This document shows, in pieces, positions 1 to 64,000 of a DNA stretch of 64,000 nucleotides (position 1 is its first letter; every line of letters begins with the position of its first letter). The translations under genes were made by a program, and so were the position numbers. The notes beneath the pieces are model-generated. The model searched no databases, was not told the DNA's origin, and was given only the letters and a program-made list of their open reading frames with translations. The stretch is from Octopus sinensis (Eukaryota), in contig NC_043014.1 in NCBI RefSeq assembly GCF_006345805.1, positions 18,352,001 to 18,416,000 of the forward strand, given 5' to 3'.

Positions 1-50
1 GTATATTTTACCCCAGTGTCACTTTGATGGCATGCACTGCCCTCTCACTC

Positions 51-92
<42 letters not shown>
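1..92 (+). mobile_element. 3' tail of an (AAT)n-terminated non-LTR element (same tail as 19570-20100)
   Basis: TTTACCCCAG..CACTTTGATG..ATGCACTG..CTCTCACTC(AAT)n matches 20040-20100. Confidence 0.6.
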
Positions 93-94
<2 letters not shown>

Positions 95-124
95 CATCGA
101 AAAATACCTTTGAAATTTCCATAA

Positions 125-170
125 GACGCCTGATGAACACTGGAGGGTATATCAGCCGAAACGTTGTGTT
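125..170 (+). ncRNA. Minimal type-I hammerhead ribozyme, stem II partly decayed
   Basis: GACGC-CUGAUGA-A-[cactg..cagcc]-GAAA-CG-UU-GUGUU; stem I 125-129/166-170; paralogue of 753-798. Confidence 0.7.
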
Positions 171-249
171 AACAATAAACAAGATGAAGACAAATATCCG
201 TCAAATGTAAATAATGTAAATAAGCTACACAAAAGTAATTGAAAATCTC

Positions 250-326
250 TTTCAGTTCTATATTTAAGAAATGAGGAATTATGTTTCTTATTTACATTAT
301 TTACATTTGACGGATATTTGTCCTAA
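250..326 (-). repeat. Inverted copy of the PLE terminal-repeat tail
   Basis: Reverse complement reads AGGACAAATATCCGTCAAATGTAAATAATGTAAATAA, matching about 815-850 and 187-222. Confidence 0.75.
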
Positions 327-624
327 TCTAGTCGCCCCCTCAAAATAAGGGTAGGGGAACATCGTAAAGCTGTGACACGAGGAGATATTGATAAATCGGG
401 TATAATTGATCATGTGTGGGACCTCGGAGACCACAGTGGGATGAAGTTAAAATAATAGACAGGGAATACCACTGGAAAATACGAAAACTAAAAGAAGCAG
501 CACATATACTAGGACATAATAACCGCCTAAGAAGACCTAGTGCAGATATGAGTAGCATATGGGAACCGGTATTAAGGAAGGATAGAAAAATATTAGATTT
601 ATAAGCTCTAAAATTTATTCTCTA

Positions 625-680
625 TGGTGTAGTGGTTAAGAGCGCGGGCTTCTAACACCAAGATTCAAGGCAGTGGCCTG
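625..680 (+). promoter_or_regulatory. tRNA-like segment (Pol III A box) inside the PLE terminal repeat
   Basis: TGGTGTAGTGGTTAAGAGCGCGGGCT is a tRNA 5' half with A box; adjacent B box absent here, B-box-like GGTTTGAAATT at about 735-745. Confidence 0.55.
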
Positions 681-752
681 AATAATAATAATAATAATAA
701 TAACTTCGAAATATACCTAAGGAATGAGAACCCAGGTTTGAAATTTCCCCAG

Positions 753-798
753 GACACCTGAAGAAGGCTGGAGAATATATCAGCCGAAACGTTGTGTT
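753..798 (+). ncRNA. Minimal type-I hammerhead ribozyme (PLE-associated)
   Basis: Stem I GACAC/GUGUU, core CUGAAGA (758-764), extra A, stem II GGCUG/CAGCC with 10-nt loop, GAAA, palindromic AACGUU, predicted cleavage after GUU (793). Confidence 0.8.
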
Positions 799-999
799 AA
801 CAACAAACAAGATGAGGACAAATATCCGTCAAATGTAAATAACGTAAATAATGTATTTATTCGAGACTGTTAATTACCAGTTTTTTTCTCCCATGTCTTT
901 ATAAACTCTACATAAACAGAGGAGTAATTTCAGTAAAAACAATATCAGGAACCAGCAGCAAAGCGAGTGCGAAACAGGAGAAATTTTCAGAATAAGAAA

Positions 1000-1182
1000 T
1001 TCCATCTGACAAGTATTTCGGCCCTTACTCGTTGTACTCTAAAAGCTCCAAGGTCATGACTCCTAGTTGTCCTCCTACCGCTTTCCAAAATCCTGTCTTC
1101 ACTGGGATTCGAACCTGGGTCATTCTTTTTGTGATCTTGTGTTCCCAGGTTTGTGTTTCAGACCGCTAGGCCATGGTGACCA
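1000..1182 (-). mobile_element. tRNA-headed SINE-like element
   Basis: Minus strand: A box TGGCCTAGCGG ... B box GGTTCGAATCC. Confidence 0.55.
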
Positions 1183-1379
1183 CGGAATCCATAGATCGTT
1201 TCTCTTTGTCCATATCCACATTCAGCAGGATTTACAGCTAGACTGTTGTGAACACCAGGTAAATAAATATTGTAAACAGTGTTTAAACAAGTTGTATATC
1301 CAAATACAAAATTGTTATACATCTAATATATAAAATAGAGATGCGTGCTTATTCACTTTTCATATATATATATATATAT

Positions 1380-1756
1380 TACTCTTTTACTTGTTTCAGT
1401 CATTTGACTGCGGCCATGCTGGAGCACCGCCTTTAATCGAGCGACCCCGGGACTTATACTTTTGTAAGCCCTGTACTTATTCTATCGGTCTATTTTGCCG
1501 AACCGCTAAGTAACGGGGACATAAACACACCAGCATCGGTTGTCAAGCAATGCTAGGGAGACAAACACAGACACACAAACACACACACGCATATACATAT
1601 ATACATATATACGACGGGCTTCTTTCAGTTTCCGTCTACCAAATTAACTCACAAGGCTTAGTAGAAGACACTTGCCCAAGGTGCCACGCAGTGGGACTGA
1701 ACCCTGAACCATGTGGTTGGTAAACAAGCTACTTACCACACAGCCACTCCTGCGCC
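1380..1756 (-). mobile_element. tRNA-derived SINE, family A (near full length)
   Basis: Head GGCGCAGGAGTGGCTGTGTGGTAAG..GGTTCAGTCCC, CCTTGGGCAAG motif, internal TA/TG tract, tail CAAATGACTGAAACAAGTAAAAGAG; more than 10 copies in the window. Confidence 0.9.
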
Positions 1757-1769
1757 TATATAAATATAT

Positions 1770-1863
<94 letters not shown>

Positions 1864-1871
1864 GTATGTAC

Positions 1872-1906
<35 letters not shown>

Positions 1907-1929
1907 TGTATCTATGATTGTATATCCTT

Positions 1930-2440
1930 TTAGTCTCTGGTCCTTTTCCAGAGGTTGGGGGCCATACTGGAGCACCGCCTCTCAGTGTTTTAGGGGTCTC
2001 TTTTTGGTACAGTTCTTGGTGAAGATGCGAGTTGGACGAAGCTGTTCCTCTTTGTGCCCCGTGTCGCGATGTGGGCTCATATAAGATTTCAGATAAAAAT
2101 TTGTCCAGGTGCATTTTGATCGTCTCCACATCTACACCTCTTAGGTTCTTTGCCAGGATGTTAAACAGTTGTGGTCCCCCGAAAGCGAGATTGTTGGAAT
2201 GCTGGGCCCTTATCTTCAATGAAGAAGTCCATATCTTTGGTATAATGCAGCGCCGTCCATTTCGGTGATTGGTATAGCTTTTAATTCCATAGTTTGGAGC
2301 TAGACCTTCTAGGATCTTCCATATGCATATCACTGCATACCTTTCTTGCCTTCTCTCGAAGGAGCAGAGCTTCATTCCTTGTAGCCTCTCTCAGTAAATC
2401 ATGTTTCATCGAGTCAGCCTTCTTCTACATGCATATACCT
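1930..2440 (-). mobile_element. CR1/L2-type LINE 3' fragment (decayed ORF2 C-terminus)
   Basis: [41 protein letters not shown] matches the LYSLERRRER..WKIL..LFN.LP..LDKFL pattern. Confidence 0.8.
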
Positions 2441-2472
2441 ACCTACCTACCTACCTACATACATACATATAC

Positions 2473-2595
<123 letters not shown>

Positions 2596-3106
2596 TGTGT
2601 GTGTGTATACTTATAATGCGGGCAACTTCATGATAGTGCCACACGCAAGAAGAGAATGTTAAATGACTCTAAAATTACCTTATTTATCGCATACCCACAG
2701 GCTGAAGGCTTGACACACACAACGTACATATTCCTGCAAACATTTGTAGATGCGCTGGAGAGGCGTAGTTGTATTTGTATGGTATGTATAAATAGAGTAA
2801 AGGGAGTTATAACCCTGAAGTAGAAATCAATTGATCTATGGCTAAATCTTTTTTGTTCATTTCCCTCACTTCAGCCCGTGTCTATGTGATAAATAAGGTA
2901 GTTTTAGAAACATTTCACATCTTCTTCTAGCATGTGGCACCACCATATAGTTGCCCTTATCATAATTATTATAGAAAATTATATAATCTGCATTAATTTA
3001 CACCTAAAAGCTTTTACATGCTAGCTACCTGATAGGATCCTCTACATCCTATACATGCATACATATATACATACATACATACACACATGCATACATATAT
3101 ACATAC

Positions 3107-3137
<31 letters not shown>

Positions 3138-3146
3138 TAAATATAC

Positions 3147-3188
<42 letters not shown>

Positions 3189-3228
3189 ATAATATATATA
3201 TGTACATGCAGTCATAAATGACAGAGAA

Positions 3229-3520
3229 ATAGTTTGATGAAATTTATTTAACAATAAGAACATCCTAATATCACGAGAAATAGTTTCGTAACGTAATAAC
3301 ATAAATAATTTATATTATAATTTTAGATAATAAATAATATACCTGAGGACGTAGCTTAAGTTCTTCATTATATTGAGGGATTTTTTTTTCATTTTGCATT
3401 AATGCAAGCTGGTAAGTAGTTTATTTCTTATTAAGAATTATCTGCATGTTTTTAAGTTACGAAGCAATTTCTCGTGATATTAACAGTTCCTTATTGTAAA
3501 ATAAAATTTCATCAAACTAT
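3229..3520. mobile_element. MITE-like element with imperfect 65-95 bp terminal inverted repeats
   Basis: ATAGTTTGATGAAATT..AATATCACGAGAAAT..TTCGTAAC has its reverse complement at 3456-3520. Confidence 0.6.
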
Positions 3521-3820
3521 GGCTTTATACACTCCTTATCATTTTCTCTTATATCGTACTATATATATTCTATGTTTTGTAGAATAATACCTTAAGGAAC
3601 ATTTTTTATGAGTATTGCCGTATTACTTGAATCCATATATAGTGAATTAAATTTATATACATGTATGTATGCATGCATGTATACACACACACATACACAC
3701 ACATACACACACACATTATAGAGCGTAATAAGAATCTAAGTTTTCAATCTAATCCTTATCTTACTAACTCCTTATCTTATCTGCTCAACCGTACATTATT
3801 TTTATTTTTTTGTATTTATG

Positions 3821-4113
3821 CACCCTTTTCAAGCCTAGCCAGGCTCATGGGCCCGGTTTCTATGGCATATGTGTTCCCGCTTGCTGGACGGGCCGCTAGT
3901 CCCTCGCAACATTACTCAAGAAACAGGAAGAAAGGGTGAGAGAAAATTGGGGCGAAAGAGAACAACAGGGGTCGCCACCAAACCCAGTCGGAACATCGTG
4001 GAACTTTAGGTGTTTCCGCTCAATAAACACACACAACGCCCGGTCTGGGAATCGGAACCATGATCCTCCTACCGCGAGATCGCTGCCCTAAGCACTGGGC
4101 CATTGCGCCCCCA
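3821..4113 (-). mobile_element. tRNA-derived SINE, family B
   Basis: Head GGCGCAATGGCCCAGTG..GGTTCCGATTCCCAGACCGGGCGTTGTG on the minus strand. Confidence 0.85.
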
Positions 4114-4440
4114 CCAACCGTACATTAGGATACATAAACATGCTTCACTATAGCCAATACTAGGCTTTTAACTGCACACATGCTTACAAAAACAAAACTC
4201 GCATTCAAACATTTAATGAGTTCAATTGACTAAGTGATCGTATAGTTACCACAATGCTGGATCGATTCCAGAACAGTGGGATTAGGAAGCACATTTTTTA
4301 GCGTCGGATATGGTTAGATATGGGTATACATAATAAATCTCTATATCTTTAAGGACACACCCACACACACTCATACGCACACATACATACACATACATGC
4401 ACACACGCGCGCACAAGTATATATATAAGTATATATATAA

Positions 4441-4476
<36 letters not shown>

Positions 4477-4520
4477 TACATGCGTACTTTACATATATAT
4501 ACATACATTCATGCCTCTGC

Positions 4521-4573
<53 letters not shown>

Positions 4574-4574
4574 A

Positions 4575-4612
<38 letters not shown>

Positions 4613-4613
4613 C

Positions 4614-4670
<57 letters not shown>

Positions 4671-5263
4671 TATTTAATTTTAAGACCTGAGAATGAGAGG
4701 ATCGCAAAGGCTTCGTTTAGGCTAATTTGTACGCTTCTTGGCTCTGATTTCATGTTCTCCCACTTCTAACTTTCTTTTATTCCTTCTAAGTCGAGGAAAT
4801 AATTATCAGCCACAGAATTACTGATCCATTACACTACACTCAATCATTTCTCTAGAAAACTTTGTTGGACCCGTGGCCAAAAAGTTTTTATATTTCTAAG
4901 GGGAATCACTCTTCTACGGCACACTACAAGGGACATAACTTTTGACTGCGTATATATGTTGGCTAAATATTGATTTGGATCACACGTTTAAGGGATACTT
5001 GTGTTGAGGAAATGTCAATCTTATTGCCTAACATCAGTCACAGCATATTTATCTAATTTTGTTACCGGGAAGAATGAAAGGAAATCTCACTGTAACAGGA
5101 ACCGGTTGAAACTTTGTTTTTAGTCTTTATGACTTATAAGCAGACTCCCTGTGTGTTTGTGTTTGTGTGTGCGTGTGTGCTTGCATTTTTGCGTCCGTGC
5201 TTGTATGCTTGTATATAGATATATGTATATACGCATACAAACACACATCTATCTATCTATCTT

Positions 5264-5341
<78 letters not shown>

Positions 5342-5342
5342 C

Positions 5343-5398
<56 letters not shown>

Positions 5399-5492
5399 GT
5401 CTTTCTATGTATCTATCTGTCTTTCTATCTATCTTCCTCTCTCTCTCTCTATCTACCTACCTACCTACCTACCTACCTACCTACCTACCTAC

Positions 5493-5548
<56 letters not shown>

Positions 5549-5568
5549 TTATCTATCTATCTGTCTGT

Positions 5569-5606
<38 letters not shown>

Positions 5607-6745
5607 CGTCCGTCCGTCTGTCTGATTGTCTGATTGTCTGTCTGTCTGTCTGTTTGTCCGTCCGTCCGTCTGTCTGACTGTCTGATTGTCTGTCTGACTG
5701 TCTGTCTGACTGCTTGCCTGTCTGTCTGTCTGTCTGCCTGTCTGCCTGTCTGCCTTTCTGTCCGTTTATACACATACGCAATAACATTCACACACATAAT
5801 TCAAATGGAAATGAGCCAAAAGAAATAACACAGACTGGTCAGCAGCATGCCTTTGAACAACAGTTCAATACAGATATATGAAGTACCACACAACATAAAT
5901 TGTTGAGGTATTAAAATTATCTCCATCCCCAGAGGAAGTGCTATAGTTATCATATGCCATTCAAGACGAGCTCCTCACGAGTTGGGGAAATAATTTTAAC
6001 AATCAAAATTCCTCCAGTGATGACAATCCATTATACAAAAGGACAGGTTTATTGCCTAGATATAAGACAGCAGTCGTGGATACGTGTCTCTGCCTCAATA
6101 TCAGCAGAAGAAGTGTCCAATCCTATTTCTATCAGCCGAGGGAGATAGAAGTGTAGAATACTTTTATGGGTAAGGTCATTTGCATAAATCAAGCAAAAAT
6201 GAGTTAAGAAGAATAACTCAGACTGGCTAGTAGCTTGCCTTATGATAAATGTGACATATACACTTTATGCAGAAATAGTTTTAAAAAATGAAGAATCTAT
6301 GTTTTATTTTCCATGTACTTTTGTCAATAGGGCATAGAAAATCGCACGTAAACTGATGCAAACATCATGTGTTCTGTGCATGGCAATGAAGAGATGAAGG
6401 CGTGTCCCATTCTCAAATGTTATTTGTTTAGTGGTGCTTCTGGTGGGAGAGGTTGTAGGACCAAAAATATCACAACTTACTGTCAACTAATCATATTTGG
6501 ATGTATTTGCAAATATATTGATAAGTTTGTCACGCTGTGCACGGTTTTGAAACTGGAGACTGATCTTCTCAGATTTATTATCAAAAAGCTTCAAATTCTA
6601 ATAAAATATACATACTCTACTTTACGTATTGGTTACTGTAGACGTTTACCAGTCAGCACACATACAGACACGCGAACACGCACATATGCACGCATACATA
6701 TATGCATATATATAGAAAAATATACATACATAGGCACAAACGTGC

Positions 6746-6791
<46 letters not shown>

Positions 6792-6795
<4 letters not shown>

Positions 6796-7408
6796 GATAT
6801 AGTGTATATTTATACACATAAGGAATCCACTTATAGGAATTCAATACGTTAGAAAGAACAGCATGATTATATAACCACAAAAATTGGGGATAAAATTCGA
6901 CAGGAACGAATTAAAACATGAAAAACATTTTACCATCAAGTTTCCTGGACCAATTGGTTTCTGGTTTTAGTTTAGCGAGTCAAGGAACTCACTAGGTGCA
7001 ATCTTCTTCAGAGGGACCGCCTAGGGTTAAACGTATACAAACGGGACGATCAAAAACTACTTGCCTCGTGTTTATACGTCCTAACCTTTTCAAAATCTAC
7101 TGCGCAGCCGCAGTCCTTCGAAGGCAATAAAAAAAACAGCCACCTGTTAAAACCGAAAATTATCCAAAAAACTTTCAATATTTAATCATATCAAAGGGAA
7201 ATGGAAATTAATTAAAATTTACATTTCCAGTGGTCTAACGTGTAAAAGATTTAGTCAAAAAGACTATATATTAGTCATACGATATAGTGTATATTTATAC
7301 ATATAAGGAATTCAACACGTTAGAAAGAACAGCTAGGTTCTAAAACCACAAAAATTAGGGATAAAATTCGACAGGAACGAATTGAAAAATGAAAAACATT
7401 TTACCATC
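6792..7408 (-). mobile_element. Non-coding PLE/retrozyme-like unit with ~135-145 bp direct repeats and a hammerhead
   Basis: 6792-6937 is repeated at 7277-7408; hammerhead motif at 6943-7017 on the minus strand. Confidence 0.65.
6943..7017 (-). ncRNA. Type-I hammerhead ribozyme with extended stem II (stem I imperfect)
   Basis: Minus: GUCCCU-CUGAAGA-A-GAUU..UAGUGAGU/ACUCGCUA hairpin..AACC-A-GAAAC-CAAUUG-GUC-CAGGA; stem III region ACCAAUUGGU is palindromic. Confidence 0.65.
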
Positions 7409-10400
7409 TAAAAATAAGATACTTTCGCTCACAAACTGGCTACCAAGTGGATGGCGGGACAAAATGTACTCTGAATTAGAGTAATAGAACAGACACACAC
7501 ATACATGCATGCATACATACATACATACATACATACATACATACATACATACATACATACATACACACATACATACATACATACATACATACATACATAC
7601 ATACATACATACATACATACATACATACACACACACATACATACATACAGACATACATACACACACACATACATACATACATACATACATACACACATAC
7701 ATACATACATACATACATACATACATACACATACATACATACATACATACATACATATGCATACATAGATGTATGCATAAATATATAGGTATACTGTAGA
7801 ATTTTTTTGGCGAAGAACCTGTGTTCAGCTGAACTAGAATAATCAAAAAATATCATTCAGTGCTATGTCTTCATATAAACGAAATACACACGTATACACA
7901 CAAACGCGTCTACACACACAGATACATGCACACACTCGCGCACGCACGTACATACACATACTTCTCTCTCTCTCTCTCTCTCTCTCTTGCACACATACAC
8001 ACACACTCACACACAGTTACTCACACTTTTATGTATACCAATACAGATACAAATTGTACTTTGTAATTATAAGTCTATTCAACAGAGATATTTGGCTTTC
8101 GAATCAACAATGCTCCAGTTAATCAAACATTACTGTTTCTTCGATACGTCTATGATTCTTTCGTTCTTCTTTCTTTCTTTCTTTCTTTCTTTTTCTCTCT
8201 CTCTCTCCCTCTCTCTCTTTTGCATTGCGTATATATAACCCAGTTAATTATGTAAGTATACTGACATAGGTTTATATGAAACTGTATATGGACATCCCAC
8301 TTTTTATCACGCATGTCATTTTATCAAGGCATAGTTTGTTTCATGTGTGCCTTCCTTCATCCGATGTGTGGCGACAAGAGTGATAAAGGAATGTCGTTAT
8401 AACATGATGCAGAACAAATACCACAAGGGACTCCATTCAGCAACGTAGCTAGCTTTTACCGACGTATACCTCTATATCTAATCATATACACGCTAGAATG
8501 TAACTTTGATAAATCAAGAAATTTTGTTATATGGGATTTGACATACTGGTGTGCGTGCGTGTGTGTGTGTACGCGCGCGCGCGCGCGCGTGTGTGTGTTT
8601 GTATGTATGAGTATATATATGACTGGGTTTGTGTGTGTCAGTGATGAACTAGAATGTGAGTTATCCACTTCGCGTTGTGTAATTCGTAATTTCTTTTAAA
8701 TGGCTGTTCCCTCTTAACTGGATACCAATAGTTTTATGTAATTAATACACAATTATTCAATCGTAGTTTAAAGAAAACTGGTATAAAATCGGCCATTTTG
8801 TTTGAATGAGTGTAAATGAGATTTCAAACGAGATTTCGTACAACATGTGGCATAAAGAGAAAATAAATAATTAAATCACTCAAGGTATGAAATCTTTCAG
8901 GGAGAATACTATTGGTTATTTCCCCTGTGGTGTATGTGAACGGCGGATTATGGCAGAAGTATAATGGAAGTTCGATGAAATTAACATAAATTTTGTAGTT
9001 ACGGATATAATATGAAATATTATTTCGTATAATGTAATTTTGAAATTATTAATTGATACACCTGTCGAAGATTTGTGCTGGAATACGACGACGACAAGGA
9101 CGATGGCGGTGAAGGCAGCGGCGCGGTGATGAGAACAGCAAAATAAGAAGTGAGACAGAAATGGTGGATTTGTAAGGAGTATCAGAAGAAGAAAATCCTC
9201 ATTAAGAAAAGAAATTAGAGTAATAATTACACTAGTGCTTTGTGGGGCTGTAGATGACATGAGCATGTTCTTTCACTTCTGACTTACAACTACAATAATC
9301 ATGAAAAAATATGAAGTTGTCCGTAGATTCTGTGGTAATAATCAAATGGAAGAATATATTAACTGGAGGAAAAGTAAGCGCTGACATTCTGGCATACAGC
9401 AACGATTGCATGTGATACTGAAAGTTCTGTATTTGATTTCATAAAAGAGGCGAAGGCATATAAGAAGCACTTCAATTTCAGCAGTGCATATAGAGGAAAA
9501 TAGGTTTTTGTGCAGTAAAGCATATAATATTAGCCCAATTCTGCATATGGGAATCGGAGTGACTGTTTGAGATATTTGTTGGGGGAAAAAATTAGAACTA
9601 TATGCCATCATATACGGTATGTATCCCAATGCATTTAAAAATAATGGTATTACTTGCAGTAAAGACCTCACTGCTAAGTGGTCTCGGCAGTAGAAGGTTG
9701 GTTAAGACGATGAATCTTGGGGAAAAGTTATCGTCCGTTGGTGGCTGTCAATTCATTTCGCTCAAATGTTACTTTTGATCTTGAGAAAGATCATCCACAC
9801 TTATACGAGTCAATTCTTCGATACAATGTTTCAGATACAAAACAGCCTTCTTCACAAATCTCACCGCTTCCCCTAAAGTCCTTTGCGTGACATTGGTATA
9901 GCCGATTTGATTATCATAGTGTTCATTAGAACTTATTTCATTGGCCCTAAATGGATTAAACATAAAAACTATCTGACCAGAATGTAAATTTGGGATTAAC
10001 GGATGTATAACTAAAGCATTTTGTCCGATATTGCTGACTCTCCTGTTTCGCCATTTTATTAATGATTTGTAACACTGGCGTATGGCTATATATTTGAAGG
10101 AGGAGGATGGCTGATAATATCGATATCACTTCTTCAATAGTGATTTATTTTATGGAGACACGAAAGGATGTTAGATGGTTGTAATCTGAGTGGGATTTAA
10201 ACCTAGAACAATAAAAGCCGAAACAAATTCTGTGAGGAATTTTGATTAACAAACTATCGATACTGTCAACAGTACTAGGAATAATTCTTTCTCTTGTAGG
10301 CACAAGGCCTGAAGTTTTTGTTGTGGGAAATAGCCGATCACATTGACCCCAAAAGGATGTTGATCATGGTAGAAATTGAACTCAGAACGTAAGGATAGAC

Positions 10401-11831
10401 GAAATGCCGCTGAGCATTGTACGGAGTGCTAACGATTTTACCAGCTCGTTTACTTGCAACAACAATAGTTGCTAACATTAATAGTCGTTCCTAACATAGA
10501 GACACGGCCAAAAATTTGTGTGGAGGGAAAACCGACTATGTTGAACCGGTATTTGAGAAGTTTTTTTGTTTTTTTTACTTTATCAATCATGGAAAGAAGA
10601 AAAGCTGGGTTTTAACCAAAGGTGTAATAAGTGTCGCAAGAAATTGTGACAGATGCTCTAGCGATAATTATGAACATAATAATTGTTTCAAATATAGGCC
10701 CGAAATTTGGGGAGCGGGGTTAGCCGATACCATTGACCCCACTACTTGATTGGCACTTTGGATGAAAAATGAAACCGGAGTTTGAAACTAGGTCGTAAGA
10801 AATCGGAAACAAATGCTACAGTGGATTTTGTCCGACGCTTTGAACAACAATTCACAGTTCACAACGATGATGAAAATAATAATAATAATGGTAAACTTTG
10901 GCAACCACTACATACACTGTCTCTCTTCCTGTACCTCCTCCTGCTCCTCGACCTCCATGATGATGACGATGTCATCGTCGTCATCGTGATCTTCATCATC
11001 ATCATTGTCATAGTCGACACATTTCCTTTACCATCTTCTTCCCCCCCCCTCTTCAGATTAACCAATTAAAACACTGCAATTATTGCCAGACTAAATTACC
11101 ACAAATCATTGCGCATACTTGTTTTTAGAATATAATTTTGAAATATTAAAAAAAGAATTTATAGCCTTGTAGCACCGTATGAATTATAAGCTCCAACATC
11201 CGCTTAGAACTGGCTGCGTGTGTTTCACGTAAGTGTAGGCAAACATTTGGTCGTCCGCTGCCCCACCGCTTTCTTCATCTATTTCGGTTTAACGGGGAAC
11301 TAAAAAAAATTTCATTATGTTTTATGACGAAGACATTTTTGAAAGTTTAGACGATGAACTTGCCGCGGCTACCATTCCCACCAAGGGTTATAACGGTATG
11401 TAAACGTTTACAATTCTTATTGATGCTATTGACGTTGTTGTGGTGGTCGTCGTCGTCGTTGTTGCTTCAGATAATGCATCCTTTTTGTAACTGTAGATCA
11501 GCCTAACTCGAGCAGATCGATGATTAAAGACATTCCAGCCATGGCCATACTGTTTTTTATGTCATCTCGAAAGTTAAATTACGCACAGATATCTCAAAAA
11601 CTAAATAGGCAACAAAATTGCTCTGACGATATATTTCTAGAACCAAAATACTCAAATAAGCTACAACGCTCATCTGTATGGATGTGATTGATAGCATCCT
11701 TGTTGGGGCTCTTGGTATTATGGCTGCTTCTGCAGATGATGTTCTTATCACTGATTTCGCGCAGCTGTTGATGTTGCAGTTCTGGGAAGGATTTTTTTTT
11801 GTAGTTATTGCAGTTGTCATCGTTTCTAATC

Positions 11832-11915
11832 AAGTATTTAGTAGACATGCCTTGTGCAGTTCTTAATGATTTAATCCGTTTGGGCATCGCACTGATGAAT
11901 AGTGTCTGCACAAAT
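11832..11915 (-). mobile_element. Tc1-like transposase C-terminal remnant
   Basis: LQTLFISAMPKRIKSLRTAQGMSTKY resembles the Tc1 terminus L..SMP.RI..V..A.G..TKY. Confidence 0.55.
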
Positions 11916-11982
11916 AAAACGGCATATTGAGTGTGTATATTTGCTTTTGAAAAGTCTGTGTATAATATTCTTGTTTTTTATT

Positions 11983-12170
11983 CTTTTACTTGTTTCCATC
12001 ATTTGACTGTAGCCATGCTGGAGCCATAATGGGTTTTAATCGAAGAGATCAACTGCAAGACTTAGTCTTCGTTTGTCTAGTATTTATTCTATCGAGCTCT
12101 TTTGGTGAAAGCTAGGTTATGTGGATATAAACACACCAGCATCGGTTGTCAAACGATGGTGGACCCACGC

Positions 12171-12212
<42 letters not shown>

Positions 12213-12738
12213 GCGTGTGTGCGTGTGTGTGTGTGTGTTGTGTGTGTGTGTGTGTGGAGGCGCAATGGAACAGTGGTTAGGGCAGCGGACTCGCGGTTGT
12301 ACGATCGCGGTTTCCATTCCCAGACCGGGCGTTGTGAGTGTTTATTAAGCGAAAAAATTTAAAGCTCCACGAGGCTCCGGTAGGGGGTGTTGCCGATCTC
12401 TTCTGTACTCTTTCGCCACAACTTTCTCTCACTCTTTCTTCTGTTGGCCTGCTCGCTTAGCCAGCAGGGTGGTGTCATTTGAAGGCTAAAACAATGCGAA
12501 GCGCATTGTGACCAGCGATGTGTAGCAACATCTGATAGCCTGGTCGGTCACGGTGATCACGGTGATATATATATATATATATACGACGGGCTTCTTTTAG
12601 TTTCCGTCTACCAAATCCAGGGTCAAGGCTTTGATCGGCCCGAAAATATAGTAAAAGTCAACTGCCCAAGGTGCCACGCAGTGGGACTGAATCCGGAACC
12701 TTGTGGTTTGGAAGCAAGCTTCTTTCCACACACCCACA
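11983..12738 (-). mobile_element. SINE family A split by a nested family B SINE (12256-12566, +)
   Basis: A tail 11983-12165 and A head 12583-12738 are colinear; the B copy sits in the internal TA/TG tract. Confidence 0.85.
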
Positions 12739-13381
12739 TCTGTACTCATGCCATAATTAATAAAGCAGGATTTTTCTACCACTTTGTGTAACAATGTAGA
12801 CGCAGTTTTATTTGCTTACCATAATGTTATTGTTATTGTTATTTCACATTTCCTTATTCCGTTCACATGTGATGATGGGCTTTTGTGCATAGAATATTAA
12901 ACTATTCCCTGTTCACGTTTTAAGAAGCTCCCCCTTTGCATTATTCAGTTATTTTACTATATCACAATGTTTCAAGCAAGCTACAATGCCCAACTGTTTT
13001 GATGTGATTGATATTATCATTGTCGGTGCTCTTAATATTGTGGACGCTTCTGCAGGTGATATTGCTATATCACTGTAGCTGTTGATGTTGCTTTTCTTGG
13101 AAGCATACTCTTTTATTATATTTTGGCAGTTATTGCTGTTGTCATCGTTTCTTTTACTGGTTTAGTGATTGATTTCAGTGATTAACTATACTACGAAACC
13201 TCAAAGGGTTCATTCGGTAATATTGATCGTATCATTTATTCACCTGACATTTAGTTTACCGACACTGGTTTGTGAAACTGGTAAGTTGCGGAAGATAAAG
13301 TGACACAACGCTAACATACATACATGAACACAAACACGCACGCACACACACACACGCACGCACGCACGCACACACACACAC

Positions 13382-13425
<44 letters not shown>

Positions 13426-14129
13426 GGTCATAGCTAGAGAAGTTTAAAATAAAGATCACATTTGCTCACAAGGTTATACAGGCAAATATGTTATTGATTG
13501 CTGGGCCAGAAGCTGTATCTACTATTTCCATTTGCAAATGCCATTCGAAATTACTGTGGACATTTTGGATCCTCGCCAGGAATTTTTCAATACGAGGTTC
13601 AGCTCTCCCGGGAAGTTGTCCCCTACTCCATTAGGAGGATGTACAAAGGAAATATGAACTTGGAAAAATATACTGTTTTAATATCTTGTAAGGTAAGAAG
13701 AGGCCTGAACTGTTTGACTTTATCTCGTTTGTTACCTGTTTTCCCTTCAAATATACGGCACATCAATAAGTAATTGCAGGCACTCTAAGAGATATAAAAA
13801 TACGCATTCTCGTTCATATACCTTCCTCCACACCTATATACATGCATTTACTCTCAAGTACAAAGAGACCAACCATTGCAAGAATTAAAATGGAGATAAA
13901 AGGAAGAAAGTAAGAGAGAGAGAGGGGGGGGGAGAAAAAGAAAGAAAAAGAGAGAAAGAAAAAAGAGAAAGATGGAAAGAGAGATAGAGTGAGAGAACGA
14001 GAGAGCGACAGAATGAAAAAAGGGAGACAGAAAAAGAGCGAGTTAAGAGGGAGTGAGAAGGAGGGATTTGGGAAAATGCAGAAAATTCCATAAGGGACAT
14101 TTTAGAGGTCAAAAGTTTACTAAGCAAAA

Positions 14130-14145
14130 ATGAAACCTACGTCTG
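14130..14145 (+). CDS. Candidate first coding exon (MKPTS, phase 1) of the coiled-coil gene
   Basis: AAAAATG AAA CCT ACG TCT G|gtaggt; phase 1 is compatible with acceptor 16465 (G|AT ACA GAA GTG = DTEV). Confidence 0.3.
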
Positions 14146-16465
14146 GTAGGTGTGTCCAGTATCTATACTCATATGCAAATGTTTTTTCTTCTGAATGGTA
14201 CGCTTTAGAAATAAGGTATTATCTTGATTTACGTCATTTCTTTACAATTGGACTATTTTCTGTAATGCTGAGCTTGCATCTCTTCATAGAATTTCTGTGT
14301 GGTGTGCATTTCTTGGTGATATTCCAACTGATATCGACCGTTGCACGATTTTCATTCAGCTGTCATATAGAGCTTGCAATCTTTGAATTATTCCGGCTTT
14401 CGATTTATCTGGATCAGACGATACTGTTGTGAAGTCTTTGTTTAAACTATTCTTTAGTCAGCCCGATATATTTCGTGTTTTGATTTGTGGTGTTCTGTTT
14501 AGTATTCATAGATTTAATCCCCGTGTAATAACAAGGGCCTCGGTGTTGCCTAGTGAATTCAGCGATATATCAGTTCTTGTTCCTGTGTAGGAAAGATTAG
14601 GTACCTGGCACCTGGAAAGTTGATACGCGCTCACCACCCTCTAACATTCAGGCAATGCAGCTGGTGGAGTGAGGTACCTTGAAATATATAGACACTTAGT
14701 GAGGAATAGGGGATGAGCGGCATTTTTTTTCCGAACGACATGCAACACAAAATTAATGGCAATTTCGCAAAAATCTCCGGCCATTAATCCAAACCAGTGC
14801 CTAAGTATTACAGAGTTGTGTTTTTATGTAAAACAACTACTGTCTATCGAGAAGTTGGCATACACCTCCTTCCTTTGGAAAGAAAGGGCTGGAAGTTTTT
14901 TCTCCTTGCTGACAACAGAGGAAGCAGTAGTACAGTGTACGGAATTGCAAAGATTTAGAATAACCTCTACAGTTAAACCTCTCCTTGAAATATAACTTTA
15001 AAATAAGTTGACGGTAAAGTGGGATGCGCTGCTCTCTGTAGTTTTGCGTAAATATAGTGAAGAATATCGACCATTACCAGGGTGAATGGTCCTGCTCTGA
15101 ACGTGCACCGACAGGTCAGAGTTTGGGGATAGTGTTCTTACTTTTTTGAGAAAGAGAGAGAGGGAGGGTGAGAGAGAGAGAGAGAGGGAGCAGTTAATGA
15201 TTTATCAGGTGTCCTGATTAATACCATCTGGCGGGCCTTCCTTTACATCTTCCCTGTTGTTTATTTGTTTATCCCTTGTATTATTACCTATCCCTTGTAG
15301 TATATTCTACTTCACATTTTTGTAATATTATCTCGAAATGTTTTGTAATTTGTCCTTGTAAATATCCCCAACTCCAATCCCTTGCGGCAACAAAAGATGT
15401 TGCTATCGTTATAATCTTTTATTTTTTGTTAAAACGGCGACGAAGCAGAATCGTTAACGCATCGGACAAAATGCTAAGCGGCGTTTCAACCGTCTATTTA
15501 AGCTGGGAATTCAAATCTCTCCCTTCAAATTTGTGTGCCAAAATTTCAGAGTCGATAGCATAAATTAATGGCGCTGATTTAATTGACTTGGCTCCGCTCC
15601 TCAAAACTGCTAGCCTTGTGTTGACATTACAAAGAATTATTAGCATTGGATGATCAAATTTGTACAGCACTGCATAAAATATCTTGGATACATATATTTG
15701 TTTACGATTTAATTTCAAAGAGTTTGAGTCGATTTTTCCTTTTCATGCTCCCATACTGATAAAAACTGACACACACACACAAATGATAGTTTAAAAACAA
15801 GTGCATGAGACCACGCGAACAAATCGAAGCTTAATAGAGTTAAAAACATTGTAAAAGTATACAGTAAAATTGAAGTTAAAACGTCGGACATTTACAATTA
15901 TATAAACACTAAACTATTTGCTCTTATATTTAGACGTAGTACATATATCAATTACATAGTGGATGGGAATATTTTTATCATTATTTTTAGAAACAAAGGT
16001 TTCAGTTTGAAATTTAATCTGGGACCGTGCATATAACCAGCTGTAAGAAACCTGATAACGATCAGATACCATACTCGTATAATACTATAAATATATACAT
16101 TACAAATTAAGAACTCCAGAGTTTACAAATAATTTGAATCTAATGTGGGACAATGCACATATTTATAAATGGATACAAATTTTAGCACAAGTACAGTAAT
16201 TTGGGGGAAAGGTTAATCGAAAGCAGCACTCAACTGGTACTTATTTTATTGACACAGAAAGAATGAACAACAAAGTTAACCTCCGCGGCAGTTGAACTCA
16301 AAACGTAAAACCGGGGGAAATGTTACTAAGCATTTTCTCCGGTGCACCTATTTAATGATACATCTAATGACGATTGGAATTGTAACGGAATAAATCATAA
16401 TATCGATATTTGATTCTGGAAATTTACATTTTAATGACTAATGATTGTTTCTTTCTTCGTTACAG

Positions 16466-16577
16466 ATACAGAAGTGGCAGCATTGTTGGGTAAATTTTTA
16501 CTGAAGAAAACCATTACTCAACGAGATGATATCAGGGCTTGAAGGCCAATTTACACGAGAGGGATCTTGAGATTACG
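16466..16577 (+). CDS. Internal exon of the coiled-coil gene; apparent frameshift near 16530-16540 or alternative acceptor at 16535
   Basis: Strong acceptor ttgtttctttcttcgttacag; 3' part LKANLHERDLEIT|gtatgg ends in phase 0 and joins the 21649 exon. Confidence 0.55.
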
Positions 16578-16653
16578 GTATGGTTACGTCCAACCAGTTA
16601 CCAACGAGTCCATGCAGACACACACATACACACACACATACACACACACCACA

Positions 16654-16693
<40 letters not shown>

Positions 16694-16971
16694 ACATACA
16701 TACACATCTCTCTCTGTCTGTCTATGTGCATGTATGTATGTATGTATGTATCTATCTATCTATTTATATACATATATGTATGAACATAGATATTTTAACA
16801 TGCGTGTGTGCGCGTACATGTATGTAATATATATATTATATATATAACCCATATATACATTATATATGTGATAAATATATAATTTCATATATCAAATATA
16901 TATATGTATATACATATATGTATAAATACACACACACACATACGCATATATATACAATCAGAGGGAGGGAG

Positions 16972-17009
<38 letters not shown>

Positions 17010-17497
17010 AAATGAGAGAGTGTGAGTGAGAAAGAGATATTGGGAAAGCACTCAAGAAACCAAGTTACTCATATTTCAAATATATCATTACGTACGTTTC
17101 AGTAAACAAGAATAATCGATTGCAAGTTGTTTCCTAAGAAGGGATGTATCTAAATATATTGTGTTTAATGTTTTTGTATGGTTCTTGCCAGAGTCCGAAT
17201 CCGTTTCAATGACATTTCGTAGAGTGCATTATATGGAAATGAGAGTTAAGCGAGCATAAAAACTGAACCTTAATTTCTATGGTAACTTGTGTATCCAGTG
17301 CATCCAATAAATATAAAGATTTGCATATATATATATATATATAATATATATATATGTATATGTACACACACACTGACACATACACGCACACACACACACA
17401 TACACACAGACAAACTCACATGTATATATGTATGTATGTATATATACATGCACATACAAAGAAAGTACTCACATATATACGTATCCATATATATAAG

Positions 17498-17530
<33 letters not shown>

Positions 17531-18216
17531 TATATATATACATTCATAATACAATTATGAGTACTTCTATTAATTTAATTTCTATGTAGTCGGTGCAAAA
17601 TGCAAATCTCTGATAAATGGTAGAAAATAAGCACAAAAACGCTGAGCTGTTTATCTTGGTCTCAGAGAAGAAAACATGTGCTTTAAGCACAAGATTTGTT
17701 TTTCATAGCTTGGTTGAAAATGCTTTTTTACATATACTTCACCATGTAAACAGATGCCAAATCACGTCGAACATACAATAGATTGAAGCTGAAAGAAAAA
17801 AAAAAAAAAAGAGTCCGTTGTGTGAATATGAGGAAAATTGCGATGGAATGCTTGTGCATATGCGCATGAAAGAGGGGAAAAGTGCGAAACAGAAGAACGG
17901 GAGAGAGAGAGAGAGAGAGAAAGAAAGAGAGGAAGAAAGAGAAAGAGAAAGGAATATGGAAGAACGTGGTCAAGGCAAGAAGGTAGAATGTGTTTGGTGG
18001 AACGTCACGAAAGGTAGCATTATTGGCAGAGCAAAGATCAAATGTCTTTAGGCAATTAGTTATGTTATTTTAAAGATTTAACCAGATAAGCACGGACAGC
18101 TTCTGTGACCTTTGCAGGGCCTCATACACTATTGAGATCGAGGTTATTGATCCTAAGTTTGGTCTGAAGATCAGTAGGTCAATGATCGATGTTTGCATAT
18201 ATGATATATAATTATC

Positions 18217-18575
18217 ACAGGAGTGGCTGTGTGGTGAGTAGCTTGTTTACCAGCCACGTGGTTCCGAGTTCAGTCCCACAACTTGGGCAAAGCATTTTGA
18301 GTGGATTTAGTAGACGGAAACTTTAAGAAGCTCGTCGTATATATGTATATGTATATATGTGTGTGTGTGTGTTTGTGTGTCTATGATTGTCTCCCCAACA
18401 TCGCTTGACAACAAATGCTGAAATGTTTACGTACCCGTAACTTAGCGGTTCGGCAAAAGAAACCGATAGAAAAAGTACTAGGCATACAAAGAATAAGTCC
18501 TGGGGTTGATTTGCTCGACTAAAGGCGGTGCTCCAGAATGGCCGCAGTCAAAATGACCGAAACATGTAAAAAGAG
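18217..18575 (+). mobile_element. SINE family A
   Basis: Same head, body and tail as 1380-1756. Confidence 0.85.
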
Positions 18576-19067
18576 AAAAACAGAGATATAATGTATATGA
18601 TATATATCTATGATATATACATTATATACATATACACGCACATGTCAAAATATATATCTACATGCATATATGTCTCTTGAGAGATAGATAGATAAATAGA
18701 TAGATAGATATATGTGTATTTGTGTGTGTGTATGTGTATGTATGCGTATGTGTGTGTATACGTGTGTGTGTGATTTAGGTGAGAAGGATTGGAGTAAGGT
18801 CACAATTACTCCCACATCCTGGCAAACACACCAAAAGAAGTGGGACAGCATTTCAGGTAAAATACATTACCTGAGAAGTATTAAATGAATGATGATGACC
18901 AGTGACGCTTTTCACTCGCTTTGCCCCGAGGCATTTTGTTCTATGCTCCATCAATTATGCCAACCTCCATAATTTTACACAATGATAATACTAATTAAAA
19001 AAACAATAAAAATATCAAAATTATGGTGGTGATGATGATTATGCTGACGACGACGATGACGATGAAG

Positions 19068-19124
<57 letters not shown>

Positions 19125-19125
<1 letters not shown>

Positions 19126-19480
19126 GATATATTAATACCAACAAATGACAATGTTTCTCTAAAAGAAATGGAGAAGCCTTCAAAATACAAAGAACTAGAA
19201 ATAGAGGTGGAGTCTAAAAGCAGAAACAATTCCTATCATAATAGGTGCATTAGGTATCATGATAGAATATTCAGACAAATACATAACAATAATACCAAGA
19301 CAAACAAATATATATAACTTACAGAAAATAGGACTACAAGGTACCGCACACATCCTACGTAAAACACTTTCAATATAGTAACGATAAGAGCATCATAACA
19401 AACCACAGTACATACCCCAGGCACTCAGAGCTGGTCTCGGTAGTGCAGTGAAAGCACGATATAAAAATAAGACTACTGAA
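19125..19480 (+). mobile_element. R4/Dong-type LINE 3' fragment, decayed
   Basis: DNVSLKEMEKPSKYKELEIEV..IPIIIGALG..LQKIGLQGTAHILRKTLSI, flanked by (AAT)n. Confidence 0.75.
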
Positions 19481-19508
19481 TACTACTAGCACAACAACAA
19501 CAACAACA

Positions 19509-19554
<46 letters not shown>

Positions 19555-19569
19555 ATAATAATAATAAGT

Positions 19570-20081
19570 ATCAGGCAGAGGTTCTTAACTGATTGGAAGT
19601 GTTATGTACATGTTTTGTCTTGGTTTAAAAGATGGGCTACAGCAAATATTCTGCTCAATATCACAAATTTGCTTGTCGGTTGTTTGACCATAACCAACTG
19701 AGCATGTCTCTTAGTGGATGACGATATGTGCGTCTGTGATCACGAGCAAAAGTAGCGGGGTAAGTAGCCATACGTCTAGAGGAATTCTTTGGAGCTTGAA
19801 TAATTCCCCTCTGAAAGCATGTGTTTTCTTCATCATCCTTAAACAAACCTTATTCAGGGACATTTTGAGCGAGATAGGCTACTCAATGTGATGAAAATTA
19901 ATTTGGCCCCACCAGCAAGGTCATGCGCTGTTAATCTTGATATGATAACACCTTGTTGCGCACATATAGTTATGATGCATGCGCCTGGTGTACCCTTGTC
20001 AGACGGGTAATCATGATGGGGATACTGGGCTTCGTATAATTTACCCCAGCCACTTTGATGTTATGCACTGTTCTCTCACTC

Positions 20082-20100
<19 letters not shown>
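19570..20100 (+). mobile_element. Non-coding 3' region of an (AAT)n-targeting non-LTR element
   Basis: Bounded by AAT tracts; ends CTCTCACTC(AAT)n as at 1-60. Confidence 0.55.
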
Positions 20101-20153
<53 letters not shown>

Positions 20154-20154
20154 T

Positions 20155-20770
20155 AAGTCGGCATTACAATATCAAAACTGCCGACAAGTGGTATAATCAC
20201 CACCCTGAGGCTGTAACTGAAGGAGAAAATGTAACCATTCTGTGGGTTTTTCCAGTACATACAGACCGAACCATCAAGGCCAATAAACCAGATATTGTTG
20301 TGAAAGACTAAAACAATAAAGTTTGCTTATTGATCGACATGAGCATCCCCTGTGATCATAATATCTCAGCGAAAGAGTTTGACAAGCTCAGAAAATATAA
20401 AGACCTACTCATTGAAATTGAGAAAATGTGGCATCTCAAGGCGGTTACAATACCAGTGATCGTAGGAGCACTAGGAATGATCAAGAAGGGAACCGAAAAT
20501 TATATGAGAATGATCCCTGGCTTACCATCCCTGCAAGAAGTGCAAAAGATTGTCTTAACTGGTACATCACACGTATTGAGAAGAGCATTGTCGATGTGAG
20601 AACTGTTGCTGCTCATGTATTTTAATTTAACTTAAAAAAAAAAAAAAATGAACGAACTACTGAGTTTGGTTTAATGGCCTACCAATGTATACTATGAGTT
20701 TCTTTGCCCTAGGAGTCGGGAAGACACTCGGCAAGAAATGGAAGCAAATTTGAAAGAAGAAAAAAAAAAG
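20155..20770 (+). mobile_element. R4/Dong-type LINE 3' fragment with restriction-like endonuclease (PD..D) domain
   Basis: VTILWVFPVHTDRTIKANKPDIVVKD*..CLLIDMSIP..KEFDKLRKYKDLLIEIEKMW..IPVIVGALG..LQEVQKIVLTGTSHVLRRALSM*; one internal stop. Confidence 0.88.
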
Positions 20771-20871
20771 TAATAATAATAATAGTAATAATAATAATAA
20801 TGATGATGATGATGATGATGAAGATGATGATGATGATGATGATGATAATAACAACAGCAATAATAATAACG

Positions 20872-20929
<58 letters not shown>

Positions 20930-20945
20930 TAATAATAATAATAAT

Positions 20946-21200
20946 AGATGATATCCCAGGAGAACCATGTCTCAGAGAAATCCAAAAGATTGTGCTGACA
21001 AGTACTGCTCACGTCATCAGAGAAACTGTATCAATATAAATGTCAGTGTTGCATTACATGAAGATATTTGGCTACTGCTCCTGCCACTTCCGCTCTCCAA
21101 GCTTTCAGTCCTATTGTAACATCTCTTATCCTTCACTCGTCCTAGGACGCTGGATATGTCTCGGCAGGTGATTGTAACATACATACAGATTAAAACTAAA
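20946..21200 (+). mobile_element. Short R4/Dong-type LINE 3' end
   Basis: IPGEPCLREIQKIVLTSTAHVIRETVSI* plus 3' UTR plus (AAT)n. Confidence 0.75.
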
Positions 21201-21214
21201 TAATAATAATAATA

Positions 21215-21247
<33 letters not shown>

Positions 21248-21315
21248 TGATGATGATAATAATAATAATAATAATAATGATAATAATAATGATGATGATG
21301 ATGATGATGATGGTG

Positions 21316-21366
<51 letters not shown>

Positions 21367-21597
21367 TAATAATAATGATTTTGGCACAATGCCAGAAAGC
21401 TTTTAAGGATTGGTAATTCGATGTCATTGACCCCACTACTCACTTATTTTATCGACTCCGAAAGGATGAAAGGTAAAGTCGACCTCGACAGAAATTCAAC
21501 TGAAAACGTGAAGTCTTTAAGCATTTCGCAAGACTTTTCCCTCGCTGTACTACTACTACTACTACTACTACTACTATACTACTACTACTACTACTAC

Positions 21598-21638
<41 letters not shown>

Positions 21639-21648
21639 TATATTGAAG

Positions 21649-21797
21649 CATTTGAAGAAAGAAAACCGAAAGATGAAGAAGTTGGAACATGATCGCACAA
21701 ATCTGTTCGGAGAGTTAGAAGAGGAAAGGGAAAGAGAAAAATCACGGATAGGACGTTATGCGTCGGAATTAGAAGTTAGTAAAGATACAATAATGAG
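21649..21797 (+). CDS. Internal exon of the coiled-coil gene
   Basis: ttgaag|HLKKENRKMKKLEHDRTNLFGELEEEREREKSRIGRYASELEVSKDTIM-AG|gtaagc; the phase 2 end joins 24795 (AG|G = Arg). Confidence 0.75.
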
Positions 21798-22079
21798 GTA
21801 AGCTCTTACTTTGTCTCCAACTGACGCATTTGTAACTTGAGTGCGGAGTTGTTAGCAGAATCGTAAGAATTTTAAAATGAATGCATTACAGCATAAATTT
21901 TGTTTCTTTTCATTTTGAGTTGAAAGTCAGTTCTGCCTTTTCTCTTTCCGTCAAGTTCTGGGACAGCTTTCTCCTCCTCCTCTCTCTCCCTCTCCCCCTC
22001 TCCCCCTCCACGTTTTCTTCCTCTTGCACCTCTAATGACAATGTCAAGTTTTATCACGCTTAATCAACCTGGCCTGTGG

Positions 22080-22895
22080 AATAACTATCAATCTAAGAAA
22101 TAATTTCAGAATTTGGAATTTAGGTAGGAACAACAGAATGCTAATCATCGACAGCAACGGGCACTCAACTAGGTCGAACTGACTGGTAGTAAGCCTGTCA
22201 CACCTTTCTCACCACATCGTTTTGTATATCTTTAGCTGTGTTCACTCTGTCATTTGAGATCTCTAGTACAAACATTGTTGAATAAACATTCAAAGCAGAC
22301 ATTTGTCTGCATTGAACAATTTTGGAGTTGGGAGAAGGCCACAGTAATTAGAAGCCTTCTGACTAACTTACACATAAAATAATGAATCTCCTGATGTACT
22401 TTATGAAGTAAATAGATTCTCTATTCCTGTTTTGCTCTTTGCTCGATAACTGATCACTTAGCTGTACAACGTCTGACCGTTAAAACCACAAAGTTATCTG
22501 AATCAGGGGACCTCAATCTCTAGACGTCGGATCAGTATCGGGATACACAGCATGGATAAATGCTTAAAATTTATCTCTATTTTATAGACTATGGTAATCT
22601 GCAGGGTGTTTCTGTATCATATATGCATTATATATGTAATATTTTTATATACCACATATATAATACATACACCTTATATACGTTATACAGAATGTTAGAT
22701 TCTTATCTCTCCAACCTGAAAAAGAAAGTTCGATTTTTCCCATGTTTGTTTGCTTCCTTTATTGGTTGCTTAACTTTACTGAACTGCATCTGCCAAAGTT
22801 ATGAAGGAATTCTGAGCCCACAGAAACAGCTGTCGTGCTTGTAACGCCATACCTTCTCCTATCTAATTATTTGAGTCTATGTAATTTCAGCAAAA
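22080..22895 (+). mobile_element. Decayed PLE 3' region (same family as 52190-53570)
   Basis: GAGCCCACAGAAACAGCTGTCG..TTGTAACGCCATAC.TTCTCCT..TTTGAGTCTATGTAATTT matches the reverse complement of 52200-52275; left boundary uncertain. Confidence 0.6.
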
Positions 22896-23152
22896 ATACA
22901 TATATATATATATTTATACTTCAATATTAACCACCAGGAAATTTTACAATCTTTGTGTCTTTTCTATATTTACATGTATACATGTATATATGTTCTGTAT
23001 ATAAAACTCAATGAGTGTTACCTGTTTATTTCCATCATTGTTTCCATATCTACTCACTTGGATTCCTTTTATAGTCACTCTATAATCCTCTGACTTGGTC
23101 CTTGGTAAAGGTTTTGGAGTATAAGTTCAAATGTTTTCAGCGCTACTAAGTA

Positions 23153-24395
23153 CGAGGGGCGTTCAATAAGTAATGCCCCTGACCCACTTCCCATAGCAGT
23201 AGAGCAACGACACTTGGCACAGTTATTAGTCTTTTCCTACATAGGAACTACCCAGAGTTATGCATTTCTCCCATCGTTTGATACAGCTCTGGAGACCGTT
23301 TTTGTAGAAGACCCCAGCTTGGTCCTCCAACCACGACGTGACTTCAGAAATCAAGGCTGCATCATCTGGGAAACGCTTTCCTTTCAAAATCAACTTCATG
23401 GCTGGGAAGAGGTGAAAATCAGAGGGTGCAAGGGGAAGAGTTCATAGCTCAACGCCTGTGCTTCTGATCTGGCGACACGCTAGTTGTGGACCGGAGCGTT
23501 GTCCTGCAGGAGGAGGATGCCTTTGCTGATCTTGCCCCGCCTCTTGATTTTGATAGCTTCTCTTAATTTCCTCAAAAGTGAAGCATAATAGGCTCCTGTA
23601 ATTGCGGTACCCTTTGCCAGGAAATCTGTCATCACTACTCCGTCCTGGTCCCAGAAGACTGTGAGCATAACCTTGTCAGCGGAGGGCTGTACCCTTGCCT
23701 TCTTTGGAGGAGGTGAGTCACGGTGCTTTCACTGCATTGACTGGGCTTTGGTCTATGGATCATAGTGATGAACCCAGGTTTCATCCTGTGTAATCAGTCT
23801 TTTGAAAAATGTTGACTCATCTTCTTGGCACATCTCCAAATTGATCCTCGAGCACTCAACGCGTTCTTGCTTCTGGAAAGGTGTGAGCAACCTGGAAATC
23901 CATCTGGCAGACACCGTTTGCATATGCAAATGGTCATGAATGATAGTTTCCACAGACCCGGTACTAATCTTGACCCTATGGGCTATTTGGCGAATAGTTA
24001 TGCGTTGACCTTCCAAAATGGCAGCCTCAACTTGACGGACGGACGTCTCATCAATGGCAGAAGGGGGCGACCAGATCTGGGAGCTGTTTCCACAGAGTTC
24101 CGACTACGTTTGAATTCACAATGCCAGCGTTTTACAAGGTCATATGATGGGGCATCATCACCATAAGTTACTTTCATTTCATCAAAAGTCTCCCGTGGTG
24201 TGCGTCCTTTCAAATACAAAAACCAGATCACTGCTCGACACTCAACAGGCTCCATTTCACACTTGACTCAGTTCAAACACCTGTAAATCAGAAACCACTT
24301 AATCTATAGAGGTATAAATAAGTGCACATGCACAATTTCAGCTAGATCAAACAACTGCAAGTGGGTCAGGGGCATTACTTATTGAACGTCCCTCG
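23153..24395 (-). mobile_element. Full-length non-functional mariner transposon
   Basis: ~37-bp TIRs CGAGGGRCGTTCAATAAGTAATGCCCCTGACCCACTT, TA on both sides; HTH MEPVECRAVI..PRSGRP, WISRLL, TQDETWVHHYDP, LLLQDNAPVH, LAPSDFHLFP; frameshifts, stops and loss of YSPD. Confidence 0.95.
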
Positions 24396-24794
24396 TATTT
24401 TCGACATAGAGATTCACCTGTTAACTTTATATATCTAATAATTATATATTTTTGCACATGATTGTGTCTTATCATTCGCATGATACTCTGGTTCGTGGAA
24501 GAATATGTTGCATGAAACGGGTCCATGGTGCAAAACTGTTTGGCGATTGCTTGTCTAAATGACCCAAACTTTCAGCGGCACAATAATTTAGTGACTCAAC
24601 TATCGAATCACTTGACATATCGAACTTAACGATAACGTGATTCAAAAGAACGATCTATTGGCATAGTAACGGAATGGCTAAGTGAAAGTTGTCAGATAAG
24701 CAAACGATCATTATCTAGTTGAATGGCAATAAGACCCTCTGACTTCCTAATATGTATATATTATATCTTATTTCTTTATTTTATCTATTTCCAG

Positions 24795-25401
24795 GTTGAG
24801 AGAAGAGGTAGGGTTTTTGAAGCAGACCATTAACAAAATGGAGAATGATTGTCGGAGTGTAAAATTTGGTTTGGAAGCAGGCTCAAACCTTTGTGCTGTA
24901 CAACAACGATGTGTGTCCCTAGATGCGTTTCCAGGGAAGCAGATATCCCATCAAACTGAATGGGAGCGCACGTTAAAAGCACTAAAATGTGTCGAGGCGA
25001 ACAGGGATTATTATAAACAGAGATGCTTTGAAGCCGAAGAAGAAAAGAAAGAAATGGAATGGGAACTAAAAGAACTACAAATTCAACTGCAGAAAGCTCT
25101 CGATAATGCGAGTAAATGGGAAGAAACGGCTTCAAAATCAATACCAATTGTACATTGGCGTAGATATGAAATGCCAGATAATCATCTACTTGAATGCAAT
25201 ACATGTTCATCAAAACATGAATACGAACTAGCGTCAATGGGCTTGAAAAGAGAAATCGAAATTGAGACGGGTCGACTTTTCAATATGGAGGATTTTGATA
25301 CGCATAAAAGATGGAGATTAAGGGAAGCTGTTTTTGGAGATTTATTCCGAAGGTTAACGGTATTTGTACGGAATTGGCTTTCACATAATAATTCTGATTA
25401 A
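24795..25401 (+). CDS. Terminal coding exon (~201 aa) of an uncharacterised coiled-coil protein
   Basis: Polypyrimidine acceptor tttctttattttatctatttccag|; 600-nt open non-repetitive frame; E/K/L heptads (EEEKKEMEWELKELQIQLQKAL); AATAAA at 25648. Confidence 0.8.
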
Positions 25402-25839
25402 AAGGTTGACGTTGCCAATATTATTGCTGTGCACGCCAGTATGATTGCTGATAGATCAGACATAATGAAAAGCATTTCAGTTATGACTATCTAATAACCT
25501 TTAAGTATCTCTTGAAAATATTACCCGACGTTTACTTCCCATTTATACGACGGTAGAGTGAGATTTGAAGGGTAGAATGTTCCTTCATTGCTCCTGAATT
25601 CAATGATAATTATGTCACGACAGATGTCTAAGAAAGAAGAGATTGCAAATAAAATCTTTAATGTATTAAGTTTAGTTCTTCAATGCTTTACCATTAATTT
25701 CATTAATCTTGGGTTGAGTCTACTACTGAATGTCATGATAGAAACACCGAGGAACGGCACCACACACATACATATATACATATATACATTCGTACATACA
25801 TACATATTGACATTCATACATACATATACATTCATACAT

Positions 25840-26391
25840 GGTGGCTGCCCTCTCGTTATCGAGTATGGCCATTGCACGAAACTTAATCAATGTTGTTATC
25901 GTGCAATCATTGTACAAGAAGATGTTGTTTAAAGTGAGAAAAGGGTGTACACTGAGTCAATCCCACTCACTAAGCAACAGCAGCCATAATCCGAAAAGAA
26001 GAACAAGTCAACATCATCGGTAACCACTGAGCCGCAGGTTTATGTCGGAGTTATCCCAGTTCCCTGAGTTACCTTCTCCTAGAAGGATGCCCTAACAAAG
26101 GCTAGGAGTCCTTCACTCCCAATGGTTTAACTGCGCGATCGGGTATTCAGTCCGATTATGTCTATGTCCCCGCGCATGATACATCCTTAAGATATTTATT
26201 GGATGGCCGTTGACTCTCAAGAGTTCCTCCGCCCTTTGACGGGTTTTGTTTTTCATCCCGTAGGGTGTCCAATAAACATCCTCCTCAGCAAGCAAGCTTG
26301 GTGGGGTTGCCGGTTTAGTCATCGACGACCCGACCATGTAACAGGTTGTACTGGGTTACATGTTACTAGTAGCACTCGAAAGTGACCTGAC
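25840..26391 (-). mobile_element. Non-autonomous RTE-related retroelement
   Basis: RTE 5'UTR-like GCCTTTGTTAGGGCATCC..CTAGGAGAAGGTAACTC; possible TSD CATTCATACAT (25829-25839 and 26392-26402, within microsatellite). Confidence 0.5.
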
Positions 26392-26489
26392 CATTCATAC
26401 ATACATGCATATACATACATACATACATACATGCATATACATACATACATATACATACATGCATACATACATGCATATACATACATGTC

Positions 26490-26969
26490 TTCTATCTTTT
26501 ACTTCTTTCATTAGAGTACGGCCATTTTGGGGTACTGCTTTGAAGAATTTTAGTGGAACGATTCGCCTTCAGTACTTTGTTTTTGCTTGGTAGTTATTCA
26601 ATCAATCTCTTTTGCCGAGGTGTTAAGTTACAGAGACGTAAACACACCAAGACCGGTTGTCAAGTGGTGGCAGAGAACAAACACACAATCAAGGGCATAC
26701 ATTCATACAAACATACACACACACACAAACATATACAAACACACACACATACACACAAACACACACGCAGAAACGGTAGCACGCCGGGCGAAATGCGAAG
26801 CCGTATTTCGTCTGCCGTTACGTTCTGAGTTCAAATTCCGCCAAGGTCGACTTTGCCTTTCATCCTTTCGGGGTCGATAAATTAAGTACCAGTTACGATG
26901 GAATCGACTTAACCGCTTTGTCTGTCCTTGTTTGTCCTCTCTGTGTTTAGCCCCTTGTGGGTAGTAAAG

Positions 26970-27027
<58 letters not shown>

Positions 27028-27180
27028 GCATGTATGTATGTATATACAACATCCATTTTTAAGTTTCCGTGTTTTAATCTGCTCACAATGCTTTGGTCAA
27101 TCCGTGAGTCGAGTACAAGTCACTTCCGCAAGGTATCCCGCAGCGCGACTGAACCCGGAGCCTCGTATTTGGGAAGCAAG
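26490..27180 (-). mobile_element. Decayed SINE A with a nested family C SINE (26768-26972, +)
   Basis: A tail 26490-26700 and A head 27055-27180; the C copy carries GCCTTTCATCCTTTCGGGGTCGATAAATTAAGTACCAG. Confidence 0.75.
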
Positions 27181-27374
27181 TTTTTTTATTTCATAAAAAA
27201 GGGCCATAAAGGCCTTAAACAGAGAGTCAGCACAAGTTGAAGGGAAAAAAGAAAAGAAAAAATAAAACCAATGGAATGAATGAAATTACATAATGAACGA
27301 CTTCATTGAACGTGTTACTACACCGTTTGTATTACCATTTGCAACCACAGTTTATATACCTTTTTCATTATCAT

Positions 27375-27985
27375 TTATAACAGCAATTTACCTTTTTTTT
27401 TATCCAATATATCTATTTTATATTTTTGGAGAATGTCAAAATAACTCACCCGCTCTGGCATAGTACTTGTATTTATCCTCTTTTCCCACCACTTAAAATC
27501 TTCCACATACTTCCTCAATCTCGCCAGGTACTCCGGGTCCACCACCGCACATCGCATGTGCTCCGGCAACTCCCCCACTCCTATCGTATCCACTTTAATT
27601 GCCATATCTCATGTCTCTATTTCCTTGCACAGTTCCTTGTTTCGTCCATTGTACAACACAATACATTTTCTCTCCCAGGGCAAGGGTGGGCTCAGAAGTT
27701 GTGGCCCTTGTGTGCTTATGTTTGTCTTTGTGTCGGGTGGGGCATGGAGAGGGTTGGTGTCTGTTGTGAGTGGTTAGGGTAGAGTGGGTGTGGGTGAGGG
27801 CCGAGCGGGTATGAGTTGTGGGGCGGGAGGGTATCTTTTGCCACGTGTGTCTTCTTCCTCCTTTTCCTGCTCTTTTTTCTCTACCATTTCCCAGCTGGTA
27901 TTCGCTTCTTCCGCCTCCTCGACGCTGGTGCCTGTCTTCTTCTGCGGTTCCACCTCACTTGCTTCTTCCTCCACTGGCAGATACC
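27375..27985 (-). pseudogene. Decayed coding fragment (~200 codons, two in-frame stops), probably TE-derived
   Basis: ORFs 27774-28115 and 27375-27605 share a frame: acidic linker, Pro-rich stretch, then globular-looking KVDTIGVGELPEHMRCAVVDPEYLARLRKYVEDFKWW. Confidence 0.5.
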
Positions 27986-28132
27986 TATCTATATAGATGC
28001 ATGCATGCATACACATGTACCAACATACATGCATATATATAAGTACATATGCGAAGCGCATTGTAACCAGCGATGTGTAGCAACATCTGATAGCCTGGTC
28101 GGTCACGGTGATCACGGTGGTAACGGTGATAC

Positions 28133-28205
<73 letters not shown>

Positions 28206-28206
28206 C

Positions 28207-28253
<47 letters not shown>

Positions 28254-28266
28254 GTATGTATATATA

Positions 28267-28470
28267 CACGAGGCTGGTGAAAAGTTTCTGGCTTTATGAG
28301 TATCACAAAAGGCCCAGCTTTCTGAGTCCTTTCACAAGGCTTTGAAAAACAAGAATCACTGCAATAAGTCTATGAATCTGAGAGAGGAAAATGTTGCATA
28401 AAATTGAAATTAACTGATCCTCCTTATTTTGTTTTGCCCAAAGGCAGGAACTTTTCAACACCCCCTCGTA
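28267..28470. mobile_element. Mariner-type MITE
   Basis: ACGAGGCTGGTGAAAAGTTTCTGGCTTT ... AAAGGCAGGAACTTTTCAACACCCCCTCGTA TIRs in TA context. Confidence 0.75.
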
Positions 28471-28831
28471 TATGTATGTATGTATGTATGTATGTACATA
28501 CGAACACACACACACACACACACACACGCACAAACACACACACACACACACAGGCGCGCGCGCACACACACATGCTTTTATTCTTTTACTTGTTTCAGTC
28601 ATATGACTGCGGTCATGCTGGAGCACAGCCTTAAAGGTTTTTAGTCGAACAAATTGACTCCAGGACTTCTTTGTAAGCCGAGTACTCATTCTATCGGCCA
28701 CTTTAGCCGAACCGCTAAAGTTACGGGGACGTAAACAGAGCAATATCAGTTATCAAGCAGTGATAGGGGAACAGACAGACATAAAGACGCGTGCGCCCAC
28801 ACACAAATACGTATATACATACATACATACA

Positions 28832-28867
<36 letters not shown>

Positions 28868-30643
28868 TATACAGACTCATATATATATAAATACACACAC
28901 ACATATATATATATATATATATGACAGAAGATGGAATATAGGAGAATATATTATTAATCACAACAAATGTTTCGACACATCTAGCATTGACTCCTCTTGT
29001 GAGACACACAAAAACTGGTTCAGGGGTATACAGTGGTGTAGACGTATTTTGTGGGTTATAAGTAAATAAAAACTCGTTAAAATGACTGTTACATAATGAA
29101 ACTTTCCGTTTTGTAAAGAGAGAAAAACCCAGACGGAGGTAAATTCTTCATATATATAGAAGATCCAAAAATAAAATTGTAGAAGACAAAAAGAGAAACG
29201 AACACTTAATCCAGCTGGAAAATATTGAAAACAACCGTTAACAGATATGTATAACAGATATGTATGTACAAACGCCCTCGGGCAAGCTGCATAGCACGAG
29301 TACATACGCTCATACAAACATTAGAAAAAATGTGAGCATACGCACACGTGAGGTTAGGCGCACTCATGATTACAAAGCGAGTTAGATATATTTTCTTTTA
29401 TTTTGCAATGTCATACAGCATATTTTTATGGTTAGGACGAGCTACACGTGTTTCCCTTGCACAGAGTATGAATAGTTGCATATGCAAAGGGGCATAATTT
29501 TCTGTGCAGCATCGTTCAGGGTCTCTTAACCTGCTTGGCTCGAAGCGACCTGAGTTCAGGTAGTTGTTTATCCATTAGGGTTCTGTATAATATATGTACT
29601 GCATTGATTTTCACTCGTTTATACTCCAACCTTCTTCAACCTATTTGTTTGGGGCACATAAAACAAACATGAACGAAGTAAACATATCTAAACAATGCCG
29701 TAGGTTTGCTCTTCATAAACACATCAAACAAAACAGAACTAAAAGAATGAAAACAACGAACACTTGTGAAATAAGAACATATTTACATTGAAATACATAA
29801 GAAAGAAAATGTTAAATTTTTTAGACATACTTCATTGCCATCCGTTTTTCAGTAATTCATTTTAACAGAAGCATAAGTGATGCATGGTGTGTTTATAATA
29901 CTTATAACATATGTTCATCCATTTGTAAAAACTTGTTAACCGATCTCTAACATATGTCGAAAATCTTTGAAACTAGACAAAACTACAAAACACAAAGGCG
30001 TAGTGAATCTCGGGAAGGCAAAGTAACATTTTGTAAAGTTGAGATGAAGATTGGAAAGACAACAGATATGTATTAAAGTTACAGAACAGATAAAAATTCC
30101 CCTCAAGTTGTCGCAGTCTAAAGGGGGCATACAACATCATCTGTTCTTTTCTTTGGTTCTGCCATATGCAACAACGACTTAACTCTGGTCCGTAGTTGTG
30201 GAAAGACTTTCATGAGCTCAAACTGAGTGAAGTTTCGTCGTACAAAAATAGGCTGTGACGCTAAAATCGTTAACGGCCAAGAAAGGTATCGACTGGAATA
30301 CCTGAATCTATTTGGAAATCTGCTAAAAGCCTCCACTCCCACCATCAAACAAAAACAGAGTAAAACAGATTCAGCCATTTCAACACTTGAGTATATGTTG
30401 ACGAGGCTCTCTATAATAATTACAAAGATGTGATATCCAGAAAAGTAAGTAAATGTAATGGACTCTCTTTGGTGAGGTGGAAATTAAACCTAAAGGTTCA
30501 CGTGAGCAAGAAATGACAAGAGCGGCTTTTAACCTAAACTTTTAAGCATATAAACGCCGTCCTTTTAGAGGATCCCAAGAATAGTCTCTCGAAGTTCGTT
30601 CCAGATAATGAAATTTGAATAAAAGAAACATTTGTTAGATGCG

Positions 30644-30678
<35 letters not shown>

Positions 30679-30961
30679 TATATATACATACGTATGTATC
30701 TTTTACCTTTTGATTGTTTCAGTCATTAGACTGCGACCATGTTGGGGCACCGTCTTGAAGGATTTCTTTTTGTCGAATGACTGACTCGATCACAGTATTT
30801 ATTTTTTGTTAAACGTGGTACTTATTCTATCGGTCTCTTGTGGTCGAACTGCTAAGTTACGGGGACGTAAACACGCTACACTTGCTATCAAGTTGGAGGG
30901 GGCAGTGGAAAGACACAGACACACACATATATTCTACAGTATATATATATATATTCTACAG

Positions 30962-31010
<49 letters not shown>

Positions 31011-31085
31011 CTACAGTATATATAATATTTTTTCGTAATGAGATAAAAACCAAGGTTGTGTAGATTTTAGAACATTTATAGATAG

Positions 31086-31133
31086 GTTTTACAGCTGTTT
31101 CCAGGATATTTATCATATCCCTTCATCGGAGAC
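31086..31133 (-). ncRNA. Hammerhead ribozyme variant (CCGAUGA core) in a PLE terminal-repeat fragment
   Basis: Minus: GUCU-CCGAUGA-A-GGGAUAU/gauaa/AUAUCCU-G-GAAAC-AGCU-GUA-AAAC. Confidence 0.65.
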
Positions 31134-31377
31134 GTGAGAGGATGGTTAAGAAATTGTTAATTTAGATAAGATATAAAATAGAGAGTGAGGTGGAGGAAAT
31201 AAAAAGAAAATAGATGTGAGATGTGTAGGGATATGGCATTTGTAGATCCATTCTTCTAGGCAGAATGGTATGCATATAATATTCCAATACCTTGTGAGTA
31301 AAATCCAATAGAATTTAAAATTCGTCATTCCAAGTATAAAGTTTATATACAATGTTATTGAATCCAGGGTTGTATAT

Positions 31378-34329
31378 ATATGACATCTCTCTCAGCATCG
31401 ACCACCCCTCCCACTCTCTCACCACCACCGCCTTCTTTAAACCCACGGATTCCCACCTCTATCTCAACTTCAACTCCTCCCACCCCTTCCACACCAAACG
31501 GGCCATCCCCTACTCCCAGTTCCTCCGCCTCCGACGCTTGTGCAGCCGCGACCAGGATTTCGAGACCCAATCTCAATACCTGGCCCGCCTGTTCAGACTC
31601 CGAGGATACCCACCTACACTAATCTCAAATGCCCTTGCCCGCGCCCGTCGCATCGACCGCACCACCGCCCTGTCTCCTTCCTCTCACCCACCCCCACCGC
31701 ACCCCCTTTCCCCTCCTTTTCCACCCCTCTACTCTACCCCTTCGTCGGAAGATACTACGCGCCTTCCGTCGCCTCCAGCTCGATCCCACGACCCGCCCCA
31801 TTTTCCCCAACCCACCCTTGTCCTCCTTCAAACGATCCCGGAATCTACACGACCTCCTGGTCCATAGCACCCTCTCTCCTTCCCCCTCAGCCCCACACGG
31901 ATCATTCCCGTGCTCTAGATCCCGCTGCAACATCTGCCTCTTCATCACCAACACCACTGCTGTCAACGACTCCAACCAGCGAACTGTACGTATCAGACAT
32001 TCTTTTACGTGCACTTCGTCTGGCCTCATATACTGTATTAAATGCAACCTCTGCGGAATGCTGTATATAGGACAGACGGGACGCCGCTTGTCAGACCGAT
32101 TTGCTGAACATCTGAGGGACGTTCGCCTACGGTCTTTTTCTCCCATCGCACGTCACTTCCGCTCGGCCAGCCATTCTCCCGATGACATCTCAGTGTTTGG
32201 TCTCGCCCCACACAACGGTCGTCCACTATCTAGGCTCCACTTGGAGCAACGCTACATCTTCACCCTACAAACCACTACTCAACCCGGACTCAACACAGCC
32301 CCCTCCTCTTAGTGTTTTTTTCCCGAAAACACACACACGCATACCCACGTATCCACGAACACCCCCATACCTACTTCCAACACACCTACCTCCAACACAC
32401 CACACACACACAACCTACTTACCTACTTGTACGCGCACATACTTCTACACCTATTCACACCCCCACGCAAACCCACGCACACACACACACGCCCGTTCAC
32501 ACACACACACACATACATACATACGCACATACATACACACATACATACACACACATACGTACATACATACTTTACATACATACACACACACACATGCACA
32601 CATACACGCATGCACACACACATGCATACATACATACCTACACACGCACACGTTTACACGAATGCACGCACACATACATATATTTGCATCCAGGCGCACC
32701 CTCTTTCTTTTGGGTTGAGGGGTTGATGGATCTCGGTTCTTGTCATGTGTGTGATCGGGGGTCCGCGCGCGCGCGCGCTTTGGAACAGGCCTGGGGTGGG
32801 GTAGGCCCCATATGCGTGCGTTGTGTTGTTTGTGTGTTGTGTGTGTGAGCGTGCTTCGTGCGTGTGTGTGTGTATACATACATACACACGCATGCATGCA
32901 TGCACGCGCGCACACCTACATGCCTACATACATACACGCACACACACTTACACACATACACACATACATACACACATACACACACACATACATACCCACA
33001 AACATACATACATACACACACATACACATACATACATACATAAGACATACGTACACACAGACATACACCCATACACTCACACACACATACATACACACCC
33101 ACATACACACGCACACGCATACATACACACACACACCTACACTTCCACATACATACATACACACCTACATACACACGCACACGCATACATACACACACAC
33201 ACACACACGCATACATACATACATTACATACGTACACACACATACTTACATACATTCATACCTTCACTCATACATACATACATACATACACACAACCATA
33301 CACAGACACACACCTATACATACATGCATGCACGCACGCCTGTGGGTTGTGGCTATATCTCGGGTTCGTGTCTGGGCCGGCGCGTTGTGCCTGGGGTTTC
33401 TCTTACGCCTGTCACCGCAGGAGTATTTTCCATCATTCCTTCAGTTGCGAAGTGTTTCCTTGCATGCATATATACACACACACATAAACATATAAACACA
33501 CATATAATACCCCTACATTTTGTACACACACGCACATACATACATTCACTCCCACGCACTCACACATACACATTTACATATATATATACAATACACGCAC
33601 ACACACTTACACACGTACAAACACACACAAACTCACATACACACAACATATACCTCCACGCGCACGCACACATACACATACGTACACACATATAAGCACA
33701 GACACACACATACATACGTACACCAAGACATGCGCACACATACGCACGCAAACATACATACATGCACACAATCATACATATACGCACATATAAGCACACA
33801 CACACCCACACATACACTTAGTTAAGCACAGTTACTCGCCATACACACTAAAAAACGCACACGTACACACACATACTACAACTAAACATACACACGAGAC
33901 ATATACACGCACACACTCACACACACACCCTTGTCATCTCGCACACCGTTGCTACTACTGTTTGCCCTAGCCTTCGCCCACCATATACACACATACACAC
34001 ACACGCACACACTCACACACACACCCTTGTCATCTCGCACACTGTTGTTTACCTTCGTTCTTTTTCCGCTCTCTTGTCTTTGAAAACCCGCACTCTTTTG
34101 TTTACTACTTCCGCCTTTTCAGTATGTTGACCTCGTGAAGACCACTTGCATTTTTTCCCCTCTGTCCTCCCACCTCGGGATCTTTCTTTCTCCTATGTTT
34201 CCGACGAAGAGCTCCGCTCGAAACGTCATACACACAACATACTTCTTCCCTTTTTTCCTGAGCGCCCAATAATACTTTAATTGTTCCATATCCTCGCGTT
34301 GTTGTCTTCTTGTTTTCTTGTTTGGATTA

Positions 34330-34335
<6 letters not shown>
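31378..34335 (+). mobile_element. 5'-truncated Penelope-like element (Neptune-type): RT thumb, Cys-rich linker, GIY-YIG, long CA-rich 3' region, hammerhead
   Basis: FFKPTDSHLYLNFNSSHPFHTKRAIPYSQFLRLRRLCS; frameshift near 31690; CSRSRCNIC..FTCTSSGLIYCIKCNLCGMLYIGQTGRRLSDRFAEH..LEQRYIFTLQT..PGLN, stop at 32312. Confidence 0.9.
34196..34232 (+). ncRNA. Minimal hammerhead ribozyme (CCGACGA core)
   Basis: UGUUU-CCGACGA-A-GAGC/ucc/GCUC-GAAA-CG-UC-AUACA; located at the 3' end of the PLE. Confidence 0.7.
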
Positions 34336-34367
<32 letters not shown>

Positions 34368-34809
34368 AATATATATTCTACAATTTAATTGTTGATATCA
34401 ACTTTTTATAGGTATTTCCGCTCCGTCATATTTTAAGAATTTTCCTGGTAGTGAATTGTGAGACTACATTATATTTACAAGACACTCGCTTAGACTAAAA
34501 CAAATGTATTAATAATGAATCAGTCATGAATGCTTCCATCCTTTAGATGTAGTCGTCTGAACTGCGCTTTATCAAATCTTTCTGAGACTTTTACGCTATG
34601 CACCAAAGTTCTATGAAGAGAACTTTGGTGCACAGAAGAATAACTACCCAGGGGCAACTGCTGATGGTTGCTTCTTTTCAATATAGCTGGTAACTGAATT
34701 CATTAACACAATATTAATATCTCGTATGTTAGCTCCAAATTTAGTAATTTTTTTTTTCATCACGTTCGCATTCTTGTGTATTTCTCCTCAGCTATTATTT
34801 TAAGTTGTC

Positions 34810-35400
34810 AAGGCGTCGAGCTGGCAGAAACGTTAGCACGCCGGGCGAAATGCGTAGCCCTATTTGTCTGCCGTTACGTTATGAGTTAAAATTCCGCCGA
34901 GGTCGACTTTGCCTTTCATCCTTTCAGAGTCGATAAATTAAGTACCAGTTACGCACTGGGGTCGATGTAATCGACTTAATCCGTTTGTCTGTCCTTGTTT
35001 GTCCCTCTTGTGTTTAGCCCCTTGTGGGTAGTAAAGAAATAGGTATTATACATATTTTTAAAGGCGTCGAGCTAGCAGAAGTGTTAGCACGCCGGGCGAA
35101 ATTCTTAGCGGTTTTTCGTCTGCCGTTACGTTCTGAGTTCAAATTCTGCTGAGGTCAACTTTGCCTTTCATCCCTTCGGAGTCGATAAATTAAGTACCAG
35201 TTACGCACTGGCGCCGATGTAATCGACTTAATCCGTTTGTCTGTCCTTGTTTTTCCTTTCTGTGTTTAACCCATTGTGGGTAGTAAAGAAATAGGTATTT
35301 CGTCAGTCTTTACGTTCTGAGTTCAAATTCCTCCGAGGTCAACTTTGCCTTTTTAATCGACTGGCACCTCCCCAAAATTTCAAGTCTTGCGCCGAGAGTT
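34810..35400 (+). mobile_element. Head-to-tail array of family C SINEs (Nin/Deu-domain-like)
   Basis: Copies at 34810-35043 and 35060-35295 plus a partial third; conserved GCCTTTCATCCTTTCGG.GTCGATAAATTAAGTACCAG. Confidence 0.85.
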
Positions 35401-36249
35401 GAAAATATTATTTTAAATTGTCATGCTACATCGGTGTCCATCCACTCAAATTCCATATATTTCCATCTATTTAATGTCTGACAGTGCTGCCAAAACATTG
35501 CTTCACTGGAGAGTTCTAATAAGTTATCACAGTATTAACAAAGGGCAGGCTCACCCCACCCTGCATTGTACATTGTATCTCTATATATGTTTCTGGGCCC
35601 ACTTGCTTGCTATTAAAGAAGGTGAAATAAAATATAGAATTGCAAGTTACCTTTATTCATCTAGCTTATAATAAATACAATATTTTAGGAGTGTGTGTGT
35701 GTTTTAGATCTCATTAACTAGTGTTCTAACCTAAAGCAGTCTTTAGAACTTGACTGTTTAAATAGACACAATAAAGAATGCCAATATTGATATATCTTGA
35801 TCAAAGATATATATTAATAAATCATCACTTATATAGACATTTTGTTATTCAGAAAAAATTGAAAAACTGGAGGTCGATTGTTTTATATTTTCATCAATAA
35901 CATAAGAGGATTAAGTGCAAAGAAGCTGCTCCTAGGCAGCTTACTAACTTATGCTCTCTGCAATGCTGCTTGTTATAGTAACTGTTCATAATTGATGCGC
36001 ATTTATTCTGCAGATACATGAATAGAAACGCATGTATGTATCTATCTAGCGAGTTGGCATGACTGTGCGGTTAAAAAGTCCGTTTCGCAACTACGTACTT
36101 TCCGATTCAGTCTCACTGCGCGCTGTATTCTGAGCGTCTTCTACAATAGCCTCGACTGACCAATTTTGTCTATGGAATTGATAAATGGAAACAGCGCGCG
36201 TTCACGCGCACACATACCTGCACATGTATGTATAAATAAATAATAAATG

Positions 36250-36840
36250 CGCCCTTTTAAAGCCTAGCCAGGCTCATAGGCCCCGTTTCCCGATTTCTAT
36301 GGCGTATGTGTTCCCCAGCTGGACGGGACGCCAGTCCATCGCAGCGTTACTCATGTTTGCCAGCTGAGTAGACTAGAGCTACGTGAAAGGAAGTGTTTTG
36401 CTCAAGAACACAACGCGTCGCTCGGTTCAGGAATCGAAACCACAATGTTACGATCATGATGCTGACACCCTATCCACTAAGCCACATCAGTCTCAAAAGT
36501 CTGACGTGTCACCAATACTGCTAAGCGCTTTGTAGGTGCAAAACCAATCGTCACTCTATGACCGGCCATCAGATTTAACTTCCTAATATATAATATATAT
36601 GTTCTTTTATTCTTTTACTTGTTTTAGTCATTTGATTGCGGCCATGCTGGAGCAACGCCTTTAGTCGAACAAATCATTTCTCAGGACTTATCATTTGTAA
36701 GATTAGTACTTATTCTATCCGAGACTTTTGTCGAACCGCTAACTTATGGGGACGTAAATACACCAACAGCGGTTGTCAAGTGATGATGGGTGGGGGACAA
36801 ACTCATACACACATCTACATACATACATACGTACGTACAT

Positions 36841-36890
<50 letters not shown>

Positions 36891-37110
36891 ATTCTGCCGA
36901 GGTCAACTTTGCCTTTCATCCTTTCGGGGTCGATAAATTAAGTACCAGTTACGCACTGGGGTCGATGTAATCGACTTAATCTGTTTGTCTGTCCTTGTTT
37001 GCCCCCTCTATGTTTAGCCCCTTGTGGGTAATAAAGAAACATATATATATATATACGACAGCTTTCTTTCAGTTGTCAAGCGATGATGTAGAGACAAACT
37101 CAGACACACA
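36250..37110 (-). mobile_element. SINE cluster: B-related (36250-36485, -), A (36605-37110, -) with nested C (36885-37040, +)
   Basis: Family-diagnostic motifs as above. Confidence 0.75.
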
Positions 37111-38595
37111 CAGATATATAAATGGTGTAAAATAAATCATTTCTGTTTGAGTTTGTGTATGGAGTAGTTTTTTTAGGCTGTTATTCCTTCTGTGACCAAA
37201 GAAACAAGCAAGCGATCTCTGATGAAGAACAATGAAACTGGGAGGAAAATAAGTAATTAAACCTCGACAGTATATCACTTTCTCAGCGATATTAAAAATA
37301 TCTCGCCTTAATTTACTGTTTCTATCTCTGTATAGAGATATAGTAGTCCCATAAAATATCAGCTAAGCGAGAAACTAGATTAGGCTCGAACGAATGTTGT
37401 ACTTGTTCGCAACTAATTATTATGTGGCCTTGTACCAATATAGGGAAGTTTTCTTTATTAGTGATGTCGTTGTTGTTGTGGCTCTTGTAGGTTGCAGTGA
37501 TGGTGGTTTTAGAGTAGTGGTCGTGATTGTGGTGATGTTCATGAGAAATGACTGTTGCGTGTTAAATAGTATGCGATCACCCATCCATAAATGACGAGTA
37601 TTATTTCTCACAAGACATTCTTCTAATAAATAACCACACACACACACGCACGCATGCATATACAACACACAAATACACATGCACACACACATACATACAC
37701 ATACACTCTCTCACGCACAACACAGCCTCACGAACACACAAACCACAGCCTAACGCACACACACAACACGCACTACGCATGTTTCTACACACGTTTTACG
37801 TTCTCTGTCTCTGTCTTTCCTTCTGTCTATCTTTCTGCCTCTCCCCCTCTCTCTCTATATCTATCTTTCTCTCTTTCTCTCTCCATCTCTCCGTTTCACT
37901 CTCTACACTTTAGGAATCTTTTGCAATTCTTTCAATTTATCTGATCTTACGTTCATGGCTTTTTTTCTTTATTATTGGAAACACAAGTTATATTTCGTTC
38001 TTCTTTCAATCGCTCTCTTCTTCTTCTTCTTCTTCTTCTTCTTCTTCTTCTTCTTCTTCTTCTTTTTCCTTCTACCTCTTCTCTCTTCTTTTTCCTTCTA
38101 CCTCTTCTCTCTTCTTTTTCCTTCTACCCCTTCCCTCTTCTTTTTCTTTCTACTACCCCCCTCTCTCTCTTCTTCTTTCTACTGCCCACTCTCACTTTCT
38201 CTCTCTCTCTCTCCCTCTCTCTGTCCACTCTCTAGCACAGTCTCCCTTACTACCACAGTTCATCCCATGTATTAAAACAAAAATTCTATGTAATTAATAA
38301 AATACAGATTCCAACCCAGAATAAAATATTTGCTAAGTAACTTCCTGGTGACCACCACCACTCAGTAACAACACACACAACATGCATAACACACTACGAA
38401 GGATGATAGTTTATATCTTTCCTTGCCGCACGACTGCCCACTTACATATAGCATTTGCTATTTATTCTAAACTTTCTGATTATTCTAAAATTTCAGTCTT
38501 TTTTGTTTTCTTTTTATTTTTAGAGTCAGTCCCTCCATTTGTTTCTTTTTTGTTTTTAGATTGTTAGTCACTCCCGAGATGGCACGTCTACTATA

Positions 38596-39260
38596 GGTGC
38601 AGGTGTGGTCGTGTAGTAAGACGCTTCCTTCATAACCACACGGTTCCGGGTTCAGTCCCATTCTGCAGCACCTTGCGTTGGTGTTTTCTACTATAGCCTC
38701 GGGCCGATTAACGCTTTGTAAGTGGACTTCATAGACGGAAATTGAAAGAAGCCCGTCGCATATATATAATATATATATGTATATATATATATATGGGGGG
38801 GTGCGTGTGTGCGTGTGTGGGTGTCTGTTTGTGTTTGTCCCCCACCAATGCTTGAAAACCGGTGTTGTTGTGTTTACGTCCCAGTAACCTAGCGGTTCGG
38901 CAAAAGTTTTTGATAGAATAAGTACCAGGCTTAAAGCAAAGTACTGGGGTCGACTCACACGACCAAGATTTCTTCAAGGCATTGCCCCACCATGGCCGGT
39001 ATCTAATGACTGAAACAAGTAAGAAAAGATAATTACATAGATAACACTTTCTACTAAAGACACAAGGCCTGAAACTGACGTGTGCAGGACTAACCAATTT
39101 TATCAACTCTAGCGTTTCACTGGTGCTCAATGTAGTGACCCCGAAAGGATGAAAGGCAAATTGAACCTCAGCAGAATTTGAACTCAGAGCGTTAAGACAG
39201 CCTGAATACAGCTAAGCGTTATACCCGGCATACTAACGTTTCTCTTAGCTCGCTGCCTTT
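38596..39260 (+). mobile_element. SINE A (38596-39030, +) followed by SINE C (39050-39260, -)
   Basis: Family-diagnostic motifs. Confidence 0.8.
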
Positions 39261-39827
39261 ATAATTACATAACCTTAGTCGGATTCAATAACTTACTGTG
39301 TTACATAAAGGAAACTTTGCCGTATTTATATTTAGGCATTTCGTTTGAAGAAAGCACTTTCGGGGCGTTTTGTCTCATTCTTTGTAAACTTTGCAGCGAT
39401 GTTGTTTCGGGTTCAGTTTCACTGCGCAGTACTTGGTTAACTGACTTCTACAAAAACCACGGGCCGACGAGTGCTTCATGAGTAAATTTGGTTAACGAAA
39501 AATGTGGGAGCTCGTCGGGTATGTGTGTGCGTCTGTATATAGACATGTATCTATATGTATATACATGTGTTTGTGCCTGTGTGTGTGTATGAATATGTGA
39601 CTTTGTCTTTCGGTTTGTCCCTCTCCCTCACCGCTTGAGAACCGGTCTGAGATTGTTTACGTCTGTGTAACTTGGTAGTTCACCAAAAACGCTTGAGAGA
39701 CTTGAAAAAATAACTGCTGGGGTAGATTTGTTGGAGTAAAGACCAAGTCAGTGCCCAGTATGACCACAGACCAATGACTGAAACAGCAATCTCTCTTACT
39801 TTCTCACTCTCCCTACACATACGCACA

Positions 39828-39896
<69 letters not shown>

Positions 39897-42800
39897 TTAT
39901 ATATAAACATTCCTTTGTGCGTGTGTATGTGTGTTTATTATATCACACTTGAATAATCGGTGACAGTTATTTCGTATTTTTTTCCGCAGCATTTCGTGAT
40001 GTGTTGAAAGCACGGATATAAAACTAAAGCTTATAACTTTCAAGTTGAGATCTCCAAGATTATGAATTGTATTTTTTTCCAAACATATTACGTGTTAACA
40101 TCGTATCATTTCATCAGCGTGAACTGATTATATACATACATGTAATCATAGATACACACAAACACACACCCATGTACGTATGTGTGTGTATGTTCCTATA
40201 TACTTACATACAAATATATATACATGTATGTATATACTGTGTATGTGCACGCGTCTGTGTGTGAATGTGTGAAATTGTGCTTCGGTTTGTTTCTCTCCCT
40301 CACCGCACAAGGCACAAATACAATCGTCACTAAAAGTGCTAGCTAGTCAGCACCAACTATGCTAGAAATAAGAGTCAAATTAACTCATAGCCACAAACAG
40401 AGCATTTTCTTTTAAGCGGACCCCTTTCTCTTCACTGATAAGGGAGATAGCCTTCCCAAACAAGCCAGGGGGTCAGATCGGCCGGCCAATTTCGGATAGA
40501 ATTAATTAATCATCGGTGACGCTACTCCATCAACTTGTCAGTTCATAGAATATACCATAGGAATCAATGGCTGATTCATTAAAATGGTAAAGTGAAAATC
40601 ATAAAACTATTAAAGTGGCTAGACGCAATTTGAAACCAATTTTGCAAATATAAGTTTTTACCGTATGTATTGATTACAGAGAATAGTGTGATAGTGGGGA
40701 ATATAAAACCTTGGATGGAAAATACGAATACCCATTTTTACCGTCGTAGGTTTATACGCTACATCATTTGCACAATGTGAAGATTTACGACCACCATTTG
40801 CCTAACGACCTTAGCATTAGATTCAGAATTCATCCAAGACAGGGCCACTTGTCCCCTACATAACTGAAGGACTAAGTCTGCGGGGTGAAGATTGGCTATA
40901 AGAGGAATCCAGGTAAGCAGATATGGAGATAATGATGTAAATAAACAATAAAATCGATTGAGTTAGATATATGGCATATACACACATATATGCATGTAAA
41001 CAGAAAGAAAACACGGACTGAAAATTCTCAGACGATGAATATTCTTGATTAATATATAGATATTTATGAGCAGAATGAGTTAAGTCGAAATATGTTTGTC
41101 ACGTATTATAACTGCTGAAAGGCAAATACACTGCAGTTACCGTGGAGAATAAATAAATCTTCTTTATGGTAAAATGGCGTGAAAACACCCTGTCCGTTCA
41201 GTGTCGCCATCTATTAGGAATTCCAGTCATCGATGCTACGAGTTTATTAATTCTTATCAATGAGATGTATCTAAGAGAGGCAACTCTAAACGAACTTAAT
41301 AAAGCGGTAGCTTTATATATAATTCAGTCAACACGTTGATTAATTTGCGCTCGTAGATCGCCAGAACCGAGGTAAATAACGAAGCGACAGCGCTAATTAG
41401 CATGTGGAGAAGGTATGTTGTTATAGGTCCAACAGCTGCTTCAAGGGATTCGAAATTATTTGATAATGTTGGCAGACGTTGTTCGCAAAACGTCAAGTAT
41501 ATGCAAGTAGAAATGGAAGAATATAAACATTAGGTAGGTTCGGTCTCCACCTTTCAGGGTGGAGAGATAGGTAACTAACACTTCAGATACCTATAAAGTT
41601 CTTACGCGAATTTATTTTAAAAAGCGAGACACGTGAATATTTCACGGAACCAATGGTGTACCTATTGGTTCCTATTGGCTCCTATCTGAAAGCTTTATCT
41701 AAATGTCATGAAAGCGTCGCCTGCATTGTGTTTGCATGGAAAGATGGTCGCTCATCTGCTGCTCATTGATAACTGAAAGAAACTGGAATATGATGATCAG
41801 TTAATGCACTTTATATATATAATCTATATCCTTTATGCACAAGGCAATAGATTTAATACTCAGCACTCATAAAATAAATATTCATTCTTATTTTTACTAT
41901 TTTCCCCATAAACAAAAAAATATCGCCGTACATATGATACAACCTTTAGTTAAATTGCACACATCAGCCACGTAAATAAGCGTGAATATTTCACAGAATT
42001 GCACTTATGTGTTAAGTGATAGGTAATACTAAAAAATTTATTCAGTTAAAAAGTAGACAGTTTTCACTATTTACTCACCACCGTCACCTCCATCACTAGC
42101 ACCACAACCACCACCACGTCCACGTCTACTACCTACAACACTTATTCCAACGTCGCCATCTCTCACTCTTCATCTCTCTCTGTCTCCTCTCTCTGCCTTC
42201 TCTCACTGCCTCCTTTCTCTCTCTACCTCCATTCTCTCTCTGCCTTTAACCTCACCATCTGAACATCACCCCTATGCTAAACTACTTTCAAGCAACTTTT
42301 TTAACCACGCAATAAATATTACATTCTCTCTACCACGTCATACACGCTCCACTCTCCTATTTTCTTTCTCTTCGTCTTTTATTCTCTTTTTCTTTTTCCC
42401 TCGTCTTCTCTAACCACGAGAAAGTGTTACAGACGGGCTAAGTAACGCAGTGGCAAGCATAATTATTATAAGATTCTCTAAATTTTATAATAAAGCTTGA
42501 TGTAATATTTAGGTGCCAGAATATTTCAGAAATTTTACTGTGCTGTGTATTCTATAATTATCCCGCTCACACTAAAGTTCGTTTACATATTTCATATTTC
42601 TTTGTATTATTTATTTAATTTATTTACATATACATTTAACGTTAAGTTTTCTTTGACTGAAGACAAATACACTTACAAATACCAACCGAAGATTAATATC
42701 AAGGGAGATAAGTGTCCATAATACACTGAAGGAATTGCATTTCTTTGACTCAACTTCCGGATCGAACCAAATTTAACGATGTTTTAGTTGTTTTTTAAAA

Positions 42801-43130
42801 TTACGCCGATATGTTACTTCATCAGAATTGCAGCAATGTTTTTCTCGCTATAACACACCGATTACTGTTCTGTAGGTTAGATTGCACTTACAACAGGACA
42901 ATTATACTCCATGTTATAAACGAAATGAACAATTAAATATAATCTTTCCTACTCTAGGCACAAGACCCGAAATGTTTTTTGGGTGGGAGCTAGTCTATTA
43001 GATCGACCGCAGTACACAACTGGTACTTAATTTATCGATCCCGAAAGGATAAAATGCAAAGTCGACCACGGTGAAACAGTTAAATATAATGAATTGAGAA
43101 TTAAGCTCTATAAGCATAAACATACATACG

Positions 43131-43164
<34 letters not shown>

Positions 43165-44574
43165 ACATAATGATCATAATGAGCAAGAAAATGGAACGAA
43201 TGTGAAATAATTTCTCCAAAAAGAAACACCCACATCTCCACATACGCGTATACACACACATACATATGCGTGTGTGTGTGTGTGTTTGCTAGAAAATTAC
43301 AGGAAACGTATTTTCTAGTAGTCAATCAAAAGTGATTTTTAATTGAATTTAACGAACCATGGAAGGATGACTTTAGCAAGTTTTGAACTCAGAACGTGAA
43401 GGTCGGGCAACTGTATTCAGTCTGTCAATCTATCGTTTCTAATAGCCCACTAGTAGCAATGATAATAAAAATAAACACAATGTTTTCGACAAAAGTATTG
43501 GCGGATAAATTTATTCTGAACATAAATTCAAGAATTGAAATTTTTGTGCAAAATGTTTGGTGGATATGATCATCACTGGTACTTGACCAGTGTTTTCTTT
43601 TGCCAACTCGGAAGGATAAGGGGCCAATAGACTACATCGGGATTTGAACCCGGAACATAAATAAAGAGCAAATGGCTAATGATTTCTAATATAATAATGA
43701 TAAGGTTTTTGAAAGAATATAGTCACACTTTTTGAGGAAGAGTAGAGCTAAGGATTTTATTTTTTAAATTTTACCGAACTGAATCTTATTAAATTTTAAA
43801 GTCAGTTCCAGCGGGAGTTCAAAGTTTAACTATATACAGCAAAATATATGATCTGGCAACGCTTTGTCGTTTTTGCTGGCATACAACATTAAGAATTACC
43901 GAGATATTTGATATCAGAGTTGCATCCAGTTTTAATTTCACATCAGTTGTTTTTTTTTACTTTTCTTTTTCTTATGTAGATGATTTTTATTATGTAATAA
44001 GAATTCTCACTCACGTATTCTCTTATCTTGCTAAGCAAAAATTCTTTGATCTGCTGCCTACGCATTTCCATTACGATGTTGTGCATGCGTTATTATGCTT
44101 ACTGCTGTTCATTTTCTTCTGTAATAACGTTAAGTATATTTATCTTAAATGAATTGACTATGATAATGAAATGAAGGTAAAGTATAAAATATTACGTTTA
44201 CTTTTAATCATAGATATTTACTGGCAACGAATAAAATGTCTTTAGTTCAATGCTAGCGCTAAGAGCACACTTACCTAAAATTTGTTCGCTTGCAGACAAG
44301 TGCACGTGCATCTCTACTGACAAGGCAAATGAGTAACTGGTGATATGTATTTCATTTCATGATTCTTTTATTAAAACGTTTTTCAAGAAAATATTGTCAA
44401 ACATATTCCCTTGATGGCCCGATTTTCTTTGGGCAGTTCCAAATTATTTATATTTGTAGATCTGAGTGTCACCTAAACTTAATCGGAAGAAAGCCAGAAG
44501 AAAGCAGGTATATTTCATAAAGAACGACTGACTGACTGTTATTGAATCATTGTAAATGCCAGAATAGAGGTCTT

Positions 44575-44850
44575 TTATCTTTTATTTGTTTCAGTCATTA
44601 GACTATAGCCATGCTAGGGCATCACCTTCGAGGGTTTGGGCAAACAAATCAACCCCAGTACGAATTATTTTTAAGGTTGGTACTTATTCCATCAGTCTTA
44701 TTTGCCGAACCGCTAGAATACAGGAACGTAAACGAACCGACAATAGTTGTCAATCGATGGTGGCATGCATATAGTTACACATACACACATGCACGCACAC
44801 ATGCATGCACATACATCCTCACACACACGCTTGAAAGACAGCCTCTCTCT

Positions 44851-44886
<36 letters not shown>

Positions 44887-44997
44887 TGCACACACACATG
44901 CACACACACACAATACGTATCACGGTTTCTCTCAGTTTCACGAGGCTTTTGGTCGGTCCGGAGCTATAGTAGAAGATACTTGCCCAAGGTGCCATGC
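44575..44997 (-). mobile_element. Decayed SINE A
   Basis: TTGTTTCAGTCATT..GCCGAACCGCTA..CTTGCCCAAGGTGCCA. Confidence 0.75.
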
Positions 44998-46102
44998 CGG
45001 CGCCAATTTGAGGGAACTTTTATAGCAACTCACGGAGATAATTCTAACGATATTGGAAATATCTGTGACGTGCAATATTTACGAAACATGCGTTTCAAGA
45101 TTGACATGAAAGGCAAAGTGATCAGTGTTGCAGATTAAAGTACTTTGTGCCACCCAGGTATATCATTTTACATTCTTAGTCCAAGTTCTTCTTAAACTGA
45201 TGTTGGCTTTTGAGGTCGATAAAATAAATAACATATTCAAATATGCCCATTATAGTACTTCAAGTATTTGTTGGTGAATTAGAAATCCACATTATAGCCA
45301 CTTGAATTGTGAGTGAAATAATAAAAACGTTTGCATAACAAATATAACTTCCTCAATATTTAGATGTGTTTCCCTTTCCGAATTTAACTGTGACATTTAA
45401 ACTTCTGAGTTAATTAAATAAGTATCAGTTGCTGTTTATGTTTAGCTTTCGCCGAGCAAATCTATGATTAAAGACATTCTAGAAATTCTAGTTACTGTAT
45501 ATATCTCATATTTCCTGATATTATCCATTCTGGCAAAAGTGTATTAATATTATTGTAGCAGCTGTGGAATATTTTACTATTAATTCTTAAGTTAGTGAAT
45601 ACGTTAGTTCTTAATACGGAAGAAAGAAAATACACTATACTAACGAACAGCTTACTTGAAAAGCAGGTGAGGAAAATATTCTTTTCTACTCTAGGAATAA
45701 GGGCCGAAATTTTTTCTTGTGGGGTGAGGTGGGGGGTTACAGTCAATTAGATCGACCCCAGTGTGAAACTGGTACTTAATTTATCCACCCCGAAAGGATG
45801 TAAGGCAAAGTCGACCTCTGCGGAATTTGAACTCAGAACGTTAAATTCGAGGAAAATATTAATCTAATATTAATTCTTATCTTTCTGTGTTTGTGTATTA
45901 GATTTCCTACCATCAAGTCTAAGGCTCGTATGTGCACTCATCCCACTCCTTTTTATGTTAAGCCCCATGTATTTCTGTTTTTTTTTGTTTACTCTCTCTC
46001 TTTCTTCCTCTCCTTCTCTCTCTTACGATGTAAAGTACAACTGCGGAAATCTACCAGTGAACCAGCCAAAATTTATATCGGCTATTATTACATAGCTATA
46101 GG

Positions 46103-46397
46103 AACATGGCCCAGTGGTTAGAGCAGCGGATTCGCGGTCGAGGAATCGCGGGTTTGAATCTCAGACCGGGCGATGTGTGTGTTTATGAGCGAATCACTTA
46201 TGCTCCACGCGGCTCCGGCAGAAGGTAATGGCGAACTTCTGCTGACTCTTTCGCCACAACTTTCTCTCACTCTTTCCTCCTGCATCTTGCGGCTCACCTG
46301 CGACGGATCGGCGTCCCGTCCAGGTGGGGAATCAATACGCCAAGGAAACCGGGAAACCGGCCCTTGTGAGCCAGGCATGGCTCAAGAAGGAAAAACA
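46103..46397 (+). mobile_element. SINE family B
   Basis: TGGCCCAGTGGTTAGAGCAGCGG..GGTTTGAATCTCAGACCGGGCG head; tail GGCGTCCCGTCCAGGTGGGG..GGAAACCGGGAAACCGGCCC. Confidence 0.85.
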
Positions 46398-47759
46398 TTA
46401 TTACATAGAATTGTGAGTCGGCGAGCAGGCACAATCGTTAGCACGCCACACAAATTATTTAGCAGCTTTGCTTTCCACGTTTCATCCTTCTTTGTGTTGT
46501 GAGTTCAAATATCGCCGAGGTGGACTTTATCTTATGCCAGTCATCCTTTCGGGTAGATGAAAATAAGTACCTGTTGAGCACTGGAGTCGATGTAATCGAC
46601 AAACCCCGACTCCCACCCCGAAAAAAATTCAGGTCTTTGCTATAGTTGAGAGGATCATAGTGTGGTTGTTTAAGTGAGTTGTTTTCGTTGTGTGCATGTG
46701 TGTATGTATGTATGTGTGTGTGTGTGTGTATGTATGTGTGCGTGTTGTGTATGTGTGTTTGCCCGTGTAATTGACTTTAAAATAGTATTTAGATCCTTGT
46801 AATCGATTAGAAACTTAACAGTGGTGTCTCAGTAAGGCCACTGTTCAATGGCTGAAACAAATATAAAATTTGAATTATCATGATCAGAGGAAAAAATGTC
46901 CTTGATATTTCTAAAATTGAATTGCTTCTTCTAAAACAACCCGAAGACAGAATAAGTAGAGAAGCGAAAAAAAATGTGCTTGAAATAACTGTACAGTTAA
47001 GCAAATATAACAGCATGCAAAGGATAAATACCTTATGTTGTTGTTAAACGCAGGGTCTGCTGTGGCGTATCACAGCTCTGAGCTATGAGCAAGCACGCTC
47101 CAGCTTATGACTGAAACGTATTTTTGCATATACGAGACTAAATTACGTAAAGCACAATTGTATCAATCATTTTTTGAATAAGTTACGATATGAAATGAGA
47201 GGATTTAGGCTGCTGTCTCTGCCAGTTTCGAGCGACACTTCGGGGCTGCATGGCAATTTATAAGAACTGAATAAAGGACGATCTTATAGACATACATAGT
47301 AATATGCAATGCTTATGTATACACACATACATGCATACATGCTTGCAAACATACATCCACGCATCCATACATGCGTACATTCATACATGCATCAACGCAT
47401 ACATATAACTGTGTGTGTGTGTGTGTATGTATAAATATCTTTTGGCAGAAAAGTATCGAATACAAGACTATGTGCTGCGAAAGGGTTTCTTACTTAATAA
47501 AATTAACACTTGCAATCTTTTTGTTTGATATCTTCTAGTTCCACTGATTTGGCTGTGTATGTGTTCAATTGTATGCTACACCTTTCAATGCTTGAGGGAA
47601 ACGTGGCTAACAAAATAATTACATAAATCTGAAGCCTTGTGAAAATATCACCATTTTCTCCAAGCCAACACGTAACATTTACTTTTCGAAGTCGGTGTCC
47701 TTGAGATACGAATTGTGAAATTTAAAGTCAAATAAACAGACGCAAAGTTTAACATGGAG

Positions 47760-49025
47760 CGAGTTGGATAGAAGAGGCTGATTACATAAACCCCAGTATT
47801 TAACTGGTATTCATTTTTATCGATTCCTGAAAGACTGAATTAGTTGGACGAAGCCGACATCATTGTATTTAGAGTGTGAAGAGACTCGTTAAGTATTCAA
47901 ATGTTTGAAAATCGAATCTCCAGGAATTGTTCCAGCTCACGCGTACAATAAAAAATAATTCTACAACAGGCCCAAGGCTTGAAATTTGGAAGAAAGCTAA
48001 TCAGTTACACCTCAGTACCCCAGTACGTCAAATGGTTCTTAATGCTGTTTCAAATTTTGGCACAAGGCCAGCAAATTGCGGATAGGGGTAATACGCTTAC
48101 ATTGATCCCAGTGTTCAACTGGTACTTATTTTACTGGTACGTATTTTACTAGTAGTTATCTTACAGCGCCGACAGAATTTGAACGCAGAATATAAAAGTC
48201 CGGAAGAAATGCCATTCAGTATTTTTCCGGCTTAGTAACGATTCTTCCACCTCGCCGCCTTTTATAAAATGGTTTCAGATTTGGAACAAAGTCAGCAATG
48301 TTAAGTGGGGGATTAAGTTGATCACAATGCCCCAGTGCTCAACTGGTACTTATTTTCTCGACCCTGAAAGCATGCAATGCGAAGCTGACCTCGCGGGTAT
48401 TTGAGCGTAAAGAGCCGGACGAAATACTGCCGCACCAAAAATTCAACTAGCTCGCCGCTTTTATCATTAAAAACAATAATGGCAATAATAAGAATACTAA
48501 TCCCCTTATTAGTCACGGGGGATTAAACATATTGTAGTAGAACTAGAGCGGGAAACAAAAGACAGTTGGACTTAGTGTCGAACAAAAAAAAATGTAAAGG
48601 TTTAACAAAATAAGATTTTAAAAAAGGTGTCCAGTGGAGAGAGGTACTCTTCCAGGAGCAATTGACGGCATTTACAGATCCAGTATTACGGTAAGAGCCC
48701 TTTCTTAGAGCTGTAACTGTTCGTTAGCGTTTCAACTTAGAGGGTAAAATTAAGTTTAAAGAGATTAATTTTTATATAAGGCGCTACAGGGACAGCATGC
48801 ACCTTGCTACAGTATAATAATCCTTTCTTATTTTGGCCCAAGGGCAGCAATTTCGAGGGTCTAGGAAGTCGATTTCATCGACCGCAGGGCTCAACTGGTA
48901 TTTCTTTTACTGACACCGAAAGCATGAAAGGCAAAGTCGACTTCAGCGGAATTTGAACTCAGAATCTAAATATGGAGGAAAATGTTGCTAAGCATTTTGC
49001 CGGCGTGCTAACAAATCGGCCAGCT
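47760..49025 (-). mobile_element. Cluster of decayed family C SINE fragments
   Basis: Repeated CAACTGGTACTTATTTT..CCGAAAG..GGAATTTGAACTCAGAA. Confidence 0.7.
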
Positions 49026-49055
49026 CATTTTTATCATCCTCCAATATAATGAAAG

Positions 49056-49619
<564 letters not shown>

Positions 49620-49630
49620 ATATAAGAGAA

Positions 49631-49731
<101 letters not shown>

Positions 49732-49865
49732 AGCAATGCTTATATATATATACGTTTATTACTTTCATTATATTGGAGGATGATAATAACGAGCTGGCCG
49801 ATTTGTTAGCACGCCGGGCAAAATGCTTAGCAACATTTTCCTCCATATTTAGATATATATATTAT

Positions 49866-50283
49866 TTTACTCTTTTACTCTTTTACTTGTTTCAGTCATT
49901 TCGCTGTGGCCATGCTGGAGCACGGCTTTTTGTTGATCAAATCGACCCCAGGACTTATTCTTTGTAAGCCTAGCACTTATTCTATCGGTGTCTTTTGCCG
50001 AACAGCTAAGTTACGGAGACGTAAACACTCAATCATCGGTTGTCAAGTGATGTTGGGTGGACAAACACAGACACACAAGCACACACACACACACACACAC
50101 ACATATATACATATACCTATATACGACGGCTTCCTTCGGTTTCTGTCTATCAAATCCACTCACAAGGCCTTGGTCAGCCCGAGGCTATAGTAGAAAACAC
50201 TTGCCCAAGGTACCACGCAGTGGGACTGAACCCGGAACCATGTGGTTGGTAAGCAAGCTACTTACCACATAGCCATTCCTGCG

Positions 50284-50285
<2 letters not shown>
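49866..50285 (-). mobile_element. SINE family A (full length, inverted relative to 49227-49619)
   Basis: Complete reverse-complement copy. Confidence 0.9.
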
Positions 50286-50323
<38 letters not shown>

Positions 50324-50399
50324 TACACACAAATACACACACATATATATATATATAGATATATAAGTGTGTATGCATGTGTAGGTGTGTATGTGTACA

Positions 50400-50869
50400 C
50401 TATGACGATAATAAAACTAACATAGGACGGTAATTATGATAATAATAACAGCGGGAATAATAGTAATGGTGGTAATAATATTAGATATGATGATGAGGCC
50501 GAATACAACGCTATCGCCGATAATGATTATGATGGTGATGAAGATGGTAATGATGTTGATGATGAAGGGCGTGCAAATAATAACGATGATGATACTGATA
50601 ATGATGATGATGACGACGACGACGACGACGATGATGATGATGATGATAATGAAGAATAGCGTGCATATAATTACAGGCAGAATATTTATGTTGTTGTTGT
50701 TGCTGCTGTTGCCGCTGTTGCTGCTGCTAATCATAATGGTGAAACGCATGCAAATAATTACGGCGATAATGGTGATGTTGATGAAGATGATGATGACCTC
50801 GATTATGATGATGGTCATGGAGAGCGTGCTGATATTTATTATTTATGGTCATACTATTGTTGTTGAGGG

Positions 50870-50912
<43 letters not shown>

Positions 50913-51191
50913 CATGATCATGATCATGATCAACAACATCATGGGGGGGGGGCTTAATTTAGATGAGAAAAAAAAGAAGAAAAACAACAAATTACAACGG
51001 CGCTAAACTGGAGGCAGTCTTCTGTAATGTCTTTGACCTATAGTTTCAGCTGACGAAGTTGTCTGAAATACCCAAGAACGAGGCTGGCTTGATCTCACCT
51101 TTCACCTTAAGCACAACAGCACACTGTTAAGATGGACATTTCAAAATGTCGAACAAAAACAGCAACAATACAATAACAAGGACAACGTTAT

Positions 51192-51255
<64 letters not shown>

Positions 51256-51612
51256 TACTGCTACTACTACTCCTACTGTTCTTGGAGCAGCTGCAACAAC
51301 AGCATAAGTAACACAGGAACCATGGTGGTGATGATAATGATGATGATTATCATGATCATCTTCATGATTATCATGATTATTATCATAACCATGATCACCA
51401 CAACCACTATTCTTCATCATCATCAACATCATCATCACCAACATCATCTTTTACATTTATGCAAGACTCTTGATGTGAAATCGTCTGTTGAAACACAGTG
51501 CCATATATCAGGATGGTCATATTTTATCAATTAAACACTAATGCACTATACTTTTGATCTGTACTTCGCTTTATTATTATTATTATCATTATTATTATTA
51601 TCATCATCATCA

Positions 51613-51664
<52 letters not shown>

Positions 51665-51690
51665 CATTATTATTATTATCATCATCATCA

Positions 51691-51766
<76 letters not shown>

Positions 51767-51770
51767 CATT
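50400..51770. repeat. Trinucleotide microsatellite field (GAT/ACT/ATT/CAT)
   Basis: Direct inspection. Confidence 0.9.
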
Positions 51771-52112
51771 ATTTGTTCGTTTGTCAACGTTGTCTCGTCA
51801 CACAACTTGTGACTTCTTCAGCAACACTTTATGCCACGTGTCTCTCGTTCTACTCATACATGCAGAATCAACAGATGCAATCGAGACAATCTCAAGAAAT
51901 AAAACACTTCATAGCGCTGAAATGATTGCACTTGCCCTTCGATATCTTTAACGAGGACCAAGTCACCAGGGTAAAGAGTGACTATGACGTTGAAGTCAAG
52001 TGAGCAGATATAGAGACAATAATTGAAGTACACAAATATAAACCTTGGGTTTAAATGTGCAAAATATTTGTATATATATATACATGTATAAATTATATAT
52101 GTATATGTATAA

Positions 52113-52158
<46 letters not shown>

Positions 52159-52189
52159 ATATTATATATATATATATATATCAATAGAG

Positions 52190-53570
52190 AAAACTTGCAT
52201 AAATTACATAGACTCAAAGAGTTGGAGAGGAGAAAGTATGGTGTTACAAATCCGACAGCTGTTTCTGAGGGCTCTAAATTATTTCATAATGTTGGCGGAT
52301 GTTCATCAAAAATTGGCAACCAGTAGTGGAAGTAATTAAACATTGGTAAAATCCAGAGCCACCTCCATCAGGGTGGATAGGTAATAGTCAAACGTATCAG
52401 ATCATTATGTAGAGAAATTTAGAAGGTAGAACAGGTATATATTAGAAGGCAGGGTAATTGTGGTGTGAGGAGGAAGTAGGTGGTTTGATGGGAGCATGTG
52501 CAGTGCTGGAGCAAGGAAAGGGACAAGAGTTCAGAGAGTCAGATCAATGTGATAGAAAGGTGAATGAACAGAGTATTGAGAGATTTTGTATTAGTAGTAG
52601 AAATGGAGAATTGGGAGATATATGGGAGGGGTAGTATGTGGTTGTACAGGAAGGCTAGTCAATGCTGTAAGCTTTATGAATAGATCTCTAAAATTTAGGA
52701 CAGTAGTCAAAATAAGTAAAGGAAGTTGAGATAATGAGACAAAATATAGGGAGCAAATATTAAGTGGGGGCAAGGTCAATCATATTCTAGTTGGGTGACA
52801 AAGGAGGATATTTCAGGAATGAAGGTGGGTCGATGGTACAGAGTGAGCACTTATGTATGTAGAAGCGTATGAAAGTAAATATGAGAGAAGTGAATAGAGA
52901 TGTAGCGATAGTGGTAGTAATTAGTGTTAAGTTGTTTTGGTTGAAGAAGCAAGGAGGAGATTGGGAGATGTGCTGGGATGGAGGAAATTAGTAGAGATAA
53001 TGCCAAGGAAGAATAATTATTAGAAAGGTTTATGGTACTAGTGTGATCAAGTTGTAACTTGAGGTTAATTGTAATTAAGGATAATTCGTAATTAGAGAAT
53101 CACATAGATTTCGCAAAATGGGCAAATGATGGGTAGTACTTACGTTTACATAAAAGGATTACATCTGTGAATCTATTATGTAATGAGGAGTTATGTTTGC
53201 GAAAGGTGGTGAGCGATTCCCTTAAACAAAGTTTAGAAAAGGCCAAGTTACTGTTGTAAGGGGGAACCTCACTGACAACGGACCAGGACAGTGTATACGG
53301 AATGTTTTGGGATTTGAAGTGGTGTATACAAGTTTCTAAAGAGGAAGATAATTTAGAAGTTGGGTTGAAGAAGGAGCTCATAGGTGCTCGGTAGCGTCGC
53401 TTGAAATCAACAGCGCTGCCAATGTAGATCCTTGTTTGGTGGGAACATGGTGTTATTACTTGGTACTTGTAGACATTTTTCTGTAGAAAGATGCTTCCAA
53501 GGGGGTAAAGTTGAGATACCCGACAGATGCAGGTTTTCCTCCCTGCAGTGAGATTGGAATTGATCACCAT
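52190..53570 (-). mobile_element. Decayed Penelope-like element: GIY-YIG domain plus 3' terminal repeat
   Basis: CICR..YPLGSIFLQKNVYKY..IYIGSAVDFKRRY..SSF..LSWSVV..PY..KLCLRES..LHN; hammerhead-like motif at 52249-52378. Confidence 0.85.
52249..52378 (-). ncRNA. Hammerhead-like motif with very long stem II loop
   Basis: Minus: CUGAUGG..GAGGUGGCUCU..~80 nt..AGAGCCCUC-A-GAAAC-AGCU-GUC-GGAU; A9 is changed to G. Confidence 0.5.
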
Positions 53571-53581
53571 ATATATATATA

Positions 53582-53828
53582 CTGTTGTGTCTGGGGAGAG
53601 TCATTCTCTTTTAGTACCTTATTATTTAACACACTCACCTTTAAAATTTCCACTGATTCCGTCTTTTTATTTTCCTAAACTTTTCGTTGCGTCTTGCAAC
53701 CTTTTCAATAGGTTGCAAGACGCAACGAAAATTTTAAGAAAATAAAAAGACGAAATAAGTGGAAATTTTAACGGTGAGTGTGTTAAATAATAAGGTACTA
53801 AAAGAGAATGAATCTCCCAGACCAACAG
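53582..53828. mobile_element. Foldback/MITE element with ~120-bp arms
   Basis: CTGTTG.GTCTGGG..TTTTCGTTGCGTCTTGCAACCT / AGGTTGCAAGACGCAACGAAAA..CCCAGACCAACAG. Confidence 0.85.
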
Positions 53829-53978
53829 AATATGCTTCAACACATAAACTCATATAAAGAATCTTGTAAACCAAATCGAAAAACGAAATATATATATATA
53901 TATACATATATACACATATATATGTATACATATACACACACACACAGATATATATATATATATAATATATATATGTAT

Positions 53979-54011
<33 letters not shown>

Positions 54012-54233
54012 TATATGCTGTTGGGGTTGGATGTATGTGTATATGCTACACCTCATTGGTATTTGATTGATCTTACAATGGAATCTGGATTTTAGTTTTT
54101 AAAATCCCTCTTCATTCATTTGCTTTCCATGTTCATACGCTCACGTGCTTATGTATGGGCGTGTATATATACATCCCTATCTCATATACATACATACGTC
54201 TATATACATGGGATGTGTATACACGCCCATACA

Positions 54234-54265
<32 letters not shown>

Positions 54266-54308
54266 TTATTAGCTTTGCATGTATGATATGTATATATATA
54301 TATATATA

Positions 54309-54342
<34 letters not shown>

Positions 54343-54428
54343 CTTATGTATATATATATAATCATTATAAGATTGTAAATAAAACGTGAAAATCAGACAA
54401 GGTTGGAATTCTTTTATTAATAAATATA

Positions 54429-54470
<42 letters not shown>

Positions 54471-55104
54471 TATATATATATATATGAGAATGTATGGGTG
54501 GTTGGATGGGATAAGATGAAATGCGATATAATAAGCAAAATAGTTGGCAATTGTAACATTATAGCATTTATGAACAATCACCATCACCTATACTGTAACC
54601 GCTACTATTATCTCGACAATTACTAACGCCACCCCAAAAACCATACACCTCCACCGACAAAACCAGCAGCAACGCGAAAACCGCCACCACCACCACCACC
54701 ACCACCACCACCACACCACACCACCACCATCACCACTATTACCACAATTTACGCTGACACCGCTGCCAGCACCAGCACCACCACCACTGCTGTCGCCGCC
54801 ACACCTGTACCCTTACCTTTAATGCAAGCACTTTTACTGCAAGTAAAGCCGCCACCACTATTTCTACAACAACTGCAACAACAAATAAACACCACCGTCA
54901 CAATAACTACCACAACTCACACTAATACGATCCCAACTAGTGTTAGAACTAGATCCACCACCACCACCACCACCACCACCATCGTCGTCGTCATCATCAT
55001 CATCATAACCACTACTACTACTGCTATCGCTTCCGCTTTTACTGAAACTATCACTACAACCACCACCACCACCACCACCATCATCACCTCCAGCATCCTC
55101 TACA

Positions 55105-55141
<37 letters not shown>

Positions 55142-55986
55142 ACAGCAACAACACCGGTGTTATTATTTTTATAAACCTGCACAAGAGGCGTCCACATTAC
55201 ATCCATGCTTCCGCATCTCCAGCATCCACACCACCAGTCAGTCAATCATATCATCATCAGTCGTTATTTACCGTGTGCAAACCACCACACATGGATCGCA
55301 TCCAGTAACTGCTGCAACACAAGATCGACTCTCAGCCTATCTCACGCGCACTCTCTCATCCTCACAACGGTCTGTTATTTATCTATTCATTATCTATTAA
55401 TTACCACGGCACGTTAGAATTGTTGTTGTCATGGTTCTTGCGGTAGTTTATTTCTGTTTATTTTTTTTATATCATCAAGAACCAAAGACACGCCTGATAT
55501 GACCTACCCAACTTATTTATAAATGTTATGTATCTTAAAAAATATATTATTTAGTATTTTTCTTTTTTTGAATCTTTCATAAAACAATTCGTTGTAATTA
55601 GTGCTCGAGTATATTATAATTGTTGTTGATGCTGATGTTATTGACGTTGTTGATGTTGTCGATGCTGTTTATGTTTACTTATTATCGCTGAGTTCCTTTG
55701 TTGGCAGTCTTCTTCTTCTTCTTCTTCTTCTTCTGTAACTATTACTCACAAGCCGCCACCACCACCGCTGCTGCTGCTGCTACTACTACTACTACTACTA
55801 CTACTATATATCATATAAGGGACGCGTATAAACACTTTCTATAGACGAGCACAATACGTACATGCATATTCACACACATATGCATGTGCGCGTGTGTGTA
55901 TGCGTATATATGTATGTATGCATGTATAAACCCTCTACACTCATGTATATCGCATGTATATGCATATGTATACATATATATTGAAT

Positions 55987-56019
<33 letters not shown>

Positions 56020-57233
56020 ACACACGCACGCGCACACACAGACACACACATATCCGGATGTATGAATTATATTCCACCGGGATGTAAGCTTGTATATATT
56101 TATATGCCAACTCTAACAACGAAGTATAATATATATGTAAATGTTCATAAACGAAGGGAGTGTACTCTAATTGCACTTTTGTCGTGCTGCATTCATTGAA
56201 CAGAGAATGGGATAGAAAATAGAAAGCAAGAAAGAGAAATGAATGTTAATGTAAGAGAAAGGCATACTAGTAAAAGAAACTTCTGTTTCCTCTATTGTTT
56301 CCTTATCGTTAGATATTGATTTGTTGAAGCAATGATGTCCCTCTGATTCTATAATCAAATTATCGCATTGCAGTATAAAATAGTAAGAGAACGTAAGAAG
56401 ATAACGATGAGTAAAAGAAACTGAATATGTAGGAAAATAAAAGGATAGTATTAGTATCATATCTTAATCCCTTTGGCAGTAGTTTTGTCTTGAGTCCTTG
56501 CACTCATACAATCAGTTACTCAGTTTCTATGGCGCATAAACGGCCGAGGTGGAAGACGGTCACTCCAAATGGGAAGCCCATTCGTCGCTAGGTTAGTCAT
56601 TTACAGATGAATAGACTAAGGCAATATGAAATAAATGGTATTTATTCAAGTAAGCAACGCAACGCCATTTCTGAGAATCGAACCCATTATCCTATGTTCG
56701 TGAGTGCAAGACCCTAACCAATGGGCCAGTCGACTTTGCAACTACTGGAATATCATTAACACATTTTAGGAGGTACGATTGTATTTGGGAGTATGAAGAA
56801 GTTAATTCTTTTATGAAATGTAATAATTCGGTACGGTTTTCTATGATCAATTGCTTGTCTGCGTGTGAAGCCTACAAAAAGTATTTGATAACGTTTACAC
56901 ACGTGTTTTATTTAAATCTTTATTTAATGATAAGTCGTATATTATCATTTTTTCAAGTACCATATACGCTAAGGAAAAATGCATTCATTTTCGTTTGGTA
57001 TATTTCAAATGTGTAAGCAGGCTGATGAGATCTGCCTTTAAACATCGGTTCTCCGGCCCTTTATTCCCCAAACCTTTCCAGATAACTGATTTTCCAAGCC
57101 AGGGATGGTCACCTTGGCCAACATTAAATTAAACGAATTTCGAATTTACTTAAATAATTAGATAAAATTCAATTAGGATAAATAAACCAAGATACCAGCA
57201 AACTAGTTTGTCGGCTGCTGCAATTTGGGGTGT

Positions 57234-57616
57234 GGAGGCGCAATGGCCCAGTGGTTAGGGCAGCGGACTCGAGGTCGTAGGATCGCGGTTTCGATTCCCA
57301 GACCGGGCGTTGTGAGTGTTTATTGAGCGAAAACACCTAAAGCTCCACGAAGCTTCGGCAGGGATGGTGGTGATCCCTGCTGTACTCTTTCACCCCAACT
57401 TTCTTTCACTCTTACTTCCTATTTCTGTTGTACCTGTATTTTAAAGGGCCGACCTTGTCACTCTCTGTGTCACGTTGAATATCCCCGAGAACTACGTTAA
57501 GGGTACACGTGTCTGTGGAGTGCTCAGCCACTTACACGTTAATTTCACGAGCAGGCTGTTCCGTTGATCGGATCAACCGGAACCCTCGTCGTCGTAGCCG
57601 ACGGAGTGCTTCCAAC
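57234..57616 (+). mobile_element. SINE family B (third tail type)
   Basis: Head GGAGGCGCAATGGCCCAGTGGTTAGGGCAGCGG..GTTTCGATTCCCAGACC. Confidence 0.88.
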
Positions 57617-57959
57617 AAAAACAATTTGAGGTTTCTGGTCAAATATCAGTGCAGACCATCAGTGTTCAGAAAGTCCGTGTTCTACTTTTATTTCATACTA
57701 TTTCGCTTTACATTTGATGCGGCTGCTACAATCGTACGTATTTTATTGGGCAGCTTCCGCAAACTGGACATACCGATTGCGAATGGCATTTACAGATCTG
57801 TGAGCTGGTAGCTGTATTCAGAAGATCTAAGTTTTTCTATATTCAAAACCATTATTATTCATCGAATTTCCTAATTATACAGATATTAATTATAAACGAA
57901 GAGATGTTAAATAATTTTTCTATACTTATGTCTTTGTTATATATATATTTTTTCTTCTT

Positions 57960-58254
57960 TTGTTCCTTCTCGAGCCACGCTTGGGTCATAAGGGCCGGTT
58001 TCCCGGTTTCCTTGGTTTATAGGTTCCCTACCTGGACGGGACGCCGGTCCGTCGCAGGTCAGCTGCTAGATGCAGGAGGAAAGAGTGTGAGAAAGTTGTG
58101 GCGAAAGAGTCAGCAGAAGTTCGCTATTACCTTCTGCCGGCCGCGGGCTGTAGCTTAGTTTTTTGCTCATAAATACACACATCGCCCGGTCTGAGATTCG
58201 AATCGCGATCCCAACTGCGAGTCCGCTGCTCTAACCCCTAGGCCATGTGCCTCC
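57960..58254 (-). mobile_element. SINE family B (inverted relative to 57234)
   Basis: Reverse complement of the 46103-type copy. Confidence 0.85.
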
Positions 58255-58290
58255 ACACACCACACCACACACACACACACACACACTATA

Positions 58291-58328
<38 letters not shown>

Positions 58329-58367
58329 TATATATATCTATATATATATATTATATATATATATATA

Positions 58368-58410
<43 letters not shown>

Positions 58411-59099
58411 AGTTTCAAATTTTGGGACAAGGCTAGTAAGTTCAGGGGAGGGATAAAGTTGATTATATCAATACAAGTGTTCAACTGGTACTAATTTTAT
58501 CGATTCCAAAAGGACGGAAAGCCAAATGGACATCGGAGGAATTTGAACTCAAAGCGTAAAGACGGAGAAAATGCCGCTAAGCATTTTGCCCCGTGTGCAA
58601 ACGATTCTGCCAACTTGCCATTTTCTGTGTTATATTTATTGAAATGGAGAATTATATGACATTGTCTTTCTGCTTCTATGTTTCCTATTCAGTTTTGTTG
58701 TTTTTTCTGTATTCAATGGCTTCTAAACGGCATCAAATGGCAGAGAATTACTGTATATACAGCTTTTCTGTTGAAAGATAATCAATTTGTAGTACAGAAA
58801 TGCTGAAAATCACATGTATATGTTACATGTCTAAGAAATATACGATATTTCGTTTGAATTATTAATAAAGATTATAATTAATTAATAATTCTAACATACG
58901 TCAAAAATTAACTAATATGTACGTTGAATGGCGAATCTATCGCTAGTAATATAAATTGAAAAATATTTTGGTTATCATTTAATATATTATAGATATTAGG
59001 TTCAAGTACGCAGATTTTTTTTTACATCAAACGTATTTAATAACATGTTATATACATACATACATACATACATACATACATACATACATGCATACACAG

Positions 59100-59476
<377 letters not shown>

Positions 59477-59477
59477 A

Positions 59478-60517
59478 TGGTGGTTGTCTACTCCTTATGC
59501 AGAGTTTGACCACCTCCTGTACCTACACCATAGCACCATCATGGCAGCTAATGTGGCTTTTTCAGCCAGACATTGTTCTGAAAAGACACCACATAGATTG
59601 CACATCCGATCTGGACCACCAAGAGCTGCAGATAAGTTCTGATCTTTGTAGATTTTTAAATGCCTTTTCAGGCCTTCGTTAGATTTGCAAACTTTCTGGC
59701 ATACACTGCATTCAAAGGTTTGTACAAACATATAGGCAAAATAATTGGTGCAGGTTCATTTTCCATGGGTTCCCAAATGAGATTTGAACCCAACAAAAAT
59801 AAAAGGCATGGTCTGTCACAAACTGTACACACAAAAAGGTCATTTTCATTCACCTTCTCGATCATCACATTCTTCCTTAGATCTCTTTTGAGCCTTACAT
59901 GCGTTATCCTGGCCTCTTCAAATGCTTTCACTCCACTCCACACTCCACACTCGCCATCCAACTCGATCCGAAACAAGAGTTTCTATGTCTACTGGATCCA
60001 CTCCAGTGACTTCATAGTAGTCTTTATGCTGACCTTAAACCTTTTTTTTAGTTTTACGCCTATAGCATTTCTCCTTTGCAAGCTCACCATAAAACAGCTG
60101 TTTCGGCATGAGTTCATCCGCCAATCGAACAATATGGCAATACCCTCTCATTTGGTTCCTTAAAATCATAGCTTTAATTAAGGTGATACCCGCAGGTGCA
60201 AGGACATCTGTGTTCGGAGTAAAAGAATTCAATTTAATGTTTCAAATGCGATGAAGGAATATTTGGTGGAATTGTTCGAACAATTTAAAGTGCCTTTCAT
60301 AACAAGTCCATGTTCCACAAGAATACAACAGGGAAGGTAAGACAAATGATTTGTAAAGAGCCAATTTTGTATTCTTATTTATATGTCGCTGGCACCAAAC
60401 GCGTAACCAAATGCTTTTGCTGCCCTTTGAATTCGCAGCTGTATTTCTATGTCAAGATTTCCATCATTCTGTACAGAGCTTCCAAGGTACATTAACGAAT
60501 CGACAACCTCAAGTAAC

Positions 60518-60518
<1 letters not shown>
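59478..60518 (-). mobile_element. RTE-clade LINE 3' fragment, decayed
   Basis: LEVVDSLMYLGSSVQNDGNLDIEIQLRI..AFG; GHIVR-like CHIVRLADELMPKQLFYGEL; C-terminal C2H2-like CSVCQKVCKSNEGLKRH. Confidence 0.85.
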
Positions 60519-60557
<39 letters not shown>

Positions 60558-60726
60558 AATTGAGATAGGGGTTGTAAATGCAACCCTCCATGGAATAACA
60601 TATATCCAATATACTGCTAGTGAAGTACCCAACAAAGTTAATACATAAATGTTAAGAATTGCGATGCAATTAATTCATTTACTGTATTATATGGGCAAAG
60701 GTAAAATGTTTTACCACAAATTCATA

Positions 60727-61185
60727 ATACAAAATAAGAAAATGGAGAAATACATCCAAATCAAATATCAATTACCAGATAATACCCAATCACAATTTAT
60801 TAAACCACTACATAAGAAACTTTAAGGTCAAACATAATAATATAGAACAAAACAGTGTACATAAAGGAGTAATATGATACAATAAGTACAATATGTATAA
60901 GAGAATATAAATATAAATAAATGTAAATATAAATATAAACTACATCTAGTATGTAGTTTATATTTATATTTATATTTATTTATATTTATATTCTCTTATA
61001 CATATCGTACTTATTGTATCATATTACTCCTTTATGTACACTCCTTTATGTACACTGTTTTGTTCTATATTATTATGTTTGAACTTAAAGTTTCTTATGT
61101 AGTGGTTTAATAAAGTATGTGATTGGGTATTATCTGGTAGTTGATATTTGATTTGGATGTATTTCTCCATTTTCTTATTTTGTAT
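60727..61185. repeat. Near-perfect palindrome with ~220-bp arms, centred at about 60948
   Basis: ATACAAAATAAGAAAATGGAGAAATAC..ACTACAT-ctagt-ATGTAGT..GTATTTCTCCATTTTCTTATTTTGTAT. Confidence 0.9.
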
Positions 61186-61495
61186 ATATATATATACATA
61201 CACAGATACATGTATATGTATATGTATATGTATACACACACACGCACACATAAATATATTTTCTTATATGTTTCAGTCATTTGACTGCGGCCAAGAAGAA
61301 TCACCGCCTCAAAGGAATCGACCCCACGACTTATTTTTTTCTAAGTCTAGTACTCCATCTAACGGCCACGTCTTTCGAACCGCTAAATTGAGGGGATATA
61401 AACACACTAACTTCGGTTGTCAAGCAATGGCAGGGAGGGGTACAATCACACAAACACACACACGCACCCACACACACATAAACATATACATACAT

Positions 61496-61830
61496 TTGGT
61501 GGTGCTTGTCCGATTCGCCTCTTGATCTCAGTGTCCAGGCAGAGGTCCTCAGCGATTGTAGAGCCGAGATAGGTGAATTGATGGACTACCTTCAGCTTAT
61601 AGTTGTTGATGGTGATGGTGGGGGCGTGCTTCACACTTTGACCTACTACCTTGGTATTCTTCAGACTCATAGTCAGCCAGAATGCCTGAGAGGCCTTTGA
61701 AAATTTGTCCATGAGGTGCTGCATTTGTTCTTTAGAGTGCGCTGTCGGTGCTGCAACGTCTGCGAACAGTATTTCTCTGACGAGTACCTGACGCACCTTG
61801 AATTTTGCCTTCAGCCGCTGATAAAGCTGA
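61496..61830 (-). mobile_element. RTE-clade LINE reverse transcriptase fragment
   Basis: RLKAKFKVRQVLVREILFADVAA..LMDKFSKA..SLKNTKV..FTYLGSTI..LDTEIKRRIGQA (FADD decayed to FADV). Confidence 0.88.
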
Positions 61831-62298
61831 TAAAGAGTGGTTGTCTTTGTTCTCAGCACTTTTCCTGAAGCTTTTGGAGAGAGAAGATCATGTTGATGGT
61901 GAAGCGTTTTGCTCTGAAACGACACTGAGATTCGGGGTATACCCTCTTAGCGATTTTCTATAGCCTATTTAGGGCAAAGACATTCCCATATATATATATA
62001 TATATATAATATATATATATAATCTAATGCATACATGAATATAGAGATAAATAGATACATAGATATAGGGGGGTTTCCTTTCATTACCAAATCAACTCAG
62101 AATGCTTTGATCGGCTCGCGGCTATATTAGAAGACACTTGCCCAAGGTGTAACGCAGTGAGACACATCCTGGGACTATGTGATTGGGAAGCAAACTTACC
62201 ACACAATAAACGTTTCTGCATCTGTTACAATATATATATATGTATGTACATACTTACATATATATATATATATATACTTACATATATATATACATACT

Positions 62299-62346
<48 letters not shown>

Positions 62347-63247
62347 AAAATCATAATGGTAGCCATAATCATCATAACATCATTACAATACTGTGAACTA
62401 TGAATACAGTAGGAATAATCAGCTACACCGTCATCTACTTCGTCACCACCTACTCTTCTAGCTCATCATTAGCAACACAAACATCACCACATTTACTTCC
62501 AGCAGCAGCAGCAGCAGCAGCAGCACCACCACCACCACCACAATTACACCTTGCAAAACCATCACAACCACAAAATCCATCACCACCCCCATTCTTCTCC
62601 ACCTCATCATCATTATCATCATCATCATCCGAGAAGATTAAGAAAGTTCACTATTGTATAGAAAATTAAATAACCTCATCAGGTCTAATAAAGCTATCAA
62701 TGTAATTAAAATTGTTTGTGTTTATTAATTGAATCAACAATATCTTGAAATTCCAATATATATACATAAATACACACACACACACGTTCTTATGCATATG
62801 TATATATTCAAGTTTATCCATCTATGTATGTATGAACAAATAATACATACATATATATGTGTGTGTGTATGTGTGTGTCTGTGTATACACGTATGCATGT
62901 ATGCAAATTAATGTATACAGATATCAATATTGATGACTAACTCTCCTGATTTCTCTAAATATTTATTGTTTGTTGAAATTAAAGTTCAATAACGATAGTA
63001 TTGTTTCTGCTTCACTTGTATCGTATTTCAAATTTCTATTCTTACCATTTCTGTGTCGACGTACGAACGGGCGCTTTCACAAACATAATTCATCCCTCAG
63101 TCTATACGTTTCTGTATTTCTAATATACTTTCTAAAAATCTATTCAACCTTACACCCTCTTTCACTGGAAATAAATATGTGTTTGTCTGTGTGTGTGTAT
63201 AGATGTGTGTGCAAAGTCACATAAAAACATACAACACATACACACAC

Positions 63248-63334
<87 letters not shown>

Positions 63335-63344
63335 CACACACACG

Positions 63345-63730
63345 GTTCTGTCGTCTGAAAAGACCAAGAAATATATGTTGACGCAGCTCAGAGTCCTGTG
63401 GAAAGAAGGGTGTTATGAGGCCCACGAATTGAAGCGAAAACATGGTAGGTATTACTTTGCCCTGTCGAGGTTGGGTGCAGGGGGTTCCCTGCCCAGTCCG
63501 ATTGTAGGATGCATACTGCCATGGGTGGCTGTGCACAGGATGGGAGAGGCAGCTTGAAAAACCCCATGTTGGCTTTTGAGCAAGAGACAGGAGTTAAGCT
63601 GGTGTTCAGTTTCGAAACAGCCAGTGAACGTTGGATACTGTCTGATGACATCAGATCCTCCTAGCCAAAGATCCAATCCCTTTGGTGAGTGGAAAAAGCA
63701 CCTCCTTATAGGTGTTATTAGCATAGAACG
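63345..63730. mobile_element. Unclassified insertion within a (CA)n tract
   Basis: GC-richer complex sequence bounded on both sides by CA repeats; no recognisable ORF. Confidence 0.35.
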
Positions 63731-64000
63731 CACACACACACACACACAACACACACACACACACACACACACACTTTCATAACCGCGAGATCATGATTTC
63801 AATTCCTTGATCGGGTGGTGCATTGTGTTCTTGAGCAAAACACTTAAAGCCACAGTGTTCTGCGATCACTTCGACACCTGACGAGTGGTACACAGTGTAC
63901 CTGTTCAGACAGTATCTGAAATAGCGAAGGCTGAGTAATGAGCTTTTATTAAATGTGGAAAATCTTAAACTGTTACTCCAGAGTTTCACGCTACCTTTCG

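Follow-up and report, generated by a model that had tools for sequence, protein, structure and literature searches.

A tRNA-derived head in the terminal repeat of a coding Penelope-type retroelement of octopus is a candidate RNA polymerase III promoter

Several described systems share parts of the arrangement reported here. The closest is PAc, a Penelope/Poseidon element of Anolis carolinensis (PMC11167929), which has one ORF with an RT and, C-terminally, a GIY-YIG domain, pseudo-LTRs, and a hammerhead ribozyme that overlaps the start of the ORF. As described there, the ribozyme cuts at +26, the RT starts 111–118 nt into the ORF, there are two internal RT start zones, a 30–40-nt tail lies about 90 nt past the cut site, and the RT mainly uses unprocessed RNA. 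The octopus family resembles PAc in its ORF, pseudo-LTRs, hammerhead position, RT start zones and tail, and probably in its use of uncleaved RNA as template. It differs in that its in-frame ATG precedes the whole ribozyme and in that its repeat carries a tRNA-derived module, whereas the published passages on PAc describe neither such a module nor a Pol III promoter. The octopus ribozyme is itself like the minimal hammerheads of metazoan PLE repeats (PMC4209133) in its short stem I, its unpaired base 5' of stem II, its lack of a real stem III and its occurrence mostly as single dispersed motifs or opposite-strand pairs; the word "tRNA" is absent from the main text of that paper.

A Pol III promoter followed by a hammerhead is found in the schistosome elements SM-alpha and Sj-alpha (reviewed in PMC6765202). 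These are non-coding, often tandem, and have their monomer freed by cleavage, whereas in the octopus an autonomous element has the module as its repeat, and copies cross the cut site. Small-RNA-derived Pol III promoters within terminal repeats are likewise described for Cassandra, Helenus and Ajax (TRIMp3; PMC10886601), which are non-autonomous LTR elements; the author expects Pol II in their autonomous partners. Non-LTR retrozymes, like the short octopus copies, are short hammerhead sequences from PLE repeats, defined in the text of the preprint by tandem arrays and with no tRNA head reported there (bioRxiv 10.64898/2026.07.22.740005); the octopus copies, in contrast, are dispersed and are not a separate lineage. 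Minimal hammerheads in PLE repeats and Pol III promoters in non-coding mobile elements (SINEs, TRIMp3, schistosome ribozyme repeats) are thus known already. In the literature searched, no tRNA-derived promoter is described for an autonomous PLE, and a look-up of the sequence itself gave no hit; supplementary repeat libraries, Repbase/Dfam or Ohshima & Okada 1994 may hold the sequence. The octopus repeats OR1 and OR2 are cited as CORE-SINEs (PMC4824008, PMC4758252), and the accessible text of PMC13282606, PMC6962438, PMC8967140 and PMC7761336 does not describe the present sequence.

The window analysed here is a stretch of 64,000 nucleotides from Octopus sinensis. An insertion at 253–852 shows the PLE arrangement of an inverted piece (253–332) and a main copy (333–852). 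The inverted piece comes from the 3' part of the repeat, lies on the minus strand and matches the final 73 nt of the family unit at 85%; it carries the tail and lies head-to-head with the main copy, as such partners do in 53 of 88 sampled copies. Judged from its sequence, the main copy is a 5'-truncated member of a high-copy RT + GIY-YIG family of Penelope/Poseidon type, and all of its parts lie on the plus strand. ORF frames and genome matches define 333–604 as a C-terminal fragment of the ORF, 5'-truncated and frameshifted, which spans two frames (327–455 and 410–604) and ends with the stop at 602–604; matches of 87–89% occur genome-wide, and longer genomic copies link the fragment to the RT. 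Alignment with six other copies reveals two deletions: the spacer at 605–622 lacks 16 nt just before the A box, which hold the likely transcription start, and the tRNA-derived head (623–680, A box at 625–635) lacks 12 nt near 663–666, which are the B box. The (AAT)n microsatellite that follows (681–703) varies in length between copies and often receives insertions of other retrotransposons. Beyond it, 724–745 holds a second T-loop-like motif (735–745) and an ATG (724–726); in other copies this ATG starts the ORF frame ahead of the ribozyme. In the window copy a C-to-T change in this part creates a stop. A minimal type-I hammerhead motif (753–798, from core pattern and fold), with a predicted cut after U793, precedes the 3' part of the terminal repeat (799–852), which ends about 59 nt past the cut site, without the tail. 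With its true B box and likely start site deleted, the window copy is predicted to be promoter-dead.

An earlier note on this DNA had listed the stop of the GIY-YIG frame, an A-box-like stretch from 625, the (AAT)n tract and the hammerhead, all of which are present; the stop codon is TAA. Other readings in it change once further copies are aligned. The B box that it placed near 735 is the T-loop-like motif, with its central C mutated; in the six aligned copies the true B box lies about 45 nt past the A box, which is the spacing of a tRNA. What it took for a tRNA 5' half is in the family a full tRNA-length module, and its AT-rich tail corresponds in full-length copies to coding sequence for the ORF N-terminus.

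A search of the 2.72-Gb genome gave 3285 candidates for the repeat and 2780 for the ORF fragment. A consensus of the family, assembled from 98 fragments, gives a unit of 2652 nt; its single open frame spans 783 codons or more and has an RVT_1 match (E 3e-8) and 375 homologs. The GIY-YIG domain was identified by motif and homology; Pfam missed it in one copy (L037) and gave E 0.23 in a homolog (P0005). Read by eye, the translated consensus contains the DKG motif and the CCHH endonuclease motif and lacks the extra Zn-finger linker that marks Neptune/Nematis. By the clade criteria of PMC8557442, and on these motifs, the family is of Penelope/Poseidon type. It has the further properties of an EN+ PLE: a single ORF with the RT followed by the GIY-YIG endonuclease, a partial-tandem pseudo-LTR, an inverted 5'-truncated partner and a 30–40-nt tail at one end. 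Among 26 loci picked by the start of the ORF, many have the repeat directly upstream; this upstream repeat includes the head at four (L165, L170, L174, L181), two of which also carry the end of the previous unit's ORF. Real copies (L167, L170) can be read in frame from an ATG 5' of the hammerhead into the ORF, the distance between the ribozyme and the body of the ORF preserves the frame in 9 of 10 scorable copies, and two distant homologs among the 120 listed (P0005, P0039) encode a similar peptide in the same frame through hammerhead-like sequence. Exact 25-mers of the hammerhead, the head and the ORF end occur 3686, 1910 and 645 times in the genome. Because 9 of 67 copies hold the exact hammerhead word, the 3686 exact counts would correspond, as a rough estimate, to some 27,000 hammerhead-bearing segments.

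The terminal repeat regularly includes the tRNA-like head, as had been proposed: of 26 independent ORF-bearing, GIY-YIG-anchored copies (three duplicates and the window copy left out), 23 carry it after the ORF stop, and in long copies the repeats at both ends have it. Its exact 25-mer places it at 1910 or more sites in the genome. The consensus head aligns over the tRNA length to host tRNA genes, best to tRNA-Arg(TCT) with a score of 51.5, above all 500 shuffles (best shuffled score 30 ± 3, maximum 45); the comparison sampled 46 host loci of few isotypes, and the donor tRNA is therefore not fixed. Single copies gave no tRNA call with Rfam (window and two good copies) or ARAGORN (29 loci), so the tRNA origin of the head rests on the alignment of the consensus to host tRNAs. 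Both boxes are kept in the family consensus, where the acceptor stem is poorly paired, and the strict B-box core is found in 40 of 67 short copies. A tRNA-related 5' head with A and B boxes, as in SINEs, is thus present at the family level and is not intact in the window copy. In the consensus, the ORF stop lies within a TATA-like stretch about 30 nt upstream of the likely start, a position where tRNA genes often have one; this may be chance in AT-rich DNA.

The hammerhead of the window copy has its core at 758–764 with one extra A at 765, stem I at 753–757/794–798, stem II at 766–770/781–785, GAAA at 786–789 and a GUU ending at 793, and a palindromic ACGU replaces stem III. The motif therefore has the core, stems I and II, palindromic stem III and NUH triplet of a minimal type-I hammerhead. 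The window contains its core pattern twice, where 0.04 occurrences would be expected. The MFE fold of the monomer forms stems I and II, but its z of only -1.57 is unremarkable, and Rfam gave no hammerhead call in the window or in two good copies. A subfamily variant has A at the free position N7 (10 of 69). Since stem III is palindromic, cleavage is predicted to need a dimer or the help of a protein.

Copy boundaries were mapped in one sample anchored on the hammerhead (91 segments, first 90 loci) and one anchored on the head (88 segments, 90 loci), both taken in chromosome order, all on one contig (C1), and biased to copies with the exact word. The hammerhead census contained a pile of 5' ends at the (AAT)n tract (about 27 of 91), which was rejected as a true end: one LINE family interrupts at least six of these repeats, and other insertions interrupt more of them. 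The head-anchored census was made for this reason. In it, 67 of 88 5' ends fall at -16 to +18, counted from a G that precedes the A box by 13 nt; 43 fall at -4 to +11, and 17 copies reach into the ORF side. The rate of stopping is 0.040 per base in the -16 to +18 interval versus 0.002–0.003 in the flanks, or about 15 times the background. In the independent hammerhead-anchored sample, 21 of 91 5' ends lie in the same 26-nt zone and 8 beyond it. Most of the ends that lie further upstream than about -5 represent fold-backs at a short hairpin or palindrome at the start of the head, where several copies fold back; exact fold-backs are seen at L365, L378, L390, L357, L402 and L097:5661–5690. The palindrome could serve as a primer of second-strand synthesis.

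The 3' ends could be mapped in 76 of the 88 head-anchored copies; the other 12 have no body match nearby, and most of these end in long (AAT)n. All but three of the mapped ends lie 32–92 nt past the hammerhead cut site, in two zones at about 50–70 and 86–92 nt, and the remaining three are at or before it (-28, -6, -1). Because 73 of 76 copies pass the cut site, the mobilised RNA appears to be uncleaved, and not the product of about 170 nt with a self-cleaved end that the earlier note had envisaged. Cleaved RNA may occasionally be copied, with 2 of 76 copies ending within 6 nt of the cut site. L367 and L397, both ORF-bearing, stop 1 and 6 nt short of the predicted cut and possibly come from cleaved RNA. 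The same note's proposal that Penelope, rather than a LINE, mobilises the repeat agrees with the frequent inverted partner and with the tail, which is on exactly one partner in 30 of 33 scorable inverted pairs, on both in none and on neither in three (Fisher p 2e-6); an inverted partner and a one-sided tail are marks of PLEs (PMC8557442). Target-site duplications showed no regular pattern, with flanking repeats of 8 nt or longer in only 2 of 11 solo copies and in neither of them adjoining the 5' end. The LINE-type 3' end and target-site duplications of a SINE are therefore not seen; the 3' ends are PLE priming sites, and with the one-sided tail they match the PAc pattern.

Our preferred reading, to which we assign a probability of about 0.65, is that Pol III starts at the head of an upstream repeat, that short copies are run-off cDNAs, and that longer or circular templates give rise to long copies. 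Because most sampled head-containing copies begin right at the head, the head likely acts as a Pol III promoter, as judged from where copies end. Pol III would start about 13 nt before the A box and read through the hammerhead into the ORF. The element's RT would then prime internally, just inside the start of the ORF as in PAc, and on uncleaved RNA would run about 250–280 nt to the 5' end, leaving many short, SINE-looking copies; priming on a downstream repeat, a multimer or a circle would leave long ones. The hammerhead, with its predicted dependence on a dimer or protein, would not define the mobilised unit, and the window copy, which lacks its B box and start site, would be a long copy that is now dead. 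The RT appears to cross the larger part of the tRNA-like domain with no more stops than in the background and to halt at the domain's 5' edge, a pattern that fits a template end better than a structural block. The hairpin at the start of the head could itself stop the RT, and a Pol II start at the same place would equally give a pile-up of 5' ends. Assembled contigs from eight sequencing runs contain matches to head, hammerhead and ORF across five organisms together; some bridge the ORF end and the head, and summed depth is higher for the head than for the ORF end, although contigs show no RNA ends, strand or level and are uninformative about expression.

More tentatively, and at somewhat worse than even odds, the whole 2.65-kb coding retrotransposon may be a Pol III unit. 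A captured tRNA promoter would drive a terminator-free RNA through the ORF; the start codon, lying 5' of the cut, would remain linked to the ORF only where the RNA is uncleaved or circularised; the hammerhead would switch between template and message; and protein would be made without a cap. The sense strand of the 2652-nt consensus contains no run of four or more T, and 131 genomic segments of the family contain 0.34 such runs per kb. The ORF would be expected to hold 2.6 runs under its own codon usage (P 0.04) to 4.9 under four-fold-site frequencies (P 0.003), and Markov nulls of order 0, 1 and 2 give P 0.007, 0.08 and 0.24. Runs of four G are likewise missing from the unit. As a control, a Neptune-type PLE of the same genome, which has no A or B box in its repeat, contains 35 T runs in a 4.5-kb unit, with 5 in its ORF core versus 4.95 expected. 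One R4/Dong-like consensus ORF has 3 versus 3.4–3.9 expected; pooled R4/Dong-like copies are poor in T runs (2 versus 8.5–10 expected), and so are some single LINE ORFs (P 0.03–0.13). The absence of T runs is compatible with Pol III transcription of the whole element and is statistically weak; given the Markov nulls and the T-run-poor LINE ORFs, we rejected it as proof of Pol III.

Against these Pol III readings, a transcript of Pol III lacks a cap and is difficult to translate. Kojima also considers the processivity of Pol III too low for autonomous elements (PMC10886601). A division of labour between two promoters, which we regard as rather unlikely, would solve the translation problem: Pol III at the head would make short template RNAs ending in or soon after the start of the ORF, and Pol II would supply the mRNA and the long copies. 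The excess of short over ORF-bearing copies, about 3 to 1 or more, is in keeping with this arrangement, whereas the lack of a Pol III terminator (T4 or longer) in the whole unit speaks against it, as does the lack of any internal cluster of 3' ends save three junctions at 458–464. This cluster lies near a GT donor-like site; splicing there was considered and rejected, as the acceptors differ and share no common AG. The two-promoter scheme overlaps our preferred reading and differs from it only in the source of the mRNA.

With still lower probability, the head has no promoter role and is the relic of a captured tRNA or SINE. Transcription would then be by Pol II, from the repeat or by read-through, and the stops would reflect the hairpin, or processing (an RNase P-type cut) or modification of the tRNA fold. 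The fold-back copies at the palindromic hairpin would suit such a relic, as would the six 5' ends at +6 and four at +7, around tRNA position 1, and the failure of single copies to score as tRNA. Known PLE promoters, moreover, are associated with spliced introns that they overlap in other PLE repeats (PMC8557442). However, the 5' ends spread from about -4 to +18, many of them upstream of tRNA position 1 and beyond the 3' edge of the hairpin. The poorly paired acceptor stem and the retention of both boxes in the consensus also speak against a relic, and no case of GT-AG intron loss was seen among 27 internal-deletion junctions.

An independent, self-propagating SINE or retrozyme, with a ribozyme-bounded RNA and a borrowed Penelope RT, is largely refuted and in our estimate very improbable, although short copies do start at the head with boxes intact and the schistosome Pol III/hammerhead SINE-like elements (PMC6765202) offer a precedent. 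Nearly all copies run well past the cut site, and short and long copies differ neither in diagnostic variants nor in age. Non-CpG divergence in the body is 0.057 for short (n=56) and 0.064 for long (n=33) copies, and polymorphisms are common to both at like frequency; the single site that differed significantly lies inside the anchor pattern and was set aside as a selection artefact. The 56 short and 33 long copies sampled thus give no sign of a separate SINE lineage, and the non-autonomous lineage apart from a coding element that defines a SINE was not found. With the repeat belonging to an element with its own long frame, the separate SINE/ribozyme chimera suggested earlier is not supported. 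Tandem monomers delimited by ribozyme cleavage, as in retrozymes and SM-alpha-type elements, were not found either: head-to-tail arrays are rare, an upstream direct repeat being flagged in 2 of 91 segments, one of them a microsatellite only. The RNA for PAc insertion, furthermore, needs about 55 nt beyond the RT start (PMC11167929), which solo copies lack. A chance SINE insertion confined to the window copy, finally, has nothing in its favour and is ruled out by the head's presence in ORF-bearing copies and across the genome.

If the preferred reading is true, a Pol III promoter in the repeat of an autonomous, RT-encoding element would mean that ribozyme-bearing retroelements can dispense with Pol II and a cap, and would let SINE-like and retrozyme-like derivatives arise directly from a Penelope element. 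The base-precise predicted start of the RNA would make a clean system for the in vivo role of the Penelope hammerhead. In practice, the short copies in this genome, some tens of thousands in number, could be wrongly annotated as SINEs.

The Neptune-type PLEs of this genome (L268–L282, e.g. L268:591–5900) form a younger family with open frames of 560–1009 aa, a 780-nt repeat, a T-rich leader and a minimal hammerhead-like motif with U for C3; this second family does carry the extra cysteines. Within the window, 75–223 (plus strand, by pattern and family matches) forms the body of another, separate solo terminal repeat; the hammerhead of this repeat is degenerate, and its head lies 4.3 kb upstream of the window, separated by a LINE insertion. 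Window positions 1–92 and L097:5871–10000 are the 3' end of this LINE, an R4/Dong-like element of about 4.2 kb (a family name taken from reading the protein, not from a tool label), which sits in the (AAT)n tract of the solo repeat and thus downstream of a tRNA head. The same LINE, close copies of which are about 97% identical, splits at least 6 of the 91 sampled repeats, and further (AAT)n-targeting elements split others. By eye, other tRNA-like or SINE-like repeats lie nearby at about 1080–1200 (minus strand) and about 1380–1760, and 1977–2390 (minus strand) is a LINE-like ORF fragment.
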